In this document: piece after piece, positions 1-64,000 of the stretch
Layout: each line of letters starts with the position of its first letter
How positions within the stretch are numbered: position 1 is the stretch's first letter
Origin: Acidobacteriota bacterium
GTDB lineage: Bacteria > Acidobacteriota > UBA6911 > RPQK01 > JAJDTT01
Assembly: GCA_965217775.1 (NCBI GenBank)
Contig: CBDCJH010000002.1
Coordinates: 5,280,001 to 5,344,000, forward strand
Length of the DNA: 64,000 bases
Direction of reading: 5' to 3'
Notes under the pieces: generated by a model
The model's database searches: none
Seen by the model: only the letters and a program-made list of their open reading frames with translations
What the model was told of the DNA's origin: nothing
Position numbers and translations under genes: made by a program

Positions 1-784
1 GGGAGCTCGTCCCTGGATCCCTTTGGGCCAGCACGATCTTCAGCACGAAGTCGTCCTTGAATCGCTCGAACACCCAGTCGGGGTCGCTGAGGTTACGAAC
101 CGATTCGGGAGTAGGACAGGGGTTTTTGAACTCGGTAAATTGCTTGGTTGCGGGATTCACAACGACGTAGGGCATGGTGGAGCCGAGTAAGGCCGGCCAC
201 ATCCCGGTCGTATAGCCCAATCGAATGTTGCGCCAGCCATGCAGGTTCCGATAGTGATCGTCGTCGTAGATGTTGAAGATGATGTACCGGGCGGGGGTAC
301 GAGTTTCCTCCCGCAACATTCTCAGGTAGGCCTGGTAGACGGAGTACCCGCCGATTCCGAAGTTGCGCAGAGGTTCACACAGGTGGGCGGCGAGCACTTC
401 CTGCCAGGTCTCGCCGTCGCTGACCTGGTCGCAGTGAGTGAAACTGTTTCCGTAGGTGTTGATCCGGCAAGGGTTATCGCCGTACATGATGGTTCGGCGG
501 GCGCCCGCATACCGATAGGTCGATATCGATCCATCGACCCCGTGTTTGACTCGTCTGTCGGCAAACAGCCACCCCAGTTGGCTGTCGTAGGATTCCCCCA
601 GCGTTGCCCTGCCCGAGATCCAGTCCTCCACCTGCTCCCGCGGGTACAAGATACTTTTCAAGTAGGCTTGGGCCTGCCGCTCCCACGTTTCGCTTTCTTT
701 TGCCGGGCGTGCCTCTTGCGCTGCCACCGCCAGGGTGAGCACCAGGCAAGCCAACCCTGAAAATACCAGGCTCGTTCTTGGCAT
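1..784 (-). CDS. Secreted SGNH/GDSL-hydrolase-like protein (runs off the left window edge)
   Basis: Not in the ORF track; translated by hand. ATG at 784 follows an AGAGGA RBS. Signal peptide MPRTSLVFSGLACLVLTLAVAAQ, block I-like YGNSFTH and block II-like NFGIGGYS. The frame stays open to position 2. Confidence 0.7.
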   Translation of the reverse strand, partial: MPRTSLVFSGLACLVLTLAVAAQEARPAKESETWERQAQAYLKSILYPREQVEDWISGRATLGESYDSQLGWLFADRRVKHGVDGSISTYRYAGARRTIMYGDNPCRINTYGNSFTHCDQVSDGETWQEVLAAHLCEPLRNFGIGGYSVYQAYLRMLREETRTPARYIIFNIYDDDHYRNLHGWRNIRLGYTTGMWPALLGSTMPYVVVNPATKQFTEFKNPCPTPESVRNLSDPDWVFERFKDDFVLKIVLAQRDPGTSS

Positions 785-870
785 AGTCGATCCTCTGTTC
801 GAATTTCGCGTCGAAACGCGATCAACCCATGTTTTTCCTCACCTAAAATGTTCTGGCTGGGCTGGTTGAA

Positions 871-3240
871 TCAGTCATCCGCCTCGCCGCCATAGCGGCG
901 GACATCGGAGATCCGTATCTCTCCGATCTGACCGAAGAAGTTGCCCTTGCCCAACCAGTTGAAATTGCCGCCAAGGCGGGCATAGCCGGTGAGACGAGTC
1001 CCGACGCTGAACTGGGCATTGTGGCGGCGATTGTTGACGAGGCTGCGCCCATCGGGGCTCTTCATCTGCCAGATGAGCCGGCCGTCCAGGAAGAGCTGAT
1101 GGAGGTCTTCCACGTAACTGTATTGCCAGGCGACGTGGTGCCAGCGGGTGTCCTGGATGCCCACCTCCTTGGGGTCGGCCACGATGCCCTCGGGCCGGGA
1201 CCAGGGGTGCAGATCCTTGAGAGACTGTTCGGAGTCCGCGCCCAGAAAGTGCACCCCAGGCGAAAAGCTGCCGTTGGGTGAGTTGTGGTTCGAAAGGTAG
1301 AGCTCCCAGACGCCGAACTCGCTGTTGTCGTAGGTCCCACAGATGTGTCCGAAGTCGACTTTGCGGCCATAACCGTCGACGGGTCCACCTGGCCGGACCC
1401 AGGCCTCAACGGTCCAGGCCGTCTTGCAGGTCCTGAGGTCCAGCTTCTGGTCGTTCTGGGGTCCGACGAAGCCTCCTTCGCCGCCGCCGATGAAGTATGG
1501 ATACCGACCCCAGTTTGGCCGGGGTATCCGGGTTTCGCCCTTCAGATTGACCCAGGTCAGCGCCAGCTCCTCGTCGCCCCTAACAGCCCGTGGTGAAAGT
1601 CGCGCGAGCACCGAGACCGTTCCTGCGCCCGCCGGACAAGGCGCGATGAGGGAGCATACTGGGAGTATGTGACCGAGTCGCAACGCAGTCCGCCGGGATG
1701 CAGGGACGGTCGAATGCCGTGACGACTTTTGCCACGGGCTGCTAAGGTCGGCGACGCGCCTGCTGCCGGGCCCCTGCCAGTTCCAGAGGGCTACGGTCTG
1801 CTTATCCGGCGCAATCTGTCGCAGTGCTTCCGGTACCACCCGGAAGATCAGCTCCTGTGTGTCTACAGCACCGAGCCCATCTACTGCCTCGACTGTCAAA
1901 GGGGTCCGGATCACCGGCGTAGGCGTGCCCGAAAGCATACCGCTGGCCCGGTCGAGGCCGAGCCCTTCGGGCAGAGTTCCCCTTCGGATCCTCCACCTCA
2001 CCGGCTCCCTCATATACTCCGACTCCAGACGATGCCGATAAGAATGCCCTGTGAAGGCCAGAGGGAGCGACTCGGTGGTGATGTGGCCCGGACGAACCGA
2101 GAGCGTGAACAGGTGCTGGTCACTGTGGCCAATCTCATCGCTTGCCCGAATCGTAAGCCGTGCTTCGCTTGCGAGTTCAATCGGGGTGCTCTGGATGAGA
2201 CCACTCGCCCGGTCCAGGACCAGACCCGACGGCAGCTTGCCGCCGGCCAGCTCCCACCTTACCTTGCCCCGGGCCGAATCCGTAGACAAAGTTGCCGAGT
2301 AAGGCAGCTTCAGACCGGCCTCGGGCAGATCCCGGTGGATCAGACGCAGCTGCTGGGCCACCGGGTAGCGCATGATGTCGGAGATGCGCAGCTCGTCGAT
2401 CTCCCCCTCGAAGTTTCCGTAGTTGGGAAACGGCATGCGGCCGGCGGGGTCGAAATGGCTGGGCGCCTCCTGCGAGTGGAGGAAACCTCCTACGACGAAG
2501 GGAAGATCACACCGGGCAGCGTCGTTGGTCACGGACCTTCCCCCAGGACGGCTTTCCCGATAAACCAGCTTCCCGTCCAGGAACAGGAAATGCATCTGAT
2601 CTTGGTACCGGAACTGCCACACCACATGGTGCCACTCATCATCGGTGATGAGGAAAGTAGAGTTGGACCGGCCGATATGATTGACGTCGTGGCCGGGGGC
2701 TCGGGTGTAGGATCCAAAGAACCGGGCGTGGGGACCGATCCCCCGGTCGAGTACCCAGGCCCTGTCGATCCTGGGAGCGATCAGAAAGAAATTCCATCCC
2801 CCCCGGATCCCATCGGTCAGTCCGACTCCCTCATCGTCGCTCCCGCAGATGTTCCGGTACCCATTCTGTTCCGATCCCCCCGTGTGGCGGACCCACGCCT
2901 CGATGGTCCACTCCCGGGTGCAGCCCCGAAGCTCCAGCTTGGGGTTGTCGACGGGACCGACCAGGACGTTGGCATCGTCCTCGCGGCGGAGGAAGCGGGC
3001 CGTGGCTCCGAAGCCAGCACGGCTGCCCCACAACGCCTCCTGGTAAGCCCGCAGAGTCAGTTCGGGATCACCACAGGCATCGCGGGTCTCGTCACCCTGG
3101 CCTTCATCGAAGTGATAGAGAACGATGGTGTTGGGGTCGGGTTTGAAAGGCTGGGTGAAGTCCTGTGCCGTCAGTTGACCGGAACTGAGGAGCAATGTCC
3201 AGATCAGGAGCGCCGATGCAATGGTGGAGATGGCACGCAT
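871..3240 (-). CDS. Secreted LamG/concanavalin-like jelly-roll protein with two putative Ig (He_PIG-like) repeats; carries a 54-aa MITE-derived insert
   Basis: Likely start MRAISTIASALLIWTLLL (signal peptide) at 3240. Two LamG-like domains (WTIEAWVR...WHHVVW...LFLDGK...FEGEIDELRIS and a second copy) flank two LPxA...Y...LPxGLxLDRASG repeats. Confidence 0.8.
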   Translation of the reverse strand: MRAISTIASALLIWTLLLSSGQLTAQDFTQPFKPDPNTIVLYHFDEGQGDETRDACGDPELTLRAYQEALWGSRAGFGATARFLRREDDANVLVGPVDNPKLELRGCTREWTIEAWVRHTGGSEQNGYRNICGSDDEGVGLTDGIRGGWNFFLIAPRIDRAWVLDRGIGPHARFFGSYTRAPGHDVNHIGRSNSTFLITDDEWHHVVWQFRYQDQMHFLFLDGKLVYRESRPGGRSVTNDAARCDLPFVVGGFLHSQEAPSHFDPAGRMPFPNYGNFEGEIDELRISDIMRYPVAQQLRLIHRDLPEAGLKLPYSATLSTDSARGKVRWELAGGKLPSGLVLDRASGLIQSTPIELASEARLTIRASDEIGHSDQHLFTLSVRPGHITTESLPLAFTGHSYRHRLESEYMREPVRWRIRRGTLPEGLGLDRASGMLSGTPTPVIRTPLTVEAVDGLGAVDTQELIFRVVPEALRQIAPDKQTVALWNWQGPGSRRVADLSSPWQKSSRHSTVPASRRTALRLGHILPVCSLIAPCPAGAGTVSVLARLSPRAVRGDEELALTWVNLKGETRIPRPNWGRYPYFIGGGEGGFVGPQNDQKLDLRTCKTAWTVEAWVRPGGPVDGYGRKVDFGHICGTYDNSEFGVWELYLSNHNSPNGSFSPGVHFLGADSEQSLKDLHPWSRPEGIVADPKEVGIQDTRWHHVAWQYSYVEDLHQLFLDGRLIWQMKSPDGRSLVNNRRHNAQFSVGTRLTGYARLGGNFNWLGKGNFFGQIGEIRISDVRRYGGEADD
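1583..1742. mobile_element. 160-bp palindromic MITE, copy 1 (in frame inside a CDS)
   Basis: Ends ACAGCCCGTGG...CCACGGGCTGC, flanked by TA at 1581-1582 and 1743-1744. Closely similar to 17250-17409 and 44097-44256. Confidence 0.9.
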
Positions 3241-3483
3241 AGCCGTAGTCTCAGCCCTCGGAAGAGGCCTGGCGGGGTTCTTCTTCAGAAAAACCTGAGT
3301 TTCACAGCCTACACCATTCTCGTTGCGAATCCCCAAAGACCCTCGGAGAAGACGGATCTCAGCCCCTGACCTCGAAATAGCCCAAACGACTCCCCACTGG
3401 ACATCCGACCTTCTTCTCTTTGTATCCTGTATCTTGCGTGTTGAACTTTCAGCCTGAGATTCGATCGAACACGGAGGGCTCCC

Positions 3484-4719
3484 ATGACCTGGAAGAATTT
3501 CTCCCGTCGGCAATTCGCGAAACGCTTGACCATCCTTGGAGCGCTGCCACTGAGCCTCCGCCCTCTGTCGGCAGCGTCGGAAGTGGCTCCTTCGAAGCCT
3601 CCTGCTCCTCCTGAGGTCAAGTCCTACCCGGGGATCCTCAGGCACAGAGTTGTCTTTTGGGACCCTTACGGTTACTCGGCATGGCCGACCATCTTGAAGT
3701 GCCGGGATGGAGAAATGCTGATTGCGTTCTGTGAAGCCATGCGCCGGACCGCCCGATTGACCCACGCGGATCCCTCTTTCTACGGCATGATCATTCGCTC
3801 CAGCGATCAGGGTGAAAGCTGGTCGGAGCATCCCGAAGTCATCGGCGGCTATGAGTACTACGGAATGGATGATCCGGGTATCACGCAGCTGTCCGACGGA
3901 AGGATCCTGGTCAACGCCTTCCGCCGTTCCTTTGCCCCGGTGGCCTCGGTGGACAGAAGAACAGATGTTCGCTTGGCCCGGGTGGAGCCTTATCAGTGGG
4001 CGACAGGCTACAGCGACGATATGACCTATGTTTTTCACTCGTTGGACAATGCTCGCACCTGGTTGGAGCCGGTCCAGGTGGATGTCTCCCCCTTCAAAGC
4101 AGGATGTCAACTCCGGGCGATCATCGAACTGCCGGATGGAACTCTGCTTCTGCCTTGCTACGAGGAGTTCCATGGGCCATCGACTTCGGAGTCGGCGATG
4201 ACCTGGACGGCCTATGTCCTCCGATCTCGTGATCGGGGGAGGAGTTGGGGTGAACCGTCCGTGATCGGGGAACACGGGGTTCATGGCATAGGCTACAACG
4301 AGCCGGCTCTGATTCACCTGCCCAGCGGTCGGACGATCGCTCTTCTCAGGACCGGGCCGGCCGGATGGCTTTACCAGAGCGATTCGCACGATCTGGGGAA
4401 AACCTGGAGCGCACCGGCCAGGACGCCGATGTGGGGGTATCCGGCCCATCTCCGGCAGCTCCAGGATGGGAGACTTCTGGCCACCTACGGCCACCGGCGA
4501 GAGCCTTTTGGGATCCGGGCCTGTCTGAGCTCAGATGAGGGCAAGAGCTGGAATATTGAGAGCGAGATTGTACTCCGGGATGATCTCAAGAACAGAGATC
4601 TGGGATATCCGACCACCACGCAGTTGGATGACGGCACCCTCCTGACCGCCTACTACGGAAGGGACGAGAACAACGACGTGACGTGCATTCAGATCACATC
4701 TTGGAAAATAGCCTCTTGA
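3484..4719 (+). CDS. Tat-exported BNR/Asp-box (sialidase-like) protein
   Basis: Twin-arginine SRRQF signal and five Asp boxes (SSDQGESW, SLDNARTW, SRDRGRSW, SHDLGKTW, SSDEGKSW). Confidence 0.85.
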   Translation: MTWKNFSRRQFAKRLTILGALPLSLRPLSAASEVAPSKPPAPPEVKSYPGILRHRVVFWDPYGYSAWPTILKCRDGEMLIAFCEAMRRTARLTHADPSFYGMIIRSSDQGESWSEHPEVIGGYEYYGMDDPGITQLSDGRILVNAFRRSFAPVASVDRRTDVRLARVEPYQWATGYSDDMTYVFHSLDNARTWLEPVQVDVSPFKAGCQLRAIIELPDGTLLLPCYEEFHGPSTSESAMTWTAYVLRSRDRGRSWGEPSVIGEHGVHGIGYNEPALIHLPSGRTIALLRTGPAGWLYQSDSHDLGKTWSAPARTPMWGYPAHLRQLQDGRLLATYGHRREPFGIRACLSSDEGKSWNIESEIVLRDDLKNRDLGYPTTTQLDDGTLLTAYYGRDENNDVTCIQITSWKIAS

Positions 4720-5211
4720 CGGCGAAGCTGCATCATTTGCCATCGTGAGGAGTTGGCTGTCTGCGGTTCCCTGGGGGGCGAAGATTGGAGCGAAAGGCAG
4801 TCTAAAGCTTGAACATTGGTGCGAGCAGACAACTGTTTATGGCACACGAGAACGTGACTGTCCCCCTTTTCGGTCCCCCGCGCATTCCGGTGCCACTCGG
4901 CGCGCTCTTCCTTCCGGGCGCGGATCTTGATCCAGACGGATCGTTTAGGCGGGCTCATCGGCGGGGGTTCCTCCGGGCCGGGGGTTCCAGGGGGGCGGCT
5001 CTTGGCCCTCCTGGCCAGTTTCTGCCGGGGGCACGCCTCAGCGTGGCCCCAAAAGTAGGATGGCTCTCTTGTGCAGCATGGGGGGTGACTCATACTGTAC
5101 CTTCTCCGATAATAACCCACGAACTGTTCGCTTGTGGGGGTCTTCAGATAAGCTGAAGATGAGCCAAGGTGAGTTTCGTGAAATTGGCTGCCTTACCAAG
5201 GAGGAGAACAG

Positions 5212-5907
5212 ATGTTCGATCGCGTAACAGAAGATCTCCGTGAACTCCCTGGTTACACGGTTTCGGAAGTAGCACACTACCTCACCGTCCCGCCCGCGAC
5301 TATCCGGTATTGGTCAGTGGGTCGACGCCCGTACAGGCCACTCATTGAGCTTCCCGAGCGGTCCCTGACACGACCGACACTACTCTCGTTCATTAACCTC
5401 GTGGAGCTTCACGTTCTCGCGGCCATCAGACGCACGCATCGTGTAACCATGCCAAAGGTCCGCCAGGCCATCAGGTACTTGAAAGAGATCGATCCATCCG
5501 TAACGGCGCAACGTCATCCGTTGATCAGTCACGAACTGGAAACAAACGGCTTGGATCTGTTCATCGAGCGCTATGGCCGCCTGGTCAATATCAGTCAGTC
5601 GGGTCAGTTGGCTATGCGAGAAGTCCTCGAAGCCGCCTTGCATCGGATCGTTCGCGACATCCACAGGGTACCCATCAAGCTGTATCCATTTACCCGAACT
5701 GACGTGCACGACGCACCCACCACGATTGTCATTGACCCATGGCTGGCTGCCGGCCGTCCCGTGATCGATGGAACTGGCCTTGCCACCCAAATTATTGCCG
5801 AGCGCTATAAGGCAGGTGAATCAGTAAGCCAGTTGGCAGCAGACTACGAGCGTGCAGAGTCGGAAATCGACGAAGCCATCCGATGTGAGATCCCACTGGC
5901 AGCGTGA
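5212..5907 (+). CDS. Putative antitoxin, VapB45-like (N-terminal HTH + DUF433)
   Basis: AGGAGG RBS; YTVSEVAHYL HTH, LSFINLVELHVL, and a C-terminal DUF433-like IDPWLAAGRPVIDGTG...AGESVSQLAADY. Confidence 0.8.
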   Translation: MFDRVTEDLRELPGYTVSEVAHYLTVPPATIRYWSVGRRPYRPLIELPERSLTRPTLLSFINLVELHVLAAIRRTHRVTMPKVRQAIRYLKEIDPSVTAQRHPLISHELETNGLDLFIERYGRLVNISQSGQLAMREVLEAALHRIVRDIHRVPIKLYPFTRTDVHDAPTTIVIDPWLAAGRPVIDGTGLATQIIAERYKAGESVSQLAADYERAESEIDEAIRCEIPLAA

Positions 5908-6295
5908 GGAGCCCACCCTCTTTCTAGACCGCAGTCTGGGAAAACACATCATTGCAGACAGACTTCGTCGAGAGGGGATCAAAGTCGAGGTGCATGACGA
6001 CTACCTTCCAAATACTGCACCAGATGAAGAATGGATCGCCCTTGTTGGAGAGAGGTGCTGGGTTGCGCTCACGAAAGACAAACGCATCCGTTACCGGACC
6101 GCTGAGATCAGATCTGTTGTGGCGAATGCAGCTCGGCTCATCGTGATTCAGATAAATAATGCAAAAGGATCGGATATTGCCGAGGTATTGGTGAAAAGCC
6201 GCCGCCGTATTGCCCGCTTCACGGCAAAGAGGGATGCTCCGTTCGTGGCTGCGATTTATCGGGACGGTAGGATGCGAGAATATTCCATCACATGA
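5885..6295 (+). CDS. PIN-like toxin, VapC45-like
   Basis: FLDRSLG, DEEWI and ALTKDKRIR motifs. Overlaps the end of the antitoxin; the GTG start at 5885 is tentative. Confidence 0.75.
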   Translation: MRSHWQREEPTLFLDRSLGKHIIADRLRREGIKVEVHDDYLPNTAPDEEWIALVGERCWVALTKDKRIRYRTAEIRSVVANAARLIVIQINNAKGSDIAEVLVKSRRRIARFTAKRDAPFVAAIYRDGRMREYSIT

Positions 6296-6337
6296 CGAGG
6301 TGAGTCCTGGGCGCGTGCCGCCGAGAGTGAGGCTTGA

Positions 6338-6424
6338 GCCCGGGTGGCGAAAACAGGTAGACGCGCAGGACTTAAAATCCTACGAAGGTAACTCTCCTTG
6401 TGGGGTCGACTCCCACTCCGGGCA
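6338..6424 (+). tRNA. tRNA-Leu(TAA)-like gene, atypical (possibly a pseudo-tRNA)
   Basis: Acceptor stem GCCCGGG/TCCGGGC plus A, D-arm GCG...GGTAGA-CGC, anticodon loop CTTAAAA, long variable arm, T-stem GTGGG/CCCAC. The T-loop is GTCGACT, there is a C-A mismatch in the anticodon stem, and no CCA is encoded. Confidence 0.7.
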
Positions 6425-6556
6425 CTCTTGAAGGCTGGCCCCCCGCAGGCTGATAGGGGTGTTGAGGGTCTGTTCTCCCCCCTTGTGGGAAATCTCTTGG
6501 CTGCTCAGGCCGGGCTGCGCTGTGGTGGGTGGAAGTAGGTGGAACAGAGGGGGGAG

Positions 6557-7156
6557 ATGTACGGGACGGGTCCGACTTACGAGGAGTACAAGAGAGACCT
6601 CGAAGTGGCCCGGAACGGGCACGAGCAAGCGGCCCGTGAGCGGATTATTGTCACTTTGGGACTTCTTCTTGAATGCTCGACCGTGCGGGCGCAGAAGAAA
6701 GTCCAGCACCGAATCCAGACCTTTTCCGTACAGGAACTCTTTCGCGATCAGGACGATGCTGGCTGTTTGAACCAGTCTTCGGTCAACCGGCGCCGATCGG
6801 AGATCCAAGACGATCCCAATTCAGGGATCACGACAATCGGTACCCTGCCGGCGTGGGTCTTCCCCTCCTTTGCCGCGGCCGCGCTGGAGCCCAGCTTCGG
6901 GGAGCATTTCGATATCATCGGCGTTAAAGTGCCCGAGGCCCGGCTCCAGTGCATTCCGGCCCTCGACAGTGAGGAGTACCGTCGGCTGATCGAGGTGCGC
7001 AACCAGATGTGGGAAACCATCATCCGGGGCCAACGCGTCCAACCCAGTGACATCCGCACCCGGATGCAGACCGAAATCGAGTCGAGAAACGGTCTCGTAG
7101 CCGACTATTACGACCAACTCGCAGAGCAGTTGGATTCCAGACGCATTAACACCTAA
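6557..7156 (+). CDS. Hypothetical protein
   Basis: ATG after a GGGGGAG RBS; about 200 codons filling the gap between the tRNA and a convergent gene; no recognised motif. Confidence 0.55.
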   Translation: MYGTGPTYEEYKRDLEVARNGHEQAARERIIVTLGLLLECSTVRAQKKVQHRIQTFSVQELFRDQDDAGCLNQSSVNRRRSEIQDDPNSGITTIGTLPAWVFPSFAAAALEPSFGEHFDIIGVKVPEARLQCIPALDSEEYRRLIEVRNQMWETIIRGQRVQPSDIRTRMQTEIESRNGLVADYYDQLAEQLDSRRINT

Positions 7157-7161
7157 CCCAG

Positions 7162-7827
7162 TCATGGGATGCGGCCGCAGACCAGCAAGTGCCGGTCGCT
7201 CACGGTCCGCACTTCCAGATGTGCCAAGTCCGCTTCCCGAAGCTGATCCGAAACTTCGTCGGGGCGATAGGCTGCCAATAGCGAATGATAGAAGTCCCGC
7301 TGGAGGATCTCCGGCTCGTCGCCGCAGTAGGTCCGGACCAGCTCTTGCGCGCGGCGGCGGTCGTCGGGCCGGAAAAGGTCCATGATGAAGACACCGCTAC
7401 CGGGACGGGACCAGCGGTGGACTTCCCGCCACAGGATCAGCGGGTCGGGCAGATGGTGGAGCAGGCTGTTGCTTACGATGGTGTCGTAGGAGGATCGGGG
7501 GAGGGTGACTCCCGGCAGATATCCCGGATGGAGTTGTACCCGGTCCTCCAGGCCGGCCTCCTGGATGGCTTGCCGGCCGTAGTCGAGCATGGCTTGGGAG
7601 GCGTCGACGCCGTGTACCCGGCATTCCGGGAAGGCTCTGGCGACCCGGAGGCTGATGTCAGCGGCGCCGCAGCCCAGGTCGACCACACAGGGTCCGACTT
7701 CCCGGACCTGGAACGTGTCCTGCATGAGACTCAGAAAACGGCTGTGCGGTTCTTCGAAGTCCGCGTAGGCGTAGGCCCGGGCCTGTTCCTGCCCCTCCAT
7801 CAGCTCCGGCTCGGGCTCTCGCTTCAT
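7162..7827 (-). CDS. Class I SAM-dependent methyltransferase
   Basis: VVDLGCGAAD motif I, GVDAS, SNSLLHH; overlaps the folA stop. Confidence 0.85.
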   Translation of the reverse strand: MKREPEPELMEGQEQARAYAYADFEEPHSRFLSLMQDTFQVREVGPCVVDLGCGAADISLRVARAFPECRVHGVDASQAMLDYGRQAIQEAGLEDRVQLHPGYLPGVTLPRSSYDTIVSNSLLHHLPDPLILWREVHRWSRPGSGVFIMDLFRPDDRRRAQELVRTYCGDEPEILQRDFYHSLLAAYRPDEVSDQLREADLAHLEVRTVSDRHLLVCGRIP

Positions 7828-8333
7828 GATCGTCGAATGCCCCTGCTTCGGATTCGGTCCAGGGTCAGAAAGGTATAGCGGTTGGGGTCCGTCTCCTCCG
7901 GTTCATGGACATCCCTCCAGCGGACCTCCCAGAGCGACTCGTCATAGCGAGGGAAGTAGGTGTCGCCTTCGAAATCGTGCGGAAGCAGGGTCAGGTACAT
8001 GCGGTCTGCCCGGTCCAGGGTCTGGCGGTAGACACCGGCGCCGCCTCCGACGAAGACCTCGTCGTCACCTCGGGCCAGGAGAAGGGCGTCTTCCAGGGAG
8101 GCCGCCACGCGAACTCCAGGGGGAGCATAGGAACGCTGTCCGGTGAGAACGATGGAGATCCGGCCCGGCAACGGCCTGCCGATGGACTCGAAGGTCTTTC
8201 TCCCCATGATCAAGTGGTGGCCCATCGTGAGTCGCTTGAACCGCCGCCAATCGGCCGGAAGCCGCCAGGGCAACCGATTGTCGCGGCCGATCACACGGTT
8301 TCGGGCCAAGGCGGCGATGATGGACAGCCTCAT
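7824..8333 (-). CDS. folA: Dihydrofolate reductase
   Basis: [41 protein letters not shown]. Confidence 0.95.
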
Positions 8334-9124
8334 ACCGATATGGGAGCCCTGATGTGGGGGTGAGGATCGTAGGCCTCCAGCACGAAGTCTTCGTATCGGA
8401 AGTCGAAAATCGAAGTGATCCGGGGGTTCAGGAGGATGCGGGGCAGTGGCCGGGGCCGCCGGGAGAGCTGCAAGCGGGCCTGCTCCAGGTGATTCAGATA
8501 GAGGTGGGCATCCCCGAAGGTATGAACGAATTCACCCGGCTCCAGTTCGCAGACCTGACCCATCATCCGGGTCAGGAGGGCATAGCTGGCCAGGTTGAAA
8601 GGGACGCCCAGAAAGACGTCGGCGCTCCGCTGGTAGAGCTGGCAGGAGAGCCGTCCCTCGGCCACGTAGAACTGAAACAGCGCGTGGCAGGGCGGAAGCT
8701 TCATCCGGTCCACGTCGGCGACGTTCCACGCGCTCACGATATGGCGGCGCGAATCGGGATTCGTGCGGATGGCCTCGATGACGCCGGAGATCTGGTCGAT
8801 ATGGCGGCCGCCTGGAGTCGGCCAGGAGCGCCACTGGTAGCCGTAGATGGGACCCAGATCCCCGTCCCGGTCGGCCCACTCGTCCCAGATGGTCACCCCG
8901 TTTTCGTTCAGGTAGGCGATGTTGGTGTCTCCCGCCAGAAACCAGAGGAGCTCATGGATCACCGACCGGAGATGCAGCTTCTTGGTGGTGAGCAGCGGGA
9001 AGCCGTCGGCCAGATCGACGCGCATCTGATACCCGAAGACGCTCCGGGTTCCGGTCCCGGTGCGGTCGCTCTTCTCGACGCCGTCTTCGAAAATGTGCCG
9101 GAGCAGATCCAGATAAGCTTGCAT
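8330..9124 (-). CDS. thyA: Thymidylate synthase
   Basis: DRTGTGT, ELLWFL, LPPCH catalytic motif, [14 protein letters not shown]. Confidence 0.97.
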
Positions 9125-9333
9125 GAGCCTGATGGTTCCTGGGCGATTCCATCGCATTGTATTAAACCGGAGCGACGGTGCGCACGCGGCTGACAGCCCA
9201 GAAGCACCATTCCTGGAGTCCCACTCCTCCTCTTTGTTGCCTGGCTAATGGCGCCGCATATAGAATCGGTCCGCTTGCTGGTTGAGCCGCCAAGGTATCC
9301 GGGGCTCCAGACTGGCAGCGAAGGAACGCGGCC

Positions 9334-10266
9334 ATGCAACTCCATCCCTTTGGCAACACGGGTCTTATGGTCTCCCCGCTTGGTTTCGGAGGAGCTCCGG
9401 TCGGTTTCCTGGGAGAGGAACTCAAGGACGTTTCCCGCCTCCTCAACACGCTGCTGGACGAAGGGTTGAACCTGATCGATACGGCGGCCTGCTACCCTGG
9501 ATCGGAGAGGCTCATCGGCGCGGCGGTGAGTCATCGGCGCGGCGAATATGTCCTGGTTACGAAGTGCGGCCACGAAGTGGAGGGGGCCGCCGGACGTGAG
9601 TGGTCTCCCCGGCTCGTGACCAACACCGTGGACCGGGCTCTGAGGCGCCTCCGCACGGATTGCCTCGACGTGATTCTGCTTCACTCCTGCCCTCTTTCGG
9701 TGCTGCAAAAAGGAGACGCGCTGGCTGCCCTGGTGCGGGCCCGGGACCAGGGAAAGATCCGCTTCGTGGGCTATTCGGGGGACAACGAAGCCGCCGCCTA
9801 CGCCGCCGGTCTGACGGATGTGGCGGTGGTCCAGACCTCCGTAAGCATCTGTGACCAGTCCAATATCGATTCGGTGCTTCCCCGCACGCGGGAAGGGGGA
9901 CAGGGCGTGTTGGCGAAACGGCCGCTGGCCAACGCCGCGTGGAAGGACCTGTCGGCCCAGCGGGGCATTTACCGGAATTACGCCAGATCCTATATGGCAC
10001 GCTTGCAGTCCATGGGTTTCACGCCGGCCGATCTGGGATTCGAGGGCGATCCGGCTCGGGTATGGCCCGGCATCGCGTTGCGCTTCACCCTCTCTCAACC
10101 GGGAGTTCATTGCGCCATCGCAGGCACCACCAGCATTCACAACGCCAGGGCCAATCTCCGGGCCGCCGGTCAGGGTCCGCTGGCCGATCCGATCGTCCGA
10201 AAAATTCGCCGGGCCTTTCGCTCCGCACAGTCTGCGTCGGGCGAGGACTGGCGCGGTTTGACCTGA
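9334..10266 (+). CDS. Aldo/keto reductase
   Basis: GNTGLMVSPLGFG, IDTAACY, LRRLRTDCLDVILLH, GKIRFVGYS. Confidence 0.9.
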   Translation: MQLHPFGNTGLMVSPLGFGGAPVGFLGEELKDVSRLLNTLLDEGLNLIDTAACYPGSERLIGAAVSHRRGEYVLVTKCGHEVEGAAGREWSPRLVTNTVDRALRRLRTDCLDVILLHSCPLSVLQKGDALAALVRARDQGKIRFVGYSGDNEAAAYAAGLTDVAVVQTSVSICDQSNIDSVLPRTREGGQGVLAKRPLANAAWKDLSAQRGIYRNYARSYMARLQSMGFTPADLGFEGDPARVWPGIALRFTLSQPGVHCAIAGTTSIHNARANLRAAGQGPLADPIVRKIRRAFRSAQSASGEDWRGLT

Positions 10267-10271
10267 ATCTC

Positions 10272-10850
10272 ATGACCTTCCACCCTGCCGACTACGGACC
10301 GATTCTGGCCACGTTGCTGGACCCGGGACGTCTTCCGGAGTTGGGACCTGGCCGGCCCGACCCGAAGGTCCGGGGTTTGGTGGATGCGGTGACGCCGGAC
10401 AAGGCCTTTGCCCATACGAGTCTCGTGGACCGGGAAATGGCCCGTGCCTGTCTGGCCGGTCTCTGGCTCCACCATGACCATCTGGACCGCTCTCACGCAG
10501 TCAGCCAGACGATTCACTCGGCTACCGGAAGCTACTGGCACGGGATCATGCATCGGCGGGAGGGAGACTACCCCAACGCCAAGTACTGGTTTCGCCGGAC
10601 CGGGGAGCATCCGGTCTTTCCGGACTTGGCTCGGAGCGCTGCACCTCTGACGGCCGGTTCCGGAGCCGGTGCCGAACGGTTGACTTCCGGAGAGCGCTGG
10701 GACCCGTACGCCTTCGTCGATCTGTGCCAGGACTGTGTCTCAGGCCGCTCGGACCGTGAGGCACTCTGCCGGCAGATCCAGCGTCTGGAATGGGAACTTC
10801 TCTTCGGCTTCTGTTATCGGCGCGCCACGGGTATCGGCAACGCGCCCTGA
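10272..10850 (+). CDS. Conserved hypothetical protein
   Basis: ATG 5 nt after the AKR stop; motif SYWHGIMHRREGDYPNAKYWFRR. Confidence 0.7.
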   Translation: MTFHPADYGPILATLLDPGRLPELGPGRPDPKVRGLVDAVTPDKAFAHTSLVDREMARACLAGLWLHHDHLDRSHAVSQTIHSATGSYWHGIMHRREGDYPNAKYWFRRTGEHPVFPDLARSAAPLTAGSGAGAERLTSGERWDPYAFVDLCQDCVSGRSDREALCRQIQRLEWELLFGFCYRRATGIGNAP

Positions 10851-10881
10851 GTCGCGAGAAGTAGGAAGCAAGGACCGAAAG

Positions 10882-11712
10882 ATGCCGAGACTGCAGGATC
10901 AGGTGGCCATCGTGACCGGAGGAGCCCAGGGTCTGGGAGGCGCCATTGCCCGGGGCATCGCCGCCGAGGGAGCCTCGGTTCTGATTGCCGACATCGATCT
11001 GGAAGGGTCCCGCAGGAACGTCCGGAGGATTCAGGCGGCCGGCAATACTGCGCTGGCGCTGCGGACCGACGTCAGCCGGAGAGAAGACCTGCAGGCGGCC
11101 GTGGAGCGGGCGGTTCGAGAATGGGGAAGGCTGGACATCCTGGTGAACAACGCCTTCGACGTTTCCACCGCCGGGACCGGAGGAGCCGTTCAGGTTTCGG
11201 AAGAGGACTGGGACGCCGGCATGAACGTCATGGTCAAGGCCATCTACCGGGCGGTCAAGCATGCGGTGCCCGAGATGATCAAGAGCGGCGCCGGGAGCAT
11301 CGTCAACATCTCTTCGGTCCACGGCTTGCTGACGGCTCCCGGTTTTCTCGTGTACGAGACCGCCAAAGCCGCGGTTATCGGCATGACTCGTCAGATGGCC
11401 TGCGAGTACGGCCCCGACGGGATTCGCGTCAACTCGATTCTGCCCGGTCACATGGTGACGGAGCGCCTCCAGCCCATGTGGGACGAAAATCCATCCGGAC
11501 ACGCCTACTTCCGGAATCAGTACCCCCTCCGGCGCTTGGGTACCACCGAGGATATCGCGCAAGGTGCGGTCTTCCTGTGTTCGGAGGAAGCGTCCTTCAT
11601 CACCGGCCACGCTCTGGTCATCGACGGTGGACTCTCAATTCAGCTTCAGGAGAACTTCGGGGTTCGCCAGGGACGGTACATGGTGGAGCACCCCGAAACT
11701 CGAATTCCTTAG
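10882..11712 (+). CDS. Short-chain dehydrogenase/reductase (SDR)
   Basis: TGGAQGLG, LDILVNNA, NISS, YETAK catalytic motif, IRVNSILPG. Confidence 0.93.
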   Translation: MPRLQDQVAIVTGGAQGLGGAIARGIAAEGASVLIADIDLEGSRRNVRRIQAAGNTALALRTDVSRREDLQAAVERAVREWGRLDILVNNAFDVSTAGTGGAVQVSEEDWDAGMNVMVKAIYRAVKHAVPEMIKSGAGSIVNISSVHGLLTAPGFLVYETAKAAVIGMTRQMACEYGPDGIRVNSILPGHMVTERLQPMWDENPSGHAYFRNQYPLRRLGTTEDIAQGAVFLCSEEASFITGHALVIDGGLSIQLQENFGVRQGRYMVEHPETRIP

Positions 11713-11793
11713 TTCGTGTTTCCGAAGTCCGGGATGGGTCCGGCGTTGCACGACCACAGGTCTGTTGCCACAGGTGGAGTGTAGGATTCCGTC

Positions 11794-12726
11794 ATGCGCC
11801 TGTGGCTGATGGCTTGTCTCCTGGCCTTTACGGCTTCTTCGGTCCGGGGCCAGGACAGAATCCGCGTCGGCGCCTGGAACATCGAGACCCTGGGATCGCC
11901 CGAAAGCCGGGACTATCTGCGGAAGTCTCCCTCCAACGGTTACGGCGTGGCTCGAAAGCCGCCGGAACTGGCGGATCTGATCGAAGCTCTGCGACTCGAC
12001 GTGCTCGCCCTTTCCGAGATCGACGACACCAAAGCCGGGGACGGCACGGCGACGAACCGGGTACTGGACGAGGCCTTCGCGATTCTGAATCGCCGTTCCG
12101 GCAACGACTGGACGTATGGGTTGTTCCCCAAACGGATCCGCCGGCATAGCTCCCAACACACGGGTCTGGCCTGGAACCGTCGGCGCATTCGAGCCGTGGG
12201 CAGGCGTTTCCGGGTGCCTGTCACCGACGTCACCTCACGCCGGTTCTTCGAGTGGGACCGGCATCCCCACGCCATGAAGTTCACTCGGGGAAGAGGCCGC
12301 ACTGATTTCGTGGTGATTCCCATCCACATGAAGGCGGGACGAAATGAGGCGGCCGTGAAGCAGAGGCGGAGTGAAGCGGAGGCGCTGGTCCGGGAGTTAT
12401 CGGAGATCCAAGATCATTTTCAGGACCAGGACATCATTCTCATCGGCGATTTCAATATGCTTCGGCGCAGCGAACCGGCCGGCCGCGTTTACCGGAGGAA
12501 GGGAGGTCTGTTCGATCTGAACTATTCCGATCGATCCACCCATATCGCCGATCTTCCCTTCGACCGGTGCTACATCCCAAGGGCCCAGCGGGAGAACGAG
12601 TTCGCCGGCGTCACCCAGGTTCGGATCGACGCGCCGCCGCCGCCGGCCCAAAGACGCTTCCGCCGCCAGTTCTCCGATCATTGGCCCATCGTCCTCGAGT
12701 TCGCGGAGCAGGCCGACGACGATTGA
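11794..12726 (+). CDS. Secreted endonuclease/exonuclease/phosphatase (DNase I-like) protein
   Basis: Signal peptide, AWNIE, DVLALSE, IGDFN, SDHWP. Confidence 0.85.
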   Translation: MRLWLMACLLAFTASSVRGQDRIRVGAWNIETLGSPESRDYLRKSPSNGYGVARKPPELADLIEALRLDVLALSEIDDTKAGDGTATNRVLDEAFAILNRRSGNDWTYGLFPKRIRRHSSQHTGLAWNRRRIRAVGRRFRVPVTDVTSRRFFEWDRHPHAMKFTRGRGRTDFVVIPIHMKAGRNEAAVKQRRSEAEALVRELSEIQDHFQDQDIILIGDFNMLRRSEPAGRVYRRKGGLFDLNYSDRSTHIADLPFDRCYIPRAQRENEFAGVTQVRIDAPPPPAQRRFRRQFSDHWPIVLEFAEQADDD

Positions 12727-12751
12727 CCGCGCGGCAACAAGCCGCATGGGT

Positions 12752-12818
12752 CGCTCCGGTTTGGACGGAAGAGGGCGCCCACAAGGGGGAAGAGGGCACC
12801 CACAAGGGGCGTCCCTAC
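12752..12818 (-). repeat. GTAG-type REP element (tandem palindrome)
   Basis: Minus strand reads GTAGGGACGCCCCTTGTGGGTGCCCTC followed by a partial second copy; lies between convergent genes; similar to 39085-39130. Confidence 0.7.
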
Positions 12819-12821
12819 GCC

Positions 12822-14144
12822 TCACCAGCCCTTCCAACTGCCGTCGGCGTGCCGGTACTGGCGGTAGGACATTTTGGCGTCATAGCGAAGCTTGGCGATG
12901 TCGGCTTCCTTGACCCGGATCCCGAGACCGGGACGGTCGCTGAGCCGGACGTGGCCGTCCACCAGCGAAAGGTCATGCTCCACGTACCGGCCCATCCGTT
13001 CCAGCCCCCAGGCTTCCTGGACCAGGAAATTGGAGATGACGGCATCCGCCTGAAACAGGGCCGCCAAATGGATGGGCCCCGACGCGTTGTGGGGCGCCAT
13101 CAGGATCTGGGCCTCCTCGGCCAGGCGCGAGATGGCCAGGAACTGGGTGATGCCGAAGGCATGGCTCAGGTCGGGCTGAAGAAAGGCGCAGGCTCGTGCA
13201 TCGATGACATCCTTGAATTCCCGGTAGGAGAAGAGCTTTTCCCCCGTAGCGATGGGAACCGGGCTGCGCGCCGAGATCTCCTTGAGCGCCGCGATGGATC
13301 CCACCTTGCAAGGTTCCTCCAGGAAGAGAGGCTGGTAGGGAGCCACGGCGTCGGCGAAGGCGATGGCCAGGGCCGGAGTGGGACTGCCGTGGGTGTCCAG
13401 CATCAGGTCGATCTCCGGTCCCACCTCCTCCCGAACGGCCGCCACGATCCGGACGCACTCGTCCAAGGCTCCCCGGTCCATGGGCCAGGTCCGCATCTCC
13501 AGCGGGTTTCCCTTGAGGCCTCGAACTCCCGAGGCGACGGCGGCGCGAGCCCGGGCCACGGCCTCCTGGATCGATTCGAAGCTGATCCCGCCGTGGTAGA
13601 CGCGGATTCGGTCTCGCTTCCGGCCTCCCAGGATCTGGTAGACGGGGACACCCCAAGCCTTGCCGGCGATGTCATAGAGAGCCATGTTCACCGCCGCCAG
13701 GGCAGAACCCAGAACCGGGCCGCCCTTCCAGGGAAGCCGGTCCGAGATGTCGTCGCACAGAGCGACCACGTTCAGAGGATTTTGGCCCACCAAAAGCTCC
13801 CGCCAGCCCTCCAGCGTCGTTTTCACCGCCGGCGAAAGCCATTCGATACTGGCTTCCCCCCATCCGGAGAGCTCCGTATCGGTCTCGATCTTGAGAAACA
13901 GCCAGGTCTTGAAGCTGCTGGCGATGCTCCTTCGGACCCCCTTCCTGGGAGGAGGACTTCCAGTCGGCACGTTGAACATGTAGGTCTTCATTCCGGTGAT
14001 TTTCATGGGTCCTGTTCTTCTCCGCCTGGGAGGCTCCTGTGGCCTCGGTGTGGACGCAAAAAGGGCACCGGCCGACGATCCGAGGCCCGCCGTGGCGATC
14101 AGGAAATCACGACGGTCCAGGCCATCCGCTCGGCATGGGAGCAT
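12822..14144 (-). CDS. Mandelate racemase/muconate lactonizing enzyme family dehydratase (DgoD-like) with a Tat-like leader
   Basis: GWGEA, ALYDIAGKAWGVPVYQILGG, LMLDTHG, FLEEP, IATGEK, APHN. Start is either 14144 (DRRDFL leader) or 14006. Confidence 0.85.
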   Translation of the reverse strand: MLPCRADGLDRRDFLIATAGLGSSAGALFASTPRPQEPPRRRRTGPMKITGMKTYMFNVPTGSPPPRKGVRRSIASSFKTWLFLKIETDTELSGWGEASIEWLSPAVKTTLEGWRELLVGQNPLNVVALCDDISDRLPWKGGPVLGSALAAVNMALYDIAGKAWGVPVYQILGGRKRDRIRVYHGGISFESIQEAVARARAAVASGVRGLKGNPLEMRTWPMDRGALDECVRIVAAVREEVGPEIDLMLDTHGSPTPALAIAFADAVAPYQPLFLEEPCKVGSIAALKEISARSPVPIATGEKLFSYREFKDVIDARACAFLQPDLSHAFGITQFLAISRLAEEAQILMAPHNASGPIHLAALFQADAVISNFLVQEAWGLERMGRYVEHDLSLVDGHVRLSDRPGLGIRVKEADIAKLRYDAKMSYRQYRHADGSWKGW

Positions 14145-14151
14145 GGTGGTG

Positions 14152-14994
14152 TCAATGGTTCGAAGCTGTTTCCAACCTCGATTCAATCTCTCGCAGGTAG
14201 GAAATGCTCTCTCGGGCGATTCGCTCGCCACCGGCCTGGAAATCGAAGACCTCCAAGGAAACCCAGCCCCCATAGTTCCGATCCCGAAGGAATCGGAGAA
14301 GGCGTTCGAAGTCCACGTCGCCGGTGCCGGGGTGGCGGCCGTCGATCTCGTTCACGTGGACGTGGCGAATTCGGGACCAGTAACGCTCGGCCAGACTGAG
14401 GAAGTCGCCCCCCTCATCGGCAGCGTTGTGACAGTCGAACATGGTCCGGACGTGACCATGGGAGACCCGGTCCACCACTTCGACCGCTTCCGCCAGAGTG
14501 GAGACCACATCCGTCTCCTCGCTCGAAACGGCCTCCATCAGGAGCGTCACGTCCCGGTCCCTCGCCGCGGGGGCCAGCTCGGACAGTCCCTCGGCGAGTC
14601 GTCCCAGCGCTTCTTGGGTCGTCATTCCGTCCCGAGTGTTCCGCTGTTGGGGCGAGCCGAGGATCATGAGATGTCCTCCCAGGTCCGCGCAGAAGTCGAT
14701 GAGCCGTGAGAGATAGGACCAACTCTTCTCCCTCAGGGTCCGGTCCCGGGTCGTCAGATGGAGTCCCCTGGGCTTGACCAGGAGCCAGTGAATCCCCGAG
14801 CAGACCATTCCCTCTCCTTCGATGGTCTGCCGAAGCTGCCGCCGGCGGCGGGGCGAGATCTGATCCACCGAGTCGGCCAGCGTGAAGGGGGCCACCTCCA
14901 GGCCCCGGTACCCCAGTTTGCGAACGGTCCGGCAGGTCCGGGCCAAGTCCTGTTCCCCAAAGATCTCACTGCAGATCGCATGTTTCAGTCGCAA
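14152..14994 (-). CDS. Sugar phosphate isomerase/epimerase (xylose isomerase-like TIM barrel)
   Basis: GYRGLE, LMEAV, MFDCHN, HVHVNE, PGTGDVDF, WVSLEVF; TTG start after GGGAG. Confidence 0.85.
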   Translation of the reverse strand: MRLKHAICSEIFGEQDLARTCRTVRKLGYRGLEVAPFTLADSVDQISPRRRRQLRQTIEGEGMVCSGIHWLLVKPRGLHLTTRDRTLREKSWSYLSRLIDFCADLGGHLMILGSPQQRNTRDGMTTQEALGRLAEGLSELAPAARDRDVTLLMEAVSSEETDVVSTLAEAVEVVDRVSHGHVRTMFDCHNAADEGGDFLSLAERYWSRIRHVHVNEIDGRHPGTGDVDFERLLRFLRDRNYGGWVSLEVFDFQAGGERIARESISYLREIESRLETASNH

Positions 14995-15118
14995 GACGCC
15001 ACTCCCGTCCCCGCTTCGGCCGAATCGCCGAAGGCTTGTGCTGTAGTATAGAAACCCTTGTCGAAAGTCTCCACGGGATGCGAGGAACTCCGAAGACTGG
15101 GAAACACTGGAGGGTCGG

Positions 15119-16099
15119 GTGAAGCGGCGGGAGTTTCTCCGCAAGTCGTGCCTGTTTTCCAGCACCTCTTTGGCAACGGCCCTTCTTTCGCAAGATCCGG
15201 AATCGTCCCGGGCATGGTCGGCGGGGCCGGCTGACCCCCGGCGGGTGTTGGTGTTCATCGAGTTGGCCGGAGGCTGCGATGGCCTCAACTCGCTGGTCCC
15301 GCACGGCCTGGATGACTACTACCGGCAACGCCCGAATCTGGCCATTCCTCCCGCGGCCGTCCTGAAGCTGGACCATGCCGTCGGATTCCATCCCTCGCTC
15401 GAAGGATTCAAGCGGTTGTTCGACGCGGGAAAGATGGCTCTGGTTCAAGGAGTGGGCTATCCCGATCCGAATCGATCTCATTTCCGGTCCAGAAAGATCT
15501 GGCATACGGCCCGGCTGGAAACCGAGGCTGAGGGCGGCTTTCCGGACCGCAAGTGCCTGCCGGAACTTGGAATGCGGTTGACGGACGGGGCTCTCGCCGC
15601 GAATCTGGCGGCCATCGCCCGCATCATCGCAGCCGGGACGGGAGTCCGGGTGTTCTACACGTCCATGGGCGGCTTCGACACCCATGCCTTCCAGGTGGTT
15701 CCGGGAAATCCGACCCGGGGCATCCATGCCCGCCTCCTCTTTACGCTTTCCACCGCGGTCACCGCTTTCTTGCACGACCTGACCCGCCGAGGTCGGGAAG
15801 AACATGTCCTCGTCGTGATCTTCAGCGAGTTCGGACGCCGTCTGGCGGAGAACGGGACCTTCGGCACCGACCACGGAACCGCCAATCCCATGTTCATCAT
15901 CGGCAAGGGCGTGGTCCCGGGGCTGCACGGGCGCCACCCGGGACTGTCTCGCGAGGAGCTGACGCCTGCTGGAGACCTGGTTCACACGGTGGACTTCCGC
16001 AGCGTCTACGCCGGGATTTTGCCCGGTTGGGCGGGAATCCAAGCCCGATGCCCGCCCGCTCCTATCCGGGAGGCCGGGTCCGGCCCCGTGATAATATGA
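15119..16099 (+). CDS. DUF1501-family Tat-exported protein (appears short internally)
   Basis: MKRREFL, LAGGCDGLN, NRSHFRS, GGFDTH, SEFGRR, GTDHG, VDFRSVY. Confidence 0.8.
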   Translation: MKRREFLRKSCLFSSTSLATALLSQDPESSRAWSAGPADPRRVLVFIELAGGCDGLNSLVPHGLDDYYRQRPNLAIPPAAVLKLDHAVGFHPSLEGFKRLFDAGKMALVQGVGYPDPNRSHFRSRKIWHTARLETEAEGGFPDRKCLPELGMRLTDGALAANLAAIARIIAAGTGVRVFYTSMGGFDTHAFQVVPGNPTRGIHARLLFTLSTAVTAFLHDLTRRGREEHVLVVIFSEFGRRLAENGTFGTDHGTANPMFIIGKGVVPGLHGRHPGLSREELTPAGDLVHTVDFRSVYAGILPGWAGIQARCPPAPIREAGSGPVII

Positions 16100-16103
16100 G
16101 CCC

Positions 16104-17339
16104 ATGAGGCGAACCCGGATATTCACACCCGGACCGACTCCCGTCTCACCGTCCGCACAACTGGCCATGGCCAGTCCCCTGGTCCACCATCGCAAGGACG
16201 AGTTCCGGGAATTGCTGCTCGAGACTCGATCCCACCTTCAGGCTCTCTTCAGGACCAACAACGATGTCGTCATCCTCACTGCGTCCGGGACCGGAGCCAT
16301 GGAAGCTTCGGTGAGCAACCTCCTCTCCTCCGAGACCCGAGCCCTGGCGGTCTCTGCCGGGAAGTTCGGTGATCGCTGGGTCCGGATCTGCCGGGCCTTC
16401 AACGTGCCCTGCCAAATTCTGGAGAAACCGTACGGTGAAGCGGCCTCGGACCTGGAGATCCAACGCGCTCTGGAGGCCAACCCGGATACCCGTGCCCTGT
16501 TGATCCAGGGCTGCGAGAGTTCCACCGCCACCATCCACGACCTGGAATCCATCGCCCGGATGGTCCGCAACCGTTTCCCCGAAGTCCTGGTGGTGGTGGA
16601 TGCGATTACGGCATTGGGGAGTCAGCCGGTGGAGACGGACGCCTGGGGTCTGGACGTGGTCATCGGCGGCGCCCAGAAGGCTTTTGCGATCCCGCCCGGC
16701 CTCTCCTTTCTGTCTCTGAGTTCCCGCGCGCTGACCGCGATCCGGGCTTGTCCCGGACCGCGTTTCTACTTCGACCTTCTCAAGGAGGTGAAGGGACAGC
16801 GCCGGGGGCAAACGGGGCTGACTCCTGCCGTGGCTCTGGTGCAGGCGCTGAACAAGACAAGCCGGGAAATGGTCGAGCAGGGTCTGGACCGGATTCTGGA
16901 GCAGGTCGAGGTCCGGGCGCGATGTGCGAGGCGAGGATTGGCAGCCCTCGGTTTCAGACAGCTCTCCTCCGCGCCGGCCAACGCCTTGACCGCCTGCTTT
17001 CCGCCTCCGGGGATCGACGCGGCCAGTCTGATCCAAATCCTTCAGGAGCGATTCGGGATCGTCGTAGCGGGCGGGCAGGGTGTTCTGAAGGGGAAGATCA
17101 TCCGTATCGGACACCTGGGCTACTTCGATCTGGTCGATGTCTTCGCGGTGATTTCGGCCATTGAGGTCTGTCTTCCGGAACTGGGCTCCCGTATCGACCT
17201 GGGGGCCGGCATCAAGGCGGCGATGCAGGAAGCCGTGACGCCGATTTCCACAGTCTGTGGTGAAAGTTCCGCGAGCACCGAGACCGTTCCTGCGCCCGCC
17301 GGACATGGCGCGATGAGGGAGCATACTCGGAGTATGTGA
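16104..17339 (+). CDS. Class V aminotransferase (alanine-glyoxylate/serine-pyruvate type); last ~30 aa are MITE-derived
   Basis: TPGPTP, SGTGAMEA, VDAITALG, GAQKAF (PLP Lys), IRIGHLG. Confidence 0.9.
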   Translation: MRRTRIFTPGPTPVSPSAQLAMASPLVHHRKDEFRELLLETRSHLQALFRTNNDVVILTASGTGAMEASVSNLLSSETRALAVSAGKFGDRWVRICRAFNVPCQILEKPYGEAASDLEIQRALEANPDTRALLIQGCESSTATIHDLESIARMVRNRFPEVLVVVDAITALGSQPVETDAWGLDVVIGGAQKAFAIPPGLSFLSLSSRALTAIRACPGPRFYFDLLKEVKGQRRGQTGLTPAVALVQALNKTSREMVEQGLDRILEQVEVRARCARRGLAALGFRQLSSAPANALTACFPPPGIDAASLIQILQERFGIVVAGGQGVLKGKIIRIGHLGYFDLVDVFAVISAIEVCLPELGSRIDLGAGIKAAMQEAVTPISTVCGESSASTETVPAPAGHGAMREHTRSM

Positions 17340-17409
17340 CCGAATCGCAACGCAGTCCGCCGGGATGCAGGGACGGTCGAATGCCGTGGCGACTTTTGCC
17401 ACGGGCTGT
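17250..17409. mobile_element. 160-bp palindromic MITE, copy 2
   Basis: ACAGTCTGTGG...CCACGGGCTGT. Supplies the aminotransferase stop and abuts the ftsY stop; no intact TA duplication. Confidence 0.85.
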
Positions 17410-18348
17410 TCAGCACAGGATAGAGTCCACGAAGGTCTGACGATCGAAGGGCGCCAGGTCCTCCAACCCCTCTCCCGTGCCGACGAAACGGATGGGAATC
17501 TTCAGCTGACTGGCGATTGCGGCGATGATCCCCCCTTTGGCGGTGCCGTCCAGCTTGGTGACGACGATTCCGGTGACGCCGAGGGCGGTCAAGAACTCCC
17601 GAGCCTGGATGAGGCCGTTCTGTCCGGTTGTCGCGTCCAGAACCAGGTAGACGTCGTGTGGCGCGCCGGGGACCAGCCTGCCGGCGACACGAGCCATTTT
17701 CTTGACCTCTTCCATGAGATTTCGCTTGGTGTGCAACCGGCCGGCCGTATCGGCGATGAGGACGTCCTTGTTGCGGGCCTTCGCCGCCTGCAAGGCGTCG
17801 TGCAAGACTGCCGCGGGATCGGTCGCGCCCCGCTGCATGATCAAGTCGGCCCGGCTACGGCGGCACCAGACGCTCAGTTGTTCCACCGCGGCGGCACGAA
17901 ATGTGTCCGACGCCGCGACGATGGTGCTCTTGCCGGCCCGGGCGTAACGATGGGCCAGTTTGCCGATGGTCGTCGTCTTGCCGACACCGTTGACTCCCAC
18001 CATCAGTACCACGTGTGGTTTCCGGACCCATTCTTCCTGCCAACCAGGAGCCTCGAACAGCTCGAGGAGTTTGGAAGCCAGGAGCTTCCGAGCCTGGCCG
18101 GAACTGATCGACTGTTTTCGCCGGTTTTCCTGACGGATTTTCTCAACCAGGCGTTCGCTGGTCTCGACTCCCAGGTCGGCCCCGATGAGGAGATACTCCA
18201 ACTCCTCCAACTGTTCCGGTGAGATGGGACTCTCCCGAGGTCCCAGCAACTCGTTCACCCTTCGGCTCAGCTCCCGGCGGGTCGCCTGAAGCGCTCTCTT
18301 CAAGCGTCCGAAATAGCCGGGTCGTTCTTTTGGCTTTGACGGATTCAT
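17410..18348 (-). CDS. ftsY: Signal recognition particle receptor FtsY
   Basis: [37 protein letters not shown]. Confidence 0.97.
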
Positions 18349-18956
18349 CTTGTGTTGTCACTCGGCGTAAGTACGTATTCCTCGAAGTTGCACCGGAGTC
18401 GTCGCCGTTGACCCTGATCCAGGCTCGACAGGGTCCGCTCCAGTTGGTGCGTCAGCTCCCGGCAGAAGGCCATCAGGTTGGGCACGCGTATTCCTTCCAG
18501 AGACAGCGACGTGGCCGTGGAGGTCAACTCATCGGGGAACGACCGATGAAAGAGGTTGACTCCGATGCCGATGATGGCCCACCGGATCCGATCCCTTTGG
18601 GATCCCATCTCGATCAGAATGCCGGCGCACTTCTTGCCGCTCAACAGCACGTCGTTGGGCAGCTTGATGCGCAGGGCCGCCGCCGGCCCACTCCAGGTGG
18701 CGATGGCTCGAACCACACCCACGGCCGCGGCCCGGGTCAGATCCTCGGCCCGGCGAACCTCGGAGGCGGGAAAGCAGAGATAGGACGCGTAGAGTCCCAT
18801 GTCCCTCGGAGAATGCCACGAGCGTCCGTAGCGTCCGCGCCCCCCGGTCTGCTCTTCGGCGACGGCCATGCGGGCCTTCCCCGATTCGATGAACACCTTC
18901 AGGTAGTCGCTGGTCGAGTCGACTCTGGCCAGGTAGTCCAACTGCCGGAAACGCAT
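18345..18956 (-). CDS. birA: Biotin-[acetyl-CoA carboxylase] ligase (catalytic domain only)
   Basis: DSTS, QTGGRGRYGRSW, KLPND, KKCAGILIE, GIGVN. Confidence 0.88.
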   Translation of the reverse strand: MRFRQLDYLARVDSTSDYLKVFIESGKARMAVAEEQTGGRGRYGRSWHSPRDMGLYASYLCFPASEVRRAEDLTRAAAVGVVRAIATWSGPAAALRIKLPNDVLLSGKKCAGILIEMGSQRDRIRWAIIGIGVNLFHRSFPDELTSTATSLSLEGIRVPNLMAFCRELTHQLERTLSSLDQGQRRRLRCNFEEYVLTPSDNTR

Positions 18957-18975
18957 CTTCGAACTCAGACTCCGC

Positions 18976-19818
18976 TCAATCCCGGTCCAACATCAGGCTG
19001 ATGTCGCAGGCGGCGACGGAGTGGGTCAAGGAACCCATGGAAATGAAGTCGACGCCGGTCTCAGCGTAAGCTTGAAGGTTCTGGCCGGTGATGCCGCCTG
19101 AGACCTCCACGAGGCACCGGCCCGCGCAGGCGGCGACCGATCGCCGGACCTCCTCCACCGGCATGTTGTCCAGCAGGACGGCGTCCGCTCCCGCGTCCAG
19201 AGCGTCGGCCAGTTCGTCCTGATTGGTGACCTCCACCTGGATCCGCTGCAGATGACCGCAGCGCGTCCGGCACGCCCGCACGGCCGCAACGACGCCCCCG
19301 GCGGCGGCGATGTGGTTTTCCTTGATGAGAACGCCGTCATCCAGCCCCATCCGATGATTCTGTCCGCCCCCCATTCGGACCGCGTATTTCTCCAGGCTGC
19401 GCCAGAGTGGCGTGGTTTTCCGAGTATCCAGGACGCGGACACGGCTGGAAGCGATCCGGTCCACGCAGCCGCGGGTCTGGGTGGCGATCCCGCAGAGTCG
19501 CTGGAGGAAATTCAACGCGACTCTCTCGGCTTTCAGGAGGATGGAAACGGACCCTTCCAGGGTTCCGACGCAACCCGGCTCGACCCAGTCCCCCTCGCCG
19601 TATCGAACTTGCCCGGCGACAGGGCCCAGGAGCTGAAAAACCCGGATGAAGACCGGCCAACCGGCCAGGACCATCCGCTGGCGAGCCAGAACCTGAGCCG
19701 TCCGGACCGCATCGGCATGGGGATTGGACTGCAGTATGGCCCCGGTCGTAATGTCGCCTCGTCCCAGGTCCTCCTGGAGGGCTCGGCGAAGCAGGGGGTC
19801 AAGGCTCAGGAAGTCCAT
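18976..19818 (-). CDS. nadC: Nicotinate-nucleotide pyrophosphorylase (carboxylating)
   Basis: GDITT, ERVALN, DTRKTTP, NHRMGL, IKENH, LLDNM, SGGI. Confidence 0.96.
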
Positions 19819-22444
19819 GGAGCATGTCCTGAAGCCGTTTCAGTTGAGTTCCAACGTCCTGCCGGCGCCGTCGCGCGCCGTCCACGATGTGGGCCGGAGC
19901 CTTGCGAACGAAGTTTTCGTTCTCCAGTTTGCGGTCGAGCCGAATCCGGTCTGCCTCGAGCCGGCCGATCTGACGTTGCAGCCGGTCCTTCTCCGCGGCC
20001 AGGTCGATGGCCTCGTCCAGCCGCAGGGAGAACTGGGTCGTGTTGGCCACGCCGGTGATGCGCAGTCCTTCCCGGCTCAGTCCGTCCCGAAACTCGATCT
20101 CGCTCAATCGGGCCAGATTTTTCAGGTGGTGAGTCTGAGATTCCAGGAAACCGCGGGTCGGAAACGAACAGGTGAACTCGGCGGGAAGGCGCCTCCTGGG
20201 GTCGATGTTGTTCTCGGCTCGAGCCGTTCGCAGCGCCGTGATCAACTCCTGGAGCTGGGTCATGCGGTCGATGTCATCCTGGTCGATCCATTCCGGCCGG
20301 GCCTCCGGAAAAGGGGCCAGCATGATGGTTTCGCCCGAATGCGGGAGCCGTTGCCAAAGCTCCTCCGTCAGGAAGGGCACGAAGGGGTGCAGCAACCGGA
20401 GAGAGCGTTCCAGGACATGGGCGGCGATCTGGGCGGCAACGGTGTCGCCGCCGCTGATTCGCCCTTTGATCAACTCGACGTACCAGTCGCAGAACTCATG
20501 CCAGAAGAAGTGGTAGAGATCGTTGCTGGCGCTGTGAATGAAAAACCGCTCCAGGTTCCTTTCCGTGTCCTGATTGATCTGCTGGAGCCGGCCCAGAATC
20601 CATCTGTCCTCCAGCCGCAGGGAACCCTTCTCCCAAAGTCTGCCGATATCCTCCTCATCGGCGGTCAGTCCCTGATCCAGGTTCAGCAGCAGATAGCGGG
20701 CGCCGTTCCAGATCTTGTTGCAGAAGGCCCGGTAGCCGGCCATACGGCTGATGGAGAATGGGATGTCGGCTCCGGGGGCGGCTGAGACCGCCAGTGTGAA
20801 ACGGACCGCATCGCACCCATACTCCTCGATGACCTCCAGCGGGTCGATGATGTTGCCCTTGGACTTGGACATCTTCTGCCCATGCTGGTCCCGGACCAGT
20901 CCGGTAATGAACACTTTCCTGAACGGCACGTCATCGCGGAAGCGGAGGCCGAGCATCATCATGCGGGCGATCCAGAAGAAGATGATGTCGAATCCCGTGA
21001 CCAGGGCACTGGTGGGGTAGAAGGTCTCCAGATCCCGCGTCCGGTCCGGCCAACCCAGAGTCGAGAAGGGCCAGAGACCGGAACTGAACCAGGTATCCAG
21101 GACATCCGATTCCTGAACCGGCCGGGCACTTCCGCAGCGGGAACAGGATTCGGGCTCGGTTCGGGCCACGGTCGAGTGGCCGCAGTCCTCGCAGGTCCAG
21201 GCGGGGATGCGGTGTCCCCACCAGAGTTGCCGGCTGATGCACCAGTCGTGGATGTTGGTCATCCAATCGGAATAGATCTTCGTGTAATTGCCGGGAACGA
21301 AAACGGTGGAACCGTCCTCGACTGCCTGGAGAGCGGTCTGGGCCAGCGGTTTCACCCGGACGAACCACTGCGTCGAAACCAGAGGCTCCACCACCGTCGA
21401 GCATCTCTGGCACCGCCCCACGTTGTGGTCGTGGGTCTCGACCCTCTCCAGCAAACCCAGGCGTTCCAACTCGGCGGCAACCCGGCGCCGGGCCTGGTAG
21501 CGATCCAGTCCGGCGAAAGCTCCCGCGTCGGCGGTCATCCGGCCGTCCTCGTCGATCACCTTCAGGATGGGTAGTTCATGGCGCCGGCCCGCTTCGAAGT
21601 CGTTGGGGTCGTGTCCCGGAGTGACCTTTACGGCTCCGGTCCCGAATTCGCGGTCGACGAAGGTGTCCTCGATGATGGGGATTTCCCGGTCCATCAAGGG
21701 CAGAACGGCGGTTCGGCCCCGGAGGTGGTGGTAGCGGCCGTCATCGGGATGAACCGCTACGGCCGTGTCCCCCAGCATGGTCTCGGGACGAGTGGTGGCC
21801 ACCACCAGAAACTCCTCCGAAGACTTGACCGGATAACGGATATGCCACAGGTGGCCCCGCGTGGGAGCGAACTCCACCTCGAGATCCGAGATGGCCGTGC
21901 GGCAACGGGGACACCAGTTGACCAGGTACTCCCCCTTGTAGATGAGCCCCTCTTCGTAGAGGCGGACGAAGACCTCTCTCACCGCCCGGGACAGCCCCTC
22001 GTCCAAGGTGAACCTCTGGCGGCTCCAGTCGCAGGAGCATCCCAGCTTGCGGATCTGGGAGAGAATGTTGTCCTCCGCTATCTTCTTCCACTTCCAGACC
22101 CGCTTCTCGAAGGCGGTCCGGCCCAGGTCCGAACGGGTCTTCCCCTCCTCTGCCAACTGGCGTTCCACCACGTTCTGGGTGGCGATTCCCGCGTGGTCCG
22201 TGCCCGGCAGCCAGAGGGTGTTGAAGCCCTTCATCCGCTTCCATCGGATCAGGATGTCCTGGAGCGTGCAGTTGAGGGCGTGGCCCATGTGCAGCGATCC
22301 GGTGACGTTCGGCGGAGGAATCACGATGGAATAGGCCGGCTTTCCGGAATCGGTGCGGCCCTTGAAGTAGCCCCTCTCTTCCCAGAGGGTGTACCACTTC
22401 CGTTCGACTCGTTTCGGCTCGTAGGTCTTGGGCAGGTTGATCAA
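19799..22444 (-). CDS. valS: Valyl-tRNA synthetase
   Basis: [30 protein letters not shown]-terminal coiled coil. Confidence 0.98.
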
Positions 22445-22593
22445 TCCGAATGCCCCGGTTGAATCGATGGATCGGGCTAGAAGAACGAGGGATTATAACA
22501 GACTCGCGGAGGGGCCCCGCCGCGATGGAACCGGGAATTCAACCCCGGATCGACGGCCGTTCCTGGAATGGTCGGGGCTTGATCGGCGCTCGG

Positions 22594-23583
22594 TCAACGA
22601 AGCGATTCGTCGCCCCCGGACTCCTCCATCTGGCGTTGCTCGGCGCGGCGGCGCGCCACCTCGTAGGGATCCTCGCGTCCGGTAAAGATCCCCAAGACGC
22701 CTCGGACGGGGGAGAGGATGGAGAATCCTTCCTTCTCGTATCGCTTCATGCGGGCCAGGTTCCGTGCGGCCTTGGCCTGGTCCAACTGCGGGACCGGCCT
22801 TTCCAGAAGCATCAGCTTCTCCCTGGCGTTGTCGAAGTAGGGGCTGAACTCATATTCTCGCGCCACAAAGGAATAGTAGACCGTCGCTTCCTCGACCCGT
22901 CCCAGATTCTCCAGAGACACGGCCAGGTGAAACAGGCTCGCGTCGAGCCGGCTGAACTCGTTGTATTCCTCCACCACCTCTTCGAATCGGTTGGCCGCGG
23001 CTGAGTATCGTTTTTTCCCAAAGTAGAAGTCGCCGACCCCGTGGACCCCCATGGCCAGTTCCTCGCGCACCTGCCGGAGAAACTCTTCCGCCGTCGGCAC
23101 ATACTCGCTGTCCGGGAAGTCATCCAGGAACTTCTTCAGTTCGATCTCCGCCTTGCGGGTGTAGGTGGGGTCCCGGTCATGAGGCTTCATGAGCCGGTAG
23201 TTGATGGCGGCGATCCTCATCTGGGCGTTGTCCGCGCTTTCATGGGTGGGGTAGAAAATGATGAAGTCCTTGTACTGGGCTTCCGCTTGGAGCAGATTCT
23301 CCTTGCCTCCTTCCTCGTAGTAGGAGTCGGCGATGGAGAGGAACGAGGTCGGTGTGTACTCGCTCTCGGGATAGGTGCTGATGAGCGTCTGGAAGGAGAG
23401 GCGCGACTTGATGAAATGCTTCTTGCCCAGGAACTTCATCCCGTTCTCGAAGAGGGTCTTGTCGGGCGCTACGGCCCCTTCCTGAAGATCCGCTCCTTTA
23501 CGGCCGCCGCAGGAGGCCAGAACGACCAGGAAACTCGACAGCAAGGTCAGCCTGATAACGGTTCTCATTTTCACTGTCCCCAT
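22594..23583 (-). CDS. bamD: Outer membrane protein assembly lipoprotein BamD
   Basis: Lipobox LASC and TPR repeats with the FIIFYP, DRDPTYT and FPDSEY pattern typical of BamD/YfiO. Confidence 0.85.
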   Translation of the reverse strand: MGTVKMRTVIRLTLLSSFLVVLASCGGRKGADLQEGAVAPDKTLFENGMKFLGKKHFIKSRLSFQTLISTYPESEYTPTSFLSIADSYYEEGGKENLLQAEAQYKDFIIFYPTHESADNAQMRIAAINYRLMKPHDRDPTYTRKAEIELKKFLDDFPDSEYVPTAEEFLRQVREELAMGVHGVGDFYFGKKRYSAAANRFEEVVEEYNEFSRLDASLFHLAVSLENLGRVEEATVYYSFVAREYEFSPYFDNAREKLMLLERPVPQLDQAKAARNLARMKRYEKEGFSILSPVRGVLGIFTGREDPYEVARRRAEQRQMEESGGDESLR

Positions 23584-23588
23584 TCAGA

Positions 23589-24254
23589 TTACGGCGACGC
23601 CTCGTCCGCCAGATTCTGCATCCGCCGAAACGTCTCGCTCGGAGAGGGCGTTCCGAAGATGGCCGAACCGGCCACCAGAATCTCTGCACCGGCCCGGACC
23701 GCATCCTGTGTATTGGCGGGTCCGATGCCGCCGTCGACTTCGATCTTGACCCGGAGATTGTCCCGGGCCGCCATCGCTTTCAATTTTCTCATTTTGTCGA
23801 AGCTCGTGGCAATGAAACGCTGGCCCGAAAAACCTGGATTCACCGACATGATCATGACGTGGTGGCACTTGGGGAGGATCTCCTCCAGGACTCCGACCGG
23901 CGTGTGCGGGTTCAGGGCCACGCCCGGTTTGGCCCCCTTTTCCCGGATCCTGTCCATTAGACGGTCCAAATGCAGAACTGTTTCATATTGGACGCTCAGA
24001 TAGTCCGATCCCGCGTCGATGAAAGCGTCCGCCATCTCTTCGGGGTTGGAGATCATGAGGTGGACATCCAGGACCATGTCGGTCTGCTTGCGCACCGCCT
24101 CGATCACCGGCAGACCGAAGCTCAGGTTGGGGACGAAATGTCCATCCATGACGTCCAAATGCAGGATCCGGGCTCCTGCCTGCTCCATTTCCCTGACGGA
24201 ACCTCCCAGGTCGAGAAAGTCGGCCGAGAGTAGAGACGGGGCGATCCAAGGCAT
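23589..24254 (-). CDS. rpe: Ribulose-phosphate 3-epimerase
   Basis: IAPSLLSADF, HLDVMDGHFVPN, MSVNPGF, EVDGG. Confidence 0.97.
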   Translation of the reverse strand: MPWIAPSLLSADFLDLGGSVREMEQAGARILHLDVMDGHFVPNLSFGLPVIEAVRKQTDMVLDVHLMISNPEEMADAFIDAGSDYLSVQYETVLHLDRLMDRIREKGAKPGVALNPHTPVGVLEEILPKCHHVMIMSVNPGFSGQRFIATSFDKMRKLKAMAARDNLRVKIEVDGGIGPANTQDAVRAGAEILVAGSAIFGTPSPSETFRRMQNLADEASP

Positions 24255-25012
24255 CAGCTGGCGACCTCCAGAATGATGGTGTCGTTTTCCTTCAACATGT
24301 TTCCCGGCCCGGGGTATTGGCGGACCACCCTGCCCCGAGTCCTCCTGGCCCCTCTGGTGTAATTGACCTGTGGTGACTCGAAGCCGTTCTCCCGAATGAG
24401 GGCCCGGACCCGGTTCAGATCCAAATCCCTGAAATCAGGCATGATGTAGCGTTGGACCCGCTTCTTGCCCACCAGGACGTCGACCCGGGCCGTGAGAACT
24501 TCCGTGGACCCCGGACCAGGGACTTGACGGATGATCTGGTCCGACTCCGCGTCGGCAAGGAAGATCTCGCTGGTGTGTCCTATCTCGTAACCGGACTGTT
24601 GTGTGACCAGGCGAGCGACCCGCTGTGTGGACCCGATAAGAACGGGGACGGGATTGTGTTGCACTCCCAGGCTCACCATCACCTGGACTCGCCCGTTGGC
24701 CTTGATGCGGACGCCTGGAGTGGGAATCTGAGAGACGACGGCACCGTTGGGAATCGACGCGTCGTAGACTTCTCCCGCCACCGCCATCCCCAGGCCGACC
24801 GCTTCGAGTTTCTTGTTTGCCTGTTCCATGTCGACTCGGATGACAGACGGGACCACGACCTCCGTCGCCCGGGTCGCCATGCGCATGCTGATGTTCAGGC
24901 TCAGCAGGAAGACGACCATCAGGACGCCGGCCAACAGGCCCAGCTTGACCACTGAAATAAACGGATTGCGCCGTTTCCCCGAACCCTTCTTCCTACGTCT
25001 CTTGGAGCCCAT
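24254..25012 (-). CDS. Membrane-anchored PASTA-domain protein
   Basis: Basic N-terminus, one TM helix, three PASTA repeats (VPSVI...VVSQIP; VPVLIG...IIRQVP; MPDFRD...VVRQYP). Confidence 0.85.
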   Translation of the reverse strand: MGSKRRRKKGSGKRRNPFISVVKLGLLAGVLMVVFLLSLNISMRMATRATEVVVPSVIRVDMEQANKKLEAVGLGMAVAGEVYDASIPNGAVVSQIPTPGVRIKANGRVQVMVSLGVQHNPVPVLIGSTQRVARLVTQQSGYEIGHTSEIFLADAESDQIIRQVPGPGSTEVLTARVDVLVGKKRVQRYIMPDFRDLDLNRVRALIRENGFESPQVNYTRGARRTRGRVVRQYPGPGNMLKENDTIILEVAS

Positions 25013-25086
25013 GCCCGATCTTTGCCTGTGGAGCAAACACGCTACCATACCGTCAGGGGCGACTCCAAGCGTTGGGAGCGGCGACT

Positions 25087-27003
25087 GTGCGCCAGGCTAA
25101 CTGGCACAAGATAGGCGGTGGAAGTCCGCCGAAACGAAGGACTAACCATCCACGTTTCTCCGCGAGCCGTGCGTGGGCACCCGTGAGGGTGTCGGCGAAG
25201 CGTCGGTAGCGGTGCGTATGGGCAGGCTATTGAGCATCGAAAGCTCCATGATCGGAAGTGCCGAGGCTGTAGTCGCGGTCGAAGGCAACACCGGCTGGAC
25301 CGCCCAGGTGAGGGCCGGCCGGGCTCCGCGGTGTCAAAGAACCCAGGCACGTACGCAAATCTTGTTCCGGGACCTGGGAGGGCTTCATTTCACGCCGGGG
25401 GGTCGCCCCGGGGTCGCATGAGAAAGGAGTAACCCGAAACTCATGATGGACGGAACGAAGCAATCGGATTCATCCATAGTAGCGATGAAGCGGGCGAACA
25501 AAGAGGGGCGACCCTCGGCGGAGCCGGTGGAGCGAAGGGATGGAACCAAGGGGAATTCGGTGAGCCAAAGCACGCGCCGGACGCAGAGTCGGGGGAGCGT
25601 GTCCCAAGCGGTGGACCGGATACGGCGAGCGATCGCGAGAAACCCCAAGGAGCGACTGACCGCGCTGCTGCACCATATCACTGTGGAGGCCCTGCGCCGC
25701 TCCTACCTCGGACTGAGGAAGGATGCTGCGCCGGGAATCGATGGGGTACGGTGGGAGGAGTACGGGGCGAAGCTGGAAGAGCGACTGCTGGACCTGCATC
25801 GCCGCGTGCACCGGGGCGCGTACCGAGCGCCTCCCGTCCGGCGGGTGAACATCCCCAAGCCGGATGGAAGGACACGACCGCTCGGCGTGGCCGCGCTGGA
25901 GGACAAGATCCTCCAGAAGGCAGTCGTGGACGAGCTCCTGACGCCGATTTACGAGGCGGAGTTTCTCGGGCTCAGCTACGGGTTCCGGCCCGGACGGAAG
26001 GCGCATGACGCGCTGGATGCACTGGCCTACGGGATCGAACGGCGGAAAGTCAATTGGATCGTGGACGCGGACATTTGGACGTTCTTTGATGCGATCGACC
26101 GGGACTGCCTGATGCAGTTCGTGGAACGGCGGATCGGAGACCGGCGGGTGCTGCGGCTGCTGCGCAAGTGGCTGAACGCCGGGGTGATGGAAGAAGGGAC
26201 CTGGTCGGACACGGGGAGAGGGACGCCTCAGGGCGCCAACGTCTCGCCGGTCATGGCCAACGTGTACCTGCACTACGTGCTGGACCAATGGTTCCATCGG
26301 ACGTGGCGCCCACGAGTCCCCAATGGCGAAGCGATCCTGGTGCGATATGCGGACGACTTCGTGGCCGGATTCCAGAGACGGGCGGACGCGAAACGGTTTC
26401 TCCGAGACCTGGGGGAACGGTGCGCCGAGTTCGGGCTGGAACTGCACCCGGAAAAGACGCGACTGGTGGAGTTCGGACGATTTGCGGCAGCGGATCGGCG
26501 ACGACGCGGGGAGCGGAAACCGGAGACGTTCGACTTTCTGGGGTTCACGCACTACTGTGCGAAGACCCGGAAGGGACGGTTCCGGCTGGGGCGGAAGCCA
26601 AGCGCGAAACGGATGAACCGGACCCTGCAACGGGTGGGGGAGAGGCTGTGGAGACAACGGCACGCGGATCACTGGGAGGTCGGGAAATGGTTGAGCCGGG
26701 TCCTGAACGGCTGGCTGAACTATTTTGCGGTTCCGGGGAGTACGCGCTGGCTGCGAGGTTTCTGCTATCTGCTGCAACGGCGGTGGCTGCGAGCCTTGCG
26801 CCGCCGGTCCCAACGCGACCGCTTCAGCTGGGGACGGTTGCGACGGATGACGGAATTGCTCTGGCCATCCGTGAAGATCCGTCACCCGTGGCCGGGGCAG
26901 CGGTTCCGCTGGCCGTCCACACCCAAGGTAGGAGCCGGATGCCTTAACGGGCACGTCCGGATCTGTGCGGGGGGCGGCAGGAAACTGCCGTTCCTACCGT
27001 GAC
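25087..27003 (+). mobile_element. Group II intron (IIB-type RNA, probably bacterial class E), full length
   Basis: 5' GTGCG at 25087. Domain V GAGCCGGATGC...GCACGTCCGGATC at 26932-26963 with an AGC triad. Domain VI with bulged A at 26996; 3' AC at 27002-27003. EBS1 and EBS2 match the 5' flank. Confidence 0.93.
25443..27002 (+). CDS. ltrA: Group II intron reverse transcriptase/maturase (no endonuclease domain)
   Basis: APGIDG, IPKPDGRTRPLG, SYGFRPGR, GTPQG, RYADDF, FDFLGFTH, GWLNYF, RHPWP. Confidence 0.95.
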   Translation: MMDGTKQSDSSIVAMKRANKEGRPSAEPVERRDGTKGNSVSQSTRRTQSRGSVSQAVDRIRRAIARNPKERLTALLHHITVEALRRSYLGLRKDAAPGIDGVRWEEYGAKLEERLLDLHRRVHRGAYRAPPVRRVNIPKPDGRTRPLGVAALEDKILQKAVVDELLTPIYEAEFLGLSYGFRPGRKAHDALDALAYGIERRKVNWIVDADIWTFFDAIDRDCLMQFVERRIGDRRVLRLLRKWLNAGVMEEGTWSDTGRGTPQGANVSPVMANVYLHYVLDQWFHRTWRPRVPNGEAILVRYADDFVAGFQRRADAKRFLRDLGERCAEFGLELHPEKTRLVEFGRFAAADRRRRGERKPETFDFLGFTHYCAKTRKGRFRLGRKPSAKRMNRTLQRVGERLWRQRHADHWEVGKWLSRVLNGWLNYFAVPGSTRWLRGFCYLLQRRWLRALRRRSQRDRFSWGRLRRMTELLWPSVKIRHPWPGQRFRWPSTPKVGAGCLNGHVRICAGGGRKLPFLP

Positions 27004-27029
27004 TTCTTGTCGCCGAACTCCAGAGTAAC

Positions 27030-27061
27030 GAGCGTGTGAGCGTGTGAGGATGTGAGCGTGG
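27030..27061. repeat. Short tandem repeat (GAGCGTGT) x ~4
   Basis: gagcgtgt gagcgtgt gaggatgt gagcgtgg, between the intron end and the rsmB stop. Confidence 0.6.
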
Positions 27062-27073
27062 AAGCGGCCGTCT

Positions 27074-28384
27074 TCAACCCCCGGTCCCGGGAGGCGTGGG
27101 GGAACTGGGAGTCCCCCCTCCCTTCCGGACCAGACACGCGGCGAAGAACGCCTCGCGCTTCAGGAAATCCTCCCCCGGCTGCCGCAGCAACTTGGCCTCC
27201 GGTTCCACGTCGAGCAGTTCCTCAACCACCCCAAGGTTCTCCTCCGGTTCCGTGGAACAGGTGGCGTAGATCATCTGCCCCCCGGGACGCAGCATTCGAA
27301 AACTGCTCCGCAAAAGGGAACGCTGAATCCGGGCCATTCGTTGGACGTCCTCCTCGGCAAGCCGCCACCGAATGTCCGGGTTGGCCCTCAAGGTGGCGGT
27401 CCCGGTGCAGGGGACATCCAACAGGATGAAGTCGAAGCGGTTCCGGAAAGGGGGGTGGACCAGATCGGCCTGCACGGCCCGGAGTTGCGGGATCCGGTAG
27501 AGGTCGGCTCTGGCTCTCATCTGACGAAGGCGGGACCAGCTGAGGTCACAACTGACAATACGGGAATCGGATCGTTTGCGGGCCTGAAGAATGAACGATT
27601 TCCCCCCGGGAGCCGCGCAGAAATCGCCCAGCACCCGGCACCGGCTGAGGTCGCCGAGGTGAGCGACTGCCTGACTGGCCGGACTCATCAGGAAGCAGTG
27701 ACCTCGACGGTAGAGGGGATGCCTGACGAATGACCTGGAGTTCACTCTGACGCAATGGGGAAGGCGGGGATGAAGTTGAAAGGGGACTCCTTCCCGGTCC
27801 AGCCGCCGGCAGAATTGCTCTCGCGTCGTACGGAATGGATTGACCCAGAGATGCAGCAGCGGCGGGCGGTTGTTTCTCTCCAGGATCGTCTGCGTTCCCT
27901 CGTGGCCGTATCTTGTGAGGTACCGGCGCACAAGCCATTCGGGGTGACTGAAACGGATGGACAGACTCCGGGTGTCGTCCGCTTCCGGAGCAGTGGTCCG
28001 TTTCCGGAGGAAACGACGGAGGACGGCGTTGACCAGGGGTCCGGCGGAGGATTTTCGGAATTCCCTGCAGAGCCGGACCGACTCGTGAACCGCGGCGCGC
28101 TCCGGAATCCTCAGGTAATTGAGTTGAAACAGGCCCACACGCAGGATCTGGAGCACTTCCGGATCCAAGCGGGACCGGGGACGCTCCAACAAAGAATCCA
28201 GTTGATAGTCCAGGAGGGAGCGGTTTCGAAGGACGCCGTAGGCCAGTTCCGTCGCCAGTCGTCTGTCTCGCTCCGGCAGAGAGTCGAAATCGGAGGTTTC
28301 GAAATGGGTTTCCAGGGAGACCCGCCGGCCGCTTTCACTGTCCAGGAGCACCCGCAGGGCCACGGACCTGGCCGTGCGCTTCAC
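27074..28384 (-). CDS. rsmB: 16S rRNA m5C967 methyltransferase
   Basis: NusB-like N-terminus, SHPEWL, DFCAAPGGKS, DVPCTGT, YATCS. Confidence 0.92.
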   Translation of the reverse strand: MKRTARSVALRVLLDSESGRRVSLETHFETSDFDSLPERDRRLATELAYGVLRNRSLLDYQLDSLLERPRSRLDPEVLQILRVGLFQLNYLRIPERAAVHESVRLCREFRKSSAGPLVNAVLRRFLRKRTTAPEADDTRSLSIRFSHPEWLVRRYLTRYGHEGTQTILERNNRPPLLHLWVNPFRTTREQFCRRLDREGVPFQLHPRLPHCVRVNSRSFVRHPLYRRGHCFLMSPASQAVAHLGDLSRCRVLGDFCAAPGGKSFILQARKRSDSRIVSCDLSWSRLRQMRARADLYRIPQLRAVQADLVHPPFRNRFDFILLDVPCTGTATLRANPDIRWRLAEEDVQRMARIQRSLLRSSFRMLRPGGQMIYATCSTEPEENLGVVEELLDVEPEAKLLRQPGEDFLKREAFFAACLVRKGGGTPSSPTPPGTGG

Positions 28385-29412
28385 CCGCGAGCTCCCAGCC
28401 GTTCTCCCGTCTTCAGTTTCATCCCGTTGGTGAAGTCCCGGGCCGGCAGGCGGCCCCGGTTGGCCAACTGGAGCTCCAAGAGTTCGAGCGAGCTGTTCTC
28501 ACCGCATCCCACCAGAATGGCCCCCTGTTGGGTGGTGCGAATCTGGCCGCCTGAGACTGGGAAGGCGGAGGCGTGAGGATTGCGGCTTCGCCAGATCTTC
28601 AGGCGCTCCCCGCGAAAACGGGTGAAAGCGCCGGGCCGGGGGTTGAAGGCGCGGATCTGGTCATGGATCCGGCTTGCCGACAGGGTCCAGTCGATACGCG
28701 CGTCCTCCTTCCGGATGAGAGGGGCGAGAGTCGCTCGCTCATGGTCTTGAGGGCGGCCCTGGAGCTCACCCGAGAGGTAGGAGGGCAGGGTTTCGAGCAG
28801 GAGTTCGACACCCTGCCGGGAGAGTTGCCGTTCGAGTTCCCCCGATGTGACGTCGGGTTCGATGGAGGTCCTGGCTTGAGCCAGCACGTCACCCGTATCC
28901 ATGCCCTCGTCCAACTTCATGATGGTCACTCCGGTCTCATTCTCTCCCTTCAGAATGGCGTGGACGACGGGTGCGGCACCGCGGTATCGGGGCAGGAGGG
29001 AGGTGTGGACATTGAGGCTGCCGAAGGCAGGCCAGTCGAAGAACTCGCGCGGAAGGATCTGTCCGAAGGCGACGACCACCATGACCTCGGGCCGAACTTG
29101 CCGGAGGAATTCCAGGGCCTCGACGCTTCCTCGGACCCTGGCACACTGGAAGATCGGCAGCTTGAGCTGCCGGGCCGTGACCTTGACCGGCGGCGGCGAC
29201 AACTTGCGTCCCCTGCCGCTTCTGCGATCCGGCTGAGTGACGACCCCGGCCAACTCCAGGCCGAGGCGGGTTTGATTCTGAGCCAATGCCTCGAGAAACG
29301 TCCGTGCGAAATCGGGCGTCCCCAGAAACAGGACTCGGAGTCTGCGCGGTAGGAATGATCGTAGCGAGAAAGCGGGGAATCGAGGCCGGATTTTCTCGAT
29401 TCGGAGGTGCAT
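28381..29412 (-). CDS. fmt: Methionyl-tRNA formyltransferase
   Basis: FLGTPDFA, VVTQPDR, NVHTSLLPRYRGAAP, GMDTGD; start codon uncertain. Confidence 0.93.
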   Translation of the reverse strand: MHLRIEKIRPRFPAFSLRSFLPRRLRVLFLGTPDFARTFLEALAQNQTRLGLELAGVVTQPDRRSGRGRKLSPPPVKVTARQLKLPIFQCARVRGSVEALEFLRQVRPEVMVVVAFGQILPREFFDWPAFGSLNVHTSLLPRYRGAAPVVHAILKGENETGVTIMKLDEGMDTGDVLAQARTSIEPDVTSGELERQLSRQGVELLLETLPSYLSGELQGRPQDHERATLAPLIRKEDARIDWTLSASRIHDQIRAFNPRPGAFTRFRGERLKIWRSRNPHASAFPVSGGQIRTTQQGAILVGCGENSSLELLELQLANRGRLPARDFTNGMKLKTGERLGARG

Positions 29413-29502
29413 AGTTGTTCTATTCGCCGAGAAATCGAGGAAATATGGATCGATTCTACCGCTTTCGCAGTAGCTCAATTTCTGCGGCGCAGGCTCCTCG
29501 CA

Positions 29503-30012
29503 TCACCAATCCCCGGAGCGGATCAGCTTGCGGATCTTGCGCTTGATCAGGTCTCGTTTGAAGAAGGAAATCCGGTCCAGATAGAGAATCCCGTCCAGGT
29601 GGTCCACCTCATGGCAGAGGGCCCGAGCCAGAAGGTCCTCGGCCTCCAATTCGACCCGATTCCCCCGGGTGTCCTGTCCGGCGATTCGAATCCGCTGCGG
29701 CCGATCCACCAGGGCCGTGAACCCGGGGATGCTGAGGCACCCCTCCTCCCCCTTCTGCTCCCCCTCTGCTTCGAGAATCTCCGGATTGACCAGAATGATC
29801 TGGTTCCCTTTCTCCTCCCCGGCACTGATATCCACGACCAGGAGCCGGAGGTTCACCCCCACCTGTGGAGCCGCCAAGCCGATTCCGGGGGCGGCGTACA
29901 TGGTCTCCAGCATGTCCCGGGCCAACTCTCGCAACTTCCGGTCGAAGGTCTCGACCGGTTCACTCTTGCGTTGAAGTTCGGGAGCCCCGAACTTGAGGAG
30001 GGGTCTCATCAT
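29503..30012 (-). CDS. def: Peptide deformylase
   Basis: GIGLAAPQVG, EGCLS, HEVDH. Confidence 0.97.
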   Translation of the reverse strand: MMRPLLKFGAPELQRKSEPVETFDRKLRELARDMLETMYAAPGIGLAAPQVGVNLRLLVVDISAGEEKGNQIILVNPEILEAEGEQKGEEGCLSIPGFTALVDRPQRIRIAGQDTRGNRVELEAEDLLARALCHEVDHLDGILYLDRISFFKRDLIKRKIRKLIRSGDW

Positions 30013-30039
30013 TCCCGGTTCCTGGAACTCGGGGCGCGG

Positions 30040-31209
30040 TCACATTGCCCGCACCCGCTCCCGGAAGCTTTCCAGGTTGCTCCTGAGTTCGGACAGGTTG
30101 TCTCCGCCGAACTTTTCTTGAATCGCCTGGACCAGAACGATGGCCACCATGGCTTCGCCTATGACTCCGGCCGCTGGAACCACACAGGTGTCCGACCGCT
30201 CGTACTGGGCCTTGAAGGGTTGCTTCGTCTCCAGGTTCACCGACATCAGCGGCCGCTTGAGGGTGGCGATGGGTTTGACCACGGCGCGAACGATGATCTC
30301 CTGGCCGTTGGAAGTCCCTCCCTCGATGCCGCCGGCGCGGTTGGTCTTCCTGTAGAACTCTCTTTTCTGTTCGTCGTAGAAGATCTCGTCGTGAAATTCG
30401 CTGCCCATCGGAGCCTGATCCAAGCCGCTGCCGGTTTCCACCGCCTTGATGGCGTTGATGGACATGAGGGCCTGGGCCATGCGGCCGTCCAGCTTCCGGT
30501 CCCAGTGGACATGGCTCCCCAGTCCCGGGGGAACTCCGGCGGCCCGGACTTCGAACGTACCGCCTATGGTGTCTCCCCGGTCGATGGCGTCGTCCACGGC
30601 CGCCTTCATGGACTCGTCCAGAGCCGGGTCGCAGCAGCGCAGCTCCGAGGACTCGATCCGGGGGATCAGATCGACGGAGACCGAGTCCAGAAGTTGGTCG
30701 GAGATCCGAACGTTCCGGACCGAAATGACATGGCTGTAGACCTGGATTCCCAGCTCCCGGAGCAGCAGCTTGCAGAAGGCGCCGACCGCCACCCGCGAGG
30801 CGGTCTCGCGTGCGCTGGAACGTTCCAGGACGTTGCGCATGTCCTTGAACTGGTACTTCAGAGCGCCCACGAGATCGGCATGTCCCGGCCGCGGCCGGGT
30901 GACCTGCCGCTTGCGGACGCCCTCGGGATTGGGTTCCACGCTCATCACCTCGGTCCAGTTGACCCAGTCCCGGTTGTGGATGATGAAGGCGATGGGTGAT
31001 CCCAGCGTCTCGCCGTTGCGGACACCCGCGAAAATGTCCACTTGGTCGCTCTCTATCTTCATGCGGAGGCCCCGCCCGTATCCGCCCATGCGCCGCCGCA
31101 GATCGGCGTTGATGAAATCCGGGTCGACGGGCACCTGGGCCGGAAAACCCTCTATGGTGGAGATGAGGCCCTTGCCGTGAGACTCGCCGGAAGTCAGGAA
31201 TCGCAACAT
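30040..31209 (-). CDS. aroC: Chorismate synthase
   Basis: TSGESHG, PRPGHAD, ERSSARET, NRAGGIEGG, ERSD. Confidence 0.97.
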   Translation of the reverse strand: MLRFLTSGESHGKGLISTIEGFPAQVPVDPDFINADLRRRMGGYGRGLRMKIESDQVDIFAGVRNGETLGSPIAFIIHNRDWVNWTEVMSVEPNPEGVRKRQVTRPRPGHADLVGALKYQFKDMRNVLERSSARETASRVAVGAFCKLLLRELGIQVYSHVISVRNVRISDQLLDSVSVDLIPRIESSELRCCDPALDESMKAAVDDAIDRGDTIGGTFEVRAAGVPPGLGSHVHWDRKLDGRMAQALMSINAIKAVETGSGLDQAPMGSEFHDEIFYDEQKREFYRKTNRAGGIEGGTSNGQEIIVRAVVKPIATLKRPLMSVNLETKQPFKAQYERSDTCVVPAAGVIGEAMVAIVLVQAIQEKFGGDNLSELRSNLESFRERVRAM

Positions 31210-31396
31210 GATGTATTTTCCGGAACCTGCTGTTACTAAAGACGTTGCTTGGAAGCGATCCGCCGTCTCTGGTAGAATCTCCGGGCTTTCTCGGCCCGCT
31301 TCCGGCTGCCCCTGATGGCAGCGGTCTCCGCATTGTGGAGACCTCATAGTCTAACATTAATCAGATTGCCGCCGGCGGGAGCGGCCGGGGCCGAGG

Positions 31397-32161
31397 GTGA
31401 CCATGGGCTTCCTCTACAATATTCTGTACGAGGTCGAGGAGTTCGTCACTCTCACCATCCGAAGCGTCACCAACATCTTCCGCCGTCCACGCTACATCCA
31501 GGATACGTTCCAGCAGATGGAGACGATCGGGGTCCGTTCGATTCTGATCGTGGTCCTGGTCGGTTTTTTCACCGGCGGCGTCCTGGCCTTGCAGACCTCC
31601 AAATCGCTCAAGGCATTCGGCGCCGTGAATCTGATGGGACAACTGATCTCCCTGTCGCTGATCCGGGAAATGGGACCCGTGCTGACCGCCTTGATGCTGG
31701 CCGGCCGGGCAGGTTCAGGCATTGCCTCGGAGTTGGGATCGATGGTGGTGACCGAGCAGATCAGCGCGATGCGGGCCCTCGGAACGGATCCCGTGAAAAA
31801 GCTGGTGACGCCACGTGTCCTCGCCTGTACCACCATGGTGCCCCTCTTGACCGTGATCGCCGACGTATTCGGACTGATCGGTGGGTGGATCGTTTCGTTC
31901 TACAATCTCCGCTTGAATACGGCCCTCTACTGGAATACGGCCTTTCGAGCCATCGACTACAATATCGTGCTGGAGGGTTTGATGAAGCCGGTCGTTTTCG
32001 GCTTCATCATCGGGTCCGTGGGCTGCTACTACGGGCTGGGGACCCGGGGTGGAACCAGGGGGGTTGGCCGGAATACGACGCAGGCCGTCGTGACGGCCTC
32101 GATCCTGGTCATCGTGGCCGATTTTTTCCTGGGCAAGCTCATTCTGGAGTTGTGGCATTGA
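31397..32161 (+). CDS. mlaE: MlaE-family ABC permease
   Basis: REMGPVLTALMLAGRAGSGIASELGSM...EQISAM, GGTRGVG. Confidence 0.9.
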   Translation: MTMGFLYNILYEVEEFVTLTIRSVTNIFRRPRYIQDTFQQMETIGVRSILIVVLVGFFTGGVLALQTSKSLKAFGAVNLMGQLISLSLIREMGPVLTALMLAGRAGSGIASELGSMVVTEQISAMRALGTDPVKKLVTPRVLACTTMVPLLTVIADVFGLIGGWIVSFYNLRLNTALYWNTAFRAIDYNIVLEGLMKPVVFGFIIGSVGCYYGLGTRGGTRGVGRNTTQAVVTASILVIVADFFLGKLILELWH

Positions 32162-32952
32162 GTGTGATTCGCTTCGAGAACGTCACCAAGAAATACGAGG
32201 ACCACACCCTGCTCCAGGATTTCGACATGGAGGTGGGCCGAGGCGAAACCATGGTCCTGCTGGGCGGATCGGGCTCGGGGAAATCGACCATCCTCAAAAT
32301 GGTGGTGGGCCTGGTCAGTCCCGATTCCGGATCCGTGTTCGTGGACGGCGAAGAGATCACCCGGCTTCGGGAAGAGGAGTTGATGCCGATTCGCCGGAAG
32401 ATCGGCATCGTGTTCCAGGAGGGAGCTCTCTTCGATTCCCTGACGGTCAGGGACAATGTGGCTTATCGGATCCTCGAGTCCGATGAATATACGATGGAGC
32501 AGGTCGACAACTGGGTGAGCCGGCTCCTGGGTTTTGTGGGATTGCAGGACGCTATCGACAAGATGCCCTCCGAGCTGTCGGGGGGAATGAAGAGGCGTGT
32601 GGCCATCGCCCGGGCGTTGATGGGCAGCCCGAGGATCATGCTTTACGATGAGCCGACGGCAGGGCTTGATCCCATCACCAGTAGAATCACCTGCGAGCTC
32701 ATCATCAGACTACGGGACCTGGAGGGCGTGACCGGGATTCTGGTCACCAACGATCTGCAGGCGGTTCGCGCCCTATCGGGGGAAGTGTCCACCCAGGCCC
32801 CGGATGGTACCGTCGGCTTCATGCCGGTGGACCCGGAGACGACGTTGCGGAACACCCGCTTCGTCATGATCAAGGATGGACGAATCCATTACCAGGGGGG
32901 GGATCCCTCTCGGGAAGGCGGTGACGAGTACGTCCGTGAGTTCCTGGCCTGA
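32158..32952 (+). CDS. mlaF: MlaF-family ABC ATPase
   Basis: GGSGSGKS, FQEGALFDSL, LSGGMKRR, YDEPTAGLDP; start overlaps the mlaE stop. Confidence 0.88.
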   Translation: MSVIRFENVTKKYEDHTLLQDFDMEVGRGETMVLLGGSGSGKSTILKMVVGLVSPDSGSVFVDGEEITRLREEELMPIRRKIGIVFQEGALFDSLTVRDNVAYRILESDEYTMEQVDNWVSRLLGFVGLQDAIDKMPSELSGGMKRRVAIARALMGSPRIMLYDEPTAGLDPITSRITCELIIRLRDLEGVTGILVTNDLQAVRALSGEVSTQAPDGTVGFMPVDPETTLRNTRFVMIKDGRIHYQGGDPSREGGDEYVREFLA

Positions 32953-33060
32953 TTCTCCCAAGAGTCTGCGCGGTAGATCAATTTCTGCCGCGCAGGCTCC
33001 TAGGGACTTCCACCGTGGAGTCTGGGAGCGATGGGGCGCAAGGCGTCGTGGGGAAAGAGC

Positions 33061-34347
33061 ATGAACAGAGGCAGAGGGAGACCGACCCGTCTCGCCGAAC
33101 TCAAAGTCGGAATTTTCACCATTGTCACCATGGCGATTCTGGCATTGGCCGTCTTCAACATCGGCACCCGGGTCGGACTCTTGGAGGAGACATTTCGAGC
33201 CAAGACGCACCTCAACGACACTTCGGGACTGAAACCGTCGGACATTGTTCTCATCGGCGGCGTCGAAGCCGGAAACGTCTCGCGGATCAAGATCTCCAAG
33301 CCGGGTGAGATGCCTCCCACCGAGTCGAACCAGATCAACCTGGCGCGGATCGGCGAGCTGGAAAAACTGGCGGCGGAGGAGCGGCGCAAGCAGCCTCCCG
33401 ACGAGGGGCGTCTCAAGCAGATCCAGTCCGGGATCGAAAGGGTCCGGTGGCGGCTCCAGAACGTGGAGGTCTATCTGGACATCAAGCAGGAATACCGGGT
33501 CTGGATCCAGCGGGACAGCAATATCTCCCTGGGGTCCATCGGGCTGCTGGGCGACAAGTATGTGGAGGTGTCGCTGGGGCGGTCCAATGAGCCGGCGTTG
33601 GTGGTCGAAGAGGAATTCGAGACTTGGTTCGGTGTGGAGACCGATGAGGTGGTGGTGATCACCGGTTCCACCGAGCCCGGTTTCAGGGAACTGATCATCG
33701 GAGCCAACGACGTGCTGGTCAACGTCGAGGCCCTGTCCGGGCGGCTGGAAGACATCATGCAGGGACTGGGCGAAGGGAAGGGCACCGTCGGCCAGTTTCT
33801 GACCAATCCCGAATTCTTCAACAACGTCACCAAGATCATGGCCTCGTTTCAGCAAACCAGCGAAAGAGTGGCCACGCTCGGCGAGCGTCTCATCGAAGGG
33901 TCCGGGACCGTTCCCAGCCTCATTCGTGAGGATGACATCTACCAGAGCATCCGGGGCATTTCCGCTCGAACGGATGAGATCATCAGGCGAGTCGAGCAGG
34001 GGGAGGGCACTCTCGGAAAGCTCTCCAAGGATCCATCGCTCTATGACAGGATCGAACAGGTGACGGCCAGCCTCGAGTCCATTACCAAGCGCATGGAAGC
34101 CGGAGAGGGCACTCTGGGACGACTGTCCACGGATGACCAACTCTATGTGGACATGCGGCGAACCATGGACCAGATGGCGGTGTTCCTGGAGGACATTCAG
34201 GACGGTGAGGGAACCTTGGGCCGGTTGGCGAAGGACGAAGCGCTGTATCAGAATCTGAATCACCTGACCTCGGAAATGGTGAAGTTGATCCATGACTTCC
34301 GGCAGGATCCCAGGAAGTTCCTGACCATCCGATTCAAGCTGTTCTGA
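33061..34347 (+). CDS. mlaD: MCE/MlaD-family protein with a long helical repeat region
   Basis: ELKVGIF TM segment, SGLK...GGVEAG, GLLGDKYVEV, repeated GEGTLG(R/K)L units, DPRKFLTIRFKLF end. Confidence 0.85.
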   Translation: MNRGRGRPTRLAELKVGIFTIVTMAILALAVFNIGTRVGLLEETFRAKTHLNDTSGLKPSDIVLIGGVEAGNVSRIKISKPGEMPPTESNQINLARIGELEKLAAEERRKQPPDEGRLKQIQSGIERVRWRLQNVEVYLDIKQEYRVWIQRDSNISLGSIGLLGDKYVEVSLGRSNEPALVVEEEFETWFGVETDEVVVITGSTEPGFRELIIGANDVLVNVEALSGRLEDIMQGLGEGKGTVGQFLTNPEFFNNVTKIMASFQQTSERVATLGERLIEGSGTVPSLIREDDIYQSIRGISARTDEIIRRVEQGEGTLGKLSKDPSLYDRIEQVTASLESITKRMEAGEGTLGRLSTDDQLYVDMRRTMDQMAVFLEDIQDGEGTLGRLAKDEALYQNLNHLTSEMVKLIHDFRQDPRKFLTIRFKLF

Positions 34348-34363
34348 GTCGGGGGGAGAATCC

Positions 34364-35245
34364 ATGATTTCGCAAACCATCGGCCAGGGAGCCCGGGTCA
34401 TCCTGAGGGGGATCGTGTGGGGGCTGATGACCTTGCACGTCAAACCCAATCACCTCACCGTTCTGGGTTTCGTCACCAGCATCTGGGCCGCTTTCGTTTT
34501 CGCAAGCGGCCACTTCGTTTCCGCTGGCCTGGTTCTGATTCTCGCCGGCCTGTTCGACATGGTGGACGGCATGGTGGCCCGAACCGCCAATACTGCGACT
34601 CCCTTCGGTGCCTTCTTCGATTCGGTCATGGACCGGTACTCGGACCTGATCATCTACCTGGGCCTCATCATTTACTACGGCCAACAGGACCGGTTCACCT
34701 ACGTCGTATTGGTGAGCATAGCCATGATGGGATCGGTTCTGATCAGCTACACCAGGGCCCGGGCCGAATGCCTGATCCCCAGTTGCAAGGTCGGTTTCCT
34801 GGAACGTCCCGAACGCCTGGTCCTGCTCATCATCGGCTCCTTCTACTCCATGGAGCCCGTCCTCTGGGCCATTGCCGTCATCGGGAACTGGACGGTGATT
34901 CACCGGATTCTCCACACTCGGTCGCAGATGAGACCGTCCGAACCGCGGCGAAGTCGGGAGCCCTCCGTCCGGGCGCCGGCGGGATCGATGCGGTACGTGC
35001 GTGGAACCTGGCGCTACGACGTGGTCTGCGTGATGATCCTGGGTTTTATTTTCCTGACTCCGGCCACGGTCTTCGACGGTTCCCTCTTTTCCAAGAGGCA
35101 GGAGCCTGAAAGTCCGAAAGAGATCATGCCCGACCCCAAGAAGACTCAGATTCAGACCATCAACAGAGTGGTTCTGCTGCCTGGCCATGCTCCGGCAACT
35201 CGTGGCGACGTTTACCATCGATTGCCAAGTTCGGCGTCCAGGTAG
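34364..35245 (+). CDS. CDP-alcohol phosphatidyltransferase with a C-terminal extension
   Basis: KPNHLT, DMVDGMVAR...FGAFFDSVMDR signature, SYTRARAE, ERPER. Confidence 0.88.
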   Translation: MISQTIGQGARVILRGIVWGLMTLHVKPNHLTVLGFVTSIWAAFVFASGHFVSAGLVLILAGLFDMVDGMVARTANTATPFGAFFDSVMDRYSDLIIYLGLIIYYGQQDRFTYVVLVSIAMMGSVLISYTRARAECLIPSCKVGFLERPERLVLLIIGSFYSMEPVLWAIAVIGNWTVIHRILHTRSQMRPSEPRRSREPSVRAPAGSMRYVRGTWRYDVVCVMILGFIFLTPATVFDGSLFSKRQEPESPKEIMPDPKKTQIQTINRVVLLPGHAPATRGDVYHRLPSSASR

Positions 35246-35259
35246 GAGACCGCCCGTCC

Positions 35260-35964
35260 ATGGAATCAGCCTTTCGGATCTCCCTCCTCGTTCTGCTCCT
35301 CGGCTTCTTCACAGCTCTTCAGGTGGAAGGCGAGGAGAGGACAGGAGCGCCGCCGAATCTGGAGTCGGTTCTGGAGAACATGGATCGGCGAGGCGGCAAT
35401 CTTCGTTCCATGAGCGCCAAGATCGTCCAGCAGAAATGGACCGACATTCTGGAGGAGTTCGACCAGGAAGAGCGGGGCGAGTTTCATTTCCTCAGGGAGA
35501 AAGAGGCGATCCATCTGAGGAGAGACCTCACGGAACCGGGGCGGAGCACCCTTCTGATCAATGACGGAAAAGGGATCTTCTATCAGCCGCTTCTCAAGCA
35601 AGCCAACCGGTATGATCTGGGGGCGAGAAAGAATCGAGCCGAATTCCTGTTGCTGGGTTTCACCTCCAAGCAGGAGGCCCTCCGCGAGGCTTACGCCATA
35701 CGATGGCTGGGACCCGAGATGATTGGCGACCGGCAGACCTACGCGCTCGAATTGACCCCCCGGTCCGGCAAAGTCTCCGCCTTTTTCTCCCGAATCGTGC
35801 TCTGGGTCGACGGCCGTCTCTGGGTCCCCATTCAGCAGAAACTGGTGGAGCCCACGCGCGACTACCTGCTGATCCGGTTCGAAGACGTCCGTCTGAACCT
35901 GGACCTGCCGGCTTCCAGATTCAAGCTGGAGTTGCCTCCCGACGTCAACGTCATCCAGTTCTGA
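35260..35964 (+). CDS. LolA-like outer membrane lipoprotein carrier protein
   Basis: Signal peptide and LolA-like C-terminal pattern YALELTP...IVLWVD...IRFEDVRLN...F...P. Confidence 0.75.
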   Translation: MESAFRISLLVLLLGFFTALQVEGEERTGAPPNLESVLENMDRRGGNLRSMSAKIVQQKWTDILEEFDQEERGEFHFLREKEAIHLRRDLTEPGRSTLLINDGKGIFYQPLLKQANRYDLGARKNRAEFLLLGFTSKQEALREAYAIRWLGPEMIGDRQTYALELTPRSGKVSAFFSRIVLWVDGRLWVPIQQKLVEPTRDYLLIRFEDVRLNLDLPASRFKLELPPDVNVIQF

Positions 35965-36007
35965 CCGGAAATGGGCTGGTTGGTCCGTCAGCCAACCGCG
36001 GCCGGTA

Positions 36008-36718
36008 TCACTCGGAACCCGAGCTCACAAGCCGGCCATCCTTCATCGTGATGACACGGCTGGCGGCAGTGGCGGCATCCGGATTGTGGGTGATCATCAG
36101 GATGGTCTGGTTGTAACGGTGATTCAGCTCTTTCAGGATGGAGAGGACGTTGTCGGAGTTCTGGGAATCCAGGTTTCCGGTGGGTTCATCCGCCAGCAGC
36201 AACGCGGGACGATTGATGACGGCGCGGGCCACGGAGATACGCTGCTGTTCGCCGCCTGAGAGCTCGGAGGGCTTGTGATCCATCTTGCCCTCCAGTCCCA
36301 ACAGTTGGAAGATCTCTCGAGTGCGGGCCTCATTCTGATGGCCGTTGCCATGAATGCGGCACGCCAGCTCGATGTTGTGCCGGGCGGTCAGGGTCGGCAG
36401 GAGATTGAACCGTTGAAAGACGAATCCGATCTTCGCCTTGCGGATTTCGGTTCTTTCCGCGTCGCTGATCAGGCTCATCTCCACGCCGTCGATCCAGATC
36501 CGGCCGGAGGAGGGGGTCAGGAGTCCGCCCAGAAGATGGAGCAGGGTGGATTTGCCGCAACCGCTGGGCCCCATGATGGCCAGGAACTCGCCGGTCCGGA
36601 CCTTCAGATCGATACCGCGCAGTGCGGGGACCTCCATCTTCCCGATGCGGAAGACCATCTGGAGGTCCTCGGCCACCACCAGATTCTTGTCTCGATTCAT
36701 TTCCAGAGTGTGCCTCAT
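36008..36718 (-). CDS. ABC transporter ATPase (LolD/MacB-type)
   Basis: [38 protein letters not shown]. Confidence 0.9.
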
Positions 36719-36917
36719 TCAGGAGAGCCTCCAAACGGAGTTCAAAAGCCGGGAGCCCTCTCGGCAGCGAGCCTTAGTCGGACGATCCAGGATAGCCGCA
36801 ACTTTCATTGTATACCGGTTCGGAAGCGGGCTTCAACGTTTCTGTTTTCTGGACTTTCGGGGGTCGATCGCCGGCGTCGGCGGGGAGAACTTCGCCCGAT
36901 CGGACGCGCGTTCGGGT

Positions 36918-37796
36918 CTATTGGAGAGTGATCGTTTCGGCTCCCGGCGGGACCGGAAGCTGGAAGTGGCGTTCCTCCAAATCGCGGCCGATTTTCAGGC
37001 TCTCCGGCTCCAACTGGAGCCGGAGCGTGTATCGTTCCCGGGGGCGTTCCAGCACGACTCCAGTGTTGACGACCACCTGACCCAGGGTGGCGGGCTCGGT
37101 GTAACGGATCGAGCCGGCGACCTTGCCGGCGGGGTCGTAGTAGTCCTGGCGCACCAACTCCAGCTTGCTGCGTTCGATCCAGAGTCTCCTCTTCAGGCGC
37201 AGGTTCCGGGGGGCCAGTTCATGGATGACGTAGTACTTGGATTTGGCGTCCCTCTCCTCGATCATGTAGACCCGTGCCGCCGGTCCCGTCGGAAGCGGCT
37301 CGATCAGGATGGCCGGAAGCACATGCTCCGGCCGGACGTTGTACAGGGGATTGTCGTAATCGCGCTTCAGACGGGTGCTCCCGGTGACGAACTGGTTCTT
37401 CGTAGGCGCCCAGATCTGGAATCTGGCCTGACGACTGGCCATGGCAACGACGGTGGTTCGAGTCAACGGATTCAGCACGTTGATGCGGATGGCATCGGGG
37501 CGCTTGGCGATGAGCTGGGAGGGCGCCTTTCGATAACGCTCATGGTAACCGGCGTCCGGCGAGTGCCCTTCCAACTCCAACCTCACCTTGGCGACCAGGC
37601 TTTCCACGCCGGCGTATGACGTGTTGATCCGTTGGACCAGATCCGGAAGTGTGGACTCCAGAGCCAGCCGGTGGGCAGGAGCCGCCTCGACCCGGACCTT
37701 GGTTTTGATGACCTTTCTGCAGCCGGCCGGCAGCAGCGCCAGGATCAGGATCACGAGCAGCGCGCGCCCTGCCGAACCGGAGGCCGGTGGGATCAC
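36918..37796 (-). CDS. Lipoprotein, probable LolA/LolB-like fold
   Basis: Lipobox LPAGC; beta-rich, with a RRLWIER...F.LPVPPGA ending. Confidence 0.6.
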   Translation of the reverse strand: MIPPASGSAGRALLVILILALLPAGCRKVIKTKVRVEAAPAHRLALESTLPDLVQRINTSYAGVESLVAKVRLELEGHSPDAGYHERYRKAPSQLIAKRPDAIRINVLNPLTRTTVVAMASRQARFQIWAPTKNQFVTGSTRLKRDYDNPLYNVRPEHVLPAILIEPLPTGPAARVYMIEERDAKSKYYVIHELAPRNLRLKRRLWIERSKLELVRQDYYDPAGKVAGSIRYTEPATLGQVVVNTGVVLERPRERYTLRLQLEPESLKIGRDLEERHFQLPVPPGAETITLQ

Positions 37797-38449
37797 GTGG
37801 CCTCCCCGGAGAAAGCCTTTTTTCGGTTTCTTCTCCGGATCAGGACGATTCCCGTCAGCACGGCGGCCAGGGACAGGAACAGGACGACACCGACGGTTTT
37901 CATTTCCTCCTGGAGGACCTGCTTGGCAGCCTCACCATAGAGAACTGCCAGAATTCCCCACATGAAGTACCGGATGCTCCTGCCCAGAGAGATCAACACG
38001 ATGAATCGACCCGGAGGGATCCGGAAGAGGCCGGCGGAGAGGACGAAGATCTTGAAGGGAGTCGGCGGGGGGAGGACGGCCGGCACCAGGAGGGTCCAGA
38101 TGCCCCAGCGGTCGTACAGTCGCCGCATCTCGTTTCGTCTTTCCTCGGACAACCTCCTCTTCACGAAATTCCCGCCTCGACGGCCGACGCTGTACAGGAG
38201 CGTGCATCCCAGGACTGACCCGGTGATGGTCATGGTCACGTAATAGGACATGAGGTCCCAGGACTGTCCGGTGGACAAGGCAATGATCAGAATGTCGTTT
38301 CCTTCGGGAATGGACAGGAAAGAGGAATCGGCCAGCGCCACCAACAGCAGGGCGGGTCCTCCATACTCCACGATAGTCTCGTAGAGACCACTGAGCGTCT
38401 CCTGGATTTGCTGCCAGAAGCTCAAGCTGCAGACCTGGAAGAGGGCCAT
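37793..38449 (-). CDS. YqaA/VTT (DedA-family) membrane protein
   Basis: ADSSFLSIP, GSVLGC...Y.VGRRGG, PPPTPFKIF, GRSIRY. Confidence 0.85.
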   Translation of the reverse strand: MALFQVCSLSFWQQIQETLSGLYETIVEYGGPALLLVALADSSFLSIPEGNDILIIALSTGQSWDLMSYYVTMTITGSVLGCTLLYSVGRRGGNFVKRRLSEERRNEMRRLYDRWGIWTLLVPAVLPPPTPFKIFVLSAGLFRIPPGRFIVLISLGRSIRYFMWGILAVLYGEAAKQVLQEEMKTVGVVLFLSLAAVLTGIVLIRRRNRKKAFSGEAT

Positions 38450-38559
38450 TTCGAGTAATATGTTATCAGAGCCGGTCGATGGGCCTGCCCGGCTCTTCAG
38501 GCGGCTCTGTTGTCCGGCGTGACAACCGGGACGGCAGAATTTGGAAGGAAACGTTGCCC

Positions 38560-39009
38560 ATGGTCGAGTCTCCGCAGAGCATGGATTCCGAAGGGATCGA
38601 GCTCGAGTTGGATCGTATCGAGACTCTCTACAGAGAGTACGTACTGGGCGGACGTGTGCGTCCTGTGAGCCTGGCCGGAAGGAAGTGCCGCCCGCGGATC
38701 ATGGACACCATTTTGGGCTTTGAGATTCGCGCCGGATCCAGAAAAATCGCTTGTCCCGACATTGCCAGCGCTCGCTATCTGGTGATCTTTACCGAGCTGG
38801 GGATGGATTTGGTGTGCATCCCGTACGACCCCACGCGGACCGCCAGGATCCTTCCGCAGTTGGAGCGGTCCTTCGGTCGGATCAGGGAACTCCTGGCGGA
38901 AGCCGGCGGCCCGGGAACGGCGCAGAAGAAAACGGGACGCGTGTACGCCAAGCTGAGGGATCGTCTCAGGAAGGCCGAGCGAAGTGTTCCCGGGATCGAT
39001 TCCTGCTGA
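38560..39009 (+). CDS. Conserved hypothetical protein
   Basis: ORF divergent from the VTT gene with protein-like composition (CPDIASARYL...IPYDPT); start uncertain. Confidence 0.6.
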   Translation: MVESPQSMDSEGIELELDRIETLYREYVLGGRVRPVSLAGRKCRPRIMDTILGFEIRAGSRKIACPDIASARYLVIFTELGMDLVCIPYDPTRTARILPQLERSFGRIRELLAEAGGPGTAQKKTGRVYAKLRDRLRKAERSVPGIDSC

Positions 39010-39049
39010 TTTCCCAACCCGGCGTAGCCGGAATCGGAATTTCCTTGCC

Positions 39050-39073
39050 GGAGCGGCGGCTTTCCAGCCGCCG
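39050..39073 (+). repeat. GGAG-tagged palindrome (same family as the intron target)
   Basis: GGAG CGGCGGC TTTCCA GCCGCCG, compared with the rejoined intron flanks GGAG CGGCGAC TTTCTT GTCGCCG. Confidence 0.7.
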
Positions 39074-39084
39074 GCTCTTCGTCT

Positions 39085-39130
39085 GGCTCCGTTTTGGACC
39101 GAAGAGGGCACCCACAAGGGGAGCCCCTAC
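39085..39130 (-). repeat. GTAG-type REP element overlapping the dnaK stop
   Basis: Minus strand GTAGGGGCTCCCCTTGTGGGTGCCCTCTTC; shares its flank with 12752-12818. Confidence 0.7.
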
Positions 39131-41052
39131 TTTTTGTCGTCCACGTCGACATATTCGGCGTCGATCACCTGGCCATCGTCCTCGTGAGTGCCGCTGGCAC
39201 GAGCCTCCGGTCCGCCCGGACCGCCGGGCTGGGGCTCGGTCGTTTCTGACTGCTGAGTCTGTTGATACATGGCCTGAGCCACCTGGTGCGAGGCCTGTTG
39301 CAGTTTTTCCACGCTCTGATTGATGGCTTCGGCGTCTCCTCCCTCCATGGCCTTTCGGGTTTCGGCGATGGCGTCCTCGACGGCTTTCACGTCCGCTTCC
39401 GGAATCTTGTCCCGGTTGTCCTTGACCAGTTTCTCGGTGGAGTAGATCAGGTTGTCCGCCTGGTTCCGTGCCTCGATCTCCTCCTTCTTCCGCCGGTCTT
39501 CCTCGCTGTGGTCCTCGGCCTCCCTCATCATCTGTTGGATCTCATCGTCGCTGAGTCCGCTGGAGCCGGAGATGGTGATCTTCTGCTCCGTTCCGGTGCC
39601 CAGATCCTTGGCGCTCACGTTGAGGATGCCGTTCGCATCGATGTCGAAGGTGACCTCGATCTGAGGGATGCCCCGGGGAGCAGGTGGAATCCCCGACAGG
39701 TGAAACCGGCCCAGGGACTTGTTCGCTCTGGCCATGGGCCGCTCCCCCTGCTGGACGTGGACCTCCACCGATGTCTGGCTGTCTGCGGCAGTGGAGAAGA
39801 CCTCGCTCTTGCGCGTGGGAATGGTCGTGTTCCTGGGGATCAACACGGTGGCCACGCCTCCCAAAGTCTCGATGCCGAGCGACAGCGGAGTGACGTCCAA
39901 GAGCAGGACATCCTTGACCTCGCCGCCCAGGACGCCGGCTTGGACGGCGGCACCCACGCCCACGACCTCGTCCGGGTTGACGCCCTTGTGAGGCTCCTTG
40001 CCGAAGAAATCGCGGACGATCTCATGAACTCTCGGTATCCGCGTGGAGCCACCGACCAGAACCACCTCGTTCACTTCCTGGGGGTTCATTTCGGCGTCGG
40101 CCAAAGCCCGGCGGCAGGGTTCCACGGTCCTTTGCAGCAGGTCTTCCACCAGCCGCTCGAACCGGGCCCGGGTCAGCTTCAGGTTCAGGTGCTTGGGTCC
40201 GCTGGCATCCGCCGTAATGAAGGGTAGATTGATGTCGGTCTCCTGGGTTGTGGAGAGCTCCGTCTTGGCCTTCTCTGCCGCTTCCTTCAATCGCTGAAGG
40301 GCCATCTTGTCCCGGGAGAGATCGATACCCTGGTCCCTCTGGAACTCGTCGACTACCCAGTCGATGAGCCGCTGGTCGATGTTGTCGCCGCCCAGGTGCG
40401 TGTCGCCGTTGGTGGCCTTGACCTCGACGATTCCCTCTCCGACTTCCAGGATCGAAATGTCGAAGGTGCCGCCGCCGAAGTCGAAGACGGCGATGGTCTG
40501 GTCCGTCTTCTGGTCCAGACCGTAGGCCAGCGCGGCGGCGGTCGGCTCGTTCACGAGCCTCAGGACCTCCAGGCCCGCGATCTTCCCGGCGTCCTTGGTT
40601 GCCTGCCGCTGCGAATCGTTGAAGTAAGCGGGCACGGTGATGACGGCCTGATTCACGCTCTGGCCCAGATATTCCTCGGCGGCGGACCGGAGCTTCTGAA
40701 GGATCATGGCCGACACCTCGGGCGGCGAGTGATTCTTGCCACCCAGGATCGCCCGGGCGTCCCCGTTGCCCGAAGCGTTGACCTGGTACGGGACCATCCC
40801 GATCTCTTCGTTCACTTCGTTGAACTTTCGCCCCATGAACCGCTTGATGGAGTAGGCGGTGTTTTCAGGATTGGTGATGGCTTGGCGCTTGGCGACCTGA
40901 CCCACCAGCCGCTCGCCGCTCTTGGTGATGGCGACGACTGAAGCGGTCGTACGTCCGCCTTCCTGGTTGGCGATGACGGTCGGCTTGTTCCCCTCCATCA
41001 CCGCCACCACCGAGTTCGTGGTTCCCAAATCGATACCGATGATTCTCGACAT
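39127..41052 (-). CDS. dnaK: Molecular chaperone DnaK
   Basis: [39 protein letters not shown]. Confidence 0.98.
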
Positions 41053-41091
41053 TTCGGGCTTCCTCCTGCCTATTTGAATAGCTGCTAATGA

Positions 41092-41120
41092 CTAGTAAGA
41101 TTCGATCTTGGGGCTGTCAA
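41092..41120 (-). promoter_or_regulatory. Possible sigma70-type promoter of dnaK
   Basis: Perfect TTGACA (41120-41115), then a 17-nt spacer and a weak -10 (TACTAG) in an AT-richer patch. Confidence 0.35.
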
Positions 41121-41142
41121 GGACGGCCACCCGGCCCTGGAG

Positions 41143-41304
41143 TCAGGACCGGGAGTCGCCGGGACTGCCGCCGCGGTCTTGGATCTCCGCGGCCAGCGAA
41201 TCCAGCCGCCGGCCCAGCCGGCGCTGGGTCCGGGTGATGTGGAGCAGGTAGACAAACAATAGGGTCCAGATGACCATGTAAGCGGCGAAGAGATAGCCGA
41301 TCAC
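41143..41304 (-). CDS. ccmD: CcmD-like heme exporter subunit (53 aa)
   Basis: Below the ORF-track cutoff; hand translation MIGYLFAAYMVIWTLLFVYLLHITRTQRRL..., directly after ccmC. Confidence 0.8.
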   Translation of the reverse strand: MIGYLFAAYMVIWTLLFVYLLHITRTQRRLGRRLDSLAAEIQDRGGSPGDSRS

Positions 41305-41317
41305 GATCCGTACTCCA

Positions 41318-42040
41318 TCATTTGGCCAGGACCTCCACTTCCATTTCCTGAGTCAGTCGCTCCTGAAGACGCATGGACGTTCTCAAGCAGAGTAGGGCCG
41401 CATAGAGGGCCGCAAAAGCGAATACCGAGATCAAGAGCGTGTGCACCATCCTCGCTTCCAGATTCATGCCGCTGGAAGTGATGACCACCGGATGGTGGGT
41501 TCTCCACCAGCGGATGGACATCCAGACGATGGGGACGTTGATAAAACCGACGATGCCCAGCACGGCACAGAACTTGTACTTCTGATCTCCCTCGGGAAGG
41601 CTGCTCCGGAGAATGAGGTACGAGACGTACATCAGCCACAGCACCAGGGTGGTCGTGACCCGAGGGTCGCCCCAGGGCCACCAGGTGAACCAGATCGGCT
41701 TGGCCCAGATCGATCCGGTGACCAGAGTGATGGTAGTGAACACCACGCCAACCTCGGTGGACGCCACGGCCAACTGGTCCCATTTGACGCGTCTGGTTTT
41801 GAGATACGCGATACTGGCAAGGAAGACCACGAAAAAAGCCAGAAAGGCGTTCCAGGCGGACCCCACGTGGAAGTAGAAGATCCGCTGGACGTCGCCCATC
41901 ATTTTTTCCGTGGGGGCGTACAGGAAGGCGGCATAGAGGGCCAACCCTCCCAGCAGGTAAGCGGGGGCCAGGAGCCAACCGGACCACGCCGTGTAACGGC
42001 GAATCGTCTTCCGGTCCGCATCAAGATTCTTCGACCACAT
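41318..42040 (-). CDS. ccmC: Heme exporter CcmC
   Basis: RIFYFHV, WWD motif WAKPIWFTWWPWGDPR, WWRTHHP. Confidence 0.93.
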   Translation of the reverse strand: MWSKNLDADRKTIRRYTAWSGWLLAPAYLLGGLALYAAFLYAPTEKMMGDVQRIFYFHVGSAWNAFLAFFVVFLASIAYLKTRRVKWDQLAVASTEVGVVFTTITLVTGSIWAKPIWFTWWPWGDPRVTTTLVLWLMYVSYLILRSSLPEGDQKYKFCAVLGIVGFINVPIVWMSIRWWRTHHPVVITSSGMNLEARMVHTLLISVFAFAALYAALLCLRTSMRLQERLTQEMEVEVLAK

Positions 42041-42713
42041 ACTCGAATACCAGATAGGAGGCCGCCAGGAAAATCACGTCAAAGGCGACCAATATCTTAA
42101 TCCATTGGAAGAGGAAGCGGAACTTTTCCCCCAGCAGCACCTCCGTGCTGCCGTTCACCGCCGCCAGGATCACCGGAACCACGATGGGGAACAGTAGAAT
42201 GGGAAGCAGGACCTCCCGGGTCTGGATGCTGGAGACCATGGCCCCGAACAACGTCCCCACGGCCGAGAAGCCGAGACTCGAGAGGAGGATCAAAAGCAGC
42301 ATCCAGAGCGTGGCTGAGGTCAGGGGAAAATTGTAGATGGCCATGAAGATGACCAGGGTCAACAGGTTCACGACCATCAGGAAGATCCAGTTGGCCAGGA
42401 ACTTGCCGAGAAAGATGAGGCCTCGGTCCATGGGGGAGAGCAGAACCCCAAGCAGCGTTCCTTCTTCTCGCTCCGACTGGAACGAGCGATTGAGTTGAAT
42501 CACTCCGGGAAAGATCAGGGCCACCCAGAGGATACCCGGTAGGATGCCGGGTGCCTCCTTTCTCGTCACAGGGTTCGACGGGTCGAATGCGAAGTTGAAG
42601 ACCATCAGAATCAGGAAAGAAAAGAACAGGGAGGTGAAAAAAGCCTGACGGGATCTGAACTCGATTCGAAGATCCTTCTCGGCCAGCGTCCAGATCAGAC
42701 CTGGTCCGCCCAT
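42021..42713 (-). CDS. ccmB: Heme exporter CcmB
   Basis: KDLRIEFRS, GILWVAL, EREEGTL, LLPILLFPIVVP. Confidence 0.9.
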   Translation of the reverse strand: MGGPGLIWTLAEKDLRIEFRSRQAFFTSLFFSFLILMVFNFAFDPSNPVTRKEAPGILPGILWVALIFPGVIQLNRSFQSEREEGTLLGVLLSPMDRGLIFLGKFLANWIFLMVVNLLTLVIFMAIYNFPLTSATLWMLLLILLSSLGFSAVGTLFGAMVSSIQTREVLLPILLFPIVVPVILAAVNGSTEVLLGEKFRFLFQWIKILVAFDVIFLAASYLVFEYVVEES

Positions 42714-42730
42714 CGCGTTCCGAAAGGGAC

Positions 42731-44029
42731 TCAAAGCCCCATCAACCCTTCCTGACCGTGGTAAAAGACTCCCGCCGCCGCTCCGGTCATGAGCGTCGCG
42801 AGAGTGGCCGCCCAAAAGGCGGGCCAACTGAGGCGGGCCAGGTCGTTCCTTCGAGCCGGAACCAGCACCGAGAGGCCTCCCACGAAGATGGCCACGGAGG
42901 CCACGTGAGTGAAGCCGCAGAGGGCGTAGCTCAAGATCATGAGACCTCGGGGCGAGAGGCTGCCGGCCGCGACCATGCTCGCCAGGTCCTGATAGGCAAC
43001 CACCTCGGTCAGGATCCAGCGCTCCCCGACGAGCCGGGCGGCGGCCGACCACTCGTCGGGAGTCAGTCCCAGACAGAGGACGAGGGGATAGGCGACCCAA
43101 CCCAGAAGCATTTGGAGCGTCGGACGGAACTCCTCTTGGAGCGCCAGGCTCGAGATCCAGCCCGCCGTCGCCCCCAACATCAGGTCCAGCAACTCGACCA
43201 ATCCCAGGATTCCGATCAGGAGGGCGCCGACACCCACCGACAGCCGGACACCGTCGTTGGCGCCCTGGATGATGCTCCCCATCCAGTGACGAGACTTTCC
43301 GACCTCCCCCAGGGGAGGCACGGAACCCCGAGTCTGCGGCTCTTCTCCTTCGGGGACGATGATCTTGGCCATCAGGACGGCGGCGGGGATGGACAGCACG
43401 GAGGCGGAGATCAGATGCCCCGCGATATAGGGAAAGATGGGTTTTAGAAGACCGGCATAGACGGCCAGCACCGAGCTGGCGATGGTGGAGAGGCCCGAGG
43501 TCAGGAGCATCATCAACTCGGAGCGGGTCATGCGCTCCAGAAAGGGCCGGACCGTCAGCATCGATTCGACACCGAAGAACAAGTTGCTGCTGGTCGCCAG
43601 GGCTTCGGCTCCGCTGAGGCCGAAGCCGCGGTGAACCCAGCGGGCAATGGTTCTCACCACGAAGGGTAGAACTCCGAAGTGGTAGAGCAGAGAGATGATC
43701 ACCGAGAAGAAGACGACTGCGGGAAAAACCTGGAACGCCAGGATGAAGCCCAGGGTGTCCTCTTGGCCGGGACCGGCCGCGAGAGGACCGAAGAGGAATC
43801 GCGAACCGGCGCTGGAGGCGGTCAGAAGTGTGGCGACGGCGCCGTTGAGGGCTACCAGGACGACTCGAAAAAACGGCCACCAGAAGACCACGACTCCCAT
43901 CGCCGTCAGCGTGGCGGCAGCCGTCGCCGACGTTCGCCAATTGACACCGCGGCGATTGGTGGAAGTGAGCCAGGCCAGCAGCACCAGCATGCAGCATCCA
44001 AGCGCCGAGTAGAGATTCCACCAGCTCAC
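42731..44029 (-). CDS. nupC: Concentrative nucleoside transporter (NupC/CNT family)
   Basis: GSRFLFG, FQVFPAVVFFS, SGAEAL, TRSEL, TEVVAY, YALCGF; GTG start after GGAG. Confidence 0.88.
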   Translation of the reverse strand: MSWWNLYSALGCCMLVLLAWLTSTNRRGVNWRTSATAAATLTAMGVVVFWWPFFRVVLVALNGAVATLLTASSAGSRFLFGPLAAGPGQEDTLGFILAFQVFPAVVFFSVIISLLYHFGVLPFVVRTIARWVHRGFGLSGAEALATSSNLFFGVESMLTVRPFLERMTRSELMMLLTSGLSTIASSVLAVYAGLLKPIFPYIAGHLISASVLSIPAAVLMAKIIVPEGEEPQTRGSVPPLGEVGKSRHWMGSIIQGANDGVRLSVGVGALLIGILGLVELLDLMLGATAGWISSLALQEEFRPTLQMLLGWVAYPLVLCLGLTPDEWSAAARLVGERWILTEVVAYQDLASMVAAGSLSPRGLMILSYALCGFTHVASVAIFVGGLSVLVPARRNDLARLSWPAFWAATLATLMTGAAAGVFYHGQEGLMGL

Positions 44030-44096
44030 TATTTCAGACTCCGATTGAACAGCTTCGTGGGCACCACTCCAGGTGCCGGGAGCGGGATGCCGCTTA

Positions 44097-44256
44097 CCAG
44101 CCCGTGGCAAAAGTCGTCACGGCATTCGACCGTCCCTGCATCCCGGCGGACTGCGTTGCTATCGGCTCACATACTCCCGGTATGCTCCCGAATCGCGCCT
44201 TGTCCGGCGGGCGCAGGAACGGTCTCGGTGCTCGCGAGACTTTCACCACGGACTGT
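44097..44256. mobile_element. 160-bp palindromic MITE, copy 3 (inverted relative to copies 1 and 2)
   Basis: CCAGCCCGTGG...CCACGGACTGT, flanked by TA at 44095-44096 and 44257-44258; the latter TA is part of the ccmA TAA stop. Confidence 0.9.
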
Positions 44257-44948
44257 TACTCCCCCTCCACCGCTCGCAAGTAGGCGGCCTCCACGCCGCG
44301 CCGGCCCAATCCGTGGGAGGCACGGTCGTACACCAGGGAACCCCGGTGCTGGATCAGGACGCGGTCGCAAAGTTCCAATCCTTCCGACAGATTATGGGTC
44401 ACGAGCAGAACGGTATGGTCCCCATCCTTGAGACTTCGGAGAATCCTGGTCAGGAGCCGGTTGCCCTGCTGGTCCAGACCCACGTAGGGTTCGTCCAGCA
44501 GTAGCAGGCTGGGCTCGTGCAGGAGGGCCCGGCCCAACGTGAGCCGCTGTTTCATGCCCCGAGAATACTCCCTGACCAGTTGCTCTCCGGCTCCTGAAAG
44601 CCCCATTTTCTTCAGAACCCGGCGGGACCGTTCCCGTGGCCCGGCGACGCCGTAGAGCCGCGAGTAGAACAGAAGGTTCTCGATGCCGGTCATCTCCTGA
44701 TAGAGCAGGCTCTGGTGGGACACGTAGCCGACGTTTCGCCGTGCCGGTCCGGATCCATTGAACCGGAGGGAGATGGTTCCGCTCGTGGGCTTGAGCAAGC
44801 CGGCAACGAGTTTCAGCAGGGTCGTCTTGCCGGCGCCGTTGGGCCCGAAGAGGCTGACGAATTGGCCCTCTTCGATCCGGAGGGTCAGGTCCGAGACGGC
44901 CCGAAAGGTCCCGAACCGCTTGGTGAGGTGGCTGATCCGCAGCGCCAT
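44256..44948 (-). CDS. ccmA: Heme ABC exporter ATPase CcmA
   Basis: GPNGAGKTT, YVSHQ, YSRGMKQR, LLDEP, VTHN; sits in the ccm cluster. Confidence 0.85.
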   Translation of the reverse strand: MALRISHLTKRFGTFRAVSDLTLRIEEGQFVSLFGPNGAGKTTLLKLVAGLLKPTSGTISLRFNGSGPARRNVGYVSHQSLLYQEMTGIENLLFYSRLYGVAGPRERSRRVLKKMGLSGAGEQLVREYSRGMKQRLTLGRALLHEPSLLLLDEPYVGLDQQGNRLLTRILRSLKDGDHTVLLVTHNLSEGLELCDRVLIQHRGSLVYDRASHGLGRRGVEAAYLRAVEGE

Positions 44949-44957
44949 CGGGATGAG

Positions 44958-45263
44958 TCAGGCCCTGGTCTTTCGGGTCTTCTTCCGCTCCAGCGCCTCG
45001 GCCCGCTCGAAGACATCGACGGCCCGTTCCTCGTATTCGGATTTCAGATCCTCGTAATCCTGGGACGAGAGCTTGCCCATCCGGAAGTCCATCTCGATGT
45101 CCTTCAGGTTGGCGACGACGTCCTCCTTCTCCCGCAAGATCGCCTGCCGGTCGGTCGGAGGGGCTTGCGGGGGAGGTTCCGCTCTGGTCTCACCCCACAG
45201 GAGGGGATAGGCCACGTAAAGGACCACTCCGATGAAAAGAATGGGAGCGATGATCAGCTCCAT
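44958..45263 (-). CDS. Small membrane protein, CcmI N-terminal-like
   Basis: One TM helix followed by LKDIEMDFRMGKLSSQDYEDLKSEY, between ccmF and ccmA. Confidence 0.65.
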   Translation of the reverse strand: MELIIAPILFIGVVLYVAYPLLWGETRAEPPPQAPPTDRQAILREKEDVVANLKDIEMDFRMGKLSSQDYEDLKSEYEERAVDVFERAEALERKKTRKTRA

Positions 45264-45291
45264 GACGAGTCCTCGTAACGCCGTCCACGGA

Positions 45292-47292
45292 TCAGGCGGC
45301 TTCGGTTCGAATTCTCTTTCTCCGGCGTCGAACGCGAGTTCGCGCGGCCGGCTTCTTGTCAGGGAAAAAGAGGAAGACCCCCGCCAGGACCATGATGCCG
45401 ATACCGATCCAGACCCACTGGACCATGGGGTTCAGGAAGAGGTGAAACGTCGCCCGGGTCAGGTCTTCGTCGTATCCGGACAGGACGATGTAGACGTCAT
45501 CCATGAGGGTGCGGCGAATCGCCACTTCGCTCTGGGGTTGCTTGGTCTTGTGGTGGAAGTGTTTCTGCGGAAAGAAGTTTCCGATGGGCTCCTGGTTTTC
45601 GTATCCGCTGATTCGAGCGTAGACGACATCCTTTTCCGGATCCGATCTCGTGACCAGTTCATGAAACTTGAGGGTGTACTGACCCACCCTGAACTCCTCG
45701 CCCCGGTTCACGGTGACCAACTCCTCATGGGAGAAGAACGAGCTGGAAATGATGCCGATGAAGGCCACGACAACTCCCATGTGGATGATGAAGCCGCCGT
45801 AACGGCGCTTGTTCATCAGGGTCAGGTCCTTCAGGGCGACCAGGAACGAGGAGGACCGGATGCCCTGGCGGGCCCGGGCGCCCTTGTAGAACTCGAAGAA
45901 GATGCAAAAGGCCACGAAGCCGCAGGCGGAATAGAAGAGCAGAGGAATCAGGCTCCGCACGCCCAGGAACAGGGCCAGCCCTCCAAAAAGCAGTCCGCCG
46001 GCCAGGGGAATCAGGAAATTCCGGCGGAAATTCTTGAAGGAGGCCTTTCTCCAGGCGATCAGCGGGCAGATGCCGGTGAGCGCCAGGAGCGTCAGGGCCA
46101 GGGGCCAGGTGACCTTGTTGAAGAAGGGTGCCGATACCGTGATCTTCTCCCCCTGCACCCACTCGGAGATGATGGGAAATACGGTCCCCCAGAAGATGGC
46201 GAAGCAGATGGAGACGAACAACAGGTTGTTCAACAGGAAGGTCGCTTCTCGCGAGAGGAAGGACTTCATCTGCTGCTCGCTCCGCAGTTGATCCGATCTA
46301 CGGACGATCCAGAAGACCCCGAACAGGGTCGACAGCAACAGGAAAATCGCAAACATGGGTCCCAGGTTGGAGAGGGCGAAGGAGTGGACCGATGAGATGA
46401 CACCGCTCCGGGTGACGAAGGTGCCGAAGATGGACAGCTCGAAGGCGACCAGGACGAGGATGAAGTTCCAGAGCTTCAGCATCCCCTTCTTCTCGGTGAT
46501 CATGATGGAATGCAGGAAAGCGGTGGCGAAGAGCCAGGGCATGAAGGAAGAGTTCTCCACCGGGTCCCACGCCCAATATCCGCCCCATCCCAGCTCCTCG
46601 TAGGCCCATACCCCCCCCAGCGTGAAGCCCATGGTCAGGAAGATCCAGGCCACCAGAGTCCAGCGCCGGGTCACGCGGATCCAGGACGTATCCAGCTTGC
46701 GGGACATGAGAGCGGCCATGGCGAAGGCGAAGGGTATGGTCAGGCCGATGTAACCCAGGTAGAGAATCGGCGGGTGGATCACCATGTACGAGTTCTGGAG
46801 CAGCGGATTGAGACCGTTTCCGTCGGCCGGAGCCGTTCCGGGAGGAAAGGTGTCGAAGGGGTTGGTGGCAAAGGTCAGCAGGAGCATGAAGAAGCCCAGG
46901 GTCCCGGACATCACGGCGGTGGCGTAGGGCATCAATTTCCGGTTTTTGTTCCGGTTCTGGACCACGGCGACCAGGCAGAAGAAGGCCAGGACCAGGGCCC
47001 ACATGAGCAGGCTCCCCGCCTGGCCGCCCCAGAACGCGGTGAACTTGTAGACCGTGGGGATGTCGGTGGCGCTGTAGCCGGCCACGTATTGCACCTGGAA
47101 CTGGTCCGTCATGAGAAGGCGGATGAGGCAGGCGGAGGCCGCCACCACGACCACGAAGGCCGCCACCAGACTGTTCTCGGCGCTCCGGGCCAGGGCCAGA
47201 TGCTTCCGGCGTCCCGCGATGGTCCCCGCGATGGCGCCGTAGCCGGACAGAGCTAGGCCGGCAAGCAGACAGTATCGACCCAGTTCAATCAT
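45292..47292 (-). CDS. ccmF: Cytochrome c heme lyase CcmF
   Basis: WGGQAGSLL, GLNPLLQ, IHPP, WAYEELGWGGYWAWDPVEN, SVHSF. Confidence 0.96.
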   Translation of the reverse strand: MIELGRYCLLAGLALSGYGAIAGTIAGRRKHLALARSAENSLVAAFVVVVAASACLIRLLMTDQFQVQYVAGYSATDIPTVYKFTAFWGGQAGSLLMWALVLAFFCLVAVVQNRNKNRKLMPYATAVMSGTLGFFMLLLTFATNPFDTFPPGTAPADGNGLNPLLQNSYMVIHPPILYLGYIGLTIPFAFAMAALMSRKLDTSWIRVTRRWTLVAWIFLTMGFTLGGVWAYEELGWGGYWAWDPVENSSFMPWLFATAFLHSIMITEKKGMLKLWNFILVLVAFELSIFGTFVTRSGVISSVHSFALSNLGPMFAIFLLLSTLFGVFWIVRRSDQLRSEQQMKSFLSREATFLLNNLLFVSICFAIFWGTVFPIISEWVQGEKITVSAPFFNKVTWPLALTLLALTGICPLIAWRKASFKNFRRNFLIPLAGGLLFGGLALFLGVRSLIPLLFYSACGFVAFCIFFEFYKGARARQGIRSSSFLVALKDLTLMNKRRYGGFIIHMGVVVAFIGIISSSFFSHEELVTVNRGEEFRVGQYTLKFHELVTRSDPEKDVVYARISGYENQEPIGNFFPQKHFHHKTKQPQSEVAIRRTLMDDVYIVLSGYDEDLTRATFHLFLNPMVQWVWIGIGIMVLAGVFLFFPDKKPAARTRVRRRRKRIRTEAA

Positions 47293-47298
47293 GTTGCG

Positions 47299-47763
47299 TC
47301 AATAAGGCCTGTCGGGGATCTGGGGCTTGTCGGAGGAAGCCGTCTGCGCTTCCTCATATTTGGAGGGACATTTGGCCATCAGGATCGTGGCCTGGAAATG
47401 ATGCTGGTCGGCCTGGTAGGCGCCCTCGACCACGACTTCCGCCCCGTCCTTGAAGGTGTCGGGGATGATCCCCTGATAGGTGACCGGAAGAGTGTTGGTG
47501 GTCTCCCTTTCCATCACCAGGAAATCGACCTGTGACCGCTCCCGATCGATCCGGATGGTGCCGGAAGAGACGTGCCCATGAATGCGCACCCCCACGCCGG
47601 CGAGGTCCGATTTCTTTTCCATCAACTCCGACAGGGTGTAGTAGTAGACCATGGTGTCGTTGATGCCGCTGAACATCAGGTAGGCGACGGCGCCGATGAT
47701 CAACAGGCCAGCCACGATGAATTTGGGAGCGGGCAATCTGGAAGCGGACATGATGCCGGTCAT
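47299..47763 (-). CDS. ccmE: Heme chaperone CcmE (CxxxY variant)
   Basis: YYYTLSE, YQGIIPDTFK, MAKCPSKY. Confidence 0.92.
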   Translation of the reverse strand: MTGIMSASRLPAPKFIVAGLLIIGAVAYLMFSGINDTMVYYYTLSELMEKKSDLAGVGVRIHGHVSSGTIRIDRERSQVDFLVMERETTNTLPVTYQGIIPDTFKDGAEVVVEGAYQADQHHFQATILMAKCPSKYEEAQTASSDKPQIPDRPY

Positions 47764-47776
47764 TGTAGCAACTTCA

Positions 47777-47813
47777 GAGAAAGAGAGGAAAGAGGAAAGA
47801 GGAAAGAGTGAAG
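47777..47813. repeat. Purine-rich tandem repeat (GGAAAGA) x ~4
   Basis: gagaaagagaggaaagaggaaagaggaaagagtgaag immediately upstream of ccmE. Confidence 0.6.
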
Positions 47814-48040
47814 ATCAGGTGAGACGTTTACGCACAACGCTGCGCGGTAACGAAGCGATTCTGACGTCGAACAGCTCGCTCACCGACCGTAGGAGAATGG
47901 ATTTTCTCGAACGGTGTGCGGCAGGAGTGTCCCGGTTGGGGAAGCCTGAGGGGCCACCTGGCGGAGACACGACCCCCTGAGAACAGGTTTAGGGGATCGT
48001 GTCTCTTTACTCGAGCCGTCGAACTCTCCCGAGGGGGTAG

Positions 48041-48355
48041 TTACCCGCTCACCAGGAGAACGACGACGAAGGTCAGAAGGGCCAGGAACTCGATGAAGGC
48101 GAGTCCCAGGATGAAGAAAAAGCGGATCGTATCGGAGGCTCCGGGGTTTCTGGAGACGCCCTCGCAGGCGGCGGTCAGCACCCGGCTCTGGCCGTAGCCG
48201 CAGCCGGCGGCGGCGATGGCCATGGCGACGGCGAGCCAGTGGATCTCCAGGCTGGTTGAGGCGGCGCCCTCTTCGGCCTGTGCCTGCACGGAGACCGCCG
48301 GCAGCAGGAGGGCAACGACCAGAGCGATGGCCAGAAGGCCGAACTTTCGGTTCAT
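48041..48355 (-). CDS. atpE: F-type ATP synthase subunit c with a signal-peptide-like N-terminus
   Basis: GCGYGQ, SRNPG loop, GLAFIE (conserved Glu); AAGGAG RBS. Confidence 0.92.
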   Translation of the reverse strand: MNRKFGLLAIALVVALLLPAVSVQAQAEEGAASTSLEIHWLAVAMAIAAAGCGYGQSRVLTAACEGVSRNPGASDTIRFFFILGLAFIEFLALLTFVVVLLVSG

Positions 48356-48409
48356 CAGTTGACTCCTTCCAAGGTTTGAGGTGTGAGCCCGTCGCATGGA
48401 GCGCGTGAA

Positions 48410-49147
48410 TCAATGTTCTTCGTCGTGTGCATGCTCCACGGAACCAGCGATGTAGACGATGGTCAAGACGGAGAAAATGAAGGCCTGCAGCGTGCCGGCA
48501 AATAAGCCCAGAGCCATCACCGGCATCGAGATCACAAAGGGGAACAGTTGGTTCAGGTTGGTGACGATCAGCTCCTCGGCGTAGATGTTGCCCATGAGCC
48601 GGACGGACAAGGAGAAAGGACGCGCCAGGTGGCTGATGATCTCGATCACGAAAAGGACCGGGGCGATGGCCAGTGAGGGACCGGCGAAGTGAGCCATGTA
48701 CTTGACGAAGCCATGCACCCGGAACCCGTGGTAGTTGTAGTAGAAGAAGACGATGATTCCGCAGGCCGCGGTGATGTTGATGTTGCTGGTGGGCGGCATG
48801 AACCCAGGGAAGAGCCCCAGGAGGTTGCCAGCCAGGATGTAGAGAAACAGAGTCCCGATCAAGGGAAAGAAGCGGCGGGCATCGGGTCCGATGATCTCCT
48901 TCATCAATCCCAACAGCCCCTCGAACAGAACCTCCAGCAGCTGTTGGACCGCGCCCGGATTGTCCACGCTGAGGCGCCTCCTCACCAGGAGGGCGACCAC
49001 GGTGAGAATGAGACAGACGAAGATGACCATGACCAGGTGGGCCGGAAGGACGTCGTGATCCACCCGGAATCCCAAGGCTTCGGCCAGAGGGTTTGCGAGG
49101 TAGCGGTTGAAGAGAGTCGCCGACAGGAACTCGTGGTGTTGATCCAT
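48410..49147 (-). CDS. atpB: F-type ATP synthase subunit a
   Basis: NLLGLFPG, PTSNIN, RPFSLSVRLMGN, LQAFIF. Confidence 0.95.
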   Translation of the reverse strand: MDQHHEFLSATLFNRYLANPLAEALGFRVDHDVLPAHLVMVIFVCLILTVVALLVRRRLSVDNPGAVQQLLEVLFEGLLGLMKEIIGPDARRFFPLIGTLFLYILAGNLLGLFPGFMPPTSNINITAACGIIVFFYYNYHGFRVHGFVKYMAHFAGPSLAIAPVLFVIEIISHLARPFSLSVRLMGNIYAEELIVTNLNQLFPFVISMPVMALGLFAGTLQAFIFSVLTIVYIAGSVEHAHDEEH

Positions 49148-49216
49148 TTCCGGTCCTGTTTCAGAAGTTCGTCCGTCCCGAGGGTGTCACGCCGGATCAG
49201 GCATGAACTGTGCGGG

Positions 49217-49555
49217 TCAGGATTTGTACGACGCCTCCAACATTGCTGAAAGGATGGGTACGGAAAGCCCCAGGACCGCCCCCGGCACACTCAAAAAAGG
49301 AATCTGCATCATAGCAAAGAGACCTCCCAGCATCAAGACCATGCGACCCCCGTTCAGGGCCAGAAATCGCAGTGCCGAAGGCTTCCCGTCCGGTGCCAGC
49401 AGCCTCCCGGCCAGCCGGTCCAGGACCCTGAGGTTCAGGAGCGAGGCGAGTGCGCCGGCCAGGATGGAAAGGGCCATCCAGAATCCATAAAGCCATCCCC
49501 CGACAACGGATACGACGATCAGGAGAATCATTGCATTGCGTGAAATGCGCTCCAA
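49217..49555 (-). CDS. atpI: ATP synthase protein I-like
   Basis: Small four-TM hydrophobic protein directly upstream of atpB. Confidence 0.65.
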   Translation of the reverse strand: MERISRNAMILLIVVSVVGGWLYGFWMALSILAGALASLLNLRVLDRLAGRLLAPDGKPSALRFLALNGGRMVLMLGGLFAMMQIPFLSVPGAVLGLSVPILSAMLEASYKS

Positions 49556-49558
49556 ATC

Positions 49559-49774
49559 TTACCTGCTGAACATTCTCACGACTCGGACCAGGCCGGCCAC
49601 TCCCCCGAGCAGCAACCCGGCCACCGAGATCCAAGGATCGGAATCCAAACGCCGGTCCACAAAATAGCCGATCAGGTAACCGACCAGAAGACACGAGGGA
49701 AGCAGAAAAATGATGGAGCTGTAGCGAGCCACCTGGGCGTAGACACCCCCTTTTTCCCGCTTGCCGTTTCGCAA
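49559..49774 (-). CDS. AtpZ/AtpI-family protein
   Basis: GYLIGYFVDRRLDSDPW...GLLLG motif. Confidence 0.8.
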   Translation of the reverse strand: MRNGKREKGGVYAQVARYSSIIFLLPSCLLVGYLIGYFVDRRLDSDPWISVAGLLLGGVAGLVRVVRMFSR

Positions 49775-49861
49775 CTCTTTCGTCTTTCCGATCCGTCTCC
49801 AAGTTGCCGGACGAACGGCGGCGCCGCCGACGACGGTGCCGGAAGGAGGCGTCCGGAGCCG

Positions 49862-51391
49862 TCAGAAGATCAGGGAGAGGCTGGCGATTCGGGCCAGGTC
49901 GAAGAAAGGATCCGGATAGATCCCCATGGCGATGGTAAAGAACCCCGTGACCAAAAGGACGAACCAGACACCCACCGAAAAGCTCAACGGGACCGGGAGC
50001 GCCTCCTTCTCGATGAACATGGCCACCACGATCCGCAAGTAGTAGAAGAGGGAGACGACGGCATTGAGGGCGGCCACCACGGCCAGCCACATCAGCAGTT
50101 GTCCATGGGCCTGACCGGCCGCCAGGGCCGATTCGATCACCGCCGCGAATACCGCGTACTTGGCGATGAATCCCGCCAGAGGAGGAATGCCCGCCAGGGA
50201 CAGGAAGAAAATGAGATTCAGTATCGCCAGACCGGGATGCTTGAAGTAGAGGCCGTTGAAGTCCTCGATCGATTCCCCGATCACGTCCTTCCGCCGCAGC
50301 AGAATGACGATGGCCCAGACGCCGAGATTCATGAAGGTATAGGCGAACAGATAGAGCACCGATGCCGAGATCCCCGGTTGGGAGCCCACCACCAGTCCCA
50401 TCAGAATGAATCCGGCGTGGGAGATGCTGGAGTAGGCAAGCAGCCGCTTGACGTTCTGCTGGGTGACCGCCGCCACGTTGCCCCAGGTCATGGTCGCCAT
50501 GGCGATGACGGCCAGGACCCCGATGTACAGGTCGTGGAAGTCGTGAAAGGTCACGTAGAAGATTCGCAGGAAAACGGCGAATGCGGCTCCCTTGACCGCC
50601 ACCGACATGAAGGCGGTGATGCCGGTGGGCGCGCCTTCGTAGGCATCGGGCGCCCACATGTGGAAGGGGACGGCCGCGATCTTGAAGCAGAGACCGGCCA
50701 GCATCAGAAAGAGGGCCAGGATCAACAGGGTGTTGTCTTCCCGCTTGGCCGCCTCCTGGGCGATGACGTTCAGGTTGGTGCTGCCGCTGATCCCGTAGAG
50801 CAGGGACATCCCGTACAGGATGATGGCAGTGGAGAAGGCGCCCATGAGGAAGTATTTCATGGAGGCCTCGTTGGAGCGGCGCTGCCGGCGCAGAAAGCCG
50901 ACCAGGATGTAGGTCGACACTGACATCAGCTCCAGGCCCACGAAAATGGTGACCAGGTCGATGGCCCCGGCCATGAACATCATGCCGGACGTGGCGAAGA
51001 GGATGATGGCGTAGTACTCGCTGTGCTGGGCGTCCTCAATGTCCAGATGCCGGTAGGAAAGGGCGACCGCCAGAATGGCCGAGACCAGGAAGAGGATTCC
51101 GAAGACCTCGGAGAAGGCGTCCTGGGTCACCATGTTGTAAAAGGCATCCCCGTTACCGGTGCCCCAGAGGCGCCAGAGTTGAAGCCCGGCCCCCAATAGC
51201 CCCCCCAGGGCAAACAGGACCGACAGGGACTTTCCGCGGAATCCCAGGAGCCGGGTACCCCGCCCGGGCAGGATGAAGTCGATGCAGAGGAGTCCCAGGC
51301 CCCAGACGATCAGATGCAATTGAGGTGCGATGGCCCGGGCGTTCAGGGAGAGAAAACTGGCAAGGTCCCCGCCCGTCGGTATTTCGGGCAT
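49862..51391 (-). CDS. nuoN: NADH-quinone oxidoreductase subunit N
   Basis: EASMKYF, FKIAAVPFHMWAPDAYEGAP, KRLLAYSSISHAG. Confidence 0.95.
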   Translation of the reverse strand: MPEIPTGGDLASFLSLNARAIAPQLHLIVWGLGLLCIDFILPGRGTRLLGFRGKSLSVLFALGGLLGAGLQLWRLWGTGNGDAFYNMVTQDAFSEVFGILFLVSAILAVALSYRHLDIEDAQHSEYYAIILFATSGMMFMAGAIDLVTIFVGLELMSVSTYILVGFLRRQRRSNEASMKYFLMGAFSTAIILYGMSLLYGISGSTNLNVIAQEAAKREDNTLLILALFLMLAGLCFKIAAVPFHMWAPDAYEGAPTGITAFMSVAVKGAAFAVFLRIFYVTFHDFHDLYIGVLAVIAMATMTWGNVAAVTQQNVKRLLAYSSISHAGFILMGLVVGSQPGISASVLYLFAYTFMNLGVWAIVILLRRKDVIGESIEDFNGLYFKHPGLAILNLIFFLSLAGIPPLAGFIAKYAVFAAVIESALAAGQAHGQLLMWLAVVAALNAVVSLFYYLRIVVAMFIEKEALPVPLSFSVGVWFVLLVTGFFTIAMGIYPDPFFDLARIASLSLIF

Positions 51392-52951
51392 CTATCGATC
51401 TCCGATCTCGGCCTGCACGGAGCGAGGCTGGAATTCCCCGGGCCTCACCTTCTCCACGATCTGATTGACCGGCTCGTGCAGGTAGGACAGAAACGGACTC
51501 GGGTAGAGGCCGATCCAGAAGGCCAGAATGATGAGGGGGACGAAGGTCGCCAGCTCCCGGGGAGTCAGGTCCGGAAGCTGGCGGTTCTCTTCCTGCTTGA
51601 TGGTCCCGAACATCACCCGCTGGTAGAGCCAGAGCATATAGGCCGCCCCGAGGACGATGCCGGTGGCCCCGAAAACGGCCCAGAGCTTGTAGTCGGGATC
51701 GGCAAAGACCCCCTGCAGCACCATGAACTCTCCGATGAATCCGTTGAGCGTGGGCATGCCGATGGAGGAGAGGGTCATGATCAGAAAGACCACGGCGTAC
51801 ACCGGCATGACGTGGGACAGGCCGCTGTAGTCGCTGATCATGCGAGTGTGCCGGCGCTCGTAGATGATTCCCACGATCAGGAAGAGGGCTCCGGTGGAGA
51901 TCCCGTGGTTGATCATCTGGAGGATGCCTCCCTCCAGCGCCACCGGCGTCACGATGAAGACGCCCAGCATGCAGAATCCCAGGTGGCTGACCGAGGAGTA
52001 CGCCACCAGTTTCTTCATGTCCTTCTGCATCATGGCCACCAGGGCCCCGTAGATGATCCCGACCACCGAGATGGCCATCATCCAGGGCAGGAACTCCATG
52101 GTGGCGTCGGGCAGGATGGGAAGGCTGAAACGGACGAAACCATACGTGCCCATCTTGAGGAGCACTCCGGCCAGAATGACCGAGCCGGCCGTCGGAGCCT
52201 CGACGTGGGCGTCCGGGAGCCAGGTATGGAAGGGGAACAACGGCACCTTGATGGCGAAACCGACGAACATGGCCAGGAAGATCCAGTACTGGAGATCGGG
52301 CGGGATGCCCAGTTCCTGGAAGGCCAGAACGTCGAACGACCAGACTCCCTTGACGGCGTACTGATGAAAGTAGAGGGCCAGGATTCCCAGCAGGAGCAGG
52401 ACCGATCCCAGCAGCGTGTAGAGGAAGAACTTGATGGCGGCGTACAGTTTCCGGGGGCCGCCCCAGATGCCGATGATGAAGTACATGGGCACCAGCATCA
52501 CTTCCCAGAAAACGTAGAAGAAGAAGAAGTCCAGGGCCATGAATACGCCCAGCATCCCCGTCTGCAGGATCAGGAAGTAGCAGTAGTACTCGCGGACCCG
52601 GGTGGTGATGGCGTTCCACGACGAGAGAATGGAGATGGATCCGAGCAGGGTGGTCAGCAGGATCAACAGCAGGCTGATGCCGTCGATTCCGAAATAGTAC
52701 TGGACTCCCAGCGACTCGATCCACGGGGCCTTGAAGACGAAACGCATCCCGGTCGAGTCGATGAACTCGGGCCGGTTGAAATGGGTGATCAGGGGGATGG
52801 AGACCAGGAACCCCACGAAGGCGACGATGTTGGCGATCCACTTGACCTCGGTCTCATGCTCCTTCCCCTTGGGCCAGAACAGAATGATCAACACGCCCAA
52901 GAGGGGGAAAAAGCAGACGATGGTCAGGATGTTGGTCATGAAAAAGCCCAT
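51392..52951 (-). CDS. nuoM: NADH-quinone oxidoreductase subunit M
   Basis: GIDGIS, FWEVMLVPMY, KVPLFPFHTWLPDAHVEAPT, KKLVAYSSVSH. Confidence 0.96.
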   Translation of the reverse strand: MGFFMTNILTIVCFFPLLGVLIILFWPKGKEHETEVKWIANIVAFVGFLVSIPLITHFNRPEFIDSTGMRFVFKAPWIESLGVQYYFGIDGISLLLILLTTLLGSISILSSWNAITTRVREYYCYFLILQTGMLGVFMALDFFFFYVFWEVMLVPMYFIIGIWGGPRKLYAAIKFFLYTLLGSVLLLLGILALYFHQYAVKGVWSFDVLAFQELGIPPDLQYWIFLAMFVGFAIKVPLFPFHTWLPDAHVEAPTAGSVILAGVLLKMGTYGFVRFSLPILPDATMEFLPWMMAISVVGIIYGALVAMMQKDMKKLVAYSSVSHLGFCMLGVFIVTPVALEGGILQMINHGISTGALFLIVGIIYERRHTRMISDYSGLSHVMPVYAVVFLIMTLSSIGMPTLNGFIGEFMVLQGVFADPDYKLWAVFGATGIVLGAAYMLWLYQRVMFGTIKQEENRQLPDLTPRELATFVPLIILAFWIGLYPSPFLSYLHEPVNQIVEKVRPGEFQPRSVQAEIGDR

Positions 52952-52955
52952 AGGA

Positions 52956-55019
52956 CTATGCTCCCAGGTAGAGATAGCAGCCGATGATGAGCACCAGCCC
53001 CAAGACGAAGAAGGCGATGTAGCGTTGGACCAGACCGGTCTGCAGACGCCGCAAGACTGAGCTGAAGAATTCCACGATCTCCGCCGCCAGATTCACCAGC
53101 CGGTCCACGATGTGGATGTCCGCCTGACCCGAGATCCAGGCGGAGATGCGGGTGGCGGCGGCGCTTCCGTTCACCAGGCCGTCCACCACCTTGAGATCGA
53201 AGGCGCTGAGCCAGGTCCCCAGGCCCTTGCATCGATTCACGAAGACGGCATCGTAGATCTCGTCCACGTAGAACTTGTTGTAGACGACCCGGTGGAGGCC
53301 GTGGAACCGGTCGCGCAACTGCCCCGCCTTCTGGGGCCGGGCGAGGAAGAAATGATAGGCCAGGAAGATGCCGCCGCCGGCAACCGCCACCGAAACCAAC
53401 GTCAGGAGAATCTCCTCAAGGTGGGAATGGTGGCCTGTCGCCTCGGGCTGATACGCCGTGGCCAGAGCCGGTTCCAGGAAGTGCTCGAAGACGTTGGGCC
53501 CGAGCCAGGCCGGAAGTCCCAGGTAGCCAGCCACCACCGAACCCGCGGCCAGGACCATCAGGGGGACGGTCATCACCCGGGGCGATTCGTGAGGCGTGTG
53601 CCCGCCGTGGAGGTCGTGGCGTTCCTTCCCATGAAAGGTCAGGAACATCATGCGGAACATGTAGAAGGCGGTCATGCCCGCCACCAGCACGCCGACGCCC
53701 CAGATCAGGGGGCTGCCCCCCGGGAGGCTGAAGGCGCGCCACAGGATTTCGTCCTTGGAGAAGAAGCCGGACAGAAACGGTACGCCGGCGATGGCCAGGG
53801 TCCCCACCAACATGGTCAGCCAGGTGACGGGGAGGTATTTCTTCAGACCTCCCATCTTCATCATGTCCTGTTCGTGATGCATCCCCATGATGACGCTGCC
53901 CGAACCCAGGAAGAGGAGAGCCTTGAAGAAGGCGTGGGTCATGAGATGGAAGATTCCGGCGGTGAAGGCGCCGACACCCAGCGCGGTCACCATGTAGCCC
54001 AGTTGGCTCACCGTGGAATAGGCCAGGACCCGCTTGATGTCCCGCTGAAACAGGGCGATGCAGGCCGCCAGCAAGGCGGTCACGATTCCCACCACGGCCA
54101 CCAGCAGCATGATATCGGGCGCCCGGCTGTAGATGGCTGCCGATCGGCCCACCATGTAGACTCCGGCCGTCACCATGGTGGCGGCGTGGATCAGCGCGCT
54201 GACCGGTGTCGGACCTTCCATGGCGTCGGGAAGCCAGACGTAGAGGGGAATCTGGGCGCTCTTTCCGGCGGCGCCGATGAAGAGCAGCAGCGCCGCCCAG
54301 CTCAACGGGCCCCAGACCGCCTCGGGCTCCGGAACCAGGATGGCGATCCGGGAGAAGAGATCGGTGAAGTCCAGGGTCCCGAAGTAGGCGAAGAGCAGCA
54401 TCATCCCCAGGATGAAGCCGTAGTCGCCGATACGGTTGACCACGAAGGCCTTCTTGGCGGCGTCGCCGGCGCTCCTCTTCTCCAGGTAGTAGCCGATGAG
54501 CAGATAGGAGCAGAGGCCCACTCCTTCCCAGCCCACGAACATGAGGAGGAAGTTGTTGGCCAGGACCAGGGTGAGCATCATGAACATGAACAGGTTCATG
54601 TAGGCGAAGAAGCGGTAGAAGCCCTCTTCCTCGTACATGTAACCGATGGAGTAGAGGTGGATCAGGAATCCGATTCCGGTGACCACCAGGATCATGACGG
54701 CCGAGAGGGGATCCAGTTGGAATCCCCAGTTGATCTGGAACTGGGCGAGCTCTCCGGAGACGGTCCGGATCATCAGGCCCGGGATCCAGTTGAAGAGATT
54801 CACCTCATGGATCCGGTTCTCCGGATCCAGCTTGAGCAGACTGGCGAACGAACCCAGCGAGATCAGGAACGCAAGCAGCACCGCGCCGCACGCGACCACG
54901 GCCACGAAACTCTTTTGGGGCCGGCGGCCGGTTCGGCGGACGCACCAGAGTCCCCACAAGCCGTTGATCAGGAACCCCGCCAGGGGACAAAGGGGAATGA
55001 GCCAAATGGTGTTCAGCAT
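52956..55019 (-). CDS. nuoL: NADH-quinone oxidoreductase subunit L
   Basis: GWEGVG, GKSAQIPLYVWLPDAMEGPTPVSALIHAATMV, HAFFKALLFL. Confidence 0.97.
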   Translation of the reverse strand: MLNTIWLIPLCPLAGFLINGLWGLWCVRRTGRRPQKSFVAVVACGAVLLAFLISLGSFASLLKLDPENRIHEVNLFNWIPGLMIRTVSGELAQFQINWGFQLDPLSAVMILVVTGIGFLIHLYSIGYMYEEEGFYRFFAYMNLFMFMMLTLVLANNFLLMFVGWEGVGLCSYLLIGYYLEKRSAGDAAKKAFVVNRIGDYGFILGMMLLFAYFGTLDFTDLFSRIAILVPEPEAVWGPLSWAALLLFIGAAGKSAQIPLYVWLPDAMEGPTPVSALIHAATMVTAGVYMVGRSAAIYSRAPDIMLLVAVVGIVTALLAACIALFQRDIKRVLAYSTVSQLGYMVTALGVGAFTAGIFHLMTHAFFKALLFLGSGSVIMGMHHEQDMMKMGGLKKYLPVTWLTMLVGTLAIAGVPFLSGFFSKDEILWRAFSLPGGSPLIWGVGVLVAGMTAFYMFRMMFLTFHGKERHDLHGGHTPHESPRVMTVPLMVLAAGSVVAGYLGLPAWLGPNVFEHFLEPALATAYQPEATGHHSHLEEILLTLVSVAVAGGGIFLAYHFFLARPQKAGQLRDRFHGLHRVVYNKFYVDEIYDAVFVNRCKGLGTWLSAFDLKVVDGLVNGSAAATRISAWISGQADIHIVDRLVNLAAEIVEFFSSVLRRLQTGLVQRYIAFFVLGLVLIIGCYLYLGA

Positions 55020-55034
55020 GCCATGGACCCCGGC

Positions 55035-55337
55035 TCAGCCTCTCATGAGGTCGATCTCATCCATGTTGATGGTTTCCCGGTTGCGGAACAGGGCGATCAC
55101 GATGCCCAGTCCCACTGCCGCCTCGGCCGCGGCGACGGTGATGACGAAGATGACGAAGACCTGGCCCGCCAGATCCTGCAGGTGAGCCGAGAAGGCGATC
55201 AGGTTCAAATTCACGGCATTGAGCATGAGCTCGATGGACATGAAGATGATGATGACGTTTCTTCGGGTGAGGACGCCGACGGCACCGATGGTGAAGACGA
55301 TGGCGCTCAGGAAGAGGTAGTGGTTGGGTCCGATCAT
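55035..55337 (-). CDS. nuoK: NADH-quinone oxidoreductase subunit K
   Basis: [22 protein letters not shown]. Confidence 0.96.
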
Positions 55338-55355
55338 CCTAGACTCCGCGCCGGT

Positions 55356-55868
55356 TCAGATCTCCTTCTTGGCCAATACCACGGCGCCGACGATGGCGAC
55401 CAGAAGCAGGACCGATGCAATCTCGAAGGGAAGCAGGTAGGTGCTGTAGAGAACGGTCCCTACGGCTTCCGTATTCATGGTCTCGGTGTTGGCGATGATC
55501 CCGGATTCGGCCAGCCCTTCCTCCAGAGAAACGGTTCCCCGGAAAATGAGGAGGCCCAGCTCCAGGCAGAGGACCACGGCCAGGACCACGCCGGTCCGCC
55601 ACTGCCGGCTCAGCTTCGGCTGCCGTTCCAGAGCCTCGATGCTGACCAGCATGATGACGAAGAGAAAAAGCACCATGATGCCGCCCACGTAGACCAGCAC
55701 CTGGACGGCGCCCACGAACTCCGCCTCCATGAGGAAGAAGAATCCCGCCACCGCCAGTAGCGCCGAGACCAGATAGACGGCGCTCCGCACCGGGTTCCGC
55801 GCGGTCACCGTGAGGATGGAGAAGGTCACCAGAATCAGAGCCAGCGCGTAGAAGAGATAGGTTTCCAT
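55356..55868 (-). CDS. nuoJ: NADH-quinone oxidoreductase subunit J
   Basis: NPVRSA, QVLVYVGGIMVLFLFVIML, PFEIASVLLL. Confidence 0.95.
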   Translation of the reverse strand: METYLFYALALILVTFSILTVTARNPVRSAVYLVSALLAVAGFFFLMEAEFVGAVQVLVYVGGIMVLFLFVIMLVSIEALERQPKLSRQWRTGVVLAVVLCLELGLLIFRGTVSLEEGLAESGIIANTETMNTEAVGTVLYSTYLLPFEIASVLLLVAIVGAVVLAKKEI

Positions 55869-55990
55869 GCTCTATCTTCCGTTTTCTCTTCCGTTGTTTG
55901 GAAACTTGCGACTCATCCAGTGGTCCGTGATGCCGCGGTCACCGCGAAGATGCTCCGGATCCGGAGATACCGGAGCGTTCATGAAGACCG

Positions 55991-56452
55991 TCAATTGTAG
56001 TTCTTCCCGAAATCGATGCGGTCCCAACACTTCTCCAGCCGCTCTCGATCCCACACCATGTCCCTGCGGTCGTATGCGGCCAGCTCGAAGTCCTGGGTCA
56101 GCTCGACGGCATTGGTGGGACACACCTCCTGGCAGAGTCCGCAGAAGAGGCAGCGGGAAGTGTCGAAAGTGTAGTGCGTCAGCACCTTCTTGCGGCTCTC
56201 CGGATCCCTGGTGGAGCCGACGACGATCAGGTCTTCCGGGCAGATCACGGCGCACAGGTCACAGGCGATGCAGAGGGTCTCACCCGTTTCCGGATCGTTG
56301 TTCAGGCGGGGAGCTCCCTTGTAGCGTTCCGCCAGCTTGGGTATCTCGGTCGGATACTGTTCCGTGTACACCTTGGTGTAGGTGTAGCGAAAGGTCACGG
56401 CCAGACCCTTCAAGATGTCCCAGAAGAGCATGCGGCGTAGGAATTCAATCAT
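55991..56452 (-). CDS. nuoI: NADH-quinone oxidoreductase subunit I
   Basis: Two 4Fe-4S motifs, CIACDLCAVICP and CLFCGLCQEVCP. Confidence 0.93.
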   Translation of the reverse strand: MIEFLRRMLFWDILKGLAVTFRYTYTKVYTEQYPTEIPKLAERYKGAPRLNNDPETGETLCIACDLCAVICPEDLIVVGSTRDPESRKKVLTHYTFDTSRCLFCGLCQEVCPTNAVELTQDFELAAYDRRDMVWDRERLEKCWDRIDFGKNYN

Positions 56453-56537
56453 GGTTGATCCGTCCGATTATTGGAGCCGGACTCGAACGAGACGTCCCGG
56501 CTCGACCCGTCAATTTACAAATCCGTATTGGAGTTGT

Positions 56538-57638
56538 CTACATGAAAACCAGCACCACTCCCGCCGTGACGATGACGTTGGCCAGGGCCAGCGGGAGAAA
56601 GAGCTTCCAGCCGTAGCGCATCAACTGGTCGAAACGGTAGCGGGGAAGCGTGCCCCGGACCCAGATGAAGACGTACAGCAACACGAACACCTTGATCACG
56701 AACCACAACAGCGGAGGGATCAGGTCCAGGAATGAGAGCCACTCCACGTTGGGAAAGGGCCTCAGCCATCCTCCCAGGAACAGGGTCACCGCCACCGCGC
56801 AGACGGTCACCATGGCGGCGTACTCGGCGATGAAATACAGGGAGAAGCGGAAGCCGCTGTATTCGGTGTGAAAACCGCCCACCAGTTCGGTTTCGGCCTC
56901 GGGCAGATCGAAGGGCAACCGGTTGGTCTCGGCCATGCCGCAGATGAAGAAGAGGACGAAGGCCAGAGGCTGGTAGAAGATGTACCAGACCTCGGCTTCC
57001 CGCTGATTTTCCACGATCTGGACCAGGCTCAGGGATTGGGTCACCAGCAGGACTCCGATCACGGAGAAGCCCAGGGCCACCTCGTAGCTGATCATCTGGG
57101 CGCTGGAGCGAAGTGCTCCCAGCAGCGGGTATTTGCTGTTGGAGGCCCAACCTCCCAGGATGACGCCCAGGATTCCGACGGAAGAAATCGAGAGCACGAA
57201 CAGGAGCGCGATGTTGATGTCGGTGACGAAGCCTCCCGAAGCGGCGGACTGGGTTGCGATGGACTCCACGGCCGCCGCGTCCAGAAAGGGACTCAGTACC
57301 CAGCGCAGGAGGTCCTCCATCATTCCCGGAGGACCGAACGGAATCACGGCGAACACCACGAAGGCAGGGATCAGGCTGATGGCGGGAGCCAGAGTGAAGA
57401 GCAGCTTGTCCGACCGGGCCGGGACGATGTCTTCCTTGAGGATGAACTTCAGCCCGTCCGCAATGGGCTGAAGCAACCCGTGCCAACCGACGCGCATGGG
57501 TCCCAGGCGCACCTGGATATGGGCGATGATCTTGCGCTCGAGCAGGGTCATGTAGGCGACGGCGCCGGAAAGAACGAGCACGATCACCGCGATCTTGGCG
57601 AACGGTATGATTCCGTAGACGATGATCCACTCGGCCAT
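56538..57638 (-). CDS. nuoH: NADH-quinone oxidoreductase subunit H
   Basis: ERK...QVRLGP, GLLQPIADGLK, AETNRLPFDLPEAE, PRYRFDQLM. Confidence 0.97.
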   Translation of the reverse strand: MAEWIIVYGIIPFAKIAVIVLVLSGAVAYMTLLERKIIAHIQVRLGPMRVGWHGLLQPIADGLKFILKEDIVPARSDKLLFTLAPAISLIPAFVVFAVIPFGPPGMMEDLLRWVLSPFLDAAAVESIATQSAASGGFVTDINIALLFVLSISSVGILGVILGGWASNSKYPLLGALRSSAQMISYEVALGFSVIGVLLVTQSLSLVQIVENQREAEVWYIFYQPLAFVLFFICGMAETNRLPFDLPEAETELVGGFHTEYSGFRFSLYFIAEYAAMVTVCAVAVTLFLGGWLRPFPNVEWLSFLDLIPPLLWFVIKVFVLLYVFIWVRGTLPRYRFDQLMRYGWKLFLPLALANVIVTAGVVLVFM

Positions 57639-58750
57639 TAGCGGTCGATCTCTCCCAGCACGATATCCAGCGTTCCGATGATGGCCACCACGTCCGCCAC
57701 CAGATGTCCGCGAACCAGCCGCCGCAGAGCCTGGAGACTGATGAACGTGGGTGGACGGATCCGGAGACGGAAGGGTTGCGGTGATCCGTCACTGACGATG
57801 TAGTATCCCAATTCTCCCCTCGGGCTCTCGATGGCCGAGTAGTACTCGCCGGCGGCCGGCTTGGGAATCTTGGGGGCCCGGCCGCGAATCGGACCTTCGG
57901 GCATGGTGTCCAGGGCTTGGGTGATGATGCGCCGGCTCTGACGCATCTCTTCGAGCCGGATCAGGTACCGGTCGTAGGTATCGCCGTTGGTCCCCATGGG
58001 CACGTCGAACTGAAACTGTTCGTATCCTCCATAGGGCCGGAGCTTGCGGATGTCGTGGTCGACCCCGGAGCCCCGGAGCGGGGGGCCGCTCAGCCCCCAG
58101 TCGATGGCTTCCTCGGCCGAGATGACGCCGACGCCCTTGGTTCTCTCCAGCCAGATGCGATTCCGCGTGAGGAGCTGCTCGTACTCGTCGACGCGCGCCG
58201 GAAACTGGTCGATGAACTTCCGGCACGCCGCCTCGAACCCGGCAGGCATGTCCAACCACAAACCTCCGATCCGGAAGGCGTGGGTGGTCAGACGAGCGCC
58301 GAAGAGAGCCTCGAACAGCTTCAGGATCTCTTCCCGCTCCCGGAAGCAATAGAGGAAGACGGTCATGGCTCCGATGTCGATGGCATGGGTGGCCAACCAG
58401 AGCAGATGGCTCGCGATCCGGTTGAACTCGGTCATCATGATCCGAATCTGGCGAGCCCGCGCCGGAACCTCGATGCCCAGCAGCTTCTCCACTCCCAGCA
58501 CATATCCGAAGACGTTGGACACGGCCGAGATGTAGTCCGTCCGGTCGAAGTAGGGAGTGCACTTGATGTAGTTGCGGTTCTCGGCGATCTTCTCCACGCC
58601 CCGGTGGAGGTAGCCGATGATGCATTCGGCGTCGACCACCCGTTCTCCGTCCAGCTTGAGCCGGACTCGCAGCACGCCGTGGGTGGACGGGTGCTGGGGA
58701 CCCATGTTGATCTCGAGTTCCTTGGTGTCGAGTACGGTCTGCCGGTTCAT
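57638..58750 (-). CDS. nuoD: NADH-quinone oxidoreductase subunit D
   Basis: NMGPQHPSTHGVLR, GYLHRG, ESPRGE, GEIDR. Confidence 0.97.
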   Translation of the reverse strand: MNRQTVLDTKELEINMGPQHPSTHGVLRVRLKLDGERVVDAECIIGYLHRGVEKIAENRNYIKCTPYFDRTDYISAVSNVFGYVLGVEKLLGIEVPARARQIRIMMTEFNRIASHLLWLATHAIDIGAMTVFLYCFREREEILKLFEALFGARLTTHAFRIGGLWLDMPAGFEAACRKFIDQFPARVDEYEQLLTRNRIWLERTKGVGVISAEEAIDWGLSGPPLRGSGVDHDIRKLRPYGGYEQFQFDVPMGTNGDTYDRYLIRLEEMRQSRRIITQALDTMPEGPIRGRAPKIPKPAAGEYYSAIESPRGELGYYIVSDGSPQPFRLRIRPPTFISLQALRRLVRGHLVADVVAIIGTLDIVLGEIDR

Positions 58751-58753
58751 GGG

Positions 58754-59461
58754 CTAATCGGGTGTCTTTCGGATCTTCAGGTGCTTGCGGATCCAGCTCT
58801 GGTCCTGGAGTTTGATGTCGTAGTCCTTCCGCAAAGGAAATCCATGCCAGTCGTCGGGAAGGAGAATCCGTTTCATGTCGGGATGGCCGGAGAACAGAAT
58901 CCCGAACATGTCGTAGACCTCCCGTTCCAGCCAGTCGGCGGTCTTCCAGATGGAGGTCATGGAGGGAACCGGATCGCCCTCCCGCACCCGGCTCTTGACG
59001 CGAATCAGCTTTTTGGTCGCGTAGGAATAGAGCTGGTAGACCATCAGGAACCGTTCCTGGTCCCCCAGGTAGTCCAGGGCCGAGACGTCGATCAGGTAGT
59101 CGAAAGGAGATTCGGAATGGTCGCGCAGGGCGAGCATGACGTCGTAGAGGGCGGCCGGCGTCACCGTGTAGATGCTCTGGCCCAGGAACGACTGCCCCGA
59201 GAGGATCTCGCCCGGAAACTGCTCTCTCAGACTCTCCAGGACCGCATCGTCCTTCAGGTCTTCGTAGCTCGGCCCCTTCTTTCTCCTCTTCCGAAGCCGC
59301 CGCTTGCGAAGCGGCCGCTTGCGAAGAAGTCGCTTGCGAACCGGCCGCTTGCGAACCGGCCGCTTCCGCGCGGGACGGGCAACCCGGGTCCTGGGGCGCC
59401 GCGCCGGCTTCGGCTTCTCGCCGTCTGAGTTGGTCTTCTTCGCCCTGGTCTCGTCGTCCAT
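58754..59461 (-). CDS. nuoC: NADH-quinone oxidoreductase subunit C with an Arg/Lys-rich N-terminal repeat
   Basis: [14 protein letters not shown]...[11 protein letters not shown]...PLRKDY. Confidence 0.93.
59286..59368 (-). repeat. 15-nt coding tandem repeat (~5.5 units) in nuoC
   Basis: Plus-strand units CGCTTGCGAA(C/G)CGGC encode [20 protein letters not shown]. Confidence 0.85.
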
Positions 59462-59497
59462 CTTCAAGAGGGGTTGGGAAGGGCTTCCCGGGGGAAG

Positions 59498-59986
59498 CTA
59501 GCTGGCCCGCGGCTCCGGCTTGTCCGTGATACTCATCAGATCGATCTTGTCCTGAAGACGCATGAGCCCGTACAGGAGCGCCTCGGGCCGCGGCGGGCAC
59601 CCTGGAATGTACACGTCCACCGGTATGACTTTATCCACGCCCTGCAAGGTCGAATAGGTGTCGAAGGGACCTCCGGCGCTGGAGCAGGCCCCCATGGAGA
59701 TGACCCACTTGGGATCCGGCATCTGCACGTAGAGGCGCTGGATCACCTCGGCCATCTTCAGGGTGACGGTTCCGGCCACGATGATCAGGTCGGACTGGCG
59801 CGGCGACGGTCTGAAGATGCCGGCTCCGAACCGGTCCATGTCGAATCGGGAGGCGCCGGTGGCCATCATCTCGATGGCGCAGCAGGCCAGACCGAAAGTC
59901 ATGGGCCAGAGGGAGGACTTCCGCGCCCAGTTGAAGACCGAGTCGGCCGTCGTGGTGATGACGTTCTTCTCTATGCTCCGGTCCAT
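59498..59986 (-). CDS. nuoB: NADH-quinone oxidoreductase subunit B
   Basis: [29 protein letters not shown]. Confidence 0.97.
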
Positions 59987-60086
59987 GTTTCGACCTCGAT
60001 CGGGTTGATCGGAAACGGTTCGGGAGTCAGTGGCGAAAGTCCCGCTCCGCCCCGGTCGGGTTCAGCGGGATTTGTACCACGGGCCC

Positions 60087-60443
60087 CTATGCCCATTCCA
60101 GTGCGCCCTTTTTCCAAACGTAGAAATACCCCACGATCAGGATCCCCAGGAAGATGACCATTTCGATGAATCCGAAGAGGGCCAGCTTGTCGTAGATGAC
60201 CGCCCAGGGAAAGAGGAAGATCGTCTCCACGTCGAAAATGACGAAGAGGATGGCGATGATGTAGAAACGCACCGAAAATCGGCCTCTGGCGTCATTGATG
60301 GGGTCGACGCCGCATTCGTAGGGCATCAGCTTGTCCGCGGAGGGCAGATGGGGCCGAAGGAGTCTTCCCACCAGCAGTCCCACCACGGGGAGGGTGATGG
60401 CCACCAGGATGAAGATCAATATGGGAATGTAGGATCCGAGCAC
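60087..60443 (-). CDS. nuoA: NADH-quinone oxidoreductase subunit A
   Basis: PYECG, FVIFDVE, FLFPWA, KKGALEW. Confidence 0.96.
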   Translation of the reverse strand: MLGSYIPILIFILVAITLPVVGLLVGRLLRPHLPSADKLMPYECGVDPINDARGRFSVRFYIIAILFVIFDVETIFLFPWAVIYDKLALFGFIEMVIFLGILIVGYFYVWKKGALEWA

Positions 60444-60535
60444 CGCTAACTCCTTGGGGAAAGTCCCATCCGGGACCCGTTCACCGTACGAGTGCCTATT
60501 CTAGCAGACCGAATCACGGCGTTCGACGGAAAACA

Positions 60536-60558
60536 GGAGGGGGACATTCTTGTCCCCC
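60536..60558 (+). repeat. GGAG-tagged palindrome or terminator-like hairpin
   Basis: GGAG GGGGAC ATTCTT GTCCCC followed by a T-rich tail; same layout as the intron-target palindrome. Confidence 0.45.
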
Positions 60559-60690
60559 ACTCTTTTTCTCCGCGTTTCATTGTAATTTCGGGAGCTAATA
60601 CACCACCGCTCCCGGACAACCCCTCCCTATCTTCCCGGATCGCGCCGGCCCGTGGCAGGTGGAGAAGTTACTTGGAAACTACAAACTGAG

Positions 60691-60856
60691 GTGAGAAGCG
60701 GGGCCGTTGGTGGCGTGGTCGCCGTTGCCGTAGGTCTGAACTCAACGCCGTTGGGGACCCCTTTTTCGTGCCCCCATCAGTCCACCGGACTGTTCCGCCG
60801 CGAACCTGTCCGGAAGGAATCCAGGACCGACCCGCCGAGGAGGGTGCCGGCCGGGG
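60691..60856 (+). ncRNA. Candidate structured ncRNA (6S-like rod)
   Basis: Non-coding gap with nested long-range pairings: GGCCG 60702/CGGCC 60848, GGTC 60717/GACC 60825, TAGGT 60731/ACCTG 60804. Followed by a hairpin. The family assignment comes from remembered motif similarity only. Confidence 0.4.
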
Positions 60857-60883
60857 GAGGGCGACCGCAAGGGTCGCTCTCAC
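60857..60883 (-). repeat. Degenerate GTAG-family REP hairpin
   Basis: GAGGGCGACCGCAAGGGTCGCTCTCAC, same architecture as GAGGGCACCCACAAGGGG...CCCTAC. Confidence 0.55.
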
Positions 60884-60959
60884 AAGACGCGTTGACGTGC
60901 AGACCACAAGGAGGACGAGGAGCTTTGCGTCGATGAACGCTTCCGTGAAATGCATTGGG

Positions 60960-61229
60960 TCAGTTCGAGGCGGTCAAAGTGCGATGGGTCACGGATCGAA
61001 CCTCACCAGAAAGGTCATCGACATGAACGACCTTGAAGGTTCGTTCGGTGTTCAGGGGGAGTAGAAAAGACGGTCGAACGAAGCTGATGGTCACCTTCCA
61101 GGTAGGTGGTCCTTCCGTGAATCTGATCTCTTCCAGCCTTGGATCCTGGATTTCTTCATCCGCAAAAATCGTGACGAGGCTCTCCTTCGCTTTTTTCACG
61201 GCTTCTCTGACGTCCATTCGGCCCTTCAT
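60960..61229 (-). CDS. Small conserved hypothetical protein
   Basis: MDVREAVKKAK...RLEEI...WKVTISF...FKVVHVDD.SGEVRSV pattern; AAGGAG upstream. Confidence 0.65.
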   Translation of the reverse strand: MKGRMDVREAVKKAKESLVTIFADEEIQDPRLEEIRFTEGPPTWKVTISFVRPSFLLPLNTERTFKVVHVDDLSGEVRSVTHRTLTASN

Positions 61230-61555
61230 GGTTCCACCATCTCCTTTCTCCAGCCGCACGGTCCATTCTCCCATTTCCCCAACCACGAGACCATCAGGGG
61301 GAGCTGACGCTCGCTACGATGCGCGTGTTGGATTTGGCCCATGCGGTCCCGGAGGTCCCCGATTCTCGACTTCAAGCCGTCGATTCCGCCGGATAGACGA
61401 AACTCTGACCGATTCATCCTGGACTTCAGGCGGGCCTAAAACTGTACAATGTCCTGGCGCAACTCGACGCGTACATTCCTGATGGCTCGGCCGGTGAGGA
61501 GAGACCCCCAAATGACGATGGCGGGACTGATCCACTGAGCAAGTTCGCTCGGCAT
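61226..61555 (-). pseudogene. Possible pseudogene of a short TM + coiled-coil protein
   Basis: ORFs 61436..61657 and 61226..61417 share a frame and are separated by one TAG at 61436-61438. Confidence 0.35.
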
Positions 61556-62086
61556 CGGTTCCTTCTGGCGAACAGCCATAGCGTCCCGGATGCGCTCCGG
61601 TGTCCGGACGGCAACTGAACGGGCAGTCTTCCCAAATCGGACCTCGATCCGCCTCATGCTAAATTGAACTCAGTCGTTACACCTATAGGAGACCCTATCC
61701 CAGACCTGCGAAGCTATCCTGGAGGTTGTGAACAGGAGGGATATTTCCGAGCGGCGCTGCCACGAACGGCCCGGGCTTTCGAGTCGGTGTCCCTGGAGCC
61801 CCTCGAAGGAGGAATTGTCGAGCCGAAGTTCTGCGCCTGCGTCGAGCACGTCCACGAGATCCCGGCTCCAAGATTGTTCCGGCGCAGAATCGGTCTGTTG
61901 GAGTGCCAATGCCATTCAAACTGAATCCTCTCTTCAGCCGAATCATGCGGAATGATCTCCAGTCCAGCGATGAACGAGCCGTGATTCCGCGCGCCCGACC
62001 AATGACCGATTCCAAAACTCAGGGAACACCATCAATTGGTTGGAATCCTTAATCAATATGCTTATATTCGTGTCAGGATCGCACTG

Positions 62087-62800
62087 GTGATTGCTCTTAT
62101 TGACTACGATAATCTTGATATCCTGGTACGTCGTCGTGGCGTGAGGCACGTCATAACTAGTCTGCTCCAGGCGCTGGTTCGTCAGCGAGTCGCCGGAGAG
62201 CGGACGATAGACTGCCGCCTATACGGCGGCTGGTTCGAAAAAACATCGCTGTCCCCCCACGCACAACGGCTCTTGCCAGAGGTGCGGCGCGAGTTCCCGA
62301 GTTCCATAACCGTCCCCGATCGCGAGGGCACAAGGATTATTCTCGTTCGCGCAGAGCTAGCGCTTACGATGGTTTGCGATCCCAAAGTAGAACTCACGCA
62401 TACGTACCGCCGGCGTTCACTACCGCGACGTTTACAATGTGTCGCACCGCCCTTCCCGAACTGCGCGGATCCATCGCGTTGTCCAATTGCGAGCCTCAAT
62501 CCGTTCATTCGGGACGATGCGTGTCCAGTGGACAGCTGTGTTGTTACGCCCCGTACAGCATTGAAACGCGCAGAGCAGAAACTGGTCGACTCCATGATCG
62601 TCATCGATCTGGCACATCTGGCGGACGTGACGTCGGAGCCTCTGATCGTGGTTTCGGCGGACGATGATCTTTGGCCGGGCATTCGCTTTGTACTTCTACG
62701 CGGAGCGCGCGTCGTACATGTGGTACCTCGCCACGGTAGATCGGCGTCGGATCGGTATCTGCGTCTAGAAACGGCAAGGTATACCCAACTCGTATTGTAG
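62087..62800 (+). CDS. NYN (LabA/DUF88, PIN-fold) ribonuclease-like protein with a Cys-rich insert
   Basis: LIDYDN, RLYGGW, EQKLVD, VVSADDDLWP acidic motifs; GTG start after AGGA. Confidence 0.8.
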   Translation: MIALIDYDNLDILVRRRGVRHVITSLLQALVRQRVAGERTIDCRLYGGWFEKTSLSPHAQRLLPEVRREFPSSITVPDREGTRIILVRAELALTMVCDPKVELTHTYRRRSLPRRLQCVAPPFPNCADPSRCPIASLNPFIRDDACPVDSCVVTPRTALKRAEQKLVDSMIVIDLAHLADVTSEPLIVVSADDDLWPGIRFVLLRGARVVHVVPRHGRSASDRYLRLETARYTQLVL

Positions 62801-62810
62801 GAGGCAACAC

Positions 62811-64000
62811 ATGCAGATCGATGATTTCATGCGAATCGTGACTTGCTTTGCCGATCACGGAGATGATGTGTACAAGAGCCAGGGTGAACTGGTGGTTCAA
62901 ATTCGAGATGAGACGATAAGTGCCAAGTTGCTTCAACGTGCCGGACGGTTGATCGTCGAAGAAGATGATCAGCGGATGCCTGCCGAGTCATGGATCGTGA
63001 ACCGCGTGGCGCGAGTTTCACTGTTGGCAAATCGCGTTTGTTCGTACGTTTCGCCACCGCCTCACTTTGTCACGCCATCCGGTCGCTTTCTCGATCGACC
63101 GGATCAGGCATCCTCAGACGACGATGTCCACCAGGAGAACGTGGTGCAGACTCTGACTGAGACGCTCGACCAACACGTTGCAGGTACGACATCGGTAGTC
63201 TACCTGACGTCCGATGCGGGCGAAGGCAAGACGTCACTCATCGATTTTCTGGCCGTCAAACAGGCGGAGGAATACCGGGCGAAACGATCGGATTGGCTGC
63301 TCGTCCCGATTCCTCTAGGGGGAAGGACGTTTCTGAGGTTTGACGACGTAGTCGTTTCGGCGCTTGTGAACCGGCTGCGCTTTCAACTTCTCTACTACGA
63401 CGCGTTTCTCGAGTTGGTGCGCCTCGGCGTACTGGTGCCAGCTTTCGACGGTTTCGAAGAGATGATCGTAGAGTCGTCCCCCGGCGAAGCTATATCTGCA
63501 CTCGGTGGTTTGGTCACACGCCTACAGTCTGCTGGAACGCTTCTCATTGCGGCTCGCAAGGCATATTTCGACTATCCTAGCTTCAGTTCGCAGGCAAGGC
63601 TCTTCGACAGCATCGGTGCCGGCCGAGATGTGGCGTTCAATCGTGTTTCGTTGAATTGTTGGGACCGAAACAAATTCACGCAGTACGCGCGCAAACGAGG
63701 TGTGGATGCCCCTTATGATCTGTTTAATGTGGTCGCGGATCGGCTTGGCGAACGGCATCCCGTGTTGACCCGTGCCGTGCTGGTTACTCGACTCGTCGAC
63801 GTCGCGAGAAACGAAGCTGATCTACAGGGGGTACTGAAACGCGTCGGACAGGATCCCCAGGATTACTTTCACGAGTTTGTCAGCGGCCTCGTAGAACGGG
63901 AAGCCAAGCACAAGTGGTTGGACACCTCCGGAGATCCACCCCAGTCGATATTAACGACTGAGGAACATCACGAATTGTTGGCTAGTTTGGCGCAAGAAAT
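62811..64000 (+). CDS. NACHT/STAND-like P-loop NTPase (runs off the right window edge)
   Basis: Not in the ORF track; translated by hand. AGGAGG RBS and ATG 62811, open to the window end. Walker A YLTSDAGEGKTS (~63201-63236), Walker B LVPAFDGFEE (~63432-63461), LLIAARKAYF, and a helical HELLASLAQE segment. Confidence 0.8.
   Translation, partial: MQIDDFMRIVTCFADHGDDVYKSQGELVVQIRDETISAKLLQRAGRLIVEEDDQRMPAESWIVNRVARVSLLANRVCSYVSPPPHFVTPSGRFLDRPDQASSDDDVHQENVVQTLTETLDQHVAGTTSVVYLTSDAGEGKTSLIDFLAVKQAEEYRAKRSDWLLVPIPLGGRTFLRFDDVVVSALVNRLRFQLLYYDAFLELVRLGVLVPAFDGFEEMIVESSPGEAISALGGLVTRLQSAGTLLIAARKAYFDYPSFSSQARLFDSIGAGRDVAFNRVSLNCWDRNKFTQYARKRGVDAPYDLFNVVADRLGERHPVLTRAVLVTRLVDVARNEADLQGVLKRVGQDPQDYFHEFVSGLVEREAKHKWLDTSGDPPQSILTTEEHHELLASLAQE

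Follow-up and report, generated by a model that had tools for sequence, protein, structure and literature searches.

In a 64,000-nucleotide stretch of an Acidobacteriota genome (the window; assembly GCA_965217775.1, contig CBDCJH010000002.1, positions 5,280,001 to 5,344,000), a group II intron lies inside a short palindrome in the spacer between two genes, which raises the question of whether this palindrome is an incidental location or the site that the intron is programmed to enter. The evidence presented here makes it very likely (probability roughly 0.85, in the absence of any splicing or mobility experiment) that the element, an autonomous IIB-like intron without an endonuclease, has a REP-type intergenic palindrome as its homing site.

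The intron and its insertion site

The complete intron spans 1917 nt (25087-27003, GUGCG...GAC; coordinates refer to the window and to the forward strand unless stated otherwise) and is supported by copy alignment and by the Rfam models RF02005 and RF00029. Its 5' end (GTGCG at 25087) and 3' end (GAC at 27003) fit the GUGYG/AY boundary rule, and ten genomic copies align end to end, from base 1 to base 1917, with 98.8-100% identity. The D1 core (25121-25343) matches RF02005 (group-II-D1D4-6) over the entire model (1-225 of 225) with 166.4 bits (E 3e-48; gathering score 49), an alignment that places EBS1 in a terminal loop of D1 and EBS2 in an internal loop. The alignment to RF00029 (D5/D6) is full-length and stops at 27003, with a score just below gathering (37.5 bits, E 3e-5; gathering score 40), and delineates domain 5 (26932-26963, 32 nt, AGC triad) and domain 6 (26967-27000), whose bulged branch-point A at 26996 lies 7 nt ahead of the intron 3' end.

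The intron encodes, in domain 4, a reverse transcriptase (RT)/maturase of 519 aa (25443-27002), recognised by TIGR04416 (352.6 bits, cut-off 300) and by Pfam RVT_1. No endonuclease (HNH) domain was identified, RVT_1 being the only Pfam match, with 64 aa remaining past the maturase match. The last ~24 codons overlap D5/D6; extension of the frame through these domains was considered as a conserved feature and rejected, the frame of relatives stopping at least 56-73 nt before the intron end. With boundaries, D1, D5/D6 and RT/maturase all in place, the element is a mobile group II intron, its splicing and retromobility being inferred from sequence alone.

Ten full-length copies are present in this genome, together with four ORF-less 'mini' copies of ~643 nt, which retain the ribozyme plus the opening 195 nt of the ORF, and use the same sites. 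Evidence of recent activity is indirect, i.e., nine of the ten ORFs are intact and the copies show the high identity given above. Intron sequence also turns up in public contigs, those of two RNA-library studies and of two further runs. Among contigs of four public runs none joins 25086 to 27004, and neither spliced RNA nor an empty allele was seen there; the 3' flank 27025-27500 is uncovered in the two RNA runs, and contigs cannot show transcription, splicing or absence. Some of the public runs carry the label 'sponge metagenome', a mere hint of habitat.

The REP and the intron sit in the spacer (108 nt with the intron discounted) between a gene for a PASTA-domain protein (24254-25048, reverse strand), to which the intron is antisense, and an rsmB-like 16S rRNA methyltransferase gene (27074-28384, reverse strand). 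The joined flanks form a hairpin with a 7-bp stem and a 6-nt loop split by the intron, the left arm CGGCGAC (25079-25085) being complementary to 27009-27015 and the 5' splice/insertion site lying directly after 25086. On the upstream side, IBS2 (GGAGC, 25075-25079) comprises the REP's GGAG tag and one further base, and pairs with EBS2 (GCUCC, 25243-25247) in an internal loop of D1. IBS1 (GCGACT, 25081-25086) takes in the left arm's final five bases and the base that opens the loop, and pairs with EBS1 (AGUCGC, 25271-25276) in a terminal hairpin loop of D1; both pairings are supported by RF02005 and covariation. On the downstream side, the remaining loop (TTCTT) and the right arm (GTCGCCG) occupy 27004-27015, and the first 3'-exon base, a T at 27004 (IBS3), pairs with EBS3, an A at 25336 (intron position 250) supported by covariation.

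Regarding the class of the intron, the nearest solved RTs are IIC-type (7uim, 162.6 bits; 6ar1, 158.8 bits), with T.el4h behind (108 bits). Its features do not fit class C (IIC), since the intron splits the loop, has an EBS2 that covaries with its target, and pairs through an IBS1 of 6 nt. Features of IIB-like endonuclease-less introns (D/E/F) are present, namely an EBS2-IBS2 pairing, a 6-nt EBS1-IBS1 pairing, EBS3-IBS3 rather than delta-delta', and no HNH domain. The intron can be called IIB-like from its guide pairings and missing endonuclease, a class that phylogeny does not settle; the label is kept at this level because a Zimmerly class could not be assigned without class-labelled reference proteins. 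An initial annotation of the window had given coordinates for the intron, EBS1/2, IBS1/2 and the hairpin, every one of which held when re-checked; its description of the protein as endonuclease-less also held, and its label 'IIB' did so only in part.

A REP-like family of intergenic palindromes

The motif proposed in the initial annotation, GGAGCGGCGRCTTTC, occurs 61 times in the genome (0.07 expected), and GGCGRCTTTCTTGYCGCC 109 times (0.002 expected). Perfect hairpins tagged with GGAG number 701, compared to 149-413 for ten control tetramers, and in 123 seed repeats the GGAG head is conserved at 87, 87, 91 and 78% over its four positions. Hairpin sites fitting the IBS2-IBS1 pattern of the intron amount to 341, alongside 204 non-hairpin matches; 51 of these 341 fall inside gene calls, which are crude and cover 77.7% of the contig. 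These palindromes form a genuine REP-like family with hundreds of copies, most of them extragenic. Classical REPs carry a GTAG tetranucleotide head 5' of the palindrome, and a second REP family with a GTAG head can be identified here (172 tagged hairpins, the commonest variants having 26, 16 and 9 copies).

Two relatives that had been noted as unoccupied are indeed present in the window: a member of the same family with GGCGGC/GCCGCC arms (39050-39073; DNA hairpin -13.4 kcal/mol, z -3.55), and a member of the GGGGGACA subfamily (60536-60559; DNA hairpin -9.4 kcal/mol). Two RAYT-like ORFs score 70.5 and 78.2 bits against NF047646, whose cut-off of 80 they narrowly miss, and each is adjoined by a GGAG hairpin; an inverted REP pair flanking a RAYT-like gene was not clearly seen among the hairpins examined beside one of them.

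Occupied sites in this genome and across the genus

In this genome 13 of the 14 elements split a tagged palindrome at one position, 12 of them of GGAG type and one of GTAG type. The wider census comprises 49 elements tabulated in seven genomes which, being from one genus, are not independent samples; copy counts in the related genomes are lower bounds (at most 17 candidates scored per genome). Left out of the table are a 5'-disrupted copy (L004), the 3' fragments L028 and G000 3646257-3645111, 5' fragments of 52-78 nt (G000 3009757-3009691, L072, L062, L049, L042 and L050) and a 97-nt internal fragment in G008. Both flanks are known for 44 elements, which occupy 33 perfect hairpins (at least 5 bp), seven imperfect hairpins and four non-palindromic sites. 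One of these four lies at a ribosome-binding site and start codon, and the other three are insertions of 88%-identical relatives, with changed EBS1 and EBS2, in a tyrosine-recombinase gene. From these four insertions it follows that base pairing sets the site, and not the palindrome itself. Relatives that are more distant (50-57% aa identity) occupy unrelated sites.

Occupancy follows pairing strength among the REPs of this genome, as shown for the IBS1 ending: 8 of 112 REPs ending in CT are occupied, versus 1 of 229 ending in TT (Fisher p 7e-4). Perfect-hairpin and non-hairpin pattern matches show no significant difference in occupancy (9/341 versus 3/204, p 0.55).

Covariation of guides and targets

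Eight EBS1/EBS2 allele classes are found among the tabulated elements, and the guides of every class complement the 5' exon beside which they lie. EBS1 occurs as AGTCGC, AGTCCC, AATCGC, AACCCC, GGGTGC, GGTCGC, GGGCGC and GGATGC, and the three EBS2 alleles (GCTCC, CCTAC/CCTAT and CATGC) each fit their own IBS2. Mean pairing with the own exons reaches 10.33 of 11 possible pairs over the eight classes, a fit that only the identity attains among 40320 class permutations. EBS3, located at position 250 by a group-wise screen, covaries with IBS3 in 41 elements, i.e., A with T at +1 in 34, G with C in four, and T with A in three. A poor fit to the flank (3+3 pairs) is seen in element L040 of genome G006, whose boundary is uncertain.

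Allele use follows the dominant REP subfamily of the host, with the reservation that genomes of one genus are not independent. Genome G008, in which GGGGGGAC-type REPs number 286 and the TTTCTT-loop GGCGRC type is absent, carries six AGTCCC elements and no AGTCGC; G000 has four GGGGGGAC-type and 109 TTTCTT-loop GGCGRC REPs, and carries 13 AGTCGC elements and no AGTCCC. In G009, two mini subfamilies have three copies each (99.7-100% identity), and no RT more than 37% identical to that of this intron was identified.

The initial annotation had stated that its proposal would be refuted if the palindrome were not multi-copy genome-wide, or if other copies sat elsewhere. The multi-copy claim held (109 strict copies, 701 GGAG hairpins, 341 pattern sites), as did that of an abundant intergenic repeat serving as target, and a shared REP site mostly held (13/14 here and 40/44 across the genus, distant relatives being elsewhere). 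Its EBS/IBS assignments are confirmed by covariation, while the repeat as a 'neutral safe harbour' is still an inference, supported by the extragenic location.

Orientation relative to replication

The dnaA gene lies at 5,010,750, in agreement with the GC-skew minimum at 5,012,567. In this genome 14 of 15 copies have their sense strand as leading-strand sequence, and in six closed chromosomes the sense strand is on the lagging-strand template (equivalent to leading-strand sequence) for 50 of 52 copies, the exceptions being G000 1903834+ and G008 5329808-. The terminus of the related chromosomes was assumed to lie opposite dnaA, and the tally includes fragments in G000, G008, G009 and G006, minus a 67-nt G000 fragment that obeys the rule too. 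Candidate REP sites are unbiased by strand (173 versus 168). This is the lagging-strand-template bias expected for endonuclease-less introns, and as a genomic trace of fork-dependent retrohoming it is unusually clean.

Alternative explanations

It could be argued that the hairpin or cruciform structure itself is required, like the terminator stem for IIC introns, pairing alone being insufficient for efficient insertion. Consistent with this, palindromes hold 40 of the 44 fully flanked elements, the closest solved RTs (7uim, 6ar1) are IIC-type, and a single clearly ectopic occupied site is found here despite ~164 chance matches to the 12-nt pattern expected from base composition, a figure to be set against the 204 non-hairpin matches. 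However, the DNA hairpins of REPs are stable (-9.4 to -13.6 kcal/mol), and because IBS1 is the left arm itself and insertion occurs inside the loop, a folded hairpin would hide the target of the guide; moreover, non-palindromic sites with matching IBS are also entered, and the occupancy of hairpin and non-hairpin matches is not significantly different, although this last comparison is confounded by selection because 142 of the 204 non-hairpin matches lie in genes. With IBS1 placed within the stem, the data do not demonstrate that the hairpin is recognised as a structure, and a structural requirement seems unlikely.

Still less probable is broad insertion followed by survival only in harmless repeats, in which case the association with REPs would stem from selection and not from programming. 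REPs are extragenic, and for this reason some survivorship bias must exist; but insertion always occurs at one loop phosphodiester and on one strand of the repeat, EBS1, EBS2 and EBS3 complement the repeat and covary over eight allele classes, and repeats that are equally extragenic differ in occupancy according to their pairing strength, leaving this explanation very little room. Finally, the arms might be terminal inverted repeats of a larger composite element carrying the intron, instead of a pre-existing target, as suggested by the intron being always flanked by arms. This possibility can be discarded almost entirely: uninterrupted, intron-free hairpins number in the hundreds, no intron match was found in genome G004 although it has the repeats, the arms vary from site to site with compensatory changes whereas the introns are 99% identical, and the RAYT-like genes offer the repeats an independent route of spreading. 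Base-pair-guided homing into the REP remains the preferred reading.

Proposed mechanism

Under guided homing, three D1 guides would base-pair with twelve target positions, EBS2 with the GGAG(N) tag, EBS1 with the final five bases of the left arm and the first loop base, and EBS3 with the second loop base. From these three pairings it is inferred that the intron RNA reverse-splices between bases 1 and 2 of the hairpin loop. As the protein is unable to cut the second strand, cDNA synthesis would probably be primed by a nascent lagging strand at the replication fork, an inference drawn from the strand bias. With hundreds of copies of the repeat available, most of them extragenic, insertions would be tolerated and the intron could multiply. 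Guide variants matched to other REP subfamilies, the second, GTAG-tagged family among them, have evolved, and the introns of each genome carry guides fitting its commonest repeats; the ORF-less 643-nt minis are presumably mobilised in trans.

A bolder hypothesis, which we would neither favour nor dismiss, is that this lineage of introns lives as a hyperparasite on the REP/RAYT system, its three guides mutating to keep up with the abundant subfamily and the ORF-less minis forming a third parasitic layer. The same undecided verdict covers, jointly, its two component assumptions, that REP subfamilies expand and turn over per species and that minis can proliferate without a cognate autonomous copy (cf. 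G009).

Comparison with known systems

IIC and IIC-attC introns are endonuclease-less and target terminators or attC sites, with a short IBS1 and no EBS2 (PMC4424553, PMC1702495). The present intron resembles them in its missing endonuclease, in the use of abundant intergenic inverted repeats as multi-copy sites and in the inferred reliance on host replication for priming. In contrast, IIC introns insert after the stem, with a short IBS1 and without EBS2, whereas this one inserts in the loop with a 6-nt IBS1 within the stem, and has a covarying 5-nt EBS2 reading the tag of the repeat and a D5 triad AGC. A parallel in targeting is RmInt1 of Sinorhizobium meliloti (class D), an endonuclease-less IIB-like intron with EBS1/2/3 targeting (cf. 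PMC4615759, PMC5894124). RmInt1 is harboured by the insertion sequence ISRm2011-2 and shows a lagging-strand-template bias, and related introns retarget via EBS changes. Both are thus endonuclease-less and IIB-like, with a multi-copy homing site, EBS1/2/3 targeting, strand bias and EBS retargeting, but the harbour of RmInt1 is an insertion sequence, and that of this intron a 25-nt REP hairpin in hundreds of copies. Group IIE/IIF introns are small IIB-like ribozymes in which EBS2 was suggested to matter for retrohoming and not for splicing (Nagy et al. 2013, PMC3753933); the present intron is similar in its small IIB-like ribozyme, whose D1 carries both EBS1 and EBS2, with a stem-loop on the 3' side of EBS1, class membership and the alpha' position not being established.

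REPs are also specific insertion targets of other mobile elements, the insertion sequences ISPpu9, ISPpu10, ISPa11, ISPsy8 and IS1397 (Tobes and Pareja 2006, PMC1525189), which, unlike this RNA-guided intron, are DNA transposons relying on protein recognition of REPs. In Pseudomonas putida KT2440, a group II intron adjoins REPs in two of nine copies (22%) (PMC1525189), a loose association that was not analysed as RNA-guided homing. Halophile IIB introns have been described beside attC sites, a single complete intron and two truncated ones whose exons share no conserved sequence; according to that paper, upstream structures had not been reported to play a role for IIB introns, and its authors speculate that structure is involved (Sonbol and Siam 2021, PMC7923331). 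These are likewise IIB-type, endonuclease-less and at structured repeats, but in the present case the IBS is supplied by the repeat sequence and covaries with the guides.

REP homing would explain how an endonuclease-less intron reaches 10 to 14 copies per genome without gene disruption, and connects REP/RAYT repeats with retroelements, both of them selfish DNA, in a phylum that has received little study. The eight guide alleles matched to their targets, EBS3 included, form a natural covariation series that could inform targetron design. No group II intron with a REP homing site was found in the literature searched (mostly open access, supplements excluded), and a 2015 review distinguishes three specificities of targeting among bacterial group II introns, namely homing sites, terminator motifs and attC sites (PMC4424553). 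A base-pair-guided intron with a genome-wide REP homing site likely represents a fourth lifestyle beside these three.

The intron and its ribozyme

The element is a complete group II intron (25087-27003, plus strand), as indicated by matches to domain 1 (D1), domains 5 and 6 (D5/D6) and a reverse transcriptase (RT)/maturase, and it lies in the loop of a GGAG-tagged intergenic palindrome (REP). The D1 core (25121-25343, plus strand) matches Rfam RF02005 with 166.4 bits, D5/D6 (26930-27003, plus strand) aligns over its full length to RF00029 with 37.5 bits (E 3e-5), narrowly missing the gathering score of 40, and the fold of D6 places the bulged A at 26996. The 519-aa RT/maturase ORF (25443-27002, plus strand) matches TIGR04416 with 352.6 bits (cut-off 300); because RVT_1 is its sole Pfam domain and just 64 residues follow the maturase match, an endonuclease domain is absent from the intron-encoded protein. 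Both neighbouring genes, one for a PASTA-domain protein and the other for an RsmB-like methyltransferase, are minus-strand, which places this copy antisense to them.

In its compactness (~340 nt ahead of the ORF; D5/D6 of ~75 nt), the internal loop holding the guide EBS2, the stem-loop 3' of the guide EBS1 and the 32-nt D5, the ribozyme resembles the IIB-like classes of PMC3753933, while the nearest solved structures to its RT are IIC-type enzymes. The intron is thus IIB-like by ribozyme features with IIC-type solved RT neighbours, its class not having been placed by phylogeny. D5 (26932-26963) has a UUAAC-type loop in place of a GNRA loop, and in its AGC catalytic triad the G at 26934 lies opposite A, the usual partner being U, a pair that cmscan marks as non-standard. 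In the window sub-lineage the RT ORF continues through D5 and D6 (26931-27002) to a stop 1 nt before the 3' splice site, the frame of relatives ending at least 56 nt earlier; this overlap is likely incidental. A second group II intron, with a D1 of type RF01999, was observed directly 3' of a related RT gene on a short metagenomic contig (L017, 1375-1976).

An abundant REP-like repeat family

The initial annotation had proposed that the palindrome is an abundant intergenic repeat. Abundance is confirmed, with 109 occurrences of GGCGRCTTTCTTGYCGCC in the window's genome (6.43 Mb, 62% GC) against 0.002 expected, and the intergenic location holds for most copies. In 123 seed copies, the bases of the GGAG head reach 78-91% conservation, and a perfect hairpin follows GGAG in 701 cases, compared with 149-413 for ten control tetramers. 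With introns removed in silico, GGAG-NN-G[CT]G[AG][CT]T has 545 matches, 341 of them hairpins; crude GC3-based gene calls, covering 77.7% of the contig, contain 51 of the 341 hairpin sites versus 142 of the 204 non-hairpin matches. At 212 of 290 extragenic sites the tagged strand is co-oriented with the upstream gene, so many REPs would be transcribed as 3' UTRs. Computed folding of natural unoccupied REPs as DNA gives hairpins of -9.4 to -13.6 kcal/mol, with z near -3.5. A second, GTAG-headed family comprises 172 tagged hairpins, its commonest variants having 26, 16 and 9 copies. A G-rich motif, ACCAGGGGGG-TTA-GGGGGG, occurs 3' of many REPs genome-wide, and REPs are also seen in direct tandem arrays with a period of ~28 nt (e.g., 10 units at C15:19534-19803 of the relative G010).

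Two genes resembling REP-associated tyrosine transposases (RAYTs), at C2:5635223-5635945 and C2:4665591-4666268, carry the HUH motif (PNHVHVL), score 70.5 and 78.2 bits against NF047646, just below its cut-off of 80, and are each adjoined by a GGAG-tagged hairpin; a REP/RAYT system in Acidobacteriota is therefore possible. In a 41-genome sample, both the strict REP motif and the intron D1 were confined to the window's genus, each being present in 8 of its 9 genomes, and a search of the 32 others gave neither. One congener, G004, has the repeats, and a search of it for the intron gave no match.

Most intron copies split a tagged palindrome

BLAST identified ten full-length copies in the window's genome, 98.8-100% identical and all aligned from base 1 to base 1917, together with a 3' fragment, a 5' fragment of 67 nt and four derivatives without the ORF (642-755 nt) that retain intron positions 1-551 and about 1822-1917. 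The ORF is intact in nine of the ten, with 0-8 amino-acid differences. Mapping the copies and aligning their flanks, a check named in the initial annotation, recovered the same kind of site in 13 of 14 elements, the tagged palindrome being split at the same place: twelve sites have the form GGAG(or GGAC)-N-arm-T/T..-arm and one GTAG-GGGCACCC/CTTGT-GGGTGCCC, the slash marking the insertion point. Under a strict test of the 14 sites, 11 have a perfect hairpin of at least 5 bp and two have one arm mismatch. The fourteenth element (3931636) lies in sense orientation in the ribosome-binding site and start codon of a gene, a non-palindromic site whose 5' exon is nevertheless GGAG-AT-GCGGCT.

Two mini-introns (ORF-less derivatives) at C2:4407265-4405417 lie 1.2 kb apart with identical 3' flanks, likely through tandem duplication or recombination between copies. 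Several occupied REPs have chimeric arms (left GGCGAC, right GCCGCC), which may likewise reflect recombination between intron copies.

Guides covary with their targets

The proposed pairing of EBS1 (AGTCGC, 25271-25276) with the exon target IBS1 (GCGACT, 25081-25086) and of EBS2 (GCTCC, 25243-25247) with IBS2 (GGAGC, 25075-25079) held, both in its coordinates and by covariation over eight EBS1/EBS2 allele classes among 49 elements from seven genomes of the genus. These classes pair with their own exons at a mean of 10.33 of 11 possible pairs, and among all 40320 class permutations the observed fit is attained by the identity alone; a single element, L040, matches poorly, with 3+3 pairs and an uncertain boundary. 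An ORF-less element at 3224157, 82% identical, has EBS1 GGGTGC and EBS2 CCTAC, matching its own 5' exon GTAGG-G-GCACCC, and both guides have thus been adapted to another repeat. The base at intron position 250 (window 25336) covaries with the one that opens the 3' exon (A/T in 34, G/C in 4 and T/A in 3 elements), identifying it as EBS3 in an EBS3-IBS3 pairing of IIB/IIC type. Pairing and covariation together lead us to infer that RNA reads twelve target positions, namely the tag, five bases of the seven-base left arm and the loop's first two bases.

The claim of homing into REPs held for the window sub-lineage, with exceptions among related elements. Three G007 copies (L010-L012), 88% identical, have EBS1 GGATGC and EBS2 CATGC; their site, GCATG-G-GCATCT, is non-palindromic and lies in a multi-copy tyrosine-recombinase gene, close to its 5' end. 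The three share identical flanks, which makes their host a mobile element that is itself multi-copy. At 50-57% protein identity, relatives also occupy unrelated sites. The palindrome is thus the current programmed target of a sub-lineage and no fixed trait of the wider clade.

A rival reading is that the hairpin structure itself is recognised. However, the left arm serves as IBS1, and its pairing within a folded hairpin would rival its pairing with the guide; insertions have also occurred at sites that match the IBS without being palindromic; and occupancy does not differ significantly between perfect hairpins and other pattern matches (9/341 vs 3/204, p 0.55). Because selection against genic insertions confounds this last comparison, structural recognition retains some weight, although it appears unlikely, and the hairpin is probably not read as a structure.

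Pairing strength predicts occupancy in the window's genome: among hairpin REPs, 8 of 112 with an IBS1 ending in CT are occupied, versus 1 of 229 with the ending TT, which requires a G-U pair (p 7e-4). Across hosts, TTTCTT-loop GGCGRC REPs and GGGGGGAC-type REPs number 109 and 4 in the window's genome (EBS1 AGTCGC 13, GGGTGC 1), 61 and 15 in G005 (AGTCGC 8, AGTCCC 1), 0 and 286 in G008 (AGTCCC 6, AATCGC 4, AACCCC 1, GGTCGC 1) and 170 and 9 in G009 (AGTCGC 6, GGGTGC 1). In G008, the AATCGC allele matches a subfamily, GCGATT, with 55 copies. Guide alleles would thus follow the host's REPs, a pattern that is suggestive without statistical proof because the genomes compared are kin.

Mini-introns and replication-strand bias

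The close relatives are Acidobacteriota metagenome-assembled genomes, and in G008 and G009 most elements are ORF-less copies of 640-648 nt in REP loops. The minis of G009 include two three-copy subfamilies (99.7-100% identity), and a search of this genome found no RT exceeding 37% identity to that of the window's intron; in G008, five minis are 99-100% identical mutually and minis average just 88% to the single full-length copy. ORF-less bacterial introns are known, in principle, to be mobilised in trans, and near-identical minis without a close full-length partner suggest such mobilisation here, as inferred from sequence comparison. In contigs of two RNA libraries, summed depth over the 5' ribozyme part (25085-25375) is far above that over the ORF part (25376-26927), reaching 1700-2300 vs 2-170 in one run (X17); abundant mini-introns or stable ribozyme RNA could fit this excess, and contigs cannot establish either.

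Cumulative GC skew in the window's genome has its minimum at 5,012,567 and maximum at 1,698,110, with dnaA at 5,010,750. The sense strand equals leading-strand sequence in 14 of 15 copies (3' fragment counted), from which insertion into the lagging-strand template follows. One mini-intron near the terminus (1903834-1904588) departs from this pattern; it occupies the same flanks in G010 (L048), which marks it as old and inherited, and its domain 1 contains an AT-rich insertion of ~110 nt. Taking dnaA as origin and its antipode as terminus, lagging-strand-template copies number 10/10 in G005, 12/13 in G008, 4/4 in G007, 8/8 in G009 and 2/2 in G006, and the rule holds for 50 of 52 over six chromosomes. 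The repeats do not account for the bias, since their candidate hairpin sites divide about equally between strands (173 vs 168). Such a bias is expected of endonuclease-less introns primed at the fork, fork priming being an inference.

Relation to known systems

A 2015 review of bacterial group II intron target specificities lists homing sites, terminators and attC (PMC4424553), and according to a 2021 paper no role of upstream structures had been reported for IIB introns (PMC7923331). Several insertion sequences target REPs, and a P. putida group II intron adjoins REPs in two of nine copies (PMC1525189); no description of REP-directed, base-pair-guided homing was found in the literature searched. 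The mechanism inferred from sequence would be ordinary retrohoming, and what is new, as far as that literature shows, is the harbour, the covariation series and the host tracking.

Follow-up and report, generated by a model that had tools for sequence, protein, structure and literature searches.

The bNACHT proteins are, in the account of the preprint by Kibby et al. ('Bacterial NLR-related proteins protect against phage'), single proteins with an N-terminally fused effector, and bNACHT01 does not reside in an operon. We found no NYN among the effectors named there. The NACHT Walker B signature is given there as D[GAS]hDE, in which the Mg-binding Asp is followed by a small residue and, after one more position, by two acidic residues. 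The Avs (AVAST) proteins, as described by Lee et al. (Nature 2026, PMC13581612), are single chains whose sensors span at least 400 residues and are mostly TPR-like. Two systems presented by Payne et al. (10.1101/2024.01.29.577857) share other features with the locus reported here: HEC-03 consists of two genes encoding an ATPase and a PIN-fold nuclease, and HEC-09, like gene A below, has a MARF1-like NYN domain and a defense context. According to that study, HEC-09 protected against none of the phages tested.

Here we analyze a gene pair at the end of a 64,000-nt stretch of DNA (the window), in which the gene for a predicted NYN/PIN-like nuclease (gene A) directly precedes that for a predicted NACHT-clade STAND NTPase (gene B). 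The pair is most likely an anti-phage defense system without a name, with its effector encoded as a separate protein. A first-pass annotation of the window had proposed a split sensor-effector system with the nuclease supplied in trans, and the predicted folds, the co-occurrence of the two genes, their defense context and their predicted binding all support that proposal.

Gene layout, distribution and neighborhood

Gene A occupies 62087..62800 on the + strand and encodes 237 aa, from a GTG at 62087 to a TAG stop at 62798-62800. A longer ORF opens at a TTG at 62036; we assigned the start to the GTG because all 27 gene A homologues in the alignment have their N-terminus at this position, with the sequence M-I-x-L-I-D-Y-D-N. 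The stop codon overlaps the AGGAGG ribosome-binding site of gene B (62799..62804, +), and the gene B ATG follows at 62811 after a 10-nt gap, an arrangement that the first-pass annotation had read, with the stop at the same position. Codons 1-396 of the 757 of gene B lie in the window (62811..64000, +) and the gene continues beyond it. The remainder, which the annotation had asked for, was retrieved from the window's own genome (locus L002, 4811-7084, window-equivalent 62811-65084). Among the loci listed, an intergenic gap of 9-13 nt occurs again in 21 others. The sequence features of the pair are not due to chance, because the gap recurs in these 21 loci and the Walker residues described below are invariant in 53 relatives.

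A promoter-like site (TTGGAA, 17-nt spacer, TATATT) is found at 62040..62068 (+), 19 nt 5' of the NYN start codon. It is the sole sigma-70-like match in L002 3300-7400, where shuffled sequences average 1.7, so that its position is good and its frequency, being at chance level, lends it no statistical support. A terminator scan placed a terminator-like hairpin at L002 7040-7060, inside the 3' end of the NTPase ORF. Genes A and B probably form one operon encoding a split NLR-type immune module.

To examine pairing across genomes, we collected 42 further NTPase loci (30 genome loci, a second pair in L003, 5 on viral contigs and 6 from relatives), of which 40 can be assessed, the other 2 running into a contig end. 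In 38 of the 40, the NTPase is immediately preceded on its own strand by a NYN gene or what remains of one, at NTPase identities down to 24-30%, and the two loci without it (L028 and L043) both have truncated NTPases. Apart from NYN, no gene cluster is common to more than 4 of 31 loci. The NTPase family comprises 1311 representative clusters at the 50% identity level and ranges over Acidobacteriota, Binatia, Thermodesulfobacteriota, Rhodothermales, a gammaproteobacterium and P2-like prophages; in the public databases searched its members are named only 'hypothetical protein'. Five IMG/VR contigs carry the NTPase, with NYN upstream in all four that can be assessed. Two of these viral loci (L035, L036) have the pair between the tail-fibre-assembly and tail-fibre/baseplate genes of P2-like myoviruses, and a third (L033) has it directly upstream of the portal gene. 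PLSDB plasmids, INPHARED phages and complete E. coli genomes gave no match, which we counted against the defense reading. The annotation's question of whether the pair is conserved elsewhere is thereby answered across phyla and prophages: computation shows that the NYN and NTPase genes are inherited as a unit that is horizontally mobile and that takes up cargo positions in prophages.

The two genes are not found damaged equally often. NYN is broken beside an intact NTPase in 8 of the 40 loci, by insertion (L011, L030), frameshift (L029, L035) or in-frame stop (L016) or with only a remnant left (L012, L017, L032). Sequencing errors in the metagenome-assembled genomes could account for some of these frameshifts. 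The reverse case, a damaged NTPase beside an intact NYN, occurs once (L004), where NTPase residues 1-439 are kept. We counted the 8 broken nucleases for the defense reading, as a cost of the nuclease.

In the window the pair resides within a low-GC insertion of roughly 13 kb. As the first-pass annotation had noticed, the region is less GC-rich than the nuo operon (0.54-0.56 over the pair, 0.60-0.63 over the nuo genes), and the GC content of the insert is below that of its flanks. The distance from nuoA to the far flank is about 14.5 kb here, as compared to about 0.2-2.8 kb in five same-genus genomes. Neither a tRNA nor flanking direct repeats were found at the island borders. The annotation had also described gene debris upstream of the pair, a description that fails for the 108-aa ORF at 60960-61286: this is a native gene, 90-91% identical in two same-genus genomes where it adjoins nuoA. 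Short dispersed repeats occur in the remainder of the stretch upstream of the pair.

The NYN proteins Rae1/YacP and LabA have cellular roles, and these would suit a housekeeping or regulatory function of the pair in RNA processing or turnover, unrelated to mobile-element conflict. STAND NTPases include transcription regulators (Lee et al. 2026, PMC13581612), a further point in favor of such a function. It is nevertheless very improbable: no orthologue was found in 40 close relatives, a sample of the phylum gave a match in only 11 of 401 genomes (8 of 227 genera), the pair sits in a strain-specific insertion here and inside structural modules of prophages elsewhere, and the nuclease gene is often inactivated. 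The search of relatives and the phylum sample also count toward the mobility of the pair.

The neighbors of the pair in its own locus are a type III restriction enzyme and methylase, PDC-S32/AbiJ_NTD4, a PD-Lambda-2_B-like protein and HigB/HigA. A PADLOC scan of the neighborhoods covered 202 of 211 ORFs of at least 150 aa, omitting five antisense ORFs over the pair (L024, L025, L028) and the last four ORFs of L032. A specific PADLOC match lies within 7 kb in 9 of the 30 genome loci and in none of the other 21, a raw count to be read without a genomic background rate. Among these matches are Dsr1, type IIG R-M and DruE (L013), type I R-M directly downstream of the pair (L020), SspABC and SoFic (L017) and DarG (L021).

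The pair itself matched nothing in the same catalogue. In PADLOC-DB 2.0.0, with its models of named and candidate systems, searches with gene A and with the 396-aa part of gene B found no family at E ≤ 1, and full-length gene B had none at E ≤ 0.1. The first-pass annotation had recognized no named system and had called for this PADLOC run, whose outcome was defense genes around the pair and no match to either member. In the literature searched, which was that outside subscription journals, no description of a NYN gene paired with a NACHT gene was found.

Predicted folds and conserved motifs

The predicted model of gene A has a pLDDT of 81.7. Foldseek gave no match at E ≤ 1e-3, and we assigned the fold from an exhaustive VIA-align search. 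Its top structural match is the NYN domain of MARF1 (5yaa; Z 11.7, rmsd 3.0, 136 of 150 residues aligned), followed by 2qip (Z 10.2), and the next row falls to Z 8.0. The Pfam NYN family (PF01936) matches weakly (E 0.022; 15.7 bits, below the cut-off of 24.2) over residues 160-214, and a precomputed PF01936 match is present in a minority among the 120 relatives listed. An N-terminal acidic motif, D-Y-D-N (residues 6-9; 62102..62113, +), has D6 and N9 invariant in 28 sequences. The C-terminal acidic cluster, S-A-D-D-D (residues 190-194; 62654..62668, +), has S190, D192 and D194 invariant in the same alignment, as are D168 and D174 upstream of it. We take D6, N9, D168, D174, D192 and D194 to be the putative catalytic positions of the metal-binding pocket, from the motifs of the NYN family and the partial Pfam alignment (160-214). 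The NYN domain named in the annotation is borne out by this fold and the intact set of acidic motifs, and we predict that gene A is a metal-dependent NYN/PIN-like nuclease.

Between the two acidic motifs lies a four-cysteine insert (C126, C132, C146 and C151; 62462..62539, +). All four cysteines are invariant in the 28-sequence alignment and presumably bind zinc. The insert is modelled less confidently (pLDDT 61-75), and two distant paralogous pairs (L038 and the second one in L003) have shorter NYN partners that lack it.

The substrate of the nuclease could be DNA, of phage or host, in an otherwise identical architecture with the same sensing. DNA flap nucleases belong to the PIN-like fold class, and ExoIX, T4 RNase H and a mycobacterial flap endonuclease match the gene A model at Z 6.4-6.9; DNA binding is also conceivable for the four-cysteine insert and for the NTPase's C-terminal domain. 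The two clear matches, however, are NYN domains that score well above the flap nucleases, and the characterized NYN proteins MARF1 and Rae1/YacP are reportedly RNases. We therefore regard cutting of DNA as unlikely and RNA as the preferred substrate.

The full-length model of gene B has a pLDDT of 86.5 and a pTM of 0.83. Its best 50 Foldseek matches are all NLR proteins bar one ORC entry, with NLRC4 (4kxf, E 1.7e-11), NOD2 (5irl, 1.6e-10), NLRP3, NLRP9 and NAIP5 among the top. By VIA-align the NLRs reach Z 13.4-14.3 over 349-462 residues (NLRP3 14.3 and 14.1, NLRP9 13.7 and NOD2 13.6, with 392-462 residues aligned), as compared to at most 11.6 over about 220 residues for ORC/Cdc6 and NB-ARC proteins. 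The domain order in the predicted model is that of NLRs: a 125-aa N-terminal domain, then nucleotide-binding, helical and winged-helix domains. Pfam NACHT (PF05729) matches weakly in 11 of 53 relatives (best 1.4e-4) and does not match gene B at E ≤ 0.1. Neither protein of the pair reaches a Pfam gathering score, which we counted against the defense reading.

Conservation was assessed in the same 53 relatives, with identity down to 28%. The Walker A consensus is GxxGxGK[ST]; the Walker A of gene B, S-D-A-G-E-G-K-T (residues 134-141; 63210..63233, +), is of this type with the first glycine alone swapped for serine. G137, G139 and K140 are invariant, and conservation is 90% or higher at S134, A136, E138 and T141. 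The Walker B, F-D-G-F-E-E (residues 212-217; 63444..63461, +), has D213, G214, E216 and E217 invariant, and D213-G214-F215-E216-E217 fits the D[GAS]hDE signature with Glu in place of Asp as the first acidic residue. An F-x-H histidine in the winged-helix region, H455, is also invariant and is presumably the equivalent of the winged-helix histidine of NLRs. The annotation had read both the variant Walker A and the NACHT-type Walker B and had called the protein a NACHT/STAND NTPase. The invariant key residues, together with NLRC4, NOD2 and NLRP3 as best structural matches, agree with this, and the model identifies gene B as a predicted NACHT-clade STAND NTPase.

The P-loop domain has about 125 residues ahead of it, its first strand in the model beginning at residue 127. 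Pfam, PADLOC and NCBIfam gave no match to residues 1-125, and the best score in an Atlas look-up (0.83) is at the level of shuffled sequences. As in the first-pass annotation, which had put about 125 aa ahead of the Walker region, no effector fused to the NTPase was recognized in them. Among 150 NTPase representatives listed, all are at most 786 aa. No fused NYN-NACHT protein was found, which is weak evidence for the absence of such forms; a search for longer chains carrying this NYN domain gave just one, a 462-aa Cas1+NYN protein.

After the winged-helix domain come a short pentapeptide-repeat beta-helix (about 547-625) and an alpha/beta domain (666-757). Residues 550-617 fit pentapeptide-repeat profiles with about four coils. 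A profile search of PDB sequences gave pentapeptide-repeat matches only (2xt2, E 1.5e-3), NCBIfam HalA matches residues 571-615 (E 1e-4), and Pfam Pentapeptide_4 is present in 30 of the 53 relatives. The C-terminal domain may be winged-helix-like, judging by its secondary-structure pattern alone. At only about 220 residues this putative sensor region is far below the sensors of characterized Avs proteins, which we also counted against the defense reading.

Predicted complex and proposed mechanism

The first-pass annotation had recommended modelling the complex. Prediction of the NYN-NTPase complex gave an ipSAE of 0.73 (runs 0.70, 0.73 and 0.76), as compared to 0.00 for the best control, with at least 92% of contacts agreeing between runs and partner pLDDT of at least 80. 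When the tool was calibrated, 116 of 157 solved complexes came up to the mark, as did 2 of 215 mismatched pairs; these counts apply only roughly here because the alignments were self-made. The modelled nuclease is placed on the nucleotide-binding domain (174-197) and the winged-helix/helical region (396-416, 477-486, 520-526) of the NTPase. Conservation is not enriched at the predicted interface, either on the NTPase side (0.540 against 0.487; 2029 of 20,000 random residue sets reach the observed value) or on the NYN side (0.531 against 0.617 elsewhere), and is therefore not counted as support for it. The prediction supports a model in which the nuclease would bind the NTPase directly.

On balance we favor, with some reservation, an undescribed split NLR-type abortive-infection system. 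In the uninfected cell the nuclease would be kept inactive on a closed, ADP-type NTPase. A phage-derived cue would be recognized by the pentapeptide region and C-terminal domain of the NTPase, upon which nucleotide exchange would open and oligomerize it. The nuclease, then released or clustered, would cut RNA (DNA being less likely), so that the infected cell stops growing and the infection is aborted.

The predicted binding would also be expected of a toxin-antitoxin-like addiction module, in which the NTPase would only neutralize a toxic NYN stoichiometrically and stabilize the island or prophage, with no sensing of phage. Such a module would fit the eightfold excess of nuclease losses over NTPase losses (8 loci to 1), the retention in the damaged NTPase of L004 of most of the predicted contact surface (1-439) beside an intact nuclease, and the HigBA-like toxin-antitoxin genes in the same island. 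Yet neutralization needs far less than an NLR-type switch of 757 aa that has invariant Walker A and B motifs, a histidine in the winged helix and a repeat domain, and the same architecture is maintained in 1311 representative clusters. The bacterial NACHT proteins tested in the preprint of Kibby et al. act as phage sensors, and we consider a pure addiction module improbable.

Within the favored abortive-infection reading, the modelled placement of the nuclease brings up a more specific and decidedly tentative possibility. Perhaps the NACHT protein is a clamp and not a scaffold. In its closed state it would keep an unfused NYN RNase bridged over the hinge that joins the nucleotide-binding domain to the winged-helix domain, and opening of this hinge on activation would free a diffusible toxin. 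A minimal C-terminal sensor, made up of the four-coil pentapeptide beta-helix with its DNA-like surface and the small C-terminal domain, would read the trigger. With a sensor of that make-up, the cue would probably be a phage DNA-binding protein or nucleic acid and not a large structural protein. If true, the NLR would control its effector in another way than by the proximity-induced activation seen with fused effectors.

Comparison with known systems

The 2qip match to gene A is VPA0982. Gene A shares the fold and the conserved acidic set of the MARF1 NYN domain (5yaa) and VPA0982 at 12-15% identity, and differs from both in its four-cysteine insert of about 50 residues and its obligate NTPase partner. 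The pentapeptide fold of McbG-like 2xt2 and HalA (9nyi) is also present in gene B, as about four coils within a NACHT protein, and these matches indicate fold, not common function. HEC-09, compared by its description (10.1101/2024.01.29.577857), consists of one gene whose product has an HTH-like region at its N-terminus, and HEC-03 is set apart from the pair by its description in the same study, where its section is headed ABC ATPases, not STAND.

The Avs proteins resemble the pair in having a STAND switch, a C-terminal sensor and a nuclease-type effector, and in occurring in prophages and defense islands (Lee et al., PMC13581612). Unlike Avs, the pair has about 220 residues after the NACHT module (a pentapeptide beta-helix and a small domain) and an effector on a chain of its own. 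Neither 'NYN' nor 'pentapeptide' appears as a word in the main text or six supplements of that paper. As the preprint of Kibby et al. describes them, the bNACHT proteins share with the pair a NACHT-clade NTPase, a D[GAS]hDE-type Walker B, a winged-helix extension and location in defense islands, and its survey counts pentapeptide repeats, such as those of gene B, among the sensor types. They differ from the pair, in which the nuclease has its own upstream gene.

If confirmed, the pair would give a defense function to an NYN nuclease, the sole tested NYN candidate that we found, HEC-09, having given no protection in the account of Payne et al. It would also make the control of a covalently unlinked effector by a NACHT switch tractable to study. 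Control without a covalent link also concerns the animal and plant NLRs that recruit separate effectors. With gene B as a predicted bacterial relative of the animal NLR immune sensors, the pair would, if confirmed, extend the bacterial NLR repertoire by a two-protein form that is widespread.

Gene organization and linkage of the pair

The nuclease gene (gene A, 237 aa, NYN/PIN-like) occupies window positions 62087-62800 on the plus strand, with a GTG start and a TAG stop at 62798-62800. The start at 62087 was favoured over an upstream TTG at 62036 because 27 aligned homologues begin at the same position. An AGGAGG at 62799-62804 (plus strand) overlaps the stop codon, and the plus-strand gene of the NACHT-clade STAND NTPase (gene B) begins with an ATG at 62811 and runs past the window end. 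We retrieved its remainder from the window's own genome, where gene B has 757 codons on contig 2 (4811-7084 of locus L002, whose coordinates are window positions minus 58000). Its Walker A motif (S-D-A-G-E-G-K-T) lies at residues 134-141 and its Walker B motif (F-D-G-F-E-E) at residues 212-217. Reading of the sequence confirmed the overlap of stop and ribosome binding site, the NTPase start and the Walker motifs described in the first-pass annotation.

Scanning a single genome from each species yielded 30 loci, from Vicinamibacterales, Bryobacterales, Terriglobia, Binatia, Thermodesulfobacteriota, Rhodothermales, and one Steroidobacteraceae genome. To these we added a second pair in the Vicinamibacterales locus L003, five IMG/VR viral contigs, and six further loci in genomes related to the window's own. 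Forty of the 42 loci were assessable, L022 and L036 being left out as they begin at a contig end. An uninterrupted NYN gene lies directly upstream of the NTPase gene in 30/40 loci, counting L024, in which the first 25 residues are unaligned. The NYN gene is disrupted in 8/40, by insertions (L011, L030), a split into two reading frames (L029, L035), or an in-frame stop (L016), or is present as remnants (L012, L017, L032). It is absent upstream in 2/40 (L028, L043), and the NTPase itself is truncated in both. The pair thus co-occurs elsewhere, with an intact or disrupted NYN gene upstream in 38/40 assessable loci. In 21 loci the two genes are separated by 9-13 nt. When all neighbouring ORFs were clustered, no third conserved gene emerged, the next commonest cluster occurring in 4/31 loci, and no NYN-NTPase fusion was seen among the NTPase representatives listed or in a search for longer NYN proteins.

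The only longer protein with the NYN type of gene A, P0389 (462 aa), has precomputed Pfam matches to Cas1 (PF01867) and NYN, and could be a true fusion or a gene-calling artefact. The second L003 pair (11824-14785, minus strand) is distant, its NTPase being 29% identical, and lies 2.6 kb from the first in the same genome; its NYN protein (~209 aa) is without the four-cysteine insert found in gene A. The ~1.3-kb insertion that splits the NYN gene of L011, also from Vicinamibacterales (5365-6648), leaves the downstream NTPase intact and carries a 386-aa ORF (5465-6622), at a guess a transposase.

Folds and predicted complex

Gene A gave a sub-threshold Pfam NYN match (E 0.022) and 187 word-indexed matches. 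Its model, folded with a 28-sequence alignment (pLDDT 81.7), is closest to the NYN domain of MARF1, at Z 11.7 with an rmsd of 3.0 over 136 aligned residues; 2qip, also NYN-like, follows at Z 10.2, and the match after that scores 8.0. Residues D6, N9, D168, D174, D192, and D194 are invariant in the 28 sequences, as are the four cysteines of an insert. For a nuclease of this fold, a DNA substrate in place of RNA seems unlikely to us.

Gene B has weak Pfam matches (AAA_16, nSTAND, pentapeptide) and only a weak local NCBIfam match, to HalA over its pentapeptide portion. PADLOC returned no match for either protein, in agreement with the earlier failure to recognise a named system. There are at least 891 word-indexed matches to gene B, and a profile search at E ≤ 1e-3 brought up 1311 cluster representatives (50% identity), of which 572 also pass 1e-30; nearly all representatives among the matches listed are about 750 aa. 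Relatives of both proteins are many, and without names. The gene B model (53 sequences, pLDDT 86.5) is closest in Foldseek to NLRC4, NOD2, NLRP3, NLRP9, and NAIP5 (E down to 1.7e-11), with Z 13.4-14.3 over 349-462 residues for the same NLRs in an exhaustive aligner; ORC/Cdc6 and plant NB-ARC gave lower scores over shorter stretches. The Walker B D-G-F-E-E is invariant among gene B relatives and agrees with the NACHT signature as quoted in the available text of the Kibby et al. preprint. The NACHT module is followed by about four pentapeptide-repeat coils and a small C-terminal domain. A fold-atlas look-up gave no assignment for residues 1-125, where the annotation had recognised no effector.

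Modelling of the complex with both alignments predicted binding, with a score of 0.73 (runs 0.70, 0.73, 0.76); the highest of three controls reached 0.00. Contact agreement between runs is at least 92%, and partner pLDDT is at least 80. The mark is reached by 116/157 solved complexes and 2/215 mismatched pairs, a calibration that is rough here, with custom alignments. The models support A-B binding, short of showing it. Predicted contacts involve nuclease residues 54-73, 84-101, and 180-182, and NTPase residues 174-197 in the nucleotide-binding domain and 396-416, 446, 477-486, and 520-526 in the winged-helix/helical region. In NLRs, these parts shift position with respect to one another on activation. 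Interface residues are no more conserved than the rest of each protein, so conservation adds no support for the interface.

Island, neighbours, and viral contigs

The stretch with the pair is bordered by nuoA and an epimerase gene, which lie ~14.5 kb apart in the window's genome as compared to ~0.2 to 2.8 kb in five same-genus genomes, indicating that a variable site took up an insertion specific to this strain. The pair's stretch has a GC content of 0.46-0.58 against 0.60-0.63 in the flanks, bearing out the lower GC noted earlier relative to the nuo flank. No orthologue was found in 40 relatives, two of which have distant paralogues, and 11/401 genomes of a phylum sample gave a match. A housekeeping role for the pair is highly improbable.

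The "gene debris" reported upstream does not hold for the 108-aa ORF at 60960-61286 (minus strand, no Pfam match), which is 90-91% conserved beside nuoA in two same-genus genomes and is therefore a native small gene. Elements of 30-40 nt at 60533-60572 and 60843-60880 are REP-like, with many copies both in the window's genome and in others of its genus (85-100% identity), and 61337-61600 matches several other places at 68-85%. A nuoC-like ORF (58754-59467, minus strand) opens with ~70 residues of Lys/Arg-rich repeats (R-K-R-P-x-R-K) before the conserved domain. At the right island border (L002 16751-16920), precisely at the point from which the epimerase flank again resembles that of the relatives, lies a dispersed ~165-nt repeat that looks MITE-like (five genomes of the genus carry 18 to >40 copies each, 76-96% identity).

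Downstream of the pair, past the window end, the minus strand encodes a 1029-aa type III restriction enzyme and a 1077-aa methylase (L002 7289-14512, window-equivalent 65289-72512). A 303-aa gene nested between them matches PADLOC PDC-S32 (E 1e-56) and Pfam AbiJ_NTD4, and is thus a candidate defence gene embedded in the R-M operon. L002 14494-16712 contains a 366-aa HTH + IrrE/M78 peptidase protein (PADLOC PD-Lambda-2_B, E 3e-37), adjoined by a HigB-like gene, and then a separate HigB/HigA pair. Specific PADLOC matches lie within 7 kb in 9/30 genome loci, a raw count that is suggestive only.

The pair occupies cargo positions on the viral contigs: between tail-fibre-assembly and tail-fibre/baseplate genes in the P2-like myoviruses L035 and L036, immediately upstream of the L033 portal gene, and among integrase, methylase, and lysis genes in L034 and L037. 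In the P2-like prophage L035 (3400-9595) the pair lies between two oppositely oriented tail-fibre-assembly genes that have 54-nt and 31-nt inverted repeats (~70% identity) in common, and a DNA invertase gene adjoins the segment. The pair may therefore ride in an invertible tail-fibre segment.

Proposed mechanism and comparison with known systems

Two folds, intact motifs, obligate linkage, mobility, a setting among defence genes and in prophages, and a binding prediction run with controls are established computationally, and support the annotated split sensor-effector module as far as computation reaches. We think it rather probable that the pair is a split NLR-type abortive-infection system. 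The resting NTPase would hold the nuclease inactive; on reading a phage cue through its C-terminal region it would exchange nucleotide and oligomerise, upon which the nuclease would cut RNA, either released or in clusters. Eight loci carry a broken nuclease gene and one a broken NTPase gene, which fits a costly effector, some frameshifts possibly being assembly errors. That the pair serves purely as an addiction module is improbable.

The concept is one that specialists would expect. The family is large and unnamed, and the pair offers a clean system for studying how a NACHT switch controls an unattached effector. Payne et al. (10.1101/2024.01.29.577857), in the text available, assayed HEC-03, which pairs an ATPase with a PIN protein, as well as HEC-09, a lone NYN protein that gave no protection. 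Lee et al. 2026 (PMC13581612) catalogued 589 STAND clades and clustered sensors of at least 400 residues; 'NYN' and 'pentapeptide' are absent from its main text and six of its supplements, and the family may stand as a clade in two further, large ones. In the available text of Kibby et al., pentapeptide repeats are counted among bNACHT sensors, and Schlafen and HEPN are the RNase effectors given, NYN not being named. In its proposed working mode the pair would resemble the bacterial NACHT proteins (bNACHT) and antiviral STAND proteins (Avs); whereas their effector is usually fused, that of the pair is a separate protein.
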